In this document: piece after piece, positions 1 through 64,000 of the stretch
Layout: every line of letters begins with the position of its first letter
Numbering within the stretch: position 1 is the first letter of the stretch
NCBI GenBank assembly: GCA_038496445.1
Contig: JALMLS010000578.1
Span: 503,816 to 567,815, forward strand
Origin: Trichosphaerium sp. ATCC 40318
Lineage: Eukaryota; Protista; Tubulinea
DNA: 64,000 nt
Direction of reading: 5' to 3'
Translations under genes and position numbers: made by a program
Notes under the pieces: generated by a model
Told to the model about the DNA's origin: nothing
Database searches by the model: none
The model's input: the letters and a program-made list of their open reading frames with translations, nothing else

Positions 1-900
1 CAGTTACTGACACAAAATTCTTTTTTCCACGAAATAAAACCTTCTCAAAGTGTTACTTTGCAATTGTTTGTACTCCTATCCTATTAACACAATTATATTG
101 TATGCTAGTCAGCGACTTGATATCCCCTTTGTATGTTATTAACGAGTAAGCAGACGAGTTGATAGTGTACACAAGCCAATACCTTAATACCTGAGTCTGC
201 TTGTGATGACCTAAGAAGTCAATAGTGAACACCAGCTAACAACTAGACTTGAACCGTCACCAGGCAAAAAAACCCAAGTTGCTATCATGTACACCAGCCA
301 CTTCTTGATACCTGAATTGAGACACAGAGCTGTAAGTGTATGAAGTATCAAGTTACAGTTTGATGTATTCCTTTGTCCAATGGAAATAGGTAATGCATTA
401 TTTGGCACTAGTGGCTATTGATACACGGTCACATGACAGGTGCACGGTCTCTTTGGAAAAGGCCATCTTTAAGACGAACAACTTCTGTACATTCCATGGA
501 ATTTCAGTCGTTTGGGAGTATTTAGACTAACTATAACGCCGAGATTCACATAGCTACAAGAATGTAAGAATATGGCAACCAACGATAAGTATGGCAGACC
601 AAAATTAGAAGACATCGCCGAGAACGCTAAACCGGAACTCGACAACTTGGAAGATATAACTAACTTGACTGTGGGTTGCGTTTGAGCCAACGAGGCATTG
701 GTCTTCCTCCAAACTAGTCTAGCTTACTCAATTCCGTTGGCTATTCTAAAGATTCGTCTCATTAAGTCAGCGTTCTTTGAATGGTATTAAGAAGTTGTTT
801 GTTCAACGTCAGCAAAAAATAACAAGCTGAAACAGGTGAAAAGCACAACCACCAACGCATAAGGATACAGAATTAAGACAACAACTAATCAAAGAGAAAA

Positions 901-1453
901 ATGAATATTCAGTTTAGCAGCACAATAAGAGGCTTTATTGCCGGGATAATATTTGGATTGTTAAATGTAGCGTTATACCATTGTTGTATTATGAATGTCA
1001 TCTGTAGTTCTTAACACGTGGGTTTTTTTAGGCTTACTGTTGGCAGTGATCTTCCAACCAACAGATTTTCTTTGTATCACATGATTTTATTGTTTGCTTA
1101 CGAACAAGGGCTCGTTTTCTACTTTATAGGGGATAATTTGGGCAACGTACGTTTTGCAAAGCAACCTGCTTGTTTTCTACTAAGGTATTTAGAGCCAGCG
1201 CAGTGATTTTCCATATCTTTATTTTGGAATACCAATGGGACTATTGACTATTATGGTACCTTTCTTTTCAATGTCAGGATTGGTGTATGTTGGTATTTAC
1301 ATGATCTTTCTCCCTTTTGCGGTTGCACTTTTTTTCTTGGCTGGTTTTCCTTTGCTTATCGCTCCGTTTTGGTATTTGGCATTACCTTTTTGTTATCTCA
1401 TCGAAGAACCAATATATCAAGCGCTAAGGAAAATGGGTGTAAAACTGTACTAG
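901..1453 (+). CDS. small spliced membrane protein, unknown function
   Basis: ATG at 901 starts a hydrophobic segment (GFIAGIIFGLL). GT-AG intron-like gaps follow, and the last exon is very hydrophobic and ends LRKMGVKLY*. Exon structure uncertain. Confidence 0.45.
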
Positions 1454-1671
1454 AAAGTTATTGTGTAATAACAAAGCTATGAAAAAAGCAACTTCACATT
1501 TCTTCTTCGCCTTTGTTAAGACTATTAATGATCAAAGTAAGTTGAAGTGTTTGTAATAAACATATGTACGATATTAGTGAAAGACGAAGGAACTAGGGTA
1601 GTGGAGAGTAAATTTAATAGCAAATAGCCTATGATGTATTTTTTTATTGTTATTTTTTTTTCCAACACGTG

Positions 1672-3623
1672 TTACAGAACATTGTTGTTCTTTGCTTTGA
1701 TGACTTTAATACGTTCCCTTAAACTGAAACCGAGATCTTTTAGCACGTTTTTATCAATTTCATCTATTTTTGCGCCTGCATCATTCATCAATGCTCCAAG
1801 TTCGCTTGCTCTTTTAGTTGCAATGCCCACCTTCACTAATATTGCTGTCCAATCAGTTTCAACAGTGTTAATCGATTTGTTCACATGCAGTTGACCGAAA
1901 AGCGACTAGTAGACATTAAAATGCTAGTGAAACATAAGAGCAACCTGTCGGAGGTGTACCTTGTTATGGACGCCAGCTGAAAGAAGTGGTTTGTCAATCC
2001 ATGATGGTTGATCTAAAACTTCGCTTATATTATCTTCATCAAGCGGTAGAATATACTCTGTTTGCTCATAAGACTACAAATATTTATGAGGATCACACCA
2101 TGTTAAAAATAACTTACTTCAGAATAATGATTTTGTTCTTCAGTTGAAGCTACAGACTCTTCAGAAGAGATGTTTAAATCTTCTTCATCTGGCGGTGTAC
2201 TATTATTGCTTGATGTATCCATTAAGAAAAAACTGTTAGCTAAGTCATCTTGGTCACTTGATTCATCAGACTACATTTATTAGCTGTATATTGGTGTTAT
2301 GCTAAAAGACATACATTCAAATGTATTTTGCAGTCCTCAAGTACATCCTGAATAATATCACAATGTTCAGGAATATCTCCGAACTTGGTGTAATCATGAT
2401 TGGGATCAAGCACAGCTTTTGATAGGTGCTTATGTTTTCGGTCTTCTTTCAACTCACTCATGTGATCTAAAGTACTAACTTGAGGTCTGATTACCTTAGC
2501 AAACAGTTAGTACAAAAGATTACTTGTCAGTACATACTTGATTATGGTTCCTAAAGGTCAATTCTTGTGGTTTTGATTGACCAAAGATATTGTTACCATC
2601 ACTGACCAATCTGTAATCATGAGATATTGCCAAGAAATGAAAGTGTTTATTGGCAAACTCACGATATCTTCCAGATAATTTTAATGGCTTATTTGATAAG
2701 AACGGATCAATCCATTTCCCTTCTCCCCAACCATACAAACGACCTTCATGATCAATCACAAATGATGACTTTAACCCAGCATGGACGGATTTGATGTTAT
2801 CGAGTCCATAAACAATACCCTGGCCATACATGTCATCATTACCCAACCCAAGGCATCCTTTGTAGTTTTTCCCGAATGAAAATACTTGTCCTGACTTTAG
2901 AAGAACAAGTACGTGCACATCACCAATAGCAATATCAGTTGCATCTTCAATACTTGGAACACGCGAAATTTTCTTTTGCTTCAAGAACAGCTGTTCATAT
3001 TTTATTCCATAATGGGTAGTTCCCCAAAGAAATACATGGCCTGTTGATGTTATTGCTCCACTTACAAACGCATTGGTTTCAATTTTTGTAACATCTTTTA
3101 GACTAGGAACACGTGTTGGTGACTTTACTCTATCACTTTCAAATGAATGACCCAATCCATGATTTTCATTATCTCCCCAAGAGTAGACATGTCCTGATTC
3201 TGATAATGCTATACTCACCTTGTAGGCAGTAACTTGAGTGATTCGATCTAGATTGGGAACACGTGTTGGTCTTGTAACAGGTGACTTATAATGACCAACA
3301 CCCAACTCACCACGTAGATTATAACCCCATGAATAAACTACACCATAAGCATCAAGCGCAATACTATGGGAGGACCCAGCAGCAATACATACAATACTTA
3401 TGAGTGAATTTATTGGACAAGCGATAGATCTCGCTTTAGTCTTACGCACTAGTCCATGTAAGTATTGAAACGTTGACTTCTTAGCTGCGACCAACTGGGA
3501 GCTCAAGTTTGAGCCCCAAGTGTAAACATAGCCATCATCTGCGATTGCCATTGAATGGAAGCCACCCACGGCCAAACGATTAATATATTGCAAATTTAGC
3601 TGAGAAGAGTCTAGTTCAGCCAT
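1672..3623 (-). CDS. RCC1-repeat beta-propeller protein with acidic linker and C-terminal SAM-like domain
   Basis: Large first exon with RCC1 repeats (AAGSSHSIAL..G.VYSWGYN.RGELG). It continues through an intron (GTATGT..TACTAAC..AG near 2497-2537) and three more introns to LKDLGFSLRERIKVIKA. Confidence 0.8.
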
Positions 3624-5506
3624 AGTCGACTTCAGATAGTGTTTTTTGTAATAGATAGGTTGTATTTTATTTTTTGTTTGATGTTAGTTACGAAAAGAGC
3701 CAAGAAACTTCAAGTACAAAGGTTGACAATTTCAAAGTGAGTCACGCATTTACTCCGCACGTGATTTTCTCGTGCATTTTTATGCTGACTCACAAATCTA
3801 GCAAAACAAGGACCTAGTAGAGTATCAGCTGCAGCAGTGATTTGCTAAAGCTTGTTTGGTTGAACAATACAAACTACGTTGAGTTGATTGAAATCCACAT
3901 GTTTTCTTAACATTAACAAGTTAAAATAAAAACACCAATCAGCTGTTATTTTGATACACGTTTGTTTTTAGCGTGCATAAAAAAACGTCAATGACTTGTA
4001 TTCAGCACCTACTCTTCAAATACTCCTTCTACAATCTCATACTTAGAACTACCACTATAGTTCTCAATGTACGTCAACAAGAAGGTAAGATAATAGTCAT
4101 TCAAGCTATCTCACAACTGTGGCTAGACGTCCATTGTTCCCGAAAATAATAAGCACCTCGCTCCGTTCAAATAGCTTGTAAGAGGTTAATTGGTGTTTTA
4201 TCTTCCTTCGCGTACGTTCCATCTTGTTTTCGCCTTTGAGAGGCCACTTCTGTTCACTACCTTCATTGCGTAGCTTTCGCACGTCCCAGTGTCAGTGCAA
4301 GTGATAGTGATCCGAGTGATCCTGTTCTGAGAAGATACTTCATGCTGTTTCAATGTAAACCTGCAAAATTATGTGCCAATAGTTTTATACTCTACACCGT
4401 TGGGTCCAAAGATTCAAATATTTTAGGAGTTACTGCTCTCCTCATCGCCAACGCGATTTGACGATTAGACGCTTGGGGTCTATAATACTCGTATTTTGGG
4501 GGTTCCTAGCAGTTCACGCCAACCAATTTGGGTGCTAGGCAAACCCCTGTACTAGTCTAGGGGTTGGTGGATAAACGGCGTCTTTGAGGGCTTCCGCAGT
4601 AGCTGTCTCCAGTCCTTTGAGGTATACCAGTTCATACGGTATACCTAGCCTTGTAGCTAAAGCATTTGCTATTTGGTGAAAGAACTGCTGAAGTGGAGCT
4701 GGATATAGCTACTGCGGAACCCCCAACAATGGTCTATTCAAATTATAAGTTCAGACATGTTGAAATAGCTTTCCCTTAAATAGCTTCAAAGAAATGACAC
4801 TCAATCAATCTGCCAAACTATTGAGTTAAAATACATTAGTTAAGACTCTATCAACCACGACTGCTCGTGTCAAAAAATAATCAAGCAAACATTGAGGAGG
4901 TAATTTGCTATTGTACTGCCGTTCGCTTTTGCGGAACCGATTTTGAGCTACTGTTTTTTGTTGCTTAATGTTGTCAGTATCTTTGTCGTAACTGCAGAGC
5001 GTATTTGTTAATCTGTAGCTAGTATAACAAAATGTATATCACATTCAGAACTACTAATCTTGTGCAGTAATAGGTATTGGTAACGTCAGAAGCAACAAAG
5101 TATTTGTTAAGGTGATTTAGGTCAACTCAAGAGAAGGTTAAGTACTATTGTGTTGTATTGCCTGAATGTATAAAATTATGCCTTGACTTTTGTGGCAATA
5201 TTGATGACAATATCATTGCGTAGACCAGGTGAATAACTGTTGACTGAGGCAAATACCAACTTGACTTTTTAGCTTGCTTAGAGCAAATTGAACTAAGTGT
5301 ATGCGTCTTCACTTTTACATTTCTTCTGTGGTAAAGCCTCAAAGGGTTTACTCATCACCACAGCAAGTAGGTAACACCTGTCAGGACCTCGAATTTAATA
5401 AGTTTGACTAACTTATTATTTACCTCATAAGCCCTCTCCCTAAGGGATGAAAATTGAAGTATGTATAACAGGCAACAACAGTTTTATTACGAGAATGACA
5501 TATTTT

Positions 5507-8500
5507 TTACTGCTTTGGTTTGTTTGCTTCTTTAATAAGAGATCCATTCTTTTCACTCATGACAAGAATTGAGAATCTATCAACTGTGTTCAAGTCATTT
5601 GTCATTACAGACGTGTAATCAAATGCACCAGACAAGTCAGTATATCCATCCTTTAGACAAAAAGTCAGAGACAACAAACGAAGTTTGAAACATAAAAACT
5701 TGTGGTTCGTGCTTCAAGATGAGGATTTTGAGGTTTTGGTTCATTTTATTATTATCGTACCTTGAAGAACTTGGTGGTTCCGTTTGTATGTCTTGCGTAT
5801 ACTTTGATATATACTTTAGATATTGGTCTTCCTGTTGTTTTGTCTGTGACCTTCAACTGTCCATAGTTCTCAATGATATTGACGAATAGAGAGTTTGAGA
5901 AGTATGCAGATGATTTGCGTGTACCAGCGGCTTGGATATCAATCTAACAAAACGTATGAGCACCAACACAAGCAAGGAGTTGTTGAAGATACAATAAACA
6001 AATCTGATTTATCACGTGATAACCAAGACTCAATTGAGTTGATTGGGAAAAAAAGGGTGAACGACTTACCATGACGTTACTGTTATGGTACGCTTCTGGT
6101 AGATCAATAACATGACTGTTCGAGTGAGCAGGTAATTCTAAAGAGATAGTACTGTTGGACATGATATAGCCAAACTGATCAGTTGCTTTCTGTACGAAAG
6201 GTGAAGTGGAGAATAGAAGTTCGATATCCATTTTGAAGAAACTAACAGTTACATTCTAAACAAAGCGGTTTAGTAACAGCAAGACTCAATGAGGGGCGTT
6301 TAAATAAACAGGTGTAATACATGTCAATACTATTGAGTAAAATAAAGTAATCAGTGTAAGCTTGTACCTTGAGATTTTGGTAGTCAATGTGGATCTTCTT
6401 GGATTCAACAGTGAAATCAAAGCTTGCTTGAGCAGATGCAAGTTTAGCTTGTTGCTGGTCACGAGATTTCTCATCTACTATCTCAACAGAAGCTCCTATA
6501 AGATAAAATATTAGTCTTGGTTCAAACAAGGATGCTTCTTACCGTCGATTTCTGCAAGTTTCTGACGAACTGAACCAAATAGTTTGTTCCATCTTGGTAC
6601 AGGATAATCAACATATCTATTGGATAAGTTAATTCTTTGTGATTGGCATACAAATGATGAAATGTTGTTCTTCTACGTACTTCTTAACCACTTCTCTGGC
6701 CACTTTAGGTTCGTCATTATAGAAGTCGAGGTATGCGGCAAGATAGTCATATTGTAACTTTGCTTGGTTGTTGTCTGTTTTACTCAAAGAAACACGTGCA
6801 AACATAGCTTTAGACTCATCGATACGATCTTGTATCAAAAGGTAGTAGGTGGCAGCCATTAGATCAGAAGCATCCATACTGACATAGCACATATTGGAAA
6901 GGAACTACACAATATGTAAGAACTAAGAAACATAGAGAAAATACAAAAGAAAGAAGATGACTTTACCTTTTCGTATTGTGCCTTGAAACGATCGTTTAAG
7001 ATCTCTCTTTTAGAACCAATAGCATGAGCTCTAGCGTTCACAAATGGGTTGTATTCCAAGTGTTCATAGGATCTTTGACGGACTGGGTCTAGTGATAAAA
7101 GAGGAGAAGTCATGTAAGGACCAACACGTTGCATGAAGGTCTTGTTGTACTGGAAGAAAATAAGCAATGACAAAAAACATTAAAAGTTGAACATACTTGG
7201 AGGTACTCCTTAGTAATCTTGACGTCTTTGTGGAGAACACCAAAAGACCAGAGAACTTTACTAAATGCTTTTTGTGCAGCTAGTATGGATATCGCTTTAG
7301 AAAAGAAGTCAGCGTCCTTGAAACGCCAAGCCATCCTAAAATAAAAAGATCAGTTATGTATCTTAAGATTTCACGAAGAAAACACGCTTAAACTGACGTG
7401 GTATGTTGTCAATATAATTGCAAGCAATTCAATAGTTGTAGTAGATGGTGGTTTAAAGTCTATCTTTGCAACGTACTTTGCAGTGTTGATGTCATGAACA
7501 TTTTCCTTTTTAAGGAATTCAATGACTTGCTCACTAGTTCCGTTTTGACTTATCCAATCCCATGACTGTGTATCAACAATAGTAGGTTTCTCTACAACCT
7601 TCAAGGTGACCGGTTGAGCATATGCAACAACTAAAACAAAAGATAAGTCAAGAGAAGTTCAGAAACGCAAGAACAAGAAAAGAAAAAAAAAAATTATGTT
7701 GTACCTTTTTCGGATTGAGACACGTGAACAGGGAAGTGCTTGTAACTTCCTGGAGCAGGGAAGTAGAATTGGTAATCAATCGTTTGCGTTGAATAAGCAC
7801 CAAGTGATATGAACTTAGACTTTGTAAAGAAGCCATTAGATACAGGGAATGAACCAACAGGTATCTGCATTAGAACTTCAAGTTGTTGTTTGGAGCATGA
7901 AACATTAGTGACAACAAGTTGACATCCATATACTTTCTTGTATATGAACTCTTCAGATACGTAGCGCTCGACTCTATTTCCATTAACGGTATCATAACGT
8001 CTAGCAGGATCATAGAAGTTCTGGCCAACAAGGACGGGTTTTCTGCAACAAAGAAGTCAATATCATAATGAAAGAAAGAAAAACTTACCTATCGACTGGA
8101 GACTCGTTGATTTGTTTGTGGAAGATGATGACATCATTCTTTGGTTTTAATGTCATTGCATAGTCATTGTACTCAATATCATGCTCTTCAGCATCAGTAA
8201 AAGGCATATCAAGTACTAAAAAAAGAATAAGTAAGTCAACACTAAAACAAAAAAAAACGTTATCAAGCATGTACCTGACAGTGCGAACATCATTTCTGGA
8301 AATTGATTCGCTGCATAAGCGACGTTTGAGGATACAAAAGATGATTTTCTATCACGTTGAGCATAATCGCGCCAAAACGCGTTCATAGATACAAGATGAT
8401 TTGTAGGGGCAGTATTGTTATGTTTGTAGTAGTTCATCTCTGCATACTCCTAAGAAAAAAGTAAGAAAAAGCTATAATTCTAACTCCAGACGATGTATAC

Positions 8501-11500
8501 CGACAAGGTGCAAGTATTCATAAAAAGAGTATCTACTTACCTTTGTCTTTGGTAGGCTCTTATGGAATACGACAGGGCTTTTATATTCCTTTTCTTTTCG
8601 GTCTTTTCGTTGCATGCTTTGTTTCCTTCTTTTCGATTTTTTTCTGCTGCGAGGTACCGCAGACATAGGGGCGGCAACTTCAAGTTTTGCTGCACGATAC
8701 ATTGCCTGTGGTGCTTGAGGCTTATCTTTACCGCCAAGTTTAGGTGCATCTGCGTCTAAAGCACTTCCTTTTACAGCAGTATCGAATAAACGGTTGAATC
8801 GGTCTACTTGTACAGGTAGTAAGTCATTTTTAGCTTTGACATAGTTTGCCTGTAATAACAAAAGCGTCAGCTATCAAAAAAAAAGAAGAAAAAAATACGA
8901 ATAAAGTGTATTTCTTTGTAGTTTTATATCGTACCATCTCGTCATCTTCAAGAGCTTCACCGAGTAGAATTTGCTCAAAAGTATTAAGACGTTCAAACTC
9001 GACAGGTGTCATAAAGTCTTTGAGGTTACGTAGAGATAAAAGATAAGAATCCATGAATGTCTTTTCTTTCTTATTAGCAATATATGGCTTAACAACATCC
9101 TTGAAGAATTTTTCATCCTAGAACACTCCATTACAAAAAGATCAAATGTGATGGATTTCTAAAACCGTACACATCTATAGATGAAGTAATTGAGTTCATG
9201 GCATGAGAACTCAGAGTACTTCTCACGCTTTTCTTCTTCAGTCATTTTCTTCCAGTTTAGAATAAACTTGAATTTATCCAAAGTTGAGTTGTTTGTCAAA
9301 GCAGTGAATAAAGAAAACACCTTTGTTTTGGTATCGTATATTTCAATTTTTGAAGTAAAGACATCTCTAACAGAGAAAGAAGAACCAGGAGCGACAGTAT
9401 CGATCTTTTTTTGCTCAGTAAAGTGACCTTTAAACAAAGTAATTAGTAGAAAGTTTAGTGATAAGTTATTTTACCATCTGCAGCAAGAGCGCGGTCGTTG
9501 TTCAAGCGCAAGTCCTTGTAAGCTTTTAGACCATTATTAGCAAAAACATGAACATGTGCAGCGCTTCCATCATCTATAGCAACAACGCGAAGGTATCCTG
9601 AACCCTTCAACTCCCTAGATCAAAGTCAGAGATTTTTAAACAACTTTCTGCGTACTCTAGTGGGATAGTAATGTCTCCATTGTCATCTACCTTGAGATTG
9701 TACATTACAACAGAACCTTGTGGTAGGAAGTCCAGGTTATGATCTTGTAACCCAGAAGGCTTAGTACGAGATAAGCTCTGCAGGGGAGCTGCACATGCTG
9801 CCATACTACGACAGCTAAAAAACAATAAATTTTTTCAAAACAAGCATACAAATAATCCCTACCTATTCAAGCTCTCTGTACCGTATTTTTCGTTAGACCT
9901 CAATACTTCTAGAGAGGTTAGAGTATCTTGAATAGCCCCTACAGCACTAGTTAGCATAAACTAATCCATTTAGACAAAAAACTCACAAGGGTTAAGTAGC
10001 ATAGAAGGACGTGGCAAAGTGTTTCCTTTTTGAAATAACAAAGTTAGAATAGCTTTTACATAAGTTATAGTTAATCAAATACCTGCGTATATCTTAGCGT
10101 ATTTCCTATCAAGGATGTATCTATACTCATCACCGAGTTTTCTACCCGATAAGTAACGACATTCATTGGTAGTGAATTGCTTAGAAGCAAGTGGACTTAA
10201 CGGGAACTGTGCCAATGAATTGACAACATTGTGGCTAGGCAGGAAGTGTGATGCTAGGACATGTACTCGTGTACGTTCTGTGCTATTGTGAACAGTGATT
10301 TTTAGAGCTTTTTCAGTCACTTTTGCTTCAACTTGAACATCAACATCACGAGCCTCTACAAAGAAAAAAATGAGGAAAAAAAAATGGTTTAGCATTTTTT
10401 ATACATACGTTCCAGGATTCTGCATTTTCCGAAGATAAATGATGAAGCTTTCTTTCCTTTGGATACATTGATAGCAATTGTAAGGCTATCATTGTCTTTT
10501 AGACAAAGTGAATATTTTCCTTGTGTAAGATCCTTAATCTTCAAGTATCCATCTTCAAGGCGAATTTTATCGAAACAATTGCGAACAACATAGCCAGAAG
10601 CTCCTTTCTCCAAAAGAGATACGGAGTTTACTGATAGTCCACCTAGCGAAGCGTTAATAATTAAGAATGAAAATGACATGCAAAGTCAATTTTATCGTTT
10701 GTATCAAAATTCAAAAAAAAATCAGAAGCGTACATCCGTAAATATCATTGAAAGGTACAATGACGTCCTCTCCTTCAGCAGCTGATATTACCTTTGGGTA
10801 TGAATGCCAGTTTTTAGGTAGGTTCCAACTACGTTATAATCAGATATGTACTAACTCAGGAGGTGCAAAAATCAAATACTTACGTATACTGTGTTGTAAC
10901 AGACGAAATATCTTTAAGCTGACCCAATTGAACTTTACCAAAGCTATCAGTTTGAACAGAATACGTAAGATAGTTGGAAAAAAAGCGCGACTTCAAGGTA
11001 ACAGAGACAACTTCATTAGGCTATTAAAGAGAGTAAGAAACTTAACAAAAAAAACAGAAAAAAAAAAGAAAATAAAGGTGAATCTTTTGGTTTTGCGTAC
11101 AATAGGTTCTCCGCTTCTTCCAATAACCTCAAGAACATATCCTGTAGCATCTCTTGCCAAGATATGATCTTGAGTTTTCGCATTCCCATCAATCTTATTA
11201 ATGACAAAAGAAGAACTTTTGTTAAACCCTTGCTTGGCACCATCAGATGTACGTGTAACAGATGAGGTCAATTGGAAGGTAATTGATCTAAAGTAACGGA
11301 GTAAGCACATAATACTGTAAACTACTTGCATGGTGAGTGGTACCTTAGTCCATCAGGAACATTGAATTCGTAAGTTGAGTCTTTATCAGCAAATAACTCA
11401 AATTTTGGCACACTCTTTGTCGATTCAGTGCCATCAGCATCGTTTGTTGTAATCTTAAGAGTAACATCTTCCAATTTTGATATTGGACATAATTTATCGT

Positions 11501-14162
11501 TGATGTAAAGCTTTGGTGAGATAACAACTTGAGCTTTGTTGCCTTTAAGAAGTGTTTCTCTAACATCGAGTTATTTTGTTATTTCAACGAAAATAAATTG
11601 TATTTGAAGCTAGTTAACGGGCACTTACCTGTCAACGTATATGCCAGCATGAAATGAGTAAGATTCAGTTTTATGATTAAATCTACCAAGCGTTGTAAAT
11701 CCACCATGTGTCAAAATGATGTTTTGTTCTCCTTTAGATGAAGTGAAAGGCACTAAAATCTCTCCATCTTCATCAGTTTCGAAGGCATGGCCAGACAGTA
11801 TCATCTTAACAGGCTAAATTTCAAACAATGTCAACCTTGTGAACCACGTGGACTAGAATAAAGAACGTACAGAAAGTGGCTTATCAGATTCATCAAAAAA
11901 GGTAAAAACATGTCCACCATAAGTAAGACGATCAATATACTTGATTTGACCTTTGATAACAACAGCTCTACTGCTCTTTCCTCCACCAATAAACTCAATA
12001 ACATACATTCCTCTATCTTTGATCTTATCGAAGGTAAATGACCTGTTAACACGCTTGATTGGCGCTTCCTAAATGAATAAGTTAAACAAGGTCTACTATC
12101 GCACGTGACAAACTTACTTTATATTTTTCAACAAACTCGTGGTTTGCTACTAGACCATCAAGGTTGATTCCTGTAGTAACTTCTTGGTTGTTCTCCATAT
12201 AATAGTTAAAAGTATTGATATGGTACACCTTTACTAGGAGTGTCTTGACGTTCTTTATCCAGACTTTAAGCTCAACTTTTTCATCAGTTTTAAATCCTTT
12301 CGAATTTGTTTCATCAAACTCAATATCAACTCTAGATTTTAACTCGGCTATACAGAATAACAGTTAGCGTTACCCTTGGAGGAGGTAATCTTAAATTCTC
12401 GAAGCGTACCCAAGTAAGCTGGTGAGTTAAGCGTCTTGAACCACTTATCAGCATCACCTTCTCCTGCAAGGAGGTTTGAGGTAACCCAGAGCTTTGTGAG
12501 GTAATTGTCCTCGAAAAAGTTGGAAAAAGCAGAAACAGACTCAGCGCCTTTCAAGTAATGCAATAGAAGCGTTCTACCTAAAGTGAATGTAAGAGCACTG
12601 CCTGAGGTTCATTTCCCTATTGTTAACGTACAAAGTTCGCTGTCTTCAGTGCTACTGACAGATCTCAAGCTACCAACCCTAGGCAAACCGAAATTGATAA
12701 TTCTAAGGCAAAATAAGTACAAAATACTTATTTTTTTGATTTAGTCTTACTTCTGAGCTTGAGATTGTAGCTTCTTCAGCATTTCGACGTTACCATCAGA
12801 ACGTTGTGCAGGGAACTGCAAATAAGTTGTAAAATCTTTATTGTTGTAAACACCTGTTTCTATGCCGAGCTTCAAGATATTGTACATTACATTAACCTAT
12901 TAAAAACACGTGTCAGATTTCAGTACACAAAAACCATCATTTGATGCTCACCTTGTGTCCCATAAAGGCATCGCTGAGTGTCATAACGAAGTCCTTGAGG
13001 CGGTTCAAGTAAGCTGTACGGACTTGGATATCATTTGGATCACAATCAGGATTGATTTCAAGATGTTTGACATAACTATCTACCCAGTGTCCGTTGTTAC
13101 GCATATCATGATGTTTGCTCATTTTAGCGAGTTCTTCAAGCTGTGACTTTGTCAAGTTTGAAAAAATAGGGAATCTAGTAGGTGAACGGTTTTTGTCCGC
13201 TATAACTGCACCATAAAGCTTCATAAGGTTAGGATGGTCAGGGTGCGCAACTCTACAAGGTGAACATAAGCATTAAAAAAAAAAACCGTTGTAAAAAAAC
13301 GTGACGATCATTTTTTTTCTTACCTTTGAAGAAGCAAGTGTTGCTGCTCTGTAGATAGGCTACTATAGCAATCAAGCAAACGAGTAGTAGTAGGAGCATT
13401 ACTGACGAAATTTTGAAGCCTGTTTGTGTATTTGAGAGCTGAGGCCTTTTGCTTTTCCCAAGAGAAAGCATCTACAATGAAAAAAAAACCGTAAGAAATT
13501 TTTTTTTTTCAATATTGTCTCGTCTACCTTGGTCGAGCGTGCTTGGGTATGTGGAAGGCCGAACACCACGTGAAGAACTCTTGGAATAATTATAACTCAA
13601 GCCAACTGTCTTCTTTAGCCAATTCCATATTTCATCCTGGTCTTTTTGTTGAGAGAATCGGCTCAAGTTAAACCTAGAGAATTCGTTGGGTTTTGATAAG
13701 ATTAGTTGAAAAAATATGTACCTGGCCTCCATTTGCTTGTAAAGTTCATCGATTTTGTCATCTTGAGATTCCAAGTACTTAGAGAGCGTGAGACAAGAAA
13801 TATCTTTCGATAAACTATTTAACGTTAAAAGACGTACCGCTTTTAGTTCCTTTTTAATAAGGGACTCGTTTTTACCGCCTAACTAGCGTAAGAATTAAAT
13901 AAAGACTTAGCTGACCAAAAATACCTTCGTTGGTTTGAATGAGGTGGAGGAGCGTGTAACGATAGTATTCTTTAGAGCCCTAGTAACTTTTAGTGCGTTT
14001 ATTTAACGAAATATTGAACGCTTACTCTCAAAAGTTGTTTAAGGGTTTCCCCGCGATTTTCTGAAAGAGCATAAAGCTCCTTGAACGATACAGAGTCGTT
14101 TCTATAATTAAAGTTAAAAAATACGGTTAACGTTATAGTATAAAGAGTTGTTACCCCGACAT
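5507..14162 (-). CDS. giant conserved protein resembling Dictyostelium AbpF and large Planctomycete/Verrucomicrobia hypothetical proteins
   Basis: About 30 canonical introns. The N-terminus (FKELYALSENRGETLKQLLRGSKEYYRY), the internal YEHLEYNPFVNARAH motif and the C-terminus (YIKVYARH..FFKDGYTDLSGAFDYTSV..RFSILVMSEKNGSLIKEANKP) match the family as I remember it. Confidence 0.7.
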
Positions 14163-14579
14163 TGTTGTTTATTGATTAAAAAACCACAACACAGAATCAA
14201 AACCGAAACATAAACCAGCTGTTAAGTCACAAATAGTTAAGGAGACTAAAAACCGAAAGTAATTGCATGTGCTCTTTTTCCAGAATGTAGGGAGTACTAA
14301 ACGATATGCGTCCGGTTTTGTGAGCTTGACGCTATGCAAGCCTGCGCTAGATGTTTAAAACAAGCTAAAAAAGAAAGAAACAGCTGCACTATGTTTTTCT
14401 ACCTGAACCAACCTATTGCGAGCTTTGGCACACACCAAGGTTTAGATAAACTTATCAGTACCAAAACTAAAGACTCAGCATGTTAGCTACTACTAGAAAC
14501 CACGTTCTACAACGAGAGTCTTCCTTTCATAACAAAACTAAACTTGGTTTTTATTTTTTTTTACAACTTGAAGGTCATT

Positions 14580-16943
14580 TTACATGGTTGATACCAACTC
14601 ATGGACCATATCACTAGTCCTTGTCTCTCTTACCTTTGGTAAAAGTCTTTTGTACGTCGTACGACCCCTAAACAACGGTAAATTAAGCAAGCCACGCACT
14701 TCATGCATACCTTATTCGAAGCACTAATGCGACAATAGTCACACCAACAAACATTGCAACGCAGATAGAGAATCCAGCAATAAAGTTCAAGTATGTTATC
14801 CAACACTAAGCCAATGTAAGTAAAAGATATTGTATCGAATAACACGTGCCAATATTCCTCCTGCAACGCTCTACAAAAAAAAAACAAAATAAGTTTCAAC
14901 CCAAAAAAAAAGTTGTACTTACAACTACACATGTGCCTAATGTGTAAAGTTTTAGAGTTGTAGCAATCGGTAGATGATCGTATTGGCATATTAACCAAAA
15001 AAACGAGCCATTAACATGGGACCATCCAATGGCACCTAAACGGAGTATGTCAGACAAATAAAAAGACGCTGTGAGATTACCTGCGCCAATGGCTACAACC
15101 ACAAGAGCGCGCTCAAATTTACCGTCAAACCCAAGTGGTACCATGAGAGATTTCATCACAGATGCAGTCGTCACAATAGCAACAGTTCCAGAACCTGAAA
15201 ACGAAAATCAACGCTGTTTCGCATTGTAAATCATACCTTGTGCTAGGCGTATAGCAGCAGATATAATAATAGGTATCCAAATACCAAGGTTAGCTTTACT
15301 TAACGTATCACCAATGATACGACCAAGATCTGCTTCATCAAGGATCTTTCCAAATCCTCCACCAGCAGCGATGATCAAAGCAATATTTGCCGCCTCAGCG
15401 ATTCCCTTACCGACGACACCCTGCAATCAAGTAAGCCATGTTAATGCACATTTTTTGGGAAAGACATTTACCTTTGTAGATACTATATCTGGAGTAAGTG
15501 TAGGCATCTGAAAGATTGCAATGAATACGCCAAGAAGCAATGCAATATTAGGATCTCCAACAAAAGAAATTGCGAATTTTAAATCGCCGCTACCAAAAGG
15601 TTCCTCCGGTAAGTTTGCAACAGATTGTAAACCTGATTAAAAAAGTGTTAACACGTGCTTCGGGAAATAAAAAGAATTCACTTTTAATAAGTTACTACTT
15701 GCCTATTAAAATCATTGGAACTGCTATTGGTGCAAAACACATCAACAAGTTTGGTTGTTTCTCTGGATCATGTGCTTGAAGGTCAGCCTAAAAAAACATT
15801 TAAAATGGACTCTACAACTGAACGCTTTACCTCTTCAACTTCTCCATCCGCGCCCAGGCGAGGGTCAACTGGTGTTCTATCGGCATAGAGCATTGCAAAC
15901 GTCCAACCAACGCTTGTTGTACCAAGAGCTATAACGAAACCAATGCCAATCACGTACGCAAGGTCAGCCTGTCAATGATAGTTAAGTGCCTTTAACAAAG
16001 CTTCTAAACTTACTTCCAGTATACCTGCAGCAGCTACTGGTCCAGGAGTTGGAGGAACAAGGCTGTGTGAAGAAAGCACACCAAGGCTCATTGCAATCAA
16101 AGGACCACTTAAATTAATACCTTTCGATTAAAACATCAATTTCTGCAGTTTTGACTCAGGGTTTCGCAAGAAACGTACCAGCTTCAACGCACAGAGTTCT
16201 GTTGAGTGGTGAAAGTAATACGAAAGAAGAATGAGCGAATACTAACAAGAGTGTTAGTGTACAAAGGTCACTACATATTTTTTTGAACCAACTCAACGTA
16301 CCTGGAATCGAGACAATAAACCCAATGACGTTCGTGGCATACGCCACGTTTTTTCTACCAACAACCCATAATAAACTTCGCGCCATCTTGTGAGCAGCAC
16401 CTGATTCTGATATGAATTTACCTAAAGAACCCATTAAAAAAAAAAGGAACAGTTACCATGTTATCACTTTAAATTGTCACGTGACGCGTAAAGCTTACCT
16501 ATTATTGTACCATATACTATTATCAGACCCACACTACCCATTATATCACCAAATCCTTTATTAACATGATCAATAACTTCCACAACGTTAAACCCTGATA
16601 GACATCCATACAGCAACGAGGCTAAACGTGTGAGAACAAAGTTTAAAAAAAAACTACTACAGTTTATGTCAAATGACTTTTCGGTTCTCCTTTTTTTCAC
16701 GTGATATCTGAGCACGTTGTAGGCATTCTTTTGCGCTTTCAAAAACTTTTTTTTTATGTAACTTTGCACTTTTCTTCACGTGTTGTATGAAATGGCTGAA
16801 ATACGAGCTAAACAATACATACCAATTATCAGCGTCAAGAATGGATGTAAGTGTAATAAAGCAGCCCATAAAACTATCAGAACTATAACTAGACCAAGTA
16901 AGATCACTTTCCATAAGTCCAATGAGGTGTTAACGTCTTCCAT
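14580..16943 (-). CDS. gntP: GntP-family gluconate/sugar-acid:H+ symporter
   Basis: Spliced motifs LHPFLTL, GTIIGKFISESGAAHKMA, HSLVPPTPGPVAAA, AAGGGFGKIL, RLAQGSGTVAIVTTAS, WSHVNGSFFW. One extra C-terminal TM segment. Confidence 0.88.
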
Positions 16944-17134
16944 AGCAGGAAGATTCGAAAGAATTGTTTGTAGTGTCAAAAACGGTGACTTAACGTTTCA
17001 TCGTTCTTAGGGCTCTTACACGCATGCTTTACATATCTAGGTGGCGACATCTTTCTCAGAAACACTACTTGCATAGATATCTCTTTGTGAAACATTAAGT
17101 CACCCTACACGTGACATGCAAAAACTTTTCAGAA

Positions 17135-20100
17135 ATGTACAAAGTAACTTCTGCGCTAGTTTTGTTTTGTTTGCTTTGCGTCACTCATTGTACGTTTTTC
17201 ATATTGCGTTAACGGTTTTAAACGTACTGCAGGTGTAAATCCAAAGTATAAGGATGCTTCTTTGCCTGTAAGTGTACGCGTTAGCGACTTGATGAAGCGA
17301 ATGACTGTAGAAGAAAAGGTACGCTGCTATTCCCTTTTCGTTTTTTCTGACTCAAGCGCAGATAAACCAAATTATTGTTGTTGTGCGAGAAACATCTAGC
17401 TATGTGATAGCTAAATACGGTCAAACAGGTCTGCAATTTTAAAAAAAAGAACACGCCTTTTGCTGACACGTGATAAGGCTTGGGATATCATAAAACTTAC
17501 TTTGATGAAAATACAGTTAATGACGCACGTGCCATACTTGGTATGTTCAAAATTCTTACGATGTACCCTTATTATGTGCTCACTAGTACGTAGAAACGCG
17601 TAATAACGTTCAAAAAGCTTTTATGAATAAGGTAAGTTCTACGAAGCATTTTCTGAATAGATGTCAGAAAAGACTCATTATCTTTGAGACTCGCCTTGGT
17701 ATTCCTGTCTGCTTCTATAACGAGATCCTTCACAGTGGTGGCGTGGGATATGGTACAATATTTCCAATGCCTGTTGGTATGGCGCCGGGCTATCTTCTTT
17801 AAGTTTACTATTGGAGTTTAAGTCTTGGGGCTACTTGGAATACTTCTCTTGTGCATTCAGTATATGATGTTATAGCGACAGAAGCAAGTATCTCTGGCAA
17901 CAATTTGGGGCTTGGCCCAGTTTTGAATCTCTTCACAGGAACGTTTTATTCCAAACACAAGAAACCTAAAACCTTGCAGATCCTCGTTTTGGTAGAATAG
18001 AGGAAGGTTTTACTGAAGGTACAAGTAACCTCGTTTAAGGGATATAATGTTCCTCTAGATCCTGTACTACTATCTGCATATGCATCTGAGGCTGCTCTAG
18101 GGCTTCAAGGAGGAAAAGGCAACCCACAGTGAGTACATGAAAGGCAGTGAACACTATCTTACTTCTTTGTACAGCGACTATGTACCAGAAGGGTATATTG
18201 TATCTCTAGCTAAACATTTTGCAGCTTATGGCCAAACTTCAGTACTTAAACGCACAATTATAGAGTGATATTAAAGCACCAATAGGGAGGTCTGAACGGA
18301 AGTCCAGCGGACCTATCTTTGCAAAAACTACATCAACTTTACATTGATCCATGGAAGCCTTACTTAAACTCAGGTGGTCGAGGTGTAATGTACTTGTTAC
18401 TTACCACTTATTCGCCTTATTTACCGTATAATAGGGTTGCACATAACTCTATCAATGGAGTACCTTGCCATTCTAATCCAATGTTACTCAAGTCAATTTT
18501 GCGTTCCTCTTTGAACTTCACAGTACGTTTTCTCTTTTCTTTTCTGGCCAAGTTCAAGATCCTTGTACCAACATATCTAGGGTATGACTATGAGTGATGA
18601 AGGAGATGTACCAAATCTTCAGAATCAGCATGTTGCAAGTTCATTGGAAGATGCAGCTGTTCTGGCCATCAAAAGTGGCGTTAATATTGATTTGGGTGGA
18701 AATGCTTTTCCTACCTTAGCGTTAGTATTCCACGTGCTTTTTCACAATTGACACGTGTTAGGCAAGCAATTAAAGAAGGTAAACTAGATACTGAAACACT
18801 GGATAAAGCGGTAGAGTATTCGCTAACTCAAAAGGTGCAATACAAAGTTGCTTTAAAAAATAGCAGTATAAATACGTTTAATCAACGCCTAGTTCGCCTC
18901 TGGAGTTTTTGATAACCCTTACGCTGATGCTTCTAAACTGGATACACTCGATAATACAAAGCATAGGCAACTAGCATTCGAAGCAGCCATACAAGTGCGC
19001 AAACAAACATACTTCAACCTATGCTTAATTTTTATACAGTCGCTTGTGCTTCTGAAGAACGAAGACACTCTTCCACTTAAAATATCATCTCTTAAATCCA
19101 TAGCATTGATAGGACCAAATGCCGGGTGTAGTGTAGGATTACTAGTTCACTGAAATATAAACAACAAAAAAACACTTTTTGACATTTTTTATTAGACGAG
19201 TCTTCCAAAGAATACTGGTTGCTATATTCCAGATAAATCTTATTGTGATGCACAAGAAAACCAATTAGGAAGCTACAGTAACTGTGGGAGTCCAGTTATA
19301 ACAATCAGAAAGGGTCTTGAATCACTCCCAAGTACTTTTTTTCAACGTCTTTTTGTTTTCATTTTTCTTGTTAAGCATTGACCTAGATGGACCAAAAATT
19401 GCTTTCTCAATTGGCGCTGATATATACAAGAACGATAAATCGTAAGTGTCAAAATAGTCGATGAAACGGCTGTTTGCTTTCGTTTTGTTTCTCCTGTTAA
19501 TTGAACTTTTCAATTTGCACCTTTGAGATTCTGCTTAAAGTACGATGATTTAACTCCTTTGTAGGCTTTTTTCCGAAGCTTTATCAATTGCCAAAGAGTC
19601 TGATTTATCTATTCTTGTTCTTGGTGATGCTAGAGATACCTGTGCTGAAGAAAGAGACAGGTTTAGAGTTCTCTATGTAACATACGTTTACTAATTTGAC
19701 CGTGTTTAGACAAAGCCTAGACCTTTCTGGGAGCCAGCTGGGTCTTCTACAAACAATAGCAGCTTCTAATAAGCTCCAAAATAAAAAGACAGTATTGGTC
19801 CTTATACATGGGAGGTAAGCAGCGATATTTGTTGCTTTTTTCACAAAAACGTTTGTCACGTGACTAATGAATACTTTAAAGACCTGTTACTTTTGGTGAA
19901 CACAACCCTTTACTTGAGAATGTATCAGCCATAATCTCAGCATGGAGACCAGGAGAAGAAGGGTACGAAATAGTAGTTTCTTTTTATCGTAGCCCTCAAC
20001 CATTGACGATTCATTAGCGGAAGTGCAGTTGCTTCAATTCTGTCAGGGGCAAGTAATCCAAGCGGAAGGCTTGCACAATCTTGGCCACGATTTGTTGGAC

Positions 20101-20838
20101 AGGTAGGTCCTAATAAAGCACCTGCAATGTAATTGCCATTACTGTGTTTAATTTTTGCATAGATTGGCGGACCAAGGCACTAAGCTATTACTAAATTACA
20201 ATCATTTTCTGTTTATTGGCATGTACTAATAACTTAAAATAGTAGCCCTTGGTACAGCAAATACACTCATTCTGCATCACAAGAGAATTATGTATTTGAA
20301 GAATCAACACCTCTGTTCCCGTTTGGTTATGGACTATCATATACATCTTTTAAATACGTAAGCATGAAGGTCACGTCACCATCCATATCATCTGGACAAG
20401 GTACAAACGAATAAGCAAAAGTTACGAATGATTGATTCTGTTTTCGGGTTTTTACAAGAAAAAGTTTTTCAGTTTAACAAGATGTAGATGTTACAGTTCA
20501 AGTTCAAGTTAAGAATACTGGCCAAATGGATGGTACAGAAGTTGTACAAGTGTATCTCAAGTTTCCTATTTCTCGTTATGTTCACTACAGAAAGGTAATT
20601 GAAAATGAAGAAGGAAAAAATAATTCCGTAACCTCTTTTTTCTTAGTGGCTTGGAGGCTTCGAAAAGGTTCATATTCCATCAGGAGATACAGTAATAGTA
20701 GACATCAAAATACCAGCATCCGTTATGAGTTATTATGATGCAAATATGAACACTGTGATAGACCTTGGTACTTATACACTGGTAAGTGGATCAAGCAGTG
20801 TAGATGAAGCAGTTACTGGCACTTTTACTATCAAATAA
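17135..20838 (+). CDS. secreted glycoside hydrolase family 3 (beta-glucosidase/xylosidase, BglX-like)
   Basis: Signal peptide, then RVSDLMKRMTVEEK, RLGIP, DPRFGRIEEGFTED, KHF, the nucleophile motif MSDEG, LVLLKN, AWRPGEEGG, NPSGRL, PLFPFGYGLSYT and an Fn3-like EVVQVY segment. About 20 introns. Confidence 0.93.
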
Positions 20839-21217
20839 ACAAAACCATTTCTCCAGCAGTCTGTTTTGGTGTAGTAATCTGCACATCCACGTGAATTAAT
20901 AAGATATCAACAAAGTTAACTATGAAACCTTGTTAGCTGAGTCATGTTTGTATAACAAATGAGTAATAACTTGTTGAAGGCGTGCACAATATCAAGCACA
21001 GCAAAACAGAAAAAAAATAGAACACAACATGTTTCTTTATCCAAGTGTTTCTTGTATAATAGATAATGCCTTGGGGCTAGCGCAAAATAATTTGGCGTGC
21101 TTCCAGCATTGTTTAAAGTTGAGTTTCCTTGGTTGTTGATAGCAGAGTAGACTAAGTGTAGCAACTCTAACTTAATCACAATCACTATTATTATACACAA
21201 TAACTAACTAACAAATC

Positions 21218-22444
21218 ATGGACTTCTCAGGTGTTTTATTAGAACAAGCGCTATCATATTATCGGAAAAACCATCAAAAAACGTTAAACGCATTGATGGT
21301 AAACCAAAATAACGCAAAGTTCTTGAACGATCTAAAAAGCATTGTAAATACCACCAATATAGCCTTCATAAATCAAATCGATCAACTCATTTCAAAACAA
21401 ACTGTCATTACAAATAAACAGGGCTCAACACGTGCAAACTCTATTAACAAAAATATTGGTGCTAATATTTCAACAAACTTACTCAGTAAAACAACAGAAA
21501 AGACTCCAAGTGACCAAAATACAATCGCGGATTTTCCTCCAGAGGTTATTTCAAATATTCTACAGTATACAGATGCTCAAGGAAGATTTTCAGCAGCTCA
21601 ATCATGCCGTTTGATGGCTGATATCATTCACGACATTGTTGGATATAAAATGGTAAATCTCAAATCCGCTAATGATTTTGTAACGCTTAGAAAGTATAAA
21701 GGCGTGATGAAAAATAGTAAATTTTCGAAGTACTCACTCCTCATTGGCTTCCGTAATATCAAAGCCAATAATAGTTGTATTGATGATTATGATCTGAAAC
21801 AACTTGTAGATGTTCATTCCATAAATCTGTCAAGATGTACACATATGACAGATGAAGGCATAATATCGCTTGCTGGTGTTCATTCTATTGATCTACGGCA
21901 TACTTTAATAACAGACAAAGGTATTAAAGCACTCAAAGGTGTTCACACCATATACCTTGATGGTTGCGAACATGTGACAGATGAAGGCATAAAATCGCTT
22001 GCTGGTGTTCATACCATCTACCTTGCTAGTTGCATTCAGTTGACAGATGCATCTATCAAAGAACTAGCAGGTGTTCATACTATCGAGCTTTGTAAGACTA
22101 GAGTTACTTGTGAAGGAATCAAAGCGCTTAAAGGAGTTCACACTATAGGGCTTTGTGGTTGTAAGCAAGTGACAGATGAAGCCATTGAATGTCTTGCTGG
22201 TGTTCATTCTATTGATCTAGGACATACTTTAGTAACAGACAAAGGTATTCAAGCACTCAAAGGTGCTCATACAATCCATGTTCGACATTGTGAGCAAGTA
22301 ACAGATGGGAGCCTCAATTTTCTGACAAGTGTTCATACCCTCTACCTCTATGGTACTTCAATTACAGATGAAGGTGTTAAAAGACTACGAGAATGCTCAA
22401 CAATGAATGGTTATGCACTTCTACACTCCTTTGAGTCAGGATGA
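21218..22444 (+). CDS. intronless F-box / leucine-rich repeat protein (GVHTI-type LRRs)
   Basis: F-box IADFPPEVISNILQY..AAQSCRLM followed by about 9 ITDEGIKxLxGVHTIxL repeats. Confidence 0.88.
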   Translation: MDFSGVLLEQALSYYRKNHQKTLNALMVNQNNAKFLNDLKSIVNTTNIAFINQIDQLISKQTVITNKQGSTRANSINKNIGANISTNLLSKTTEKTPSDQNTIADFPPEVISNILQYTDAQGRFSAAQSCRLMADIIHDIVGYKMVNLKSANDFVTLRKYKGVMKNSKFSKYSLLIGFRNIKANNSCIDDYDLKQLVDVHSINLSRCTHMTDEGIISLAGVHSIDLRHTLITDKGIKALKGVHTIYLDGCEHVTDEGIKSLAGVHTIYLASCIQLTDASIKELAGVHTIELCKTRVTCEGIKALKGVHTIGLCGCKQVTDEAIECLAGVHSIDLGHTLVTDKGIQALKGAHTIHVRHCEQVTDGSLNFLTSVHTLYLYGTSITDEGVKRLRECSTMNGYALLHSFESG

Positions 22445-22546
22445 TATAACAAGACGAAAATGTAGAAGTAATAAGTTCATAAGTTTTATATTGCAATTGG
22501 TTTACTTCTCATAGTCACAAGGTAGAAACAGGAATACGATTGCTTG

Positions 22547-23473
22547 TCAGTATTGAGTTTTTGGTCTATTTTCTCTCCATTCCTTGAAGATCTCATCAGT
22601 TGCGGCTCTAGGTTAAAAGAAAATCATTTAAGAAATAACTCTATCAACAACAAAACAAATAAATAAAAGAAAAGACTTACCTCGCCGTTTGTAAGTTTGG
22701 TAGTGTCTTACAAATGGAGCCATCAACATCAAAATCATCTGTGAAACGCGCTAAGGCGATATCAGCAAGTGAAAGCTTGTCACCAAGCAGATAAGGTCCC
22801 TTTAGCAAAAAAGTCAGAAAAATGATCAGTGAACAAAAACCAAGTTCAACGAAACCTTGTTCTTTGCAAAGTAAGGTTCCAAACGCTTTATCTTTTCTGG
22901 CACTATTTCTTCTTTTAGCTTTTTCATCTCTTTTTCACGTGACTCTTCAGGTATCTTAAAACGAATGATGTAAGACTCTTCAAAAATCTCAGCAAAACAC
23001 TCATCTACAAAACAATTATAAGTTTACTTGTACTCAAAGTGACAAGCGTCAATGCCCTCAAGACGCACCCATGATATCAATGAGAAACATATCTGCTTCG
23101 TTAGAACCATACAAGTTGAATTTACGAGCCAGGTGGCGAACAATTGCGCTTGTTTGTCCATATTTTGTCGCTGTGTAAAAAATGTTAAACAACAATAGTT
23201 TTAAGGCTTGAAAAAAAGGCCCAGTACGTACTTGTACCGTTTTCTGTTACCTCCAATATTGGTACCTGTCCAAACGGCGTTGTTGGCTTTATGTCAGCCC
23301 ACTTCGTAGCAAAATCAAAGCGGTTGTCTTCGTAGTCTTCACAAGATGTAAATTACAACATTTTTACGCGTATTAACACTATTAACAGCACCTTGCTTGG
23401 CAGCGATGAATAAATACCGTATAATTTCGCCTCTACCGCGAGTATTAAAGTATGTAAGCTTGTAAGTTGTCAT
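22547..23473 (-). CDS. glutathione S-transferase (sigma-like), copy 1
   Basis: YKLTYFNTRGRGEIIRY, TPFGQVPILE, QTSAIVRHLARKFNLYG, YLLGDKLSLADI. Spliced. Confidence 0.92.
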
Positions 23474-23756
23474 TGTCACCTAGTTTTCTGAAAATAAAGA
23501 GAAACATTAAGTCACCAAAGATCACGTGTGAAAATCACGTCAGGAAAGATAGTTTAAGACAGAATTCGTCGTGTAGCTATACAATACCGAATAAAGTAGG
23601 GGACAGGAGAGCATTATTTAAAAAAAAGGTGATTATGAGTAGCACTGCCTCTAGTTCAACAACAAATATACAAATGCATCTCATTCAAGCTTAAATGACA
23701 AAACAAAAGCGATGAAGCCACCAACTCCTTTATTTTAAGCTGTACATAGTTGTTTT

Positions 23757-24626
23757 CTATCTTTCTGTCTTTGGTCTAGATTCTCTCCACGCCTTAAAGA
23801 TCACATCCGTCGCAGTTCTATAAAGGCAATTTGTAAATGGTTTTCCAAACAAAAATGATTTCTTACCTTGATTTATGCATGTTTGGTAGTGTTTTGCAAA
23901 TAGCACCATCAACATCAAAGTGGTCAGTGTAACGTGCAAGTAAGATATCGGCAAGTGTAAGCTTTTCACCTAGAAAGTAGGTACCCTAGCGGTTGCAAGG
24001 TAAACAGAATAATACAGAGAGTACACTACTTACTTCATTCTTTGCAAAGTATGTTTCGACGATTTTGAACTTTGCTGGTAGAGTCTCTTCGTAAAGTGTC
24101 TTCAGTTTAGCTGGACACTCTTCTTTTGGAAGGGCATAACGAATAATCATTGACTCTCCATACAAGTCCGCAAAGAGTTCATCTACACAAAAATATTTAA
24201 TTCCAAAACTCTTTGATGTTTTTAACTTACACATCATGTCTATAAGAATATCATCTTCTGGTGTTGACCCATAAAAATCATACTGCTTACAAAGGTACCG
24301 TACAATAGCTGTAGTTTGAGCGATTTTGGTTGCTATGGAGTAAGTTTTAATAGCCGAAATACAATCAAAAAAAAACTCTTACTTTTTCCATTAGTAGTTA
24401 TCTCCAACATTGGCAGTTGTCCGAAAGGCGTAGTTGGCTTGATAGCAGGCCATTCAGACATATCGAAGCGAATATCATCGAAGTCTATATGGTAAGTGAG
24501 AAGCTCAATAAATCAACGCTCTCGTAGACAATAATAATTGGTACCTTGTTTAGCTGCACTTAGGATGTAGCGTATTATTTCACCTCTGCCACGTATATTG
24601 AAATAAGAGAGCTTGTATGTTGTCAT
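23757..24626 (-). CDS. glutathione S-transferase (sigma-like), tandem copy 2
   Basis: YKLSYFNIRGRGEIIRY, TPFGQLPMLE, YFLGEKLTLADI. Intron positions match copy 1. Confidence 0.92.
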
Positions 24627-25035
24627 CGTAGTTGATTTGAGTAATTGTGTCAGAAAAGAGACGACTGTTTCTAACACGTGACTTAACGGGCAAAATGGCA
24701 GATAAAGCCAGTATTAGATAGGTATTAGGTCCATGAATAATTTTTTGATTTTATTTGTTTCTCAATCAGCTAAGTTAAGTTTGGGCCGGTGTTTTTTTTG
24801 ACCCGCCGTTCGGCTATTTATTTTTTACTGATTTGGTCTATTAAGTCATCAAGAAGACTCATCTATTTTAATTTACCTGTGTCTCTTACAAAAAAAGAAG
24901 TGAAAGGTACGTATAAACCGTAAAAGGGAAAATGTGGATGTTTGGAAATCCGGAAGAAATACGGAAGTATTATGGAAGTGGTTTTCTCAGCACAAAGCAA
25001 CAGATTAAAACAAATTTATTCTTATATTTTACACT

Positions 25036-26370
25036 TCATTCAAATTCTTCACTAACGTTTCTTTTTCTCTTCCCGTGAGACTGTTCCGGAAAACCACCTG
25101 AATTACATATTAATAAATTAGGAAAATGAATTGGGTGATATTGGTGTTATGGGCTCAACAATACGTTTAAATAAACCTCAATATTTTATCGTGTCAAGTT
25201 TTTTTTTTCACTTCAAAGAAAGATAGCAAGTTTCCCACAGAGTTTAAAAAACATACCTGTTATATGTGACAATAGATAGTCAATGAATTCTTGTGGATAT
25301 TTATCTCTGAATACACGAATAGGTATGAACCCTGTAGCACCACTTGGTCTAACATTGCAATGAGTTCTGTATTGTACTATCAATTAAAAAACAAATTACA
25401 TACTGCTGCACCAATACGTTTGCTATGTTTTCATCTAATCCAAGTATAGAATCTTTAACATCAAAATCGCGATCTTCAAACTCCAACTCTACAGAATACC
25501 ATAAGCAATAAACCCAACAAACAATACAAAGCCAAACATATGGCTGTTTCTTTTTTTAAGCAACGAACCTTTAAACTCCTCAACAAAGCTTTCCTTGGTT
25601 GTTTTGCGCCTCTGCAAGATGTCAAGTAAGCATAAGAGATGTATTAACACTTAGGTACCTTTGCTCTGAAAACAAATACAGGTTCATGCCTAGAAAACCG
25701 TTAAACAACAGCAGCGAAGAAAACAAAAAAAGAAAAAAAAAAGGTACGTTGTCTCTGTAGGATCAGCACGTGAAGAATGGCTACTGTCTTCTTCATCATC
25801 ACTACTATCAGGTATACTCTGTTCACTATCGCTTATCTCCTCGTATTTATTCTTTGTATTGATGCTTTTTGTTGAAGACGAGCTCGAAAGACTTGTAGAA
25901 GAAGGAGATTGCATTCCAGGTACAAATTCACGTGATTTTTCTTCGCCATCAATACTGATGTACTCTACAAAACAAGGAATTGGTTTTTAACACGCAAACA
26001 AGCGTAATGATAAGGTTTTACCTAAGATACGTTCACCGTTTGCATCGAACTCAAAATCGTTGTCTTCTTCATCGCTGTCACTGTAATTGACTAAGCGGTA
26101 CCCTAGGAAGTGTGTTAAGGTAATAGGACCTCTTTTACTGTTGTATTCAGTCGTTGGTTTCATAGAGGTTTTATTTGTGCGTTTAATAGTATTTCAACGC
26201 TGTTTTGGCTGTTTCTGGAGCTTTTGTAGGTATTTTACTAGTAAAAGGGCTGAAAGTGCGTGCGCAGCGCAAATTATTAATTTTATGGCGTTGATACGGT
26301 TGTCAACGGATACTTCGAGTTCACAAACAATAAAAAACCGCGTTTTGAGTGACATACCTTGTTCAGTCAT
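25036..26370 (-). CDS. hypothetical acidic/Ser-rich nuclear protein, possible C-terminal chromo-shadow-like segment
   Basis: Spliced gene with S/D/E-rich tracts, a late exon ATGFIPIRVFRDKYPQEFIDYLLSHI and an NLS-like KRKR. Confidence 0.55.
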
Positions 26371-26673
26371 TTTTACTTCACATCAAGGTATTGATGTATT
26401 GATTTGAGATAAAACGGTGTCAGCGAAAATGTCAAAAACTGGTTAAGTTTGACACTGCATTCTGTTAAGTTCGCTTTTTGACGCTAGTTCGGGAGATGCT
26501 TCCTATCCGCTGATTTAAGTAGAGTTGACACTACGAGCAAGAGTTAGTTGTACTTTAGGTAGATACCAGTTCGCAATCTGGTTATAAGGAGTTGACAGCT
26601 TTCGATCTTATTGATTGAAATGAATGAAAAATGAGGACCGATTAAGTCTTAATCTTCTTATCGATACACAACA

Positions 26674-27030
26674 ATGGCATCAAACGGCGAATGCATTCAT
26701 GATGCAGAATACGTAAAATACTTGGAACTAATTGAAAAAACCAAACGCCTAACAAGACAGCTCGATGCTCTGAGACGAGAAAATAACAGAATTAAAAAGC
26801 AAGAAGCTGTGAAAAAACGAAACGAGATTGATCCTACAGTGATAATGGTTGCGAATCGAAATTTAAGAATTGTACTCAGTGCATTTGAAAAGGCAGGAGA
26901 CGAAAAATGTGAAAAGTTCTTTCAAGCAGCAGCAAGTGCGCTTACAAGAGAGGAACGAATTAGCCTAAAGAAGACTTTTATCAGTAATGATAGATTAGTA
27001 GAACTAGAGAAAGAGTATACCTCCAAGTGA
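26674..27030 (+). CDS. small intronless coiled-coil hypothetical protein
   Basis: 118-aa ORF with a charged, heptad-like stretch and an A-rich ATG context. Confidence 0.6.
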   Translation: MASNGECIHDAEYVKYLELIEKTKRLTRQLDALRRENNRIKKQEAVKKRNEIDPTVIMVANRNLRIVLSAFEKAGDEKCEKFFQAAASALTREERISLKKTFISNDRLVELEKEYTSK

Positions 27031-27334
27031 GAGTTATGTAGCACTTGTAAATTGAAGAAGTACTTCCCATTGAGCAAGTTAATAAACATTTTGTTTATCA
27101 ATCATTTCTTTGTTTCGTTTGAACTGTTGTCCTGAATTTACCTTCACGCCCACCCTCATATTATGAGGGTTGAGTTTTGTGTAAATTCATATACGCTGGT
27201 ACACATCGAGAACGGAAAGAGGGTAGTAGAATTGCTTTTTATTTTATTTGTTTTCTTTAACTTTTGTGACATTGGTTTCTTCCTGACCTGCTTTTTTTTA
27301 ATCTTTCTTACGATGTTATTCCTTCGTTGTGTTT

Positions 27335-29843
27335 TTAAAAATCGTAGACGTAGTTTGAGGAACTGAACTTGTTCAATGCTCTAATGATAGCTTCTTTAGT
27401 TACTTCTTCTTGTGACGTAGCGGTAGGTAAAGCATAGTTATGACCAACACATTCAGAGCTAAAGAAAGAAGTAAACTCTCTGAAAGAGAAGAAAAAAGAA
27501 AAACAAAACATAACAGTGTTTTAAAGATAGACATGTTTGTGACTGTATAGTACGAAATGACGTACCGGAATAGAGGTATAACACCTGTACAACGTGCTCT
27601 AGCGAAAGAAGGTCCTGACTCACCAACCCATGGGATAAGAATAAAGCGAGACTGTTTGCTAGAGATAGCAACGCCAATAGCCGAACTTGCCTTATGATCA
27701 ACAGCAGATATTCTAAAAGTTCGTTTAGAATACTCAAAGGGGTTACAAAGAAGCCATTTATAAATATGCTGAAGAGCGTAGTCGCTTACAAAATGCGTAA
27801 AACGACATTAAGCAGAACTGAACGTTGAAAAAAAAATAAAAATTGAAGTGCTTGTAAATGCTTTGTAGCGCTTGTAAATCATACCTCAATGCAGCAAATA
27901 CAATAACTTCATCTGTAAAGTACTTTCCAAGTGCCTCAATACCACCATCGCCACTACCAAGCTACAAAAAATCAATTACAAAAAAAAATCACAAGATGAA
28001 AGGTTTTCGTATTTATAATACATTAACAAAACGTACTAGAGTTAATGTTTTACCGCCACTGTATCCGAAAGCGAAAAAATTTGTTTTAGATGCATCTTTT
28101 CTTAAATCATCCCATAATGGCTTTACAACTGACATATCAACTGCGAAACCAGCATACTAACAAAGATTAGACGGATTTTTTAAAGATGAAGGAAGAAAAA
28201 ACTTCTCTTCCAAAAGTATGCGTTAGAACCATACCTTACGTGCAGGCTTAGACACTGGCTTCTTGTGCTAAACAAAGGCTATCAGATGAAGGTAACTGAA
28301 GGGAAATAAAAGGAGCCTGAAAATTTCTAGGTGATGTCCAAATAACGTACTGCAGTGCGTTTGAAAACACGTGATGGTGATTGTTTCTTTGCTGTATCAG
28401 CTGGAGGCTTTGCTGGTTCTTTAGATGCCGAAATATCTTTCTTTTCAGTTGTAGGAGAGTGCTTTGAAAAAGTAAGTTGATACAAAGAAAGTGAAAGGGC
28501 GTACTGGCTTTCTAACAAATTTTTTCCTTGGCGTTTTCTTAGGCTCTGTCTCTTTGACAGGTTCTGGTTCTTTAGCTGGTTCAGGTTCTTTGACTGGCTC
28601 TGGTTCTTTGGCTGGCTCTGGGGCTGGTTCAGGCTCCGGTTCTTTAGCTGGTTCTGGAGTTGGCTCTGGTTCTTTAACTGGTTCTGGCTCTTTAACTGGT
28701 TCAGGTTCTTTGACAGGCTCAGGTTCTGGCTCTTTAACAGGTTCTGGTTCAGGTTCAGGTTCTTTTACTGGTTCTGGTTCTTTGACTGGCTCTGGGGTCG
28801 TTTCAGGTTCCTTTACAGGTTCAGGTTCTGGCTCTGGTTCTTTGGCAGGTTCTGGTTCTTTAACAGGTTCAGGTTCAGGTTCTGGCTCTGGTTCTTTGGC
28901 TGGTTCAGGCTCCTTTACAGGTTCTGGTTCTTTGGCTGGCTCTGGGGTTGGCTCAGGTTCCTTTACTGGCTCTGGCTCTGGTTCTGGTTCTTTAACTGGC
29001 TCTGGAGTAGGTTCAGGTTCTTCCACACGCTCTTGTTCTGTTTCTTGTGGTTTCTCAGTTTCTGTTGGTTGCTGTCCAGTACTCAAACCATTGTCTGAGT
29101 CTAAAGATATTGGTCAGTGGAAGCGAAAACACAAGAAAAAAAAAAAGGGCGAGATTGATTTTTTTAAGTTGTTTCCTTAGCGTTCCCGCAAAACCCACGT
29201 GATGGGAAATTGAAAAGAGCGAAATATGGGGACGGTGAGGCAGTTTAAAAATATTTTAGGTTTAGAGACTTTTTAAGTGTCCAAAATAGTCGTAAATCGA
29301 TCAAAGACGCTAAAAGACGCATTTGTGATCTGTTTTTAGAGTATTCGAAGGTTTTACAAAAAAACTGACGAAAAACGAAAAAAAGTTAATCGCCCGTATG
29401 GTCCTTACAAACGCGTTGTTTTGAAACAATACAAATAAACAACTAAAAGAAACGGTTTTTCTAGAGTCGTGGATTTTTTCTTTGGCTTGTAATTTCGTTA
29501 TTTGGGAAAAGAGCGCTACGAACCTACGTAAACGACATTATTTGTGTTTTTAGCTTCATCTGTTTCGTTCGGTTGTGAAATGTCGTACACCCACTTGTCA
29601 TCAACGACAAATTTGTATGTATACTTGCCAGGTGGTAGAATGAGTTCTGCTTGAAAAGTAGATCTCCCGACTCTGTCAAGTGGGATAGGTTCTTGCCACC
29701 AGTCCCAAGAACCGCGTAGGAACACTTGGTTGCCACCGTGCTTCCACGTAAATACTATGCGAACAAGTTAACGAAAACGGGTCATTTAAAATGCTATTAT
29801 CACCGGAAACGTATGTAATTTAGCGTAACGTACCTTTTGCCAT
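27335..29843 (-). CDS. CBM48 (AMPK-beta-type glycogen-binding) + EPEPVK repeat + coactosin-like ADF-H fusion protein
   Basis: N-terminus [38 protein letters not shown] is spliced in frame to the repeat exon. Later exons give [48 protein letters not shown]. Confidence 0.82.
28535..29025 (-). repeat. coding tandem repeat ([12 protein letters not shown], ~18-nt unit with variants)
   Basis: Imperfect repeats of ggttctggttctttaact-type units are visible directly. Confidence 0.95.
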
Positions 29844-29895
29844 ACTGTGAGGACTATATTATGAAATCTCCTTACCGTTCGCAAAATTGAAAAAA

Positions 29896-31671
29896 ATGCG
29901 CACGGTACACTGAGTGTCAACTGTTTTCAATTTCGAACCGACACGGCGTTTTAAGAGTCGTTACAATTGTGTACTTTGCACTGTTGGTGTTTGTAAAGAG
30001 TGTACGCTTGCGTTGCGGAGTTATCAGTCGATTAAAGATCTATCTTCAGCGCTTCTAACGTGCTACGTTCCTGATGCAATATCTCACTGTGAAAGGGGTA
30101 TCACAGTGTATTAAGCAATTTGTTTCTCTGCCTAGTGCCCAAAGCAAATTATCGCCTGTGTTCTGCACTGAACTACTCAAAGACGACCCACCGCCAAAGG
30201 TACAATGAAGAAAATAACGCTTTAGCTTCAGTTAATTTGGAACTTCTTTAAACTGTGCCGTAAACGCTCACAGTGCTTAAAATAGGCCGTTGTAGTACAA
30301 AAAGTGAAACATCGTGTTGCCAACCCTTTAAAACCGTTTTATTCAGATGAACCGTCTCTACTCTACTGGGCCACGCTACGAGGCGTAGATTTAAACAAAA
30401 AGCCAAAAACAAAGGTGAAGAAACCTCTATTTTGTGTAATTACCTCACATTACGCCTAAGCCGCCACCCAAACCTCTATTACCTCCGTTCGAATCTATTT
30501 TTAAAGACGACGAACAATACACAGTACCACAACGCCCATACTACATAGAAGTAACTTAGTGGAAACTCCCTCGTCGTTTACTAACGCGCTAAAACTAATT
30601 AGCTTGCAAAAGCGATCATTGCATGGATAAAATCCAACAAATTTCCGTTCACTTTTGTACCATTTTCCGTACGTTCCCTAGCGCTTTTACGATCACCTAT
30701 GTGGTTGCTCGCTTCAATACGATAATTTGAAGCAATGACACACTTATTGATGACGTTTTAACGGAACTAGGGACCAGGATTGTCCGGTCAAATGACGGAT
30801 ACTGTTGATAGAATAAATGAAAATACTCCAATGTTTTCTAAAAGAATGTCTGATTGTGAGTCAGAAAATGGCATGAGGGATATCATAAACGATATCATGA
30901 ACGTATGTGATCTATTGAAAGGACTACAAGGTTCCAATATTAATGACGAGTGTAGTTTTTGGGTGAGAGAGGCATAATGACAATGTTGAGATTTCGTGAA
31001 ACAGTTGGCTCTGCTTTAGTGTTACCACCTGGACCTAATCAGCTTTTGGATTCCTTTCGTGTTTTTCATGATCCAGCTTCAGCTAATCCATTAACTGTTG
31101 GTGCTAGAGCATTATCAAAGCACTGTGTTAGGTACGTTTTGAGAAACGCGAGTTGGATTAGTTTTGCATCTGATATTTTTTCTCTTTTGTAGGAGTAAAG
31201 ACACGTGGTGGGGAACTGAAAAAAATACAACTGTTTACCAAAAAAATGTGCATGCAGAAAAGGTCTTAAGAAAGATATTACATGCTGCAGCTTGGATGAA
31301 TGTACACACTCTTCCAGTACGTCAAAAAGAAAAAGTTGTTTCTTCCCTTGTTTAGTTATTCTTCTATTTTTGTGTTCTTTTGTCAGATGCGACGATGATG
31401 TTAGAGCACATCTCCAAATGCCAACTAATGTTTTAATAGCATGACATATATGTACTTGAGATTAGAGAGAAAAACGGCTACGGTACATTGTTTTTCAAAG
31501 TTTTTTTTTGCTTTTTTCGAAGCTAAAATGTAATTTAAGGTGCACGATGGCTTGCAACTTCTCCGTATCATTTCCGCGGTTTCCTAGAGCCTCAAATGGC
31601 GGATGGGCATGAGAAAGGTAGTGCACAAATCTTCTATTTATACTCACCTTGGTGCAGGATGGAAACACTAA
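29896..31671 (+). CDS. homologue of the C-terminal domain of plant 'ASCH-domain' proteins
   Basis: LTVGARALSKH..R..WWG..KN..WMNVH..EIRE..GYGARW..FRGFLEPQMADGHEKGWKH*. The 5' end is uncertain. Confidence 0.7.
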
Positions 31672-32085
31672 CAAGTGGCTATTAAAAAATGGTAATTTTT
31701 TTCGCTACATCAGTACCCTACAACCAGGTTTAGAGCCACTGTTCAATGTAGTTAACAAATTAAATTAGTGCAAGTGCTCAATACAAACTGTCTCATTTGT
31801 CTCCCTCACTGCGGCAATACCATTAATTTGTTATGCTATCTGATATCAGAAAAAAATGTAAAGAAAAACTGTAAACCTCTCAATAAAATATGTTTGTGAA
31901 GTACAAGGGTTTTATGTAACGTATTTGATTACCTCCCGATTAGCATCCTTAGCATTATTAGTTATTTAAAGTGCACTTGTTGTATTTACTGTAGGGTCAT
32001 TACCCAATTTATTCCAATACTCTTGTTAGGCAACACAAAACAACAAAGTCAATTATTTTCATAATTTTAGCGCCTGTGCCAGAAA

Positions 32086-34050
32086 ATGGCAACAAGTATT
32101 CTTACCGCAGACGTTGTACAGCATCTAAATAATTGGAACATTACTGAATCTGTACGTATAACACGCCTATTCACGCACACATAGTTTGATATCATTTTAA
32201 GTGTTGTTATTGTAGCCAGAGTCACAATATTTCGTTGGTATTGATGTAGGGTACTGAAATCTGTTCTTAACGCACGTGGAAACTAACATTCTTGTTTCTG
32301 GATATTAGAGCAACAAATACACGTGTTGTTGTGTCTAATGGGATGAATGGTGAACGTACTGATGGCTTTTTTTATTCGGTTTGTATTCAAACGCTGGCTT
32401 AACACTTTGAAGCGTATTTGTTGGTTCACAAGTTTAAGTGTACACATGCTTCTCTTTTAGTACAAACCTTGAATACCATTGGAGGTAAAGTATACATGTC
32501 CTTATTAAACTAACCGTCATAGACGAGATCTTTAGCATTTTGAAGACAAAGGTTGTACATGTGTTTTACAAGCTTGTTTTAAACGTCTTCCAAGGCCTCT
32601 GGTGGCGTTCTAGACGCAGCTGGACCAATCAAAGATAAAGGCAAAAGAGTATCAATCACGAACTGGTGCGTCAAACTACAGAATAAGTGAAGAATTAACT
32701 GTAGAGCAAAGGAAAGGTGAAGATCAATCATTTTGTATTGATGATATAAGCGATACTTTACTTCCCAGAGGTGCATCACGATTTCTAAATGACTTGGAAG
32801 CAACGTGTTGGGGAATTATTGGGCTTGATAGCAATCGTAAATTTTTATCACATTTTAAAACCTTAGGGCACGTGTTCGCCTATTCTCTTGCATACCTTAT
32901 TTACACTTAAACAGAAGTGACAAAGATACTACCCTAGATCAAGGCAACTGTACGTTATGTGTCACTCACTGCAATCTTTCTTTTTACAGTTTACACCGAA
33001 AGCGACTGTTTTGTTGTTGTATAGTTCAATACAACTATGCTTTGTTATGTACTAACCTTTGATAGATGTGGTTGTATGTGTTGGTACAAATAATGATGGA
33101 AGCATTTATGTCCAATACTAACTATTTAAATTAAGGTACTGGATTAGGGAATGCGTTGATTATTGGAGATGCAGTGGCAGAAAATCCAGCATTCAGAGTT
33201 TTGCCATTGGAAGCTGGTCATTCGTACGACTTTTCATACTGCTTGTTTTAATCTTTGTCATGCTTGTTAAAGTAATGTAATATCATTGGCACATGGCGAT
33301 CCCAAAAGAGAGGAAGACGAAAAGATACTAAAATATGTTTCTTCTGTTGCTGTATGCCTTAATTTTTTCTCGCTATTTTCCTAATATTTTTCGGAAAGTG
33401 GAATCTTGAGTTTGCTGTTGAGTGGGATGGTATGTGGTTAGCTGTGCTTTTGAGATTTTAATTGTTTAAGATATTGTTTCTTCTCGTGGATTAACAACGT
33501 TATATGATTACTACAAAGGAGAAAAGACAAATGTAAATGCTGAAACAGGTAGAGAAAAATGTTTGTACTTTTTTTTTGATCTGTTGTTCTTGTAGTTGTT
33601 TCCTTGGTGTCGAATGGTGACACAACTGCAACTAATGCCCTATTAAAATTCTATGAATATCAATATAGGTTTGCTCAAACAATGTGTATAACATCACAAG
33701 CAAAAGGAGTTATCTTCGCAGGAAGCAATCAAGTACTTTCGGTTTATTTTCTTAGTTTTTATTAGATCATTAAACACTTTGTAGGTGAGCAATTTAGAGT
33801 TCATTGAAGCACACTTAGCTTCTTTAAAGAAGGTTTTTCTTAAGCATAAACGTACTGAGTGGCTTGTAGACGCAAAGGTATTATTAGTGATAAGAACATG
33901 GGTTTTTTTTTACAGCTGATAGTTAATATCCCAGAAAACAACACATTTGAACATGTACGCTATTGATACCTTTAAACAAAGTCACTTACTATTTTAACCG
34001 ACAGGAACTTATTGGGTTGCCTTCATACTGCAAGAAATTTAGCAAATTAA
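32086..34050 (+). CDS. glk: glucokinase, bacterial Glk / trypanosomatid type
   Basis: Spliced motifs GIDVGATNTR, AAGPI, ITNW, LNDLEATCWG, GTGLG, PLEAGH, NLLGC. Confidence 0.85.
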
Positions 34051-34276
34051 AACAATACATGATAACAGCAGGTGAAGAATATTGTGAAAGTAAAGTTGCC
34101 TGTTTACAATCAGCCTTACTTTCTAGAAATTAATTGTCTGAGAGCTTTTGTTGCTAACGAGCTACATTGTAACTTGAGTCAAAAACAAACTTGTCTCTTT
34201 TTTTTTCAACACTTTTGTTGAGTTATTTATTTTCCTTTCACTTATTTTACTGGAAGTCACATAAATGTGAAGTACT

Positions 34277-35527
34277 TTATTTCCAACTTGTATCATACAA
34301 TTTACTCCATGCACATCCTGGAATACCCGATTCGTAGTCATCAATTGTCAAAGCTGGTAGAGCCTTCATGAGGGAGTTCAATTGATCACGTGATACTTTC
34401 TTGAACTTCCATGAACGTCCGGTACATATTTTGTGACGTTCTCCATGCATTACAAGTGTAGAAAGTCTTGAAAGAGAAGATAGGCTTTGAACTCCAACAT
34501 CAGAGATATCAATACAATACGATAAATCCAAATACTCCAATAATACAAGTGAGGTTAACTTTTTAAGCAAGTCATCTGTAGTTCTTGTATGTTTAAGACA
34601 AAGTTTCTTTAGTTTTGTAAGTAATGGTATTTCAGTTAGACTTTGATAACGGTTTGTTCCTGATGTGACAAACTGTAACTTTTCCAATGATGTAAACTTT
34701 ACAACACAAAGGCCTCCGCCATGTGATAGTTTAAGAGATTTTAAATTCGTCCAACTTGATCCGAGAAAATCACTACTGATGCTATAATTGTTATAGCCTT
34801 TGTCAGGAGATGGTAGCTCAAGATGAAAAGATACTAATGAAACCAAAGGTTTGAGTTGAAGTAATAAAGAATCATCAACAGTACATGCCAAAAGCTTGAG
34901 TTTAGTTAAACTTTTTAATGCTGTAATAGGTAACAACCAACTAATTTTTTTGTAAATGTATGTTCTATATGATGTTCTATGTCTTTCTTGTCCACCTAAT
35001 AGATCAAGACGTGTTAGTGTTGAAAACTTACATACTTCCATCAACCCTTTGTTTGTCACTCCCATACCCAATGACAGATGCTTAAGGTTTGTAAACACGT
35101 GTAATTTTGCTATTTCTTCAGAGTTAAGCCATATGTACTTAGCTGACATTTGAACTGATTGTTCCTCAGAGTATAGAGAATAATATGGCTTCAATCTTTT
35201 CTGCCATCCCTTTCTGCTAACAAGCTTCCATGTATAAAACTCTTCTAAGTACTTCGGAGAATTTTTCACGTGCACAGACCTCACATTGTTGATGTAATTG
35301 AAGTTATTGATGATATTGTTGAGAGCTCCAATGTTGTCAATTGTAATTGTTGAGGCAATACCTGTAGACCATAAAAACGTGTGCCACAAAGCAGATGTTG
35401 AAGCAAGGCGACTCTTTGATTTCTGATCAAGGAAGGCGCTTATACAGTACCAAGGGTCAATACCAAGCGAATACCAGTCGGTTAGGGGTTCAGGGGCACG
35501 TCCTATATTCAGATGTAAGCACAACAT
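34277..35527 (-). CDS. intronless F-box/LRR (FBXL-like) protein
   Basis: Degenerate F-box (ISAFLDQKSKSRLASTSALWH) and AMN1-type LRRs (LEYLDLSYCIDISDVGVQSL). Confidence 0.8.
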   Translation of the reverse strand: MLCLHLNIGRAPEPLTDWYSLGIDPWYCISAFLDQKSKSRLASTSALWHTFLWSTGIASTITIDNIGALNNIINNFNYINNVRSVHVKNSPKYLEEFYTWKLVSRKGWQKRLKPYYSLYSEEQSVQMSAKYIWLNSEEIAKLHVFTNLKHLSLGMGVTNKGLMEVCKFSTLTRLDLLGGQERHRTSYRTYIYKKISWLLPITALKSLTKLKLLACTVDDSLLLQLKPLVSLVSFHLELPSPDKGYNNYSISSDFLGSSWTNLKSLKLSHGGGLCVVKFTSLEKLQFVTSGTNRYQSLTEIPLLTKLKKLCLKHTRTTDDLLKKLTSLVLLEYLDLSYCIDISDVGVQSLSSLSRLSTLVMHGERHKICTGRSWKFKKVSRDQLNSLMKALPALTIDDYESGIPGCAWSKLYDTSWK

Positions 35528-35942
35528 TCTAAAAGTGTAGTGGCGAAGTCCTAGACAATAAACATGGTTGCTAGTGCGTACTATCTTGTAGATTAACGAT
35601 ATTATCTCCAGAGTGTATGAGCAACATTAAATTAGATCAAGTGTTGGTTAGTAATGCGACAGCGATTAGAAATTTGTTCTGAAATGATTCCAGTAAACTT
35701 CAAGTAACGTTAGGTGAACTATGGTTGACTTTTTAGAGTCAAAAACAGAGTTGTTCGAATAAAACCAAGAATTATTCTTCACTTTGTTTTTCCCTGGCCC
35801 ATGCTTGTACGTACTGCTTTTAAGCTAATTAAAGTCAAGACGTTTCTGTGGCGTGGAGAAAAAAAGTAGAGGACTTGAACGAATTTAACTGTACTACCAT
35901 TATTATTTTATTGCATTTGTCAACATGGCTTTGTTGTTTTCT

Positions 35943-37700
35943 TCAAGTATAAGAACGTGGTGGTATGAATGGAAAACCACTATTTACAGGATACTCAAAG
36001 TATGGTAAATCAGCAAAATCATGCAGGTGAGGTTCAAATACGATTGAGTCTCTTCCATTCTTTACAACATCAACTACCTTACATTTTCTAATAGTGTTTT
36101 TTGGAAATACATGAGAGAACATCAACCAAAGATATTCGAACCCATCGACTATGTCTTCTTTAGGTATTTTATTTGATGTACATGGACGTCCTAAAATCAT
36201 ATGGTTAAACATAAATAAATACTGTAAGAAGATGTCTTGTTATTCATGCAAACAATATTGGCAACTTTCAGAGTTTTTAAAGTCAGGTCACGTGTTAGTG
36301 TTCTGACTATTGTATACAATGTGATGTATAAGAAAAATTTGTTCCAGAAGTCTTACTTGTTGCCCAAGTACAATAGAACTAGAGTTGACTGATTAAAAAA
36401 AAAACTGTAAGGCAAGTTCTTCCTATTTTTCTCACCGGCCTTGTGGCAAAAGACATAATTTAATTAGCATTTTGATGTGATTTTGATGTACCTAATAATA
36501 TTGGCAATGCTTGTGCATATCTAGATGTCATGTGTACCATTCTTGAATTGCCATAGATAATAATGCTGTTGGATATAAATGTGCTCACTTTAAAACACAG
36601 TTTGTATACATGTGTATGTGATCCTGTTGCATCAGTATCTGTATTTAAGAATATAGTAACATCTACGTTTACAGCAATAGGTTGTACTCTTGAAAAAACG
36701 GTAATATCTGAAAACACTTGTTAGAACTTTAAAAAAAAACTTTCACTATTTTTTTTCCCACGTTACAACAATACTTACAAATGAATTGATCAGTTTCTGA
36801 ATACCCAAAACCATCTGCATCTTCTTCTTCTGAACCAAACCCCATATTTGCTTTTCGTAAATAACACTACATAATAAGACAGTTAGAGAAAAAGAACACT
36901 GCAACTGATGTTTAAAAAAAGGCTAAAAACAGCTCTACGACAAGATTGCATGGTGAACGCACGTGATTGCTGCCGTCACTCATTTTATATTTTTCTTCCA
37001 TATTAATACGATTCATTGTGTAGTGTTTGTAAGTCATCATGTCAATGTCTTCACACTTTATGGCTTTGGTCAATGAACACTTCCTTAATAGTAAATATAA
37101 ACAAAACAAGCTACTATTAACTTTCTTCTAGTAAGTACCACTCTGCGTTCGCCCAACGCCTCCAAAAATCGTCTGAGGTTATAAATTGACACCATAGCTT
37201 ACAAACTGTAGCATTATTTGCCAAATCTTTCCCTGTCAGGCCAAGTAACACCATTTCCAAAATCTCTTCTGGGAACGCCTAAAAAAGCAGTTAACGGTAG
37301 CAATCGTCTTAAAAATTAAGACGCACAAGAAACATGACACGGGCATCTTCGGACATGGGAGCTGATTTTTGGACTTTAACTTGCGATACTGATAGTTTAG
37401 AACTGCTAGATTTGTCTTTTTGCGTTGTTTCGCCTTTATTGATCACTGCTAAGAGCGAAGCGCCGTATTTCGCTAGTTTATCGTCTGTAAAGCCTTCTAT
37501 GGCGCTCAGATCTTTAATATTTGTTGGCGCTATCTACAAACTGTTAAGATTAATAAAGCGGACGCTATGACTCGTACAGTGGCTATTTCTCGTAATATCT
37601 GATCAGTAACAACTTGCTCGACTTCAACGCCGTTAGAAGATGCCAATTCTTTACGAGTCTCAACTAATGCTTTGTAAAGCTTCGTTCCAGAAGTTCCCAT
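35943..37700 (-). CDS. HRDC-domain + F-box protein
   Basis: N-terminal LYKALVETRKELA..DQILREIATIAPTNIKDLSAIEGFTDDKLAKYGASLLAVI (HRDC), then FPEEILEMVLLGL..ATVCKLWCQFITSDDFWR (F-box). The C-terminal region is unassigned. Confidence 0.78.
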
Positions 37701-37963
37701 TGTGAAATTGGATTAAACGTCACTGGTTTTTTTTTCTGTGAAAACAGGTACACAATGTAGTTTTTGTTAGAGTTCTTCTAGTTTGAGTGAGAGACAACCA
37801 AGTAACATAACTAAATAAAGAAGTCTTATCCCTGGACATTGAAAGGAGCATTTTCCTATACCATCTCTCATGGCTTTGCAGTGACCTTTGGCAGCACATG
37901 TTTTTGTATTTTTTTATTTTGATTAATTGTATTTACAGTTATTTTTTACCGAAGTGATTGGAC

Positions 37964-40900
37964 TTAATTTTGTTTGCCTTTGTGGAAACGTAGGAGCAAA
38001 TAAATAGCCAGTTCGATAACAAACCAAGTAGCAATTATAATACCAATATTCCTCCAGTAGTTCTCCTCAGCAAAACCAAGAATTGCAATCTGTTGTTCAC
38101 CAGCCTACAATCCATAAGTAGTGACTCTTTATAGACGAAGAGAAAGAAGTGACTTACAACCACAGGACATATCACTGTTGTATTTGGTGATAGTGTAAAC
38201 CCGCTACATTGTAGTGGAGCACCTCCATTAAATGTTGAAGGTAGTGGAAATGATCTTGGAGGTAAAGTGCATGTCTCGTTCACCATCATTGTTACATTTG
38301 TTACTATTGAATGTAAGAATCTTCAACCTCAATGAATTAAAATGGCTTACTTATAGTATCACAAGGTATTCTGTAATCGCAACCTTCACAAATAAAACTC
38401 TGACCTGAGAAAGTAGCAATCACCATTGCTTCAAATCCCCATCGAAGAAATGAGATGTTCTCAATCCAAACAAAGTAAACAGGAATATTGTCAGTGTTTA
38501 TCCAAAATCCTGAAAACAACATGAAGGGTATCTAGAAATAAATAAATCAATAAACATAAATCACGTGTTTAAGCTGGTTTAACAAAGCCAAAAATCACTT
38601 AAAACATGTAACAACAAATATAAAAATACAAGAAATGAACACGCACCAATAACATTGGTACTGCTCTTGAGACAAGAACCGGATCATGTATCGAAGCTGA
38701 CAATAGCATACCAAAAGAATAAGCTACATTTGCAACAAGGGCAAGAGCAAGCAAAAGTCTCAAGAAATCCACAAAACTATCACTCCAGCCGATCATCCAC
38801 TAAACAAAGTCAGAAAAAAAAATAGGAAAGTGGCTATGGTAACATACAAATGCTATCAGAGTATTTATGAGTGGTATTAATATGTTCACTGGTAAATCAC
38901 TAACAAATTTCGATAGAAAATACACTCCTGATCCATAAAGACCTGATCTCTGTTCGCGAAACACAACACCCCTAACACGGACTTAAGAAAAAGTTGTATC
39001 TAAAAAGAAGTCTGGTAAGTACCTTTCTGCTGGAAAGATATTCACAGGTACAGTCACACCAGCAAAGGCGCTTCCTATACCAACGAAAAATAGCGCAGAT
39101 ACCCTATCACGTATACCAGTCTGATCATTTGCAAGCCTTAAGTATACCAAGCCACCAATCAGTGCTCTTAGAATAGTTATGATTAATCTGGATTTAAATA
39201 ACATGTTCTCCCGATATATCGTTTTAAATGATCGTCTAATGTTGATGTTAGTAATGTGATCAATTCAATAATATTGACGCACATCAATAAAATCCAGAAT
39301 TTTACAAATACAGATACTTGATTACCATGTGACACTCCAGTCACTGGATATTCGTGTTTGGGTGGGTTTATTGCTTGTTTATGATATTTTGACTTTTTAT
39401 ACTTCTTTATCATACCCTTCACTTGGTCGGTACTGACATGCCTATGTATAAATTAATATGAATCACTAGACGTTTGAGGTGATATTACTTCAAGTCTGCT
39501 TCTTCTTCATCAATATCTGATGGTGTCACATGGAGTGTTTTCACTAACAATTGTGAGGTTGAATCATCGCAATGCCATTGAAAGTTACGTACTTAAGTAA
39601 TCAGCTGGATTCTTGAACGGAGGACACTGATATCCTATACTACCAAAATAAGGTATTGTATCTTCCAAATCACCATAGTAGACAGTTTGTCCATCTGCCA
39701 AAATCATCATTTTATCGAAATGTCGATAAATATCTGCTGAAGGCTAAACAAAAGATGAGTAATTAACAATTGCGTACTGAACTTTGATACTAATTTAAGT
39801 ACGTACTTGATGTATTGTACATATTATGGTGTGACCACAAAATGCTAGTTTACGTAAAACATCAACAACAGCTTTTGCTGCAAAAGAATCAAGACCAGAA
39901 GTTGGTTCATCCAAAAATAGAATTTTAGGATCTGTTATCAACTCCAAAGCAACGGACACTGTGTTGTTACAATTATTAGAAAATAATATTACTGTTTGTT
40001 GTGACGGTTACCTCTTTTCCTTTCGCCTCCAGAGAGACCACGTTCAATACTTGATGCTTTTGTTGAGGCAGCTGAAAATCCAATAAAGTTGTTTCTTACA
40101 TGATACAATCCAAGCTGTAAGAGTAAGCCATCAACTTTCTTGCTTCGTTCTTCCTTTGTTGTATGTTTTCCCATTTTTAGTTTGGCTGCAAACATTAACG
40201 CTTCTCTTGCTGTCAGCGATCCCATGAGTACATCTTCCTGCGAAAATAACATGAGACAGAATTGTATAACCACTAACTACGCTACCTGACTGACAAATCC
40301 TGAAATTTTTCTTAACAGAGCACTATCAGCTTTCTTTCCGTTTATTTCTACTGTCCCTTTCATTCCTTTGCCATGTACTCTATGAGATAGAATATTCAAG
40401 AAGCTCCTAATTATACATGTAAGATCAACAATCTCGTAGTGAAAGAGAAAAAGAGTACGTTTTGCCAGCTCCAGAAGGCCCGATTATTCCCTAAACATAT
40501 CAGCATTTTCACGACTTTTAGTGCTTCTCCTTACCATCAAGCATCCAGGAGGTACATATCCAGACATATTCTGAAGTATACGCTTGGAGACGAGCTTTTT
40601 TTCACCTCGTTTGACACATCCAAGCGTGTTTTTTTTTGCATCTGGGTTTGGAACTTTTACAGTGTATCCGACATCTTTCCATACCAGTTGCACCCTTTCT
40701 TTTTCACTTATAATATGCTCTTTATCTACAGTCGAGATATATTGTTGTCTGTATGGTGAGTCAGGAAGGACAATCAAACTCAGAAAAATCACGTGATTTT
40801 TCGAAAATACGGAAAAAAAAAGATCAGACGTGGTACTTTAGTGTTTCCATGTAATCTTCGCTTTCCGAACTCTCGTGGCCATTAACCTACAATTTAAATG

Positions 40901-41343
40901 AGTTGGGACGCAAAAACCAGCTAAAATTACTCTAATAGATTCTTTCAACGTACCTGTATGGTTTCCGCGTGAAGAGTTGTAACACCTCCATTAGATCTCT
41001 TTTTTCCTGATTTTCCCTTCGACTTTTTTGGTTTTTGTTTTTGTCCCAGATTATCCATTTGAGTATCAATTGGTTCCATTTTACGCGTTACATTAAGAAC
41101 TTGAGCATTCTTACGTCGTTTATCGCCCTTCGTCCGTTTTTCCGCATTCATCACTTGTAGGCTGCTGGGATACCCTATACGTTGTACCTATATCAGGTGA
41201 GCGTCAATACCTTTTAAAGTTCAAAACAAAGAACTCAGATTGTAAAACAGCTAAATGGGTACAAAGAGGGGTTTGCTTACGTGTTGTTGTGTACGTCTGT
41301 GCGTGTTATAATGTGGCCAACTATTTATCCGACTGCTACTCAT
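37964..41343 (-). CDS. ABCG (White-family) half-transporter, copy 1
   Basis: [37 protein letters not shown], an ABC2 membrane domain and a Cys-rich extracellular loop. Confidence 0.93.
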
Positions 41344-41644
41344 GAATTCAGCAAACCGCTCATACTGTTTTTGCGGAGATACCTTTAAACGTCCTTTACG
41401 CGCGTAAGCAAACAGTTTGTAGTGAAATTTATCCTGAATTTTGTGCGCGGGCTATTATTTTGAACATTGCCGTCAAAAAGCATTCAAAGGGGTTTCTTAT
41501 CTCCGTCAAAGAATCACAAAAGCTTAGCCCACATGTAAACGCTTTGGAAGCACATTGTAAAAACGTGACTTGTTGGTTGTTACACTATGACGCCATGATT
41601 GTTCTCTGTTTGAGCGCTTAAATTAACACTTCTCATGAGAAGTA

Positions 41645-42140
41645 TCTACAGCACTTTATGGCAATCTAATGCAGTTACCACCTAGTTTTAGGGATTCATG
41701 TTGCCAGGGTATTCACAAAACCTTGGCCACGTGTATGTAGCCCCATCCTTTTTTGTAGTCCACCGGATATTTAGTAACTCCGTGAATCCTTTTTTATTTT
41801 GTTTTTGGAAGTGTTGTTTATTTTTATATTATTTGCTACCTTTTGATACTTATAAGTACGCCATTGATTGATTCATTCACAAGGTATTTTGTAATTACAT
41901 CCTTCATAAATAAATACAATAAATGAACTGGCAATCACGTGTTAACTGCTATTTAACTAAGAAAAATCACGTAAAACCTGTATCGAAAAAGCGGAAAACA
42001 ACAAGAAATGAACAAGCCAATAACATTTGTTCTTGAGCAAGAGCGATATCGTATACAGCAGCTTTTATTATCATACAAAAAGAATATGCTACGTTTGCAA
42101 CTAATAGATATGCGAGGAAAAACCTCATGAAAGACAAAAT
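41645..42140 (-). pseudogene. decayed fragment of a third ABCG copy (3' flank plus part of a membrane-domain exon)
   Basis: 41650-41830 resembles 43610-43780, and 41935-42135 resembles 44378-44587 with internal deletions. Confidence 0.75.
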
Positions 42141-42182
42141 ACCGTAAAGATCAATAAAAATGTGGCTTACTGAGTTTTGTTT

Positions 42183-42960
42183 TTATAAAACCTTTATAAG
42201 GATAATAGCAACAAGTAATATTGGAGGGAACAGCACTATGCACAAAACAAGCCACGGTAGGAGCAGCCAAGCTAAGGATCTATACCTACTCGCTCCATGG
42301 ATGTCCTCACAAGATGTGCTATGTCCTTGGGCTTCCCATAGCCACTGGTTAAATAATTTCCGTCGGCGCTCGCGATCTGTATTATACCTAACAGAGCGCT
42401 TTTTACCCTTCTTTAGTAGCTTCATATATTTTATACATCGTTTTTTAGCATTGCTGCGATTGTAAGCTATAGGGTCAATATTGTATCTTGCAAAAAGCTA
42501 GAAAAGGGTTTTAGCACGTGACTTGGCTTCAACAAGGAGGTTTTGTAATCTAAAAATGACATCACTAGAGCGGTTTATCGTTGGAAAGTCGCTACTAAAA
42601 CGAACTCCATTGGTGTCACAATGGAAAAGCGATACATGAATAAAGCAACAAAACCAAGTACCTGATGTTCTTTTTGTTCCCACAGCTGGTCATCAGAGCA
42701 TACTCGGTGAAATTCTTTGTTTAAAACACTTGCCTAAGAAGAGAAAGATTGTATACTAACACAAAAGGTATACCTGAGTAATTTGCGATGAATCCATGAG
42801 ATTTGCTGTTAATAGCAGTATTTCATCTGGCAGCAGCTCGAAACCATTTCTAGGTTGCTCCCTTTCCGTTATGAAATACATTACTAAGTTTTATGGTTTA
42901 ATATCTCTTATTTTGTATAAAAGGACATACAGTAACGTTGCGTTATCTATTGTTGCTAAC
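42183..42960 (-). CDS. F-box protein with C-terminal transmembrane anchor
   Basis: FELLPDEILLL..ASVLNKEFHRVCSDDQLWE, with a last exon ending in a hydrophobic tail. One splice phase needs a 1-nt correction. Start uncertain. Confidence 0.6.
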
Positions 42961-43789
42961 AGGATGACGTGTCGTTTTAAGCACGTGACGTTTTGCCGCA
43001 CTTATTGACAGACAACCATTTAAATTTTTCGCACCTGCACTTTAATCTCCCTTGGGTAGCAACACAATTCCTCAGTGTAACAAACTTTTGACTTCATTTC
43101 TGGACCAAGCGAAACTTTGAAGTAGCCAATTTTTTTAGATAATATAGACACTGTGTTTGGCATTCTTTTTTGAACGCGATAGCTGTGCATCAGTTGTCTG
43201 TAAATTTTTATGTAACGTTTAATGAAAGTAGTAATTTTTACTTTGCCATGTGTTTTTGATACATGTAGGAGCACAAGATACTCTTTGCTCTGTTTTTTGA
43301 ATTTACGGCATAGTATAACCTGTAAAAAAAGTTCAACTAAAAAAAAGTAGTTCAGTAGCCGTTTTTTTTTGACTGTTGTAGGGTTTTAGCAAGCTCTCAC
43401 GGTACTTTATAGCATGAATCCTCTTGGAGTTGTTTTTGCAATGTTTACGGCTTGACAAAATGTAAATGGTGTGACTAGCATAAATGCTAGTTTTACAACA
43501 TAATATGAACTACATGGCGTGGTTGTATGCTTTTGAGTTGAGAAAAGGCTTATGGTGATAGTATGTTACACTAAGGAATTTTTTTGTTACACCAAGAGAA
43601 TATATACAACACTCTATGGCAATCTAACCCAGATACCACCTAGTATTCTATTGATACATATTGCCAGTATATTCACATAACGCATGTCTAGATCCAGCCT
43701 ATGTAGTACCAGCGGATATTTATTGACTCCTTGAATCCATTTTTTTTATTTTGTTTTTGCAACATTTTTTGTTTTTATTACATTTGTTT

Positions 43790-46700
43790 CTACTTAGTTT
43801 TACCTTTGTGGAAACGTAGGAGCAAATAAGTGCCTACTTCAATGATAAACCAAGTAGCAATTATAATACCAATATTCCTCCAGTAGTTCTCTTCAGCGAA
43901 ACCAAGAATTGCAATCTGTTGTTCACCAGTCTAAAAAAGTAATTTAACGTTGAAAAAACAAGCTACATACAACCACAGGACATATCACTGTCGTATTTGG
44001 TGATAGTGTAAACCCGCTACATTGTAGTGGAGCACCTCCATTAAACGTTGAAGGTAGCGGAAAAGATCTTGGAGGTAAAGTGCATGTCTCGTTTACCATC
44101 ATTGTTACATTTGCTACTATTGAATGTAAGAATCTGTAACCTCATTGAATGAATAAAACGGCGTACCTATAGTATCACAAGGTATTCTATAATCACATCC
44201 TTCACAAATAAAACTCTGACCTGAGAAAGTAGCAATCACCATTGCTTCAAATCCCCATCGAAGAAATGAGATGTTCTCAATCCAAACAAAGTAAACAGGA
44301 ATACTGTCAGTGTTCAGCCAAAATCCTGAAAACAACATGAAAGGTATCTAGAAATAAATATAAGTAATAAAAAGACAATCACGTGGGAAACTGCTGTTTT
44401 AACAAAGCAAAAAAAATTGTGTAAAACCAAGCAGCCGAAAAAAGTAAGAAATGAACACGCACCAATAACATTGGTACTGCTCTTGTAGCAAGAGCGATAT
44501 CATGTATCGCAGCAGTCATTATCATACCAAAAGCGTATGCCACGTTTGCAACAAGATATAAAGCAAGGAAAAATCTCATGAAAGACAGAAAACTACTACT
44601 CCATCCAATCATCCACTGTAGCAAAGTTAGAAAAAACTAAGAAACAGAACAAACGATTTTGTTTGAATCTAACGTACGAATGATATAAGGGTGTTCACAA
44701 AAGGTATCAATATGTTCACAGGTATATCGCTAACGAATTTTGCCAAAAAGTAAGCTCCTGGTCCATAAAGACCTGATCTCTGTTCACGAAACACAACTCC
44801 TCTACAGGATTTGAGAAAACAATAAAAAACAAACAAGCTGATACCTTTCTGCTGGGAATATGTTCAATGGTCCGCTGACACCAGCGAAAGCGCTTGAGAT
44901 TCCGACAAAAAACAGCGCAGAGTATCTATCGCGTATACCAGTTTGATCATTTGCAAGCCTTAAGTATACCAAACCGCCAACAACTGCTCGTAGAATAGTT
45001 ATTATCAATCGAGATTTGAACATCATATTCTCTCTGTAAATAGTCTTGAAAGATCGTCTACGTACGTCAGTTAATCATGTGAGGAGCATTGTTGTATTGG
45101 CGTACATTAACAGAAGCCAGAATTTTATAAAAACAGATACTTGGTTGGTACCATGTGATCCTCTAGTCACTGGATATTCGTGTTTGGGTGGGTTTATTGC
45201 TTGTTTATGATATTTTGACTTTTTATACTTCTTTATCATACCCTTCACTTGGTCGGTACTAACGTGCCTATGTATAAATTAATATGATACAATAGACGTT
45301 TGAGGTGATATTACTTCAAGTCTGCTTCTTCTTCATCAATATCTGATGGTGTCACATGAAGCATTTTCACTAAGCAATCGTGAGTTTGAAACAAAACTGC
45401 CTGAAATTTACGTACTTAGGTAGTCAGCTGGATTCTTGAACGGAGGACACTGATAACCTATACTACCAAAATAAGGTATTGTATCTTCTAAATCACCACA
45501 GTATACAGTTTGTCCATCTGCCAAAATCATCATTTTATCAAAATGCCGATAAATATCTGCTGAAGGCTAAACAAAAGATGAGTAAATCGATGATTGCTTG
45601 TACTTTGCAGCCACTAAATTTAAGTATGTACTTGATGTATTGTACATATTATTGTGTGACCACAAAATGCCAGTTTACGTAAAACATCAACAACAGCTTT
45701 TGCTGCAAAAGAATCAAGACCAGAAGTTGGTTCATCCAAAAATAGAATTTTAGGATCTGTTATCAACTCCAAAGCAACGGACACTGTGTTGTTACAATTA
45801 TTAGACAATAAAATTGCTGTTTGTTGTGACGGTTACCTCTTTTACGTTCACCTCCAGAGAGACCACGTTCAATACTTGATGCTTTTGTTGAGGCAGCTGA
45901 AAATCCAATAAAGTTGTTTCTTACATGATACAACCCAAGTTTCTTAAGCAAGCCATCAACTTTCTTGGTTCTTTCTTCCTTTGTTGTATGTTTTCCCATC
46001 TTTAGTTTGGCTGCAAACATTAGTGCTTCTCTTGCTGTTAGCGACCCCATGAGTACATCTTGCTGTAAAATAACATGTTAGAAAACAGTGAAAAAGTGAG
46101 TTCTTACCTGACCAACAAAGCCTGAAATCTGCCGCAAAAGAGCACTGTCCGCCTTCTTTCCATTTATTTCAACTCTTCCTTTCGTGTGCTTGCCATGTAC
46201 TCTATGAGATAGAATATTCAAGAAGCTCCTAATTATACATGTAAGATCAACAATCTCGTAGTGAAAGAGAAAAAGAGTACGTTTTGCCAGCTCCAGAAGG
46301 TCCGATTATTCCCTAAACATATCAGCATTTTCACGAGTTTTTTTCTGTATCTCGTACCATCAAGCATCCTGGAGGTACATACCCAGACATATTTTTAAGT
46401 ATGTGCCTATTGATACGCTTTTTCTCGCCTCGCTTAACACAACCAAGTATATTTTTTTCGGCATCTTGGTTTGGCACTTTTACGGTGTATCCAATATCTT
46501 TCCACACTATTTGTACCCTTTCGTCATCAGGTATAATATGCTCATCATCTATGGTCGAGATATATTGTTGTCTATACACGTCAGTGTACACTCGAGATTT
46601 CACAAAAAATCACGTGCGAAACGTGAAAAAAAGAAAAATAAAAAAAGATTAAGATGGCCTACTTCAGAGTTTCCATGTAGTTTTCGCTCTCTGAGCTTTC

Positions 46701-46976
46701 ATGGCTACCAACCTACAATTTCATTAGTTTACACGCAAAAAAACAAGAAAAAAATTAGGCAAACTAGTAATGATTTGAGCGCACCTGTATAGTTTCTACC
46801 TTCCTAGAAGACTTTCTTTTCTTTTTATCTGATTTGGTTTTCGCTTTTACCTTTTTTTGTTTTTTAGGTTCCAAATCATCCATTTCAAGGTCAAGTGGAT
46901 CCATTTTACGTGTGACGTTTATAACCTGAGCTTCCTTATGCTTTTTGCGCTTCCTTGTCCGTTTTTCCGTGTCCAT
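43790..46976 (-). CDS. ABCG (White-family) half-transporter, tandem copy 2
   Basis: Same motifs and intron positions as copy 1, with long near-identical stretches. Confidence 0.93.
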
Positions 46977-47873
46977 GCGTGAAACTTGTAAACAGTGTTA
47001 AAATCCTATGTAATGCAAGGTGGGCATGAATACTTCAACAGATATTGGTTGAAGTTTTGTGAAAAAAGTATCTTCACGTGCGTTTGAAGGCGCTTTAAAT
47101 GACATGAAACTATCATGACGTTGCTTACCTTATTCTATGGTTGCTTTAGGTGCTATTAGGAGCAGTGTGTCAGAATTCTAAGCTGACATAACTATAGATG
47201 TTAAGCCACTCGTAATTCAGCAAAACCGCTGTATCTGTTTTAGCGAACTTGTCTTTCAGTTGGGCTTCTTTACCTTTGCTGTTTTGAACTATCTACGAAA
47301 AATCTGAAGCTGAGAAACCCCAAGATTCATTTCGTACAAGGCTGGACTATTGTCGTGGTAGTCTTCGTAACATTTTTACGGTGAAATGAGACTGTATAGT
47401 TTGGAGTTAATAAAACCCCGATAAAACTCGCTCAAATTGGTATTGTACCGCTTTGTCTCGAAAGTTTTTCTTTGCGCACATAACCGAACAGGTGTAAGGA
47501 TTTACTAAAGGTGCTCGTAGATTAATAACAACGGATATTTATTATTTCCGTCCATAAACCCAAAACTTTCTTTTCCAACTTTTTTCTTTTTTTGGGGTTC
47601 TTTCAATGTGACTTGGTACGATAACGAAAATAAATGTTCGTAAACATTCAGGTGCTCATTGGGATTCAATAACAACTTAAGGGCCTTAAGGCAATAGGGT
47701 AAGAAGAACTAGCGATAAAAACATGTTCGACCTTTCTGAGCACTTTACCTTTAACCACTACCCAGCGTTTTGCGACAAATATGATTCTTAACCATGTGTA
47801 ATACTACAAGTGAAAAGAACGGGATTATTGCCATCATGTTACAAAATAAGGTTTGAAACTTTTCTATTGTTTA

Positions 47874-49526
47874 TTATGCCCAATCGCTTTCAAGCTTATC
47901 CCATTTTTGTATGTAAAAAACGCGAAGCTCTGTTGCAATATTATGTATCGCTGAACCTGGCATGTTGTATGTACAAGCATTTTCCCACACAAGCATAACA
48001 TGATCGTGAAATTCCTTAGCATCTCTATAGACTCCATTCTCAATATTGGACTGATTATAACAAAAAATGTTAACCACGTGCAAAAAAAAAACAACTTCGA
48101 AATTGTGCCCACCTTAATAGTGGCTAAGTCCATGGGACTCTTGATTATAGCAAAATAATCTGGTATGCCTAGTGCTATAGGGTCCACAGGGGCATTAAAT
48201 GGCCACCCGAACTTGTGATTTTGTATCTCAGCAAGAAGTTTAAGGCAGTCTGATAACTTTTTTCCTGGATTTGGACTCTTGGAAACTCCATGAAGAAGTG
48301 CGCCTGCTGCTACAAGTTCGTTCCGTTGTAAACTCTCTACGATCTCGCAATTTGTGAAAGTTTCAGGGCATATTTCTTTATGTTGTAAAGCCGCACTTTT
48401 AAGCACAGCATCCTTAACAACTAGTCAAAACAACATTCTTGCTAAAGTTTTGTTCTCACCTTTATCCCTGGAAAATTAAAAACACCACCTGCTAATACCA
48501 TGGATGTAGGGTTAAGCATACCCAATATGATAGCCAGCGCAACACCTAATGCATAACCAGCTTTTTGTATTACATCACGACATTTAACTTCGTCAGGAGA
48601 TAGCCCTTTGTTATCTTTACTTTCAAGAAGATTTCTATCTTCAAGGCCTTTCAAAAGCTTTATTGCTTCTTGTGGAGTTATAGGAGAGAGTTCTGCAATT
48701 ATATGACGCCCACCTGTAGAAGAACATTAATCTTTCATTACTAACACACCATAGAAAGTCGCACCACCCAAAGCGTCAGCTGTTTGTGTTGATACTGTTC
48801 CATCTGAATCTGTTATCATAATTGGACATGATCCAATACCAAGAAGGAAAGGTCCTATCGTTGAAGTTAACATCCAACATTGAACATCACTTCTACTGGC
48901 CATTACATTTCGTTCGTACCTTGAAGTGGCATTCCGTTTACATAGTGAGCAGCTCCTACGGAGAGTTGAGTTTGATCGCAACCAAATTATTTAGGTGTCA
49001 GAAAAATGAAAAAAAAAAAAGAATGTGACAAGAAAGAGTCTTTGTACCGATGCCGGTTCCACAAACAAACACCCCTATGTTATCACATGGCTTTCCCGCT
49101 TTTTTATAGTCGTTGTGGACCTTCTTTAAAGCTGCATCTGCGTCGTTTATGATGTAAACGTCGTTTGATGATAAAACTTTTTGAAGGCCTGTTTTGATAT
49201 TGTAGTTTGTCATTCTAGGTAGCTCACATAGTTTAATTACGCCTACAATACGTTTATAAACAGTTTAAAAGCTAGCGACGTTGCGTATGTTTTATAATAC
49301 CTTCTGAATCTGTAAGACCACAAACAGCAACGCCACAGCTTGTGACAGACCACTCATGAGGATAAACAGAGTTTAAAAATTGTGTAAGAGTCGAAACGAG
49401 CGTTTCTGGCGTGAAATCAGGTCCAGTTGGTACTCTGTGCGTTTTAGACTCATAGTTATCATCTACCAGTAACAGTAATTTCGTTCCGCCCATATCAACT
49501 CCTAAACGTATTTCTGATGCTGCCAT
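47874..49526 (-). CDS. ROK-family sugar kinase fused to a C-terminal bromodomain
   Basis: ROK motifs [32 protein letters not shown] and AAGA. The same exon continues into [31 protein letters not shown], and the last exon gives ENACTYN. Confidence 0.9.
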
Positions 49527-50618
49527 TGTGCCTTACAAATACAATTTATATTGTAGTGAAAAAGAAGTGAAATTTCACAAAACTTTCAGCTTTTTTTCAT
49601 CTGGAACAAATTATTTTAACAATGTAACTATCGTTTCCTTTCATCTATTCGAACGTTCCTTCTTTTGGATTATTTTCGCATTCTACGTGCCTTACCGCTT
49701 CAGTAAACGGTGGAAATTTTGAGATCCTCTATAGTTGGTTAAAATGGAGCAATATCATTATGTTTTATTTCAGTAAGCGTGTCCGTCCGGACCGTGTCAA
49801 GGAACATCCCTCGGAAAACATTGCAACTGTATTAACTTTTCGAAATAGGTATGATTGGCAGCAATTACATGTTAGCGTACACACTACAACGAATTCAGTT
49901 TGATTGGCATTGTTGCTGCCATCACCGATAAGTAAGACACTTTTTTGGTCACCTTTGATTGAATACATCTTGGCTCATAACGCAACTTTTTTGATTAGTA
50001 CCTCAAAAATCTGGCGTTGACAAAGCTGAAAGAACGATAAGCCAAACTTAAATTTATTCGTATGCACAAACATATTAAGCCTTATATATGACTCTATAGA
50101 GCCTATTCTACGTGTTCCCAGTCGTTGTAAATCGAAAATGAAAATAGAAATCAATCACCTATGCTTTCTTCAAGCTTCGACTACCTAACCAGGTCTTGTT
50201 ACAACAAGATGTCATAGCTACTAAACAGCCTAAGTAAACCACAATAATTTTTGTGTTCAGTTTGTCTACTACAAAAACCTACGAGTATTTTGAAATGTCA
50301 AGTGATAACCGAATTATGATGCAGTGAAAGTCTTGCACTATGTCCTTGTGCTTTCTTATCGACCCCTGGGTAGTCAATGCAATTGAATTAAGACAAGGGA
50401 TTGAAAGCCTGACTTGTGGATCCCCGCATAAGTTAAGCTCATTGCGGATTATTAGGCTTAATTTTTTGAAATGTCAGTAAATAATTTTACAGCTTTGTGT
50501 GCATAAAGCAGTCTAATAAATGAGTTTTAAGAGGTATCTTGGACACCAAACCCCCTACAGTCAACCATATAAAACATTTTGTGGTCCTATAAGCAGTTTC
50601 GAGTAAATATGAGTATTA

Positions 50619-50668
50619 CCGCTGATTTCTCCACCAAGTAACGTATTCGCTGTTGGAGAAATCAGCGG
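50619..50668. repeat. perfect 15-bp inverted repeat (hairpin) with 20-nt loop
   Basis: ccgctgatttctcca (50619-50633) pairs with tggagaaatcagcgg (50654-50668). Confidence 0.9.
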
Positions 50669-50939
50669 CTACATCATACCGTTCATTGTCTACACCAGAG
50701 CACAGTCGCAAGTGAGTTTTACTAAGTACGTTGCCAATGGTCAAAAAAAAGGAATCACTACTTTAAGGTTAACTTTTGCAGAAAAGTGTCTATGATTCGA
50801 CAAGATAACGGTAAAACAAGCACGTGCTTGTAACCCGACATATTTTCCTGAGAGTTCCAGCTTTCAATGAGTACTTAAATATTTGAGGTTCAGTGAAGCG
50901 TTAACAATTAAACTCCAACAAAAACTAACAAAACAAACC

Positions 50940-53900
50940 ATGGCAGAATCTACAGCTCAATATGATATTACAGAGGATGGCGTTGAACTTACAGACATAA
51001 CTGAAGGGAAAAGCGGTCCAAAAGATGATTTTGAACTTGTAAATGATGACACAACCCACGAAACGCATTCTAGCGAATCCAAAAAGGGGACAAAGACTGA
51101 AGCGCGTGTTGTAGCTCACCTTGAAGAATTGTTTGAAAACAAGCAGCACACTGTAAGTACATACGTTTAAAATAGCGTCTGAAGCGCTCTTTCTCAAATG
51201 TCACTCATGTTCTGACGTGTAATCCCCTAGTTCTACAAAATTGAAATAAGCCGCAACGGCACCTCGTACGTTCTTCACGCGCGTCTGGTACTCCTAACGA
51301 ACCGAATTTAGACAATTTGTAAAGCGACGATACAGCGAACTGCTACTACTTCATAAATGGGTATGAATAACTACGCCCAGGCGTCAAGCTCACTTTTTAA
51401 GCAGATTTGCTTGGCATTTCCTAACGTCACCTTTCCTACTTTCCCTGGTGGCTTATTTGAGAATAAATCAAACAGATACGAACAATTAAGAACATGGTTA
51501 GATGCAGTTTCCCAAGATTTCATTGTTCCAAACTCTTTCGAGTTTCTCAACTTTTTCGAGTACGCCCAAACTCTTGGCCGCATATGTGGTCTAACGTACC
51601 TTTTTTTACAGAGTCGAAGAAGAAAATTTTAGTGAGAACCCTGATGGTCCTACATCTGGTACTTTAGGTGTTCATATCATTGGTATACATGGACTAGCAG
51701 GAGAGTTTGAAGGTATGAAATGAAACCTTTTTTTTATTATGTGAGCGCACGTGTTATGAAAGTGAAAGTTTTTTTAACCTTGTGACTTGCATTGGTTTCT
51801 TCTAGAGTCTTATTCTTTCACTTAGATATTTTCTGCCAGTTCACACAGTCGAGACCAATATGCTTGGAACTACTAGTATGTTCAACAGCATATCTTTGTG
51901 TATTCGTTGTAAAAACTAACTCTTTTATAGAATGATGATTTTGGTCCTGTACCTCGTCCTACAAAGATAAATACAGACAAGATTACTGGACCTACAAAGA
52001 ATCCAGAGTTTCATTCTAGTTTCCAATTCAACGTTGTCAATACAAAAGCGCCAGTACGTATCAAGTCTGCTCTTTAGTTTAAGGAACAAACATTATTTTT
52101 ATAACAATCACATTCTTACAGTTTATTCTTGTAGATACGCTTATCTGTTTATTCTGGATCTAAACCATTAGGATTCGTTATGCTCCACCCAACCGTTGCC
52201 ACTTCACAAAACAAGGATTTTTGGCTTGAGCTCGTTGTACGACGGAAAAAACTGATTTCCAAAAAAAAATGACTGTTGCCTTACCTTTTGTGGTAGGGTC
52301 ATCAAGGCGTAGCTCCTGTTTCTGGTAGTATACAACTACAGTTACAATTCAAAGGAGGTATACATGATCTGAAAACCATAGCTGTCAGTAAAAAACAAGA
52401 CAAAGCTGTTATACAAATAGAAAAGAAAGTATTCTTTCCTGGAGAACAAGTAGCGGGATGCGCAACATTTCAGCTGAATAGTACTGATGTAGAGAAAATT
52501 ATTAGCTGTCGGATAGCTATTAAAGGTACCCCCAACAACGTAAGTAACACCTTACTTATACCTTGTCTAAGGCACTCAATTCGTGCACTGGAGTAGCGGA
52601 AAACACAGCCACAGGTACTTTCTCTTTTTTTTTTTTTTTTTGTTAGACACGTGCGTCATAGAACTACAAAATTGATTGTTCCTGTTTAGTAAAACAAGCA
52701 CTGTACTTGATCAGACACTTCTGAATGTCATGCAAGCTGAAGGTTTCTTTACCGTACGTTCGATGTGTTTTGTATTGCCGCTTTTATAGTCACTCGATGT
52801 CTTACTTGTAACTTAGCCTGGTGTACGGAATGTCAACTTCTCTCAACCAATACCTATTGATATACCTCCAACAATGGCTTTTACAACAACAGATAGTGGT
52901 AGAGCATGGATAAGATATAGTGTAAACCTATACCTAAAAAGCAAACGAGCTCTAGGCACCTCATTAAAAACAAGTACGTTTTGTGTACACCATCGAACTG
53001 AGAGCTTACTCTACTACTTTAGTAAAGATACCTGTAGTTGTTAAAGGGAATATGCCTTCACCAGCCTTAGCAGTCCCAGCTATGTATCACAGATCGGATA
53101 ATGTACTATTCCGAAAGGATCAAGTAGGAAAGCTTGAAGTCAGGTTTGATCAAAAGTATATTACACCTGGAGAAAGTATAAAAGCACATGTTGTACGTAA
53201 TTCTGTTACACAATCATCATTATTTTAGTCTCAATTCTTAGAGACACGAATACAAAGCCAAAAAAAAAAATGAAACACGTGTTCAACTTTTCAGTTTTTT
53301 TGTTCTGTCAAGGCCATTTATTGCTTTGACACTGGTTTTTGTTGAACAATTTAAACGCTTTGTTTATACATATCAACCCTTTTTTTTGTCGAAAAGATTT
53401 TTCTCTTATCTTTGCTAGCGTCTTCACAACAATACAAACTACACAGCAACTAGTATAAAAGTAACATTGAATACTGTACGAAAAATGCGTATGAGTCCAA
53501 AATCATGGACAAACAAGACACATAATAAATCACTATGGAAGAACGAAGCTAAATGTAGATGCGAGCCAAGCCAAGTGTACGCAACAACATTACTTTTTAT
53601 TTAAACTATGAAAACATGCTGACTTTTTTTGTTCCTTTGTAGTTTGGATATCAGCGTACCTTTTACATTGCCTGTGTCTTGTCCTATTCCAACAATAGAC
53701 TCTCCTCGTAATTCTCCTCTTATAATGGTGAAATACAACGTTAAAGTCGTAGCAAGCTTCGAAGGACTACTTGTTAGGTAAGTTACATTATTTATACGTT
53801 TTCTGGGTTTTTCTTAATGATTGTTTAGTAATGTTGCTGCAACTATGCCTATCACAGTTTGCTCCGCTGTACCTAAAGGATATAACATGTAATTTAGTCG

Positions 53901-54050
53901 AAAGAGAAACAAATGTACAAAAATAAAAATCAACACGTGCTACACGTGTTTCCAACAAAAAATACTCAAAACTTTTTTCTATTAAATCATATTCGCGCCC
54001 GTTTTGATTTATCTCTTTGCACAAGTACATGCATTTCAATGGTTGAATGA
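50940..54050 (+). CDS. PX + C2 + arrestin-N/arrestin-C domain protein
   Basis: PX: FYKIEI..VKRRYSELLLLH..FPTFP..LNFF. C2: GTLGVHIIGIHGL..NPEFHSSFQF..GSIQLQL. Arrestin: FFPGEQVAG..IPPT..IRYSV, then YITPGESI..HNNT. Confidence 0.8.
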
Positions 54051-54380
54051 ATGTAAAGCATGGTGACCAAAAAAGAATTTTGTCATCAAATAGAGTGGGT
54101 TGTGAAAAAAATTGCTTAGACTGTCGGTACTTTTCCTCGGCACAGCACGAACAAATCGCAAAATGATTTTTATGCCTATAATTATAGAATACTAGCTACG
54201 TGTCCAAAATAGCATTTGGAGTTAAGACGGTCGAGATGAGTAAAAACGTCTTCTCGAAATCCCCCAAATATCAAAAAAGTCGTAATTTTCAAAACTGTCA
54301 AAAGCGATTTAAAATAATTTAACGGTATCCATTCAATTGATCCTAGTTGGTGTGAAAACGTGATAGATGAAGGCATATAG

Positions 54381-55795
54381 TAGCACATTTGTTGTTATTT
54401 TCATTTTGCAATCAAAATCTGAAAGCATTATCTGGTCATTCAAAACAGCATTAGATACGAAAGGAATGTATTTTAACCAACAACATGAGTGCACTGCTGT
54501 ATTACATAACTAGCGTCTTAACAGTTCTATGCGAGCATTGGAATCAATAACTGCATCACTACATGGCAAAACTGTAAATAGCGTTGGTTCTGCTATACCA
54601 CATACACCTCTAAAAAGGAGTAAATGTCTGCATAAAAAATGATATTACAAAGTAACAAAAAGTACAAAGGTGGTCTTCCAGATATGCTGTGAACTGATCC
54701 ACTTGTTTGCGAGGACGAAAAAGTTATGTCAGCCTTTAATTCAGCTGCAGTTGGTCCTAAAACTGTACAAGTTAAACACAATACAACTGCAAGTCTTTCA
54801 ACATACATGAAGCGACAAAGTCAAAGCTACAAATGCCCTCATAAGTACTTGTAACAACAAGACCATTTCTAGTATCCATCATATCAACTGTTCCTGTCTC
54901 ACACATTCTAGAAGAGGCGTCCACTCTCCCAATTGATGTTGGTATGATAAACTCAACGTCTGAAAGACCTGTTATGTCTATACAACTGAGTTGTACAGTG
55001 ACTCTTTGGCCTACCCACAATCAATAACACTACTGGTATTTTTTTTAACTGTACCTCCCCTTACTGATGTGACAGGCATTCCGTTTACCCAAAATGAGTG
55101 CTCACACACCATCCCTGTTGTAGCACATAAGGTTTCAATCGTATAAGTTCTTGTCATAGTTGAAGGGAGAGCATTTGATGTAAAGAAAGAAAAGTCAAGG
55201 TTGCTTAGGCTCTCAAGAGTAACTTTGTTGTGGTAGTTGTGGACAAAATCTATTCCCTTCAGGTGTTGTGGAAGCAACTGCAAAACCATTGGGGACATTA
55301 AAAGATATTGTGGATATAATCGGAGAGCTAAGGAAGAAACTGTAGCACTCTAATTATACAAAGTCAGAAAGGATTATTCATGACGTGTTGAAGAAAGTTT
55401 GATCCAAATAGATTTGATGTAACCAAAAAAGTAATTATTTTCTTGAAAGAAAACACGTGATTAACGTACAAACACCCAAAGATGAACCATCAACTGGCAT
55501 AGGTGATACATACGATAAAGTACAAGTGCCAATGACATCTACACCCATCACAACTGTTAAAACGCCATCTGCTATCGAGCAAATAATGGTGGTCATCTTT
55601 GAATCAAGCCGTTCTTGTTCCTCCAAATACATCCGAAATTGTCTGGGTCATGGTATCTTCAGTTCTTGGTGTGGTTGCGGTTACTGTAGCGGCAGTGGTA
55701 AATGGATCAATGAAACGTGTTGTAATTAACGATTGACCCATTGCCACAGCAAAGAAAAACCAAAAGTAAGTTATTGATACATGAGAGGCTGTCAT
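54381..55795 (-). pseudogene. 3'-truncated copy of the secreted protein gene at 58514
   Basis: Same exons as 58514-59800, but homology stops at 54381 and there is a frameshift near 55605. Confidence 0.65.
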
Positions 55796-56330
55796 TGTTT
55801 TGCTCCTGAGGGTTGTGATAACTGGCAGATTTAAAGGTGATTAATTGTTTTCTCATTTTTTTTTCATTTAATTTTACTACAAAAGACTAATTTTAGTATA
55901 GTTGTAGTAATAGCCACGTGTTGTCCCGAAAATCACGCGTGACTATAATGTCCAACAGATGTACGTAATTAAGGTAGTTATAATGTGATCATAGCGCTAT
56001 AAGATATCCAAGCTGACAGTGTAAAAGTCTGTTGTACGAAGCACTCAAAGCTGGGCCATAAAATTGCAGGTCAAAGCCTTACGGCTCGTGAGGTGTAAAG
56101 TTATTTATTACGTTTATTCAAGTTACAAGCTATATGTTCACCCAGGCCGCAAGGCCGCAAGTTCACATGGGCCGCAAGGGCCGCAAGGTGAAGGGTCTTG
56201 CTGACGCGATCATCAAGGACAGTAGTAAGGGTTCACTGAAGTCACTTCCTTACAGTATACAAGAATTTTCCATGTCCCAGGCTTAAAAGCACCAATATCG
56301 TTTGACAAAAATAAGTCACGTACTCACGAT
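54381..56330 (-). repeat. left arm of long inverted duplication
   Basis: Its reverse complement aligns with 58073-59800, including introns and upstream sequence. Confidence 0.92.
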
Positions 56331-56626
56331 AGAGTATCTTGCTGATATTCATACAATTAAACTTTGGGATACCTTTGTATAAATCAGCTTTAATATGACT
56401 GTAGACTTATTTCCGTTCATGGGTTAGTACTGATGTTGTTTCAAAATACATTAACGGCCAACTTGGAGTCCAAAAAATGGTAGATTAAAGGTGTAATTTC
56501 AAAACGAAAGATGGCGGAACAAGTGTTGTTTATTGTGTCTGTGACTGTTATTGTTAATGATAGATTCTCCTCCAATTGGTTGTTGTTTGTAAGAACAAGT
56601 GGATCTATTCTTGTACTTCTTTATCA

Positions 56627-58019
56627 CTAAAAATGTTGCTGTTGTTCACTTTTTAATCCATACATTACTGAATCTGCATATGAACTATAACGTCTGGACA
56701 ATCTAGTAATTTCACTTTGTTTACTAAAAGCATCATCCAACAGTGGCAAATAGTGTTTATGCTGCTCAATGAAAATGGTATGAAGACCTTTGAGTGATTT
56801 GATACATTCGACTGTCACAGAAGTATAACATACGTCTATTTCATAAACACCTTCAATTGCTTTGATTCCTTCATCAGTCACATGTTTACACTGATACATA
56901 GAAATAGTATGAACACCTCCCAATGCCTTTATGCCTTCATCTGTCACTTGTTCACAACATGTTAGGTTAATTTTATGAACACCTGCAAGCGCTTTGATTC
57001 CTTCATCAGTAATATTTACACAATAGGTAATATCGATAGTATGAACTCCAGTCAACAGCTTTATGCCTTCATCTGTTATTTGCTTGCAGGCGCAAAGGTT
57101 AATAGTATAAACGCCCTTGAGTGCTTTTATACCTCTATCTGTTATATATTGACAGTAAGAAAGATCGATAGTATGGACGCCAGACAATGCTATAACTCCT
57201 TCATCTGCAACAGAAGAACTAGAAAGGTTAATTTCATGAACACCAGAAAGATATTTGAGCCCCTCGTGTGTCAAATCGTCACACCCACAAAGGTTAATTG
57301 TATGTATGCCAGAACCAAAAGGGTTAATTGCAGTAACACCAGATAGTAGTTCTAGACCTTCATCTGTAATTTGCAAAAAGCAAGTACTCTGAGAGTGTCA
57401 TGTGTGAAATCAAGTGTACTTCTTTTAATTTTACGGCACCCACGCAAAAGATAGAATATGTTATCTTCCTTAATCTCTTCACACAGTCCTATAACAGTAT
57501 TGTCCATTATACCCTTACACTCTCTAATCTTTAACAAATCTGAAAAACTGTTGATATAAATAGTGTCATATCCAATAATTTGATGTATGATATCAGACAT
57601 CAAAGAACAAGACTGAGCAATTGAAAATTTGTCTTGTCCGCTTGTATAGCAAAAGATGTGCGAAAGAATCTCTGGAGGGAACTCAACAATATTAAGTGGT
57701 TCGTACTTGGTAGCTAAAGTCCTAGCAATTTGTGTTTAGGCAAAAAAAATTCTCGTCCTTTTGTGAATGGCAAGTACCTTCTCGTTTGCTTCTCTTTTGG
57801 CGCAGGTACATCTTCAAAGCTCGAGACATTATTATGTGTTTGTTTTAATAGAAGATCATCAAGTTGTTGAATCAGGGATCCATTCGCAACAGTTAACACA
57901 TTTTCAAGGTGTTTTACGAACATTTCGCGTTTTTCTCCTATTATCTTACTAAATGCTTCACCGTGGTAATTACCATAGTATGTGAGCGCGTGTTGAACGG
58001 AAACGCCTGGTAAATTCAT
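56627..58019 (-). CDS. F-box/LRR (GVHTI-type) paralogue of 21218, with a frameshift near 57375 (possible pseudogene)
   Basis: N-terminus homologous to 21218, one intron (~57722-57778), F-box IVEFPPEILSHIF, then LRRs in a shifted frame. Confidence 0.78.
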
Positions 58020-58072
58020 GATTTATTGCGTGTGTAGTGAGCAGTTAAAATTCTAAGTTCAAAAACTTAATA

Positions 58073-59800
58073 ATCGTGAGCACGTGACTTATTTTTGTGA
58101 AACAATATACGAAGCAACCAACACAAGATTGCTTAAACATGGAAAATTCTTGTATACTTCTATAGAATATACTGTAACAGTGAATAAGGTGAATATGATT
58201 TGGCACCAATTTGTGTATTACGCCTCATGAGCCGTAAGGCTTGGCCCAGCAAGTGTATGACCAGCGTTGAGTGCTTCATACAACAGACTTTTATTAGCAT
58301 TGTCAGCTTGGCTATCTTGTGATCACATCATTACTACCTTAATTACATATTAATACATCTGTTGGGACAATATAGTCACACATGATCTTCGGGACAACAC
58401 GTGGCTATGATGTGATTGAGCATTACTACAAGTATACTAAACTAGTAAAATTAGATGGAAAAAAATAATCACCTTTAAATCTGCCAGTTATCACAACCCT
58501 TAGGAGCAAAACAATGACAGCCTCTCATGTATCAATAACTTACTTTTGGTTTTTCTTTGCTGTGTCAATGGGCCAATCGTTAATTACAACACGTTTCATT
58601 GATCCATTTACCACTGCCGCTACAGTAACCGCAACCACACCAGGAACCGAAGATACCATGACGTATGTATCGCCTATGCCAGTTGATGGTTCATCTTTGG
58701 GTGTTCGTACGTTAATCACGTGTTTTCTTTCAAGGAAATAATTACTTTTTTGGTTACATCAATCTATTTGAATCAAACTATCTTCACACGTCATGAATTA
58801 TACTTTCTGATTTGGTATAATTTAGAGTGCTATAGTTTCTTCCTTAGCTCTCCAATTCGATCCACAATATCTTTTAATGTCCTCGGTGGTTTTGCAGTTG
58901 CTTCCGCAAGTCCTGAAGGGTTTAGATTTTGTACACAACTACCACAACAAGTTACTCTTGAGAGCCTAAGCAACCTTGACTTTTCTTTCTTTACATCAAA
59001 TTCTCTCCCTTCAACTATGACAAGAACTTATACGATTGAAACCTTATGTGCTACAACAGGGATGGTGTGTGAGCACTCATTTTGGGTAAACGGAATGCCT
59101 GTCACATCAGTAAGGGGAGGTACAGTTAAAAAAAATACCAGTAGTGTTATTGATTGTGGGTAGGCCAAAGAGTCACTGTACAACTCAGTTGTATAGACAT
59201 AACAGGTCTTTCAGATGTTGAGTTTATCATACCAACATCAATTGGGAGAGTGGATGCCTCTTCTAGAATGTGCGAGACAGGAACAGTTGATATGATGGAT
59301 ACTAGAAATGGTCTTGTTGTTGCAAGTACTTATGAGGGCATTTGTAGCTTTGACTTTGTCGCTTCATGTATGTTGAAAGACTTGCAGTTGTATTGTGTTT
59401 TAACTTGTACAGTTTTAGGACCAACTGCGGCTGAATTAAAGGCTGACATAACTTATTCGTCCTTACAAACAAGTGGATCAATTCACAGCATATCTGGAAG
59501 ACCACCTTTGTACTTTTGTTACTTTGTACTATCATTTTTATGCAGACATTTACTCCTTTTTAAAGGTGTATGTGGTATCGCAGAACCAACGCTATTTACA
59601 GTTTTACCATGTAGTGATGCAGTTATTGATTCCAATGCTCGCATAGAACTGTTAAGACGCTAGTCATGTAATACAGCAGTGCACTCATGTTGTTAAAATA
59701 CATTCCTTTCGTATCTAATGCTGTTTTGAATAACCAGATAATGATTGAACTTCTGCTTTCAGCTTTTGATTGCAAAATGAAAATATCAACAAATGTGCTA
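58073..59800 (+). repeat. right arm of long inverted duplication
   Basis: Matches the reverse complement of 54381-56330 but lacks the segment 55515-55647. Confidence 0.92.
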
Positions 59801-59923
59801 TGTGCACTGGGCGTAGCACCTGGTACCAACTGCCCCAAGGTTAAAGTCGTAGCAACTGCCATAAGGGAAAATCCTATCAAGACGTTTGTTATTGTTCCAA
59901 GTGACCCGCTAAAAACGATGTGA
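58514..59923 (+). CDS. secreted Thr/Cys/beta-strand-rich protein of unknown function
   Basis: Signal-peptide-like start (MTASHVSITYFWFFFAVSMG). GT-AG introns explain the ORF breaks (e.g. near 59120-59163). Confidence 0.62.
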
Positions 59924-60214
59924 ATCAATATTAAGGGAATCAATTTTGTATTTAACGTTGACAAACATTATGATAGCAACCACATTTCTTACTATTTTCT
60001 TGTATTTATTTCTAACACCCAATGACAAACCAGCTCTTCTGTGCTCTAGAGCCTTGATGTGACACCCGCTTAAGCTTTTGTACTCCAAACTATAGCTACA
60101 AGCCCGAAACGGAATGACTCTAAATATGTAAAACACTTTATTGAGGAGTATTATAAAAATACAATTTCTGATTGAGATGTTACAGCATTTTGTGATCAAG
60201 TCGACAATCGATTT

Positions 60215-60649
60215 TTATTGTAAAGTCGTGATTATCCTGGCTGCATACCAGTTTTTCCATTGACCTTCTGTTTTGCAAGCTTCAAAACACTTGTCACCAA
60301 AGATCTCACAACCAACAAACGTACCATCTACTGGAGGCAACCACGTGTTACAGGTTGGTGAAGCACCGGGTGGGTATGTGTATTGCTCGTATTCGTAACA
60401 CCAGCCATCTTTTTCAGTAATGCTGTAAGTCCCTGTGTTAACTAGCGCTCCAGAGAGATCGTAAGTTACCAAGGTGCCATTTGCGAAGTATTTCGCTGTT
60501 CCTGTTGCCACAACACCATTAAATACAGCCATCCAAGATACTTCAGTGTTGATAACATCTTGACACGTGCCAGATCTTTTGGCGGCTTTACTGTTTACCC
60601 CAATGGACACAGCAAGTAGAAGAGCGAATAATAACGTGATGAAGTGCAT
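60215..60649 (-). CDS. small secreted Cys-containing protein
   Basis: Intronless 144-aa ORF with a clear signal peptide and six Cys in the mature part. Confidence 0.8.
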   Translation of the reverse strand: MHFITLLFALLLAVSIGVNSKAAKRSGTCQDVINTEVSWMAVFNGVVATGTAKYFANGTLVTYDLSGALVNTGTYSITEKDGWCYEYEQYTYPPGASPTCNTWLPPVDGTFVGCEIFGDKCFEACKTEGQWKNWYAARIITTLQ

Positions 60650-61038
60650 GCTTAGTATAGATAAATTCGTTTTTAAGAGTTATCCGGATGTTTGAGTTTT
60701 TCCGGTACTTGTAATTGTAGGATTCGTGAAAAAAACTTAAAACTTAGTGAAATCTATTAAACAGTAGAGAAAGCAATTACGGTTTAGTTATTAATATGTA
60801 CACAAGGGAATTTGTAATGAACTACGCTGAGCTCGATATACTCACATTGCATTGCACAAGCGTACTTTTCATTTGACCCGGATTATAGATAAAAAAGATT
60901 AAGGCACTAGTAGACCGACAATCTTGATCAGCTGTAAATGAACTAATATAGGTTTGTACACAACTGTGAGTGTTGATCTTGTCTATCAGGTTTCACAAAA
61001 CCAAGGTCTCAAGACCAGCGGTCAAGCCAAGAGCTATA

Positions 61039-61098
61039 TCCTCAATTTGTGTTCTTAACAAATACCCCTTACTTACTTACTCCTCAATTTGTGTTCTT
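61039..61098 (+). repeat. 18-bp direct repeat
   Basis: tcctcaatttgtgttctt occurs at about 61039 and 61081. Confidence 0.75.
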
Positions 61099-61842
61099 CT
61101 TGTTCAGGTAAGCTTTTGAGACGCCATAAGATTAAACAGACTCTATTACGTTGTCTTATCAAGTTGAAAGCGCTTTCTCAGCTTCCACTTTGAGTATTTC
61201 GCCTGTTAAAAGCCGAAACGATGCCTTTAATAAATGGGCGTATGATAGACAGTTGCTAATTTGTATAAATAAATGAGGGCGCTTTCGCCTAACTTGCCTG
61301 TGAGTTTGGGCAATGGTCAAATCATGACAAGCAACGTAGCTACACGTATTCTCATGTTCAATGTGAATCGAGCACAAGACTTTAAAGAACTCTTTCTATC
61401 GGTTTTTCTACGCGATTAGATAGCGCTACGCGCTGCACATCCATTGCGTAAAAGTAACTAACTGTTCAGCACAAAAACAAACTAAACACGTTGCTTTGCT
61501 TTCTAAATAGCCCATACACTTCGCTCACGCCAAATAAAGCACATCGGTGACTTATTCAAGATTTGCTTTTTTGGTAACGCAGTCAAAACAACGTACATAG
61601 CACCAAGCAACCCAGAAACATTGATACAGTATACTCTTAGAAAATAGGGTTTTTTCAAATGTCTATATTTGGTAGTGGCGCTTAGCGATTTCCGGGTTAA
61701 GTTCAACTTATCAATCATGATTCCGCTAAGTCACGACAGTGCTAAGTTCTATTCATTTTTTACAGCTCTAACGCATCAACGCAACTTGTCAATCAACAAA
61801 ACGCTTCCACAATATCAATCAACCCTTATTACTCCATTTACC

Positions 61843-63130
61843 ATGAACAATACTACCAAGTACGTGTTCCAACTAGAATTTTATTCCTTTGTTCCCTTGC
61901 GGTTGTCTCCTACGTTTTCATCCAACTTTCCGTCACACTTCAAAATATCAATCATAAAAAGTTGCTTTTGGGTTTCGCGCTACTTTGTACTCACAGTCTC
62001 CCTAGCGCGTCAGACAACATCTCCAACGTACTAGGACTCCTCGATCAACCAACAGAACTTTCTCTCATCTTAAAGTTTGGCGACACCAACACAAGACTCG
62101 CAGCAGCTCAAACTTGCAAACGCATACGCCAGCGTTCACAACAACGTCGGCTACAAAGTTGTCTACTTTACCCAAAACGAGCCGCTACTTGAGTTCGCAA
62201 AAACTCCTTTAATACGCAATACGACAGTAAGTATCAAAGGCGACGAAGTTTCAGACGAAGCAATGAAATCTCTCAAAGGCGTAAAATCAGTTTGCATCAT
62301 TGCAAACGATAACTTAACTGATGATACCTTAACTGCCTTAAGTGGTTCACTCGAACATCTAATGCTTGCCGCTTGCGATACCATAACCGAGAATGGTCTT
62401 CGATCTCTTACCAATCTGAAGACTATACAAATAGAAGAGTGTGAAGAAGCTGTTGACGGTGTACGATTCCTTACAAACCTCAAACGCGCGGATCTCACAT
62501 GCTGTGACGTTTCGAATAACACTGTCGCGCAGCTTGCGGGTATTCATGAAATCATGCTAGCAGGATGCAAAACCATTACAGATGTCAATGCTCTAGCAGG
62601 TGTATACGCCATACACCTAGATTCATCTTCTGTCACAGATGACGGCATTAAGGAGCTCTCTGGAGTACACACAATCGGATTGTCGCTATGTGACAACATC
62701 ACTGACGTAGCTTGAAATATATCTCTAGCGCCAAATCGGTTTGCCTTGATGGCTGCTACAACATTACGGATGAAGGTCTTAAATCTCTAAAAAGGAGTAA
62801 ATACACCTTAACAACACTGGAGTGACAGATGCCGGCCTTAAAGCTCTTGCAGGTGTTAAGACGATTAAATTGAGAAATACTCCAACCAACGATGCTGGCT
62901 TGAAGCACTTGGCTGGTGTCTATTCTATCGATATATCAGATTGCCATCGCATCGCAGATGAAGGCCTGAAGTACATCGGTAGTACAGCTGTCGAAGTTAC
63001 ACTAAGCAACTGTGAATTCATCACCGACGAAGGAATCAAGTATCTGAAAAAAGTTGAGAAGCTAAACGTGATCAACTGTAAGAACTTGACCAACGAAGGC
63101 ATCTCTCAACTTGAAAATCTGAAGAAATAG
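61843..63130 (+). pseudogene. F-box/LRR (GVHTI-type) gene with at least three frameshifts
   Basis: Degenerate F-box (RLAAAQTCK..VHNNVGYK, as in 21218) and LRRs spread over different frames, with breaks near 62125, 62710 and 62790-62820. Confidence 0.65.
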
Positions 63131-63391
63131 TATACAATGGTACCAATATCACTGATGAAGGTGTTCTTAAAAGATTAGAAATGAATAAGAGCTAGATAAC
63201 CCATTAAAGAAGAAATCCTTGTTTCAAAAAAAAAATTTGTTGAAAAAAAATTAAATAAAACGTTCCATTTTCGTTATTAGTTGTTCTTCTACATTTATTC
63301 ATCATCAATAAATCTCTTAACACGTGCACACGTGTATTAATTTAATAAAAAAGTTCTTGGGCTTGTGTTTTTTGTTGCTCTTGTTGATACA

Positions 63392-63954
63392 TCACCATTT
63401 TATTGCGAGCGGGTTAGTGACTTCAATACTTGGAATGAAGTTGTAACTAGTGTACAGTATATCGCGGGCCTTTTGACTCTGAGGATTACCAAGCCATTCT
63501 TTGTATAGTTTACTGAATTCTGGGTTGTCTTCAGGTTCCCTATAGGATTGTTTGCTATATAACGTTCGAAGACGTGCAACCATTTTATTACCTTTTAACA
63601 ACAGTCAGCAAAACGCTCAATGGAAAAAAACGGTTTACACAATAAAAAGAATAACATTTTACAAATTTATGATCAAATGTCACGTGACGCTGAATACGTG
63701 AACAACAAAATGTCCAAAAAAAAAAACTGTAAAACGTTTCGAACAAAAAACTCACCGTTGTCTGGTTGTTCAGGCTTTATTGTCCCCCACCGTTTAGACA
63801 CCCTATTACATAGTTAATTGAGGTATATATATATAAATTAGCTCAAGTACCTTTAGGGCATGCCATGACTTCTACAAAGTCGAAATTACAATCACCTTTC
63901 TTCATCTTTTTAATCAAAGTTGTGATATTTCTAAACCCATATGCAAACGCAAAT
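63392..63954 (-). CDS. NAR1: Nar1/CIAO3 (NARFL) cytosolic Fe-S assembly factor, 3' part
   Basis: FAFAYGFRNI..FVEVMACPKGCLNGGGQ and a C-terminal LYKEWL..KARDILYTSY..IKW. The gene continues beyond the window. Confidence 0.88.
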
Positions 63955-64000
63955 CTAAAAACTACCTCTCCGTTGAACTATTTTATTGAAAAAATAAAAA

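Follow-up and report, generated by a model that had tools for sequence, protein, structure and literature searches.

Does one gene of this amoeba join a sugar-binding module of the AMPK beta type to an actin-binding domain and, if so, what might its product do? The question was raised by an earlier note on the window (the whole 64-kb stretch of DNA analysed here), which had read a CBM48 module, a spacer rich in Glu, Pro, Val and Lys and a coactosin-like ADF-H domain as the parts of a single protein that anchors glycogen to actin. An architecture of CBM48, acidic Pro/Glu spacer and coactosin-like C-terminal domain, carried on one spliced message, is supported by the transcript and domain evidence given below.

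The gene has nine exons and lies on the minus strand. Its coding span, 27335–29843, coincides exactly with the position given before. Translation starts at the ATG at 29843, which has an in-frame TAA 18 nt upstream, and stops at the TAA at 27337–27335 (minus strand). The coding sequence of 1449 nt is a single open frame and specifies a product of 482 aa, about 54 kDa. Exon 1 together with the 5' UTR occupies 29834–29882; its coding part, 29843–29834, supplies Met-Ala-Lys and one further base, and the 5' UTR extends at least to 29882. The neighbouring genes in the window are RCC1-like, F-box/LRR and bromodomain genes, which give no functional hint. Within the 64-kb window there is no paralogue of the gene and no Rfam family.

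Is the gene expressed, and are its introns removed as predicted? With words sampled from the stretch as the query, a search of public runs returned ten that contain 6–40% of them; in most the share is 19–40%, which matches the expectation if exons only are present. Four runs from four studies (X1, X2, X5 and X7) were compared over 26900–30500 as intron-free contigs, which are 95–99+% identical to the window. All eight GT..AG introns are removed in these contigs at the predicted borders, six of them in all four runs. From the clean loss of introns and the confinement of coverage to exons we infer that the four runs, which are not on record as RNA, are RNA. The joint of exons 1 and 2 (29754>29834) is seen in runs X1, X5 and X2, with 49 nt or less on the exon-1 side.

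The critical joint is that across intron 2, the longest intron (29101–29523, 423 nt, GT..AG), which lies between the exons for the CBM48 and the spacer. Intron 2 is removed in X1, X5 and X7 (joint 29100>29524), and the contigs that span this joint contain the entire 231-nt CBM48 exon and 181–219 nt of the repeat exon. The canonical splicing previously proposed is thus borne out by contigs from three runs, with the junction reading VYV/D/SDNGLSTG. The CBM48 exon might have been a separate transcript ending at the TAG at 29516; instead, it is spliced onward in the contigs. Read depth within intron 2 is zero in all four runs, so no second start is indicated within it. This is a real, expressed gene, and it yields one spliced message.

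Where does the message end? The contigs stop at 27234–27249 and then read into sequencing adapter, which defines a 3' UTR of about 100 nt (27234–27334). A candidate acceptor AG for the last exon at 27479 was rejected: the acceptor at 27458, 21 nt downstream, is the one used in all four runs. It keeps the same frame and gives seven residues fewer, and it is this placement that sets the protein at 482 aa.

What is the module at the N-terminus? It is encoded in its entirety by exon 2 (29524–29754, 231 nt). Residues 5–80 match the Pfam profile AMPK1_CBM (PF16561) over profile positions 5–79 of 85 with an E-value of 1.2e-23 and a score of 83.6 bits, against a cut-off of 26.8, so that the profile scan finds the CBM48 expected from the earlier reading. 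Among solved structures in the PDB, the CBMs of AMPK beta2 and beta1 are matched end to end (E 2e-14 to 6e-12) at about 40% identity, and the next relative is the plant phosphoglucan phosphatase LSF1. On these matches the identity of the module as a full CBM48 of the AMPK beta type is certain. It fills a single exon, symmetric with phase 1 at both ends, and shuffled exons classically take this form.

Which of the residues that contact the sugar are kept? Alignment to 4Y0G, with the residue numbering verified against the beta2 peptide 142–154 quoted in PMC4416872, places Trp23, Lys51, Trp58 and Asn75 at the positions of AMPK beta W99/100, K126, W133 and N150, all four kept. Two positions are changed: L146 is Ala71 and T148 is Asn73. 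The mutations W100G and K126Q cost the beta1 module its glycogen binding (PMC6274970). Thr148 of AMPK beta is an autophosphorylation site that turns binding off (PMC4416872); as the residue here is Asn, this phospho-switch would be unable to work. By the alignment, the two changed pocket residues would count against a role in tethering glycogen.

Might the module then recognize something other than glycogen? The CBM of AMPK beta also contacts the kinase domain. A ligand such as another glucan or a protein surface would be in keeping with the changes of Leu146 to Ala and Thr148 to Asn in the pocket. However, the sugar-holding residues (two Trp, one Lys and one Asn) are unchanged, and the closest solved relatives, AMPK beta and LSF1, are glycogen- or starch-binding modules. 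We consider a non-glycogen ligand highly improbable.

Could the protein simply be an AMPK beta subunit? The earlier note had claimed that the AMPK beta C-terminal domain is missing, and so it is. No exon piece has a Pfam match to the alpha/gamma-interaction domain AMPKBI (PF04739), and there is no room for such a domain because the spacer, the linker and the ADF-H-like region fill the rest of the protein. The Gly2 needed for myristoylation is also absent, since the N-terminus is Met-Ala-Lys. Lacking both the alpha/gamma-binding domain and Gly2, the product is not a kinase subunit. Compared with the AMPK/SNF1 beta CBM (PF16561; PDB 4Y0G, 1Z0M), it is alike in the full-length match and in the Trp/Lys/Trp/Asn set of sugar contacts, but unlike in having neither the interaction domain nor Gly2 and in the replacements at Thr148 and Leu146. 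Judged by its sequence, it is a CBM48 protein and not an AMPK beta subunit.

Exon 3 (28505–29100) encodes what follows: an acidic, non-repetitive head (residues 81–104), the repeats (residues 105–270) and the beginning of a basic linker. The repeat region comprises 166 aa of the 199-aa exon and consists of 19 units of the form (EP)n-[VA]K with a net charge of -35. The approximately 160 residues of Glu/Pro/Val/Lys repeats previously described are therefore present, with P, E, K and V making up 91% of the region (Pro 36%, Glu 34%, Lys 13%, Val 8%). At the DNA level this is a degenerate tandem repeat with periods of 18, 54 and 150 nt and 63–81% matches. The repeat is old at the DNA level, and its composition rather than its exact sequence seems to have been kept. 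A plus-strand ORF of 229 aa, Gly/Ser-rich, at 28491–29180 was rejected as the mirror image of the repeat and is not a gene.

How like PEVK is this spacer? Titin PEVK and Glu-Pro/Lys-Pro rods such as that of TonB are dominated by Pro, Glu, Val and Lys, extended and non-globular, and in composition the spacer resembles them. The likeness ends there: its unit is 6–12 residues of (EP)n-[VA]K, whereas the titin PEVK repeat has 28. Pfam gives no PPAK match, and 28-residue PPAK-type repeats were not found. The only Pfam match of the spacer is to trypanosome procyclin, which is compositional and below threshold (29.7 bits against a cut-off of 100). Pro-rich polyampholyte segments are expected to take an extended shape, with each residue adding about 0.3 nm. 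By analogy the spacer would be extended too, reaching up to about 50 nm if polyproline-II-like.

The basic linker that follows (residues 271–330) is 60 aa long and rich in Lys, Pro and Ser, with a net charge of +15 and a pI of 11. It runs on from exon 3 through exon 4 (28351–28461), whose joints 28461>28505 and 28267>28351 are present in all four runs, and ends in exon 5, a micro-exon of 33 nt (28235–28267), both of whose flanking joints are likewise found in all four.

Do the two ends of the protein really belong to one message? Exon 3 is fully covered by transcript contigs, which break within the repeat, at about 28725–28880, and none bridges the CBM48 exon to the ADF-H exons. There is no such contig because the assemblies break inside the repeat. 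This gap would suit a pair of messages sharing the repeat exon, one with the CBM48 and part of the spacer, the other with the rest of the spacer and the ADF-H-like region, and hence no fusion protein. But assembly from short words is expected to break at repeats, and there is no pile-up of molecule ends in exon 3. Since three runs cover exon 3 without a gap and a single frame is open through the entire exon, we rate the chance of two messages as next to negligible.

What, then, is the C-terminal region? The last 152 aa (residues 331–482) are split over four exons of 25–48 codons. Exon 6 (28037–28156) begins the ADF-H-like region and exon 7 (27885–27961) holds its second part, the joints of both being present in all four runs. 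Exon 8 (27566–27712) encodes its core, with the F-loop (SSKQSR) and the strand FILIPWVGE, and exon 9 (27335–27458) its end and the stop. The joint 27458>27566 is found in all four runs and keeps the frame.

The coactosin-like assignment made before finds support in the core. Searched against the 177,635 sequences of the PDB, the exon-8 piece gives seven matches with E below 0.3, of which six, the best included, are coactosin-like (E 0.13–0.26). Its positions 17–40 (24 residues) align to chain positions 69–92 of 141, such that the F-loop and the strand after it (beta5) pair with the coactosin stretch MSKRSKFALITWIGE. From the aligned block to the C-terminus there are 50 residues in this protein and 50 in coactosin; the C-termini therefore coincide, and the register fits. 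Relative to coactosin, the F-loop seems to be preceded by about 10 additional residues. Arg415 aligns with Lys75 of human coactosin, so that a basic residue is kept at a position needed for F-actin binding by the human protein and dispensable in that of Entamoeba (PMC4161475).

For the rest of the region the assignment found no match of its own. The pieces from exons 6, 7 and 9, searched singly, have no match in the PDB. In Pfam, the Cofilin_ADF profile (PF00241) included, no single exon piece of 25–48 aa finds a match, because the pieces are too short; the profile scan proposed in the earlier note, run on these pieces only, was thus negative. The exon-8 query gave no usable match in the ESM Atlas.

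How much weight can an E-value of 0.13 bear? Taken as a blind search, it is marginal. Taken as a check on coactosin, which had been guessed in advance, it is strong, because very few of the 177,635 sequences are coactosins. Stand-alone coactosins and coactosin-like proteins (PDB 1T2L, 1VFQ; EhCoactosin) measure about 140–150 aa; the domain here is of similar size and shares with them the F-loop, the next strand and the basic residue at the Lys75 position, but it forms the C-terminus of a 482-aa protein. On this comparison the last 152 residues are very probably a coactosin-type ADF-H domain.

Does such a domain necessarily bind actin? The partner of GMF is Arp2/3, and 5-lipoxygenase is a further ligand of human coactosin. 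The C-terminal region might accordingly be an ADF-H fold with another partner, or lack the ADF-H fold altogether, and recruit some other cargo to glycogen. Three of the four exon pieces are without a solved relative, none reaches Pfam, the lone match stands at E 0.13 and the residues apparently added before the F-loop (about 10, as judged from the register) also speak for this reading. Against it, six of the seven PDB matches are coactosin-like, as predicted beforehand, the length of the domain and its C-terminal register fit coactosin, and there is still a basic residue where coactosin has Lys75. We judge a C-terminus that does not bind actin to be distinctly unlikely.

Is the protein maintained by selection? 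Between strains there are six coding substitutions in 1449 coding bases, five of them synonymous. Three synonymous differences fall in the ADF-H-like exons (one in exon 6, two in exon 8), and the single nonsynonymous one, Ala to Thr, falls in the repeat. The 3' UTR, at about 100 nt, carries five substitutions and three indels. Small as these numbers are, the differences fit the pattern that a protein under purifying selection would show.

What would such a protein do? To our knowledge, no dedicated glycogen-to-actin linker is known. How cells position their glycogen granules is little understood. An association of glycogen enzymes with actin structures has been described (PMC3240831). We propose that the one expressed gene gives a non-catalytic, cytosolic linker protein of 482 aa, whose N-terminal CBM48 would dock on glycogen granules through their alpha-glucan chains and whose C-terminal ADF-H domain would, in the manner of coactosins, bind the sides of actin filaments and leave them unsevered. 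The basic linker beside the ADF-H domain would perhaps aid this binding. Between the two ends the acidic (EP)n-[VA]K segment, which could hardly fold because it is too Pro-rich and too charged, would keep them apart in an extended state, by up to about 50 nm if polyproline-II-like. A glycogen particle is of roughly this size. As an outcome, storage granules would be held or positioned on the actin network of the amoeboid cell. Weighing the domains, we think the chances that the protein serves as a glycogen-to-actin tether are about even.

The main alternative takes the same domain set and reads it as a regulator of actin gated by glycogen, and not as a mechanical tether. In one form, the CBM48 would keep the coactosin-like domain docked to granules as long as stores are full, releasing it once the glycogen is used; in another, a stabilized coat of actin would be built around the granules. 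Actin dynamics would then track the energy store. Precedent exists on both sides of the molecule: the CBM of AMPK beta serves as a glycogen sensor with regulated binding (PMC4416872; PMC6274970), and coactosins stabilize filaments and oppose cofilin (PMC4161475). On the other hand, the position of the AMPK beta phospho-switch, Thr148, is Asn here, so that this form of regulation is absent, and the length of the spacer, about 166 aa, is more readily accounted for if it is a linker that keeps a distance than if it belongs to a device for sequestration. A gated regulator is, in our estimate, fairly unlikely.

How does the proposed tether compare with known systems that bring partners to storage glucans? 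PTST (PROTEIN TARGETING TO STARCH) of plants and algae is non-catalytic, like this protein, and its CBM48 serves to deliver a partner to the storage-glucan granule (PMC4339375). It differs in being plastidial, in combining its CBM48 with coiled coils and in binding starch synthases, not the cytoskeleton. Stbd1 (starch-binding domain protein 1; PMC5358331) is likewise a glycogen tether, in which one end binds glucan and the opposite end is anchored to a structure of the cell. It has a CBM20 and an ER membrane anchor, linking glycogen to membranes and autophagy, and, unlike the protein described here, it is not known to have an actin-binding domain or an EP spacer.

Is the fusion of CBM48 to an ADF-H domain new? 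An exhaustive, profile-free search with the CBM48 exon gave 2599 relatives at E of 0.001 or less. The best 150 of these are mostly multi-CBM48 proteins, with identities of up to 49%, and none of them is a copy of this protein or has a region like its C-terminal domain; single-CBM48 orthologues scoring below about 68 bits fall outside the best 150, so other amoebae may have orthologues. A word-index search from the end of the spacer gave only low-complexity matches. A second, from a stop-free stretch around exon 8 with only the exon scored, gave no candidate of 74–236 aa that shares three words, proteins of about 480 aa being outside that range. Neither an exact copy of the spliced exon-8/9 junction nor a relative of exon 8 turned up in the JGI metagenomes, and in the papers searched we found none that brings CBM48 together with coactosin or ADF-H. 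The fusion is new as far as searched, by searches that were shallow on the ADF-H side and would miss orthologues of about 480 aa whose CBM48 has diverged.

The symmetric phase 1-1 exon carries a further implication: by exon shuffling the CBM48 could have spread to many genes. The amoeba might, then, possess a family of modular tethers, each a CBM48 joined by a Glu-Pro rod to an anchor, which would place glycogen granules on different structures, the present gene serving actin. We put this forward as a fairly improbable extension of the tether reading. If it is true, the granule surface would be a general docking platform in this lineage. Should the protein itself bind both partners, it would be a simple natural linker of glycogen to actin, open to direct test, and would offer a ready-made design of binder, rod of set length and binder. 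The sugar module of AMPK beta would then be reusable outside the kinase, as a general address label.

How is the last exon of this nine-exon, minus-strand gene joined to the rest of the message? A second AG acceptor is present in the window at 27459–27479, 21 nt upstream of the site used at 27458; splicing to it would preserve the reading frame and add seven residues. Its use was detected in none of the four public sequencing runs from which we aligned transcript contigs (intron-free and presumably RNA-derived). Beyond the last exon lies a convergent plus-strand ORF of 118 residues (26674–27030), many of them charged and the whole resembling a coiled coil on visual inspection, which stops about 200 nt from the 3′ end of the CBM48-fusion gene. 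Over 26900–27030, the part of this ORF compared with the four runs, the depth was zero.

In the Glu-Pro repeat of exon 3, at 28880–29020, the transcript contigs from other strains differ from the window: a contig of run X7 carries a 6-nt in-frame insertion behind 28977, and among the joints within the repeat in runs X5 and X7 some skip 77 nt while others step back by 54 or 114 nt. These differences reflect either strain-to-strain changes in repeat number or errors of assembly within the repeat. On the opposite, plus strand of the same repeat is a 229-residue ORF rich in Gly, Ser, Leu and Thr (28491–29180). We rejected it as a gene; it mirrors the Glu-Pro repeat and is a repeat artefact.

Upstream of exon 1, at 29905–30191, contigs occur at a depth of 2–5, compared with 20–46 on the gene itself. 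They could come from a separate, weak transcript, or from a longer 5′ UTR used by a small number of molecules. An unusual AG..AG joint (29998>30050, depth 2) was also seen upstream of exon 1.

The palindrome CACGTG occurs twice within the gene (28368–28373 and 29196–29201). Across the window (1–64000) there are 67 copies, against 9.1 expected and a maximum of 17 in any shuffle, and these are spread over exons, introns and intergenic DNA.

What does the exon structure say of the CBM48 module? The entire module is carried by a single exon of 231 nt (29524–29754), in phase 1 at both ends, preceded by a first exon with 10 coding nt and followed by the longest intron of the gene, 423 nt. A single phase 1–1 exon is the form expected for a module moved by exon shuffling.

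Follow-up and report, generated by a model that had tools for sequence, protein, structure and literature searches.

A spliced and expressed gene of Trichosphaerium sp. ATCC 40318 encoding a ROK domain joined to a bromodomain

Genetic organization of the locus

The analyzed DNA region (64,000 nt, hereafter the window) originates from Trichosphaerium sp. ATCC 40318 (assembly GCA_038496445.1, contig JALMLS010000578.1, forward-strand positions 503,816–567,815). It carries, on the minus strand, a gene extending exactly from the start codon at position 49526 to the stop codon at position 47874. The gene is composed of seven exons and six introns (58, 92, 65, 51, 47 and 62 nt, in order), all of the GT-AG type, and encodes a protein of 425 aa (46 kDa, pI 5.6), in which a ROK domain is followed by a bromodomain. 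The coordinates of the identified features are presented in Table 1.

Table 1. Exons, domains and conserved motifs of the ROK-bromodomain gene (positions in the window; aa, amino acid residues of the 425-aa product).
Feature	Position	Strand	Description
Whole mRNA	47843..49534	-	~1.33 kb spliced; spanned by transcript contig X2, introns removed
Exon 1	49301..49526	-	ATG and strands of the ROK N-terminal lobe; phosphate-1 motif DMGGT (aa 11-15) at 49496-49482
Exon 2	49048..49242	-	catalytic Asn-Asp in INDADA (N108 D109) at 49147-49142; phosphate-2 motif GTGIG from 49060
Exon 3	48920..48955	-	36 nt; splice joints seen in transcripts
Exon 4	48765..48854	-	divergent stretch in place of ExGH/zinc motif; LGIGSCPI (aa 157-164) at 48843-48820
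Exon 5	48460..48713	-	ROK C-terminal lobe; adenosine motif AGG (aa 257-259) at 48492-48484
Exon 6	48113..48412	-	junction exon, 300 nt: last ROK helix, linker, first half of bromodomain
Last ROK helix (exon 6)	to 48281	-	aa 297-311; includes [11 protein letters not shown] (aa 299-309, 48319-48287)
Linker (exon 6)	48263..48280	-	KSPNPG, 6 residues (aa 312-317)
Bromodomain part of exon 6	from 48262	-	helix Z from aa 318; WPF at 48205-48197; PDY at 48163-48155; PMDL at 48136-48125
Exon 7	47874..48050	-	second half of bromodomain; Tyr-Asn (aa 395-396) at 47969-47964; Ile gatekeeper; TAA at 47876-47874

As stated in the initial annotation of this region, the end of the ROK fold and the beginning of the bromodomain are placed in one exon (exon 6). 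The phosphate-2 motif (aa 137–141) runs from exon 2 into exon 3. An alternative donor site of exon 4, at position 48750 (giving a product of 430 aa), was ruled out, since the transcripts are spliced at position 48765. Neither a targeting peptide nor a transmembrane part was found in the fusion protein, and a tblastn search detected no second copy of the gene within the 64-kb window.

The gene matches the local nucleotide composition (GC content ~0.38). Long single-exon ORFs found in the window encode an RCC1-repeat protein (2520–3623, minus strand; WD40_RLD, 1.1e-56), a protein with an F-box and LRR_6 (21218–22444, plus strand) and an LRR_6 protein (56627–57376, minus strand). These neighbours are of an ordinary eukaryotic type, which supports a native genomic context of the gene.

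In the window, 67 copies of the palindrome CACGTG are present, compared to 9.1 expected occurrences (sd 3.1; maximum of 100 shuffles, 17), and the gene takes part in this excess. The sites are scattered over genes and spacers, e.g. at positions 48075–48080 (within intron 6) and 50821–50826 (upstream of the gene).

Transcripts of the ROK-bromodomain gene

Comparison of exon 6 with 1.84 billion representative proteins (phmmer) revealed a single full-length match, P0001, a truncated ORF of 261 aa from an MMETSP transcript. The cluster of this protein also contains P0151 (425 aa), derived from a JGI transcript contig. The protein P0151 is encoded by an intronless contig of 1303 nt (L001), which shows ~99.5% identity to the window, with gaps at the positions of the introns. 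The window protein differs from P0151 in two residues (A401G and I405M).

Further transcript evidence was provided by assembled contigs of public runs aligned to positions 47400–50000. In a run from 2023, a single contig extends over the seven exons (49534–47843) and lacks all six introns; in a run from 2015, one contig spans exons 4–7. Spliced pieces of the gene were also identified in a run from 2024. At all splice joints, CT..AC on the plus strand corresponds to GT..AG on the strand of the gene.

At the 49534 end of the 2023 contig, 21 letters do not match the window. We take them to be a SMART template-switch adaptor in reverse complement, which places the 5′ end of the mRNA 8 nt before the ATG codon. 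Both untranslated regions are very short, the 5′ one having 8 nt and the 3′ one ~31 nt after the stop codon (end at ~47843). The sequence TATAAAT is located just upstream of the mRNA 5′ end (49550–49544), and an AATAAA sequence overlaps the tandem TAA TAA stop.

The 2023 contig represents a variant of the gene, with 13 substitutions and a 9-nt deletion within the linker, by which the reading frame is kept. Residues S313–N315 are lost and two others are replaced (P316R and G317R), which generates the sequence KRRKK. The resulting change of SKSPNPGKK into SKRRKK (48263–48277) creates a basic cluster resembling a classical nuclear localization signal (NLS); no recognizable NLS or basic cluster is present in the window copy of the protein. 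The remaining differences cluster in exon 6 (e.g. F335D, G336A and G349L), and most of the differences found in this transcript change the encoded amino acid.

The initial annotation had argued that the fusion is not a splicing artefact and had proposed that transcripts across the junction be sought. Spliced contigs originating from two separate studies do cross the ROK/bromodomain junction in exon 6, and independent data sets point to a single spliced mRNA. A misassembly, or a chimeric transcript joining two genes, is practically excluded, as the junction lies inside one genomic exon of 300 nt, and splicing takes out the same six introns in phase. The ROK-bromodomain fusion is a genuine, expressed gene, transcribed into one spliced mRNA, although rare isoforms may have escaped detection in assembled contigs.

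The bromodomain part

The bromodomain was identified in P0151 with a Pfam score of 70.2 bits (PF00439; cut-off 21.7, E = 1.5e-19), with positions 1–83 of the 84-position profile aligned to aa 323–407. The domain is also recognized when single exons are analyzed (second half of exon 6, 3.4e-06; exon 7, 2.8e-08).

Modelling with AF2 assigned pLDDT values of 94–99 (~98) to aa 320–425. The model contains long helices at positions 318–331, 363–371, 378–395 and 401–424, forming a typical helical bundle. The nearest relatives with a solved structure are the bromodomains BD1 and BD2 of BRD4 (~1e-21 as single domains, ~40% identity). In the HMMER alignment, equivalents of all the pocket residues of BRD4 BD1 are aligned: W81/P82/F83, Y97 (of PDY), Y139-N140 (of TYN) and the gatekeeper I146. 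The initial annotation had recognized the WPF shelf and the acetyl-lysine-binding Asn; the sequence indeed retains WPF, PDY, PMDL and TYN. Judged by these residues, the bromodomain is canonical and BET-like, and looks competent for acetyl-lysine binding.

The best non-self matches of the bromodomain were fungal and protist proteins of the ordinary multi-bromodomain type (40–46% identity). A search for a resident donor of the domain found none: the best non-self match in MMETSP, P0053, comes from other samples and is just 46% identical.

The ROK part

The ROK domain of P0151 was detected by Pfam with 68.3 bits (PF00480; cut-off 22.9, E = 1.1e-18) in two stretches, the best of which corresponds to aa 8–154. 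On single exons, the domain was found in exon 1 (3.1e-06) and exon 5 (0.0066). Both domains proposed by the initial annotation were thus found by Pfam in one polypeptide (ROK, 1.1e-18; bromodomain, 1.5e-19). Sequence matches of the ROK half in PDB included 2ap1, 1z05 and the kinase domain of GNE (2.5e-06 to 1e-03). None of the cut-offs of the NCBIfam kinase equivalogs was reached (best score 43.5 bits, compared to 253).

The ROK half was modelled poorly by AF2 on a mixed alignment, while a ROK-only alignment resulted in a usable model (pTM 0.72, mean pLDDT 73.5); the inter-domain contacts were not reliable in either of these runs. Foldseek comparisons of the model with ROK kinases and regulators gave E values of about 1e-15 to 4e-15 (TM 0.65–0.70), and TM values of 0.71–0.78 were obtained with bacterial ROK clusters of the ESM Atlas. 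Structure prediction, which had been suggested as a check of the two-domain interpretation, returned both a ROK fold (pTM 0.72) and a bromodomain (pLDDT ~98). The only long low-confidence stretch of the ROK half is formed by aa 154–194 (AF2 pLDDT <50), which stand in place of the ExGH and zinc motifs; this part was left unaligned in the sequence searches.

Four signature motifs have been distinguished in ROK proteins: the N-terminal, nucleotide-binding DxGxT, the catalytic Asp, ExGH and CxCGxxGCx(E/D), of which ExGH makes the sugar contact and the catalytic Asp is strictly conserved (PMC5458393). The ROK half of the fusion protein contains two of the four (DxGxT and the catalytic Asp). In the ROK alignment, DMGGT is aligned to an invariant column, and N108 and D109 are placed on invariant columns; GTGIG and the adenosine GG are also conserved. 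The remaining two motifs are absent. ExGH is substituted by LGIGSCPI, with neither the Glu nor the His, and the zinc motif is a gap or a replacement in the alignment, without its cysteines. These results agree with the motif assignment made in the initial annotation, with respect both to the motifs kept (DxGGT, the catalytic ND and GTGIG) and to the lack of ExGH and CxCGxxGCxE.

ROK kinases are said to keep the nucleotide-binding motifs, which are reportedly often lost by repressors. Since these motifs are kept in the fusion protein, it could, by sequence, still bind ATP. Zinc-less ROK kinases exist, for example NanK of F. nucleatum, in which the major structural features implicated in catalysis are kept; such kinases retain ExGH or its Glu (PMC5458393). 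Given the existence of these enzymes, the loss of the zinc motif in the fusion protein is not decisive.

Distribution and origin of the fusion

All the ROK relatives found in the sequence collections and the ESM Atlas are bacterial, with at most about 30% identity (22–30% in the large collections). A word-indexed search of 5.8 billion clustered proteins, in which matches need shared 5-mers, was performed with either the complete protein or its ROK region as query, and returned the protein itself and two weak bacterial ROKs. The best full-length sequence match was P0152, a ROK regulator with an N-terminal HTH. With a profile of three sequences, which is dominated by one bacterial member and says little on the closest kin, no bromodomain was found in the ROK relatives among the 120 matches listed out of 1466.

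The initial annotation knew of no described protein with this domain architecture. When the best 150 of 3463 bromodomain matches (HMMER, 1.84 billion proteins) were re-scanned with the ROK half, no other protein combining a ROK domain with a bromodomain was revealed, and no description of such an architecture was found in the full-text library searched. No relatives of the fusion protein were detected in metagenome contigs or in viral contigs, the latter having been scanned as a test of a giant-virus link, and the ESM Atlas, whose clusters need 50 members, contains no nearby cluster.

The known carriers of the gene belong to one species only and represent two or three near-identical variants. 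On the basis of the sequence comparisons, the fusion appears to be restricted to this lineage, and the linkage of ROK to a bromodomain is apparently an undescribed, new combination of two known domain families. The ROK half is most probably of old bacterial origin, with six introns gained since, as eukaryotic relatives were absent in searches of limited sensitivity.

Possible function of the fusion protein

We tentatively interpret the protein as an acetyl-lysine-targeted ASKHA module. Its ROK half would be a pseudo-kinase that responds to a nucleotide or a ligand, or else a kinase acting on a different acceptor. This reading, drawn from the motifs and from knowledge of the two families, is held at somewhat less than even confidence. 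The bromodomain would anchor the protein to acetyl-lysine, with histone tails as the most plausible target. Nucleotide binding by the ROK module is probably retained, as its motifs for phosphate 1, phosphate 2 and adenosine are intact and so is the catalytic Asp, but the module would no longer recognize a sugar in the canonical manner, given that ExGH and the zinc motif are gone. It may thus act on, or sense, something other than a canonical ROK sugar. The region of the sugar pocket, modelled with pLDDT <50, may also form a non-canonical sugar site. ROK folds dimerise through the large lobe; dimerisation of the ROK module is therefore probable and would yield a bivalent reader, in which the two domains of each chain would be rigidly linked by the linker of ~6 residues.

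The initial annotation went further and described the protein as a candidate sugar-sensing chromatin reader, linking sugar or ATP status to chromatin. In such a reader, the ROK half would bind a sugar or sugar phosphate, as do NagC, Mlc and XylR, and switch the reading of acetylated histones, transmitting the carbon status to chromatin. Both domains are real, the bromodomain pocket is intact, and the very short linker would allow conformational coupling; moreover, HTH-bearing ROK regulators are found among the best matches (P0152 and rows 1, 4, 5, 6, 8 and 10 of the ESM Atlas results). However, the lack of ExGH (sugar contact) and of the zinc motif (pocket shape), in a region that is poorly modelled, argues against a canonical sugar sensor, the intact nucleotide motifs are reportedly a trait of kinases rather than of repressors, and no NLS was found in the window copy. 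We consider a sugar sensor of this kind improbable. The related proposal that the bromodomain replaces the HTH of bacterial regulators is an attractive analogy, but the bromodomain lies at the C-terminus and the HTH of the aligned relative P0152 at the N-terminus. The earlier interpretation as a whole is partly supported: the expressed fusion is real, and the “sugar-sensing chromatin reader” stands as an analogy, weakened by the missing sugar motifs. An active kinase of a sugar or another small molecule, simply brought by the bromodomain to chromatin or acetylated proteins for a local supply of phosphorylated metabolites, would agree with the conservation of DxGGT, the catalytic Asp, GTGIG and the adenosine GG. 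It would also agree with the known zinc-less ROK kinases such as F. nucleatum NanK (PMC5458393) and with the presence of two zinc-less enzymes, the NanKs of L. monocytogenes (4htl) and S. aureus, among the structural matches. Zinc-less kinases, however, keep ExGH or its Glu, which the fusion protein does not, and its score is far below every NCBIfam kinase equivalog cut-off (43.5 bits for the best, compared to 253). We consider such an enzyme equally improbable.

The gene may instead be a young, lineage-specific fusion in which the ROK half, lacking any ligand function, is decaying or serves as a mere scaffold, so that only the bromodomain matters or the gene is nearly neutral. The lack of an orthologue in the 5.8 billion clustered proteins and among the best 150 matches of the exhaustive HMMER scan is consistent with such an origin, as are the extreme divergence of the ROK half, from which two of the four signature motifs are missing, and the mostly non-synonymous differences of the variant. 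On the other hand, the survival of three nucleotide-binding motifs and the catalytic Asp despite ~20–25% identity would be unexpected for a relic. Moreover, the reading frame is intact over seven exons and through an indel, and the gene is expressed in the data sets of 2015, 2023 and 2024. A relic or scaffold is an unlikely explanation, though somewhat less so than the sensor or the recruited kinase.

The acetyl-lysine-targeted ASKHA module with an altered ligand or acceptor is retained as the preferred, tentative reading. A bolder reading, a metabolite- or ATP-gated acetyl-lysine reader in which closure of the ROK lobes on a ligand that is not a canonical hexose changes the valency or access of the bromodomain, is improbable. 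If it were true, a bacterial sensor fold would tie the metabolic state directly to acetylated chromatin in an amoeba-like protist, and the protein would be a functional analogue of the bacterial ROK repressors, reading histone marks and not DNA. Should the ROK half respond to a small molecule or ATP, the protein would constitute a compact, natural metabolic-sensor fold wired to an acetyl-lysine reader. It also offers a clean case of a domain, probably bacterial, that took up introns and was then fused to a chromatin module specific to eukaryotes. With 46 kDa and no transmembrane or targeting parts, the protein is easy to test in vitro.

Comparison with known systems

The fusion protein shares the two-lobe ASKHA/ROK fold with ROK kinases such as E. 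coli NanK (2aa4), T. thermophilus hexokinase (3vov) and the human GNE ManNAc-kinase (2yhw), as well as DxGGT, the catalytic Asn-Asp, GTGIG and the adenosine GG. The lack of the Cys-rich motif is common to the fusion protein and the zinc-less NanKs of F. nucleatum, L. monocytogenes and S. aureus. In contrast to the ROK kinases, the fusion protein does not contain ExGH, shows just 17–25% identity to any ROK protein, is eukaryotic, is encoded by a gene split by six introns, and has a bromodomain at its C-terminus.

With the ROK regulators NagC, Mlc and XylR, the fusion protein has in common a ROK fold combined with a module that targets, or in the fusion protein may target, the genome, and HTH-bearing ROKs are among its closest matches in sequence and shape. 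These regulators possess an N-terminal winged HTH, whereas the fusion protein begins directly with ROK strand 1 and contains no HTH detectable by Pfam. Its added module is C-terminal and probably reads acetyl-lysine, not DNA, and its nucleotide motifs are intact. The zinc motif, needed for the function of Mlc, is missing.

The likeness to the BET proteins (BRD2/3/4 and Bdf1) concerns the sequence of the bromodomain and its pocket residues (WPF, Tyr97, Tyr139, Asn140 and Ile146). BET proteins contain tandem bromodomains and an ET domain, whereas the fusion protein has one bromodomain and no ET match in Pfam; the partner domain of its bromodomain is a metabolic-enzyme fold.
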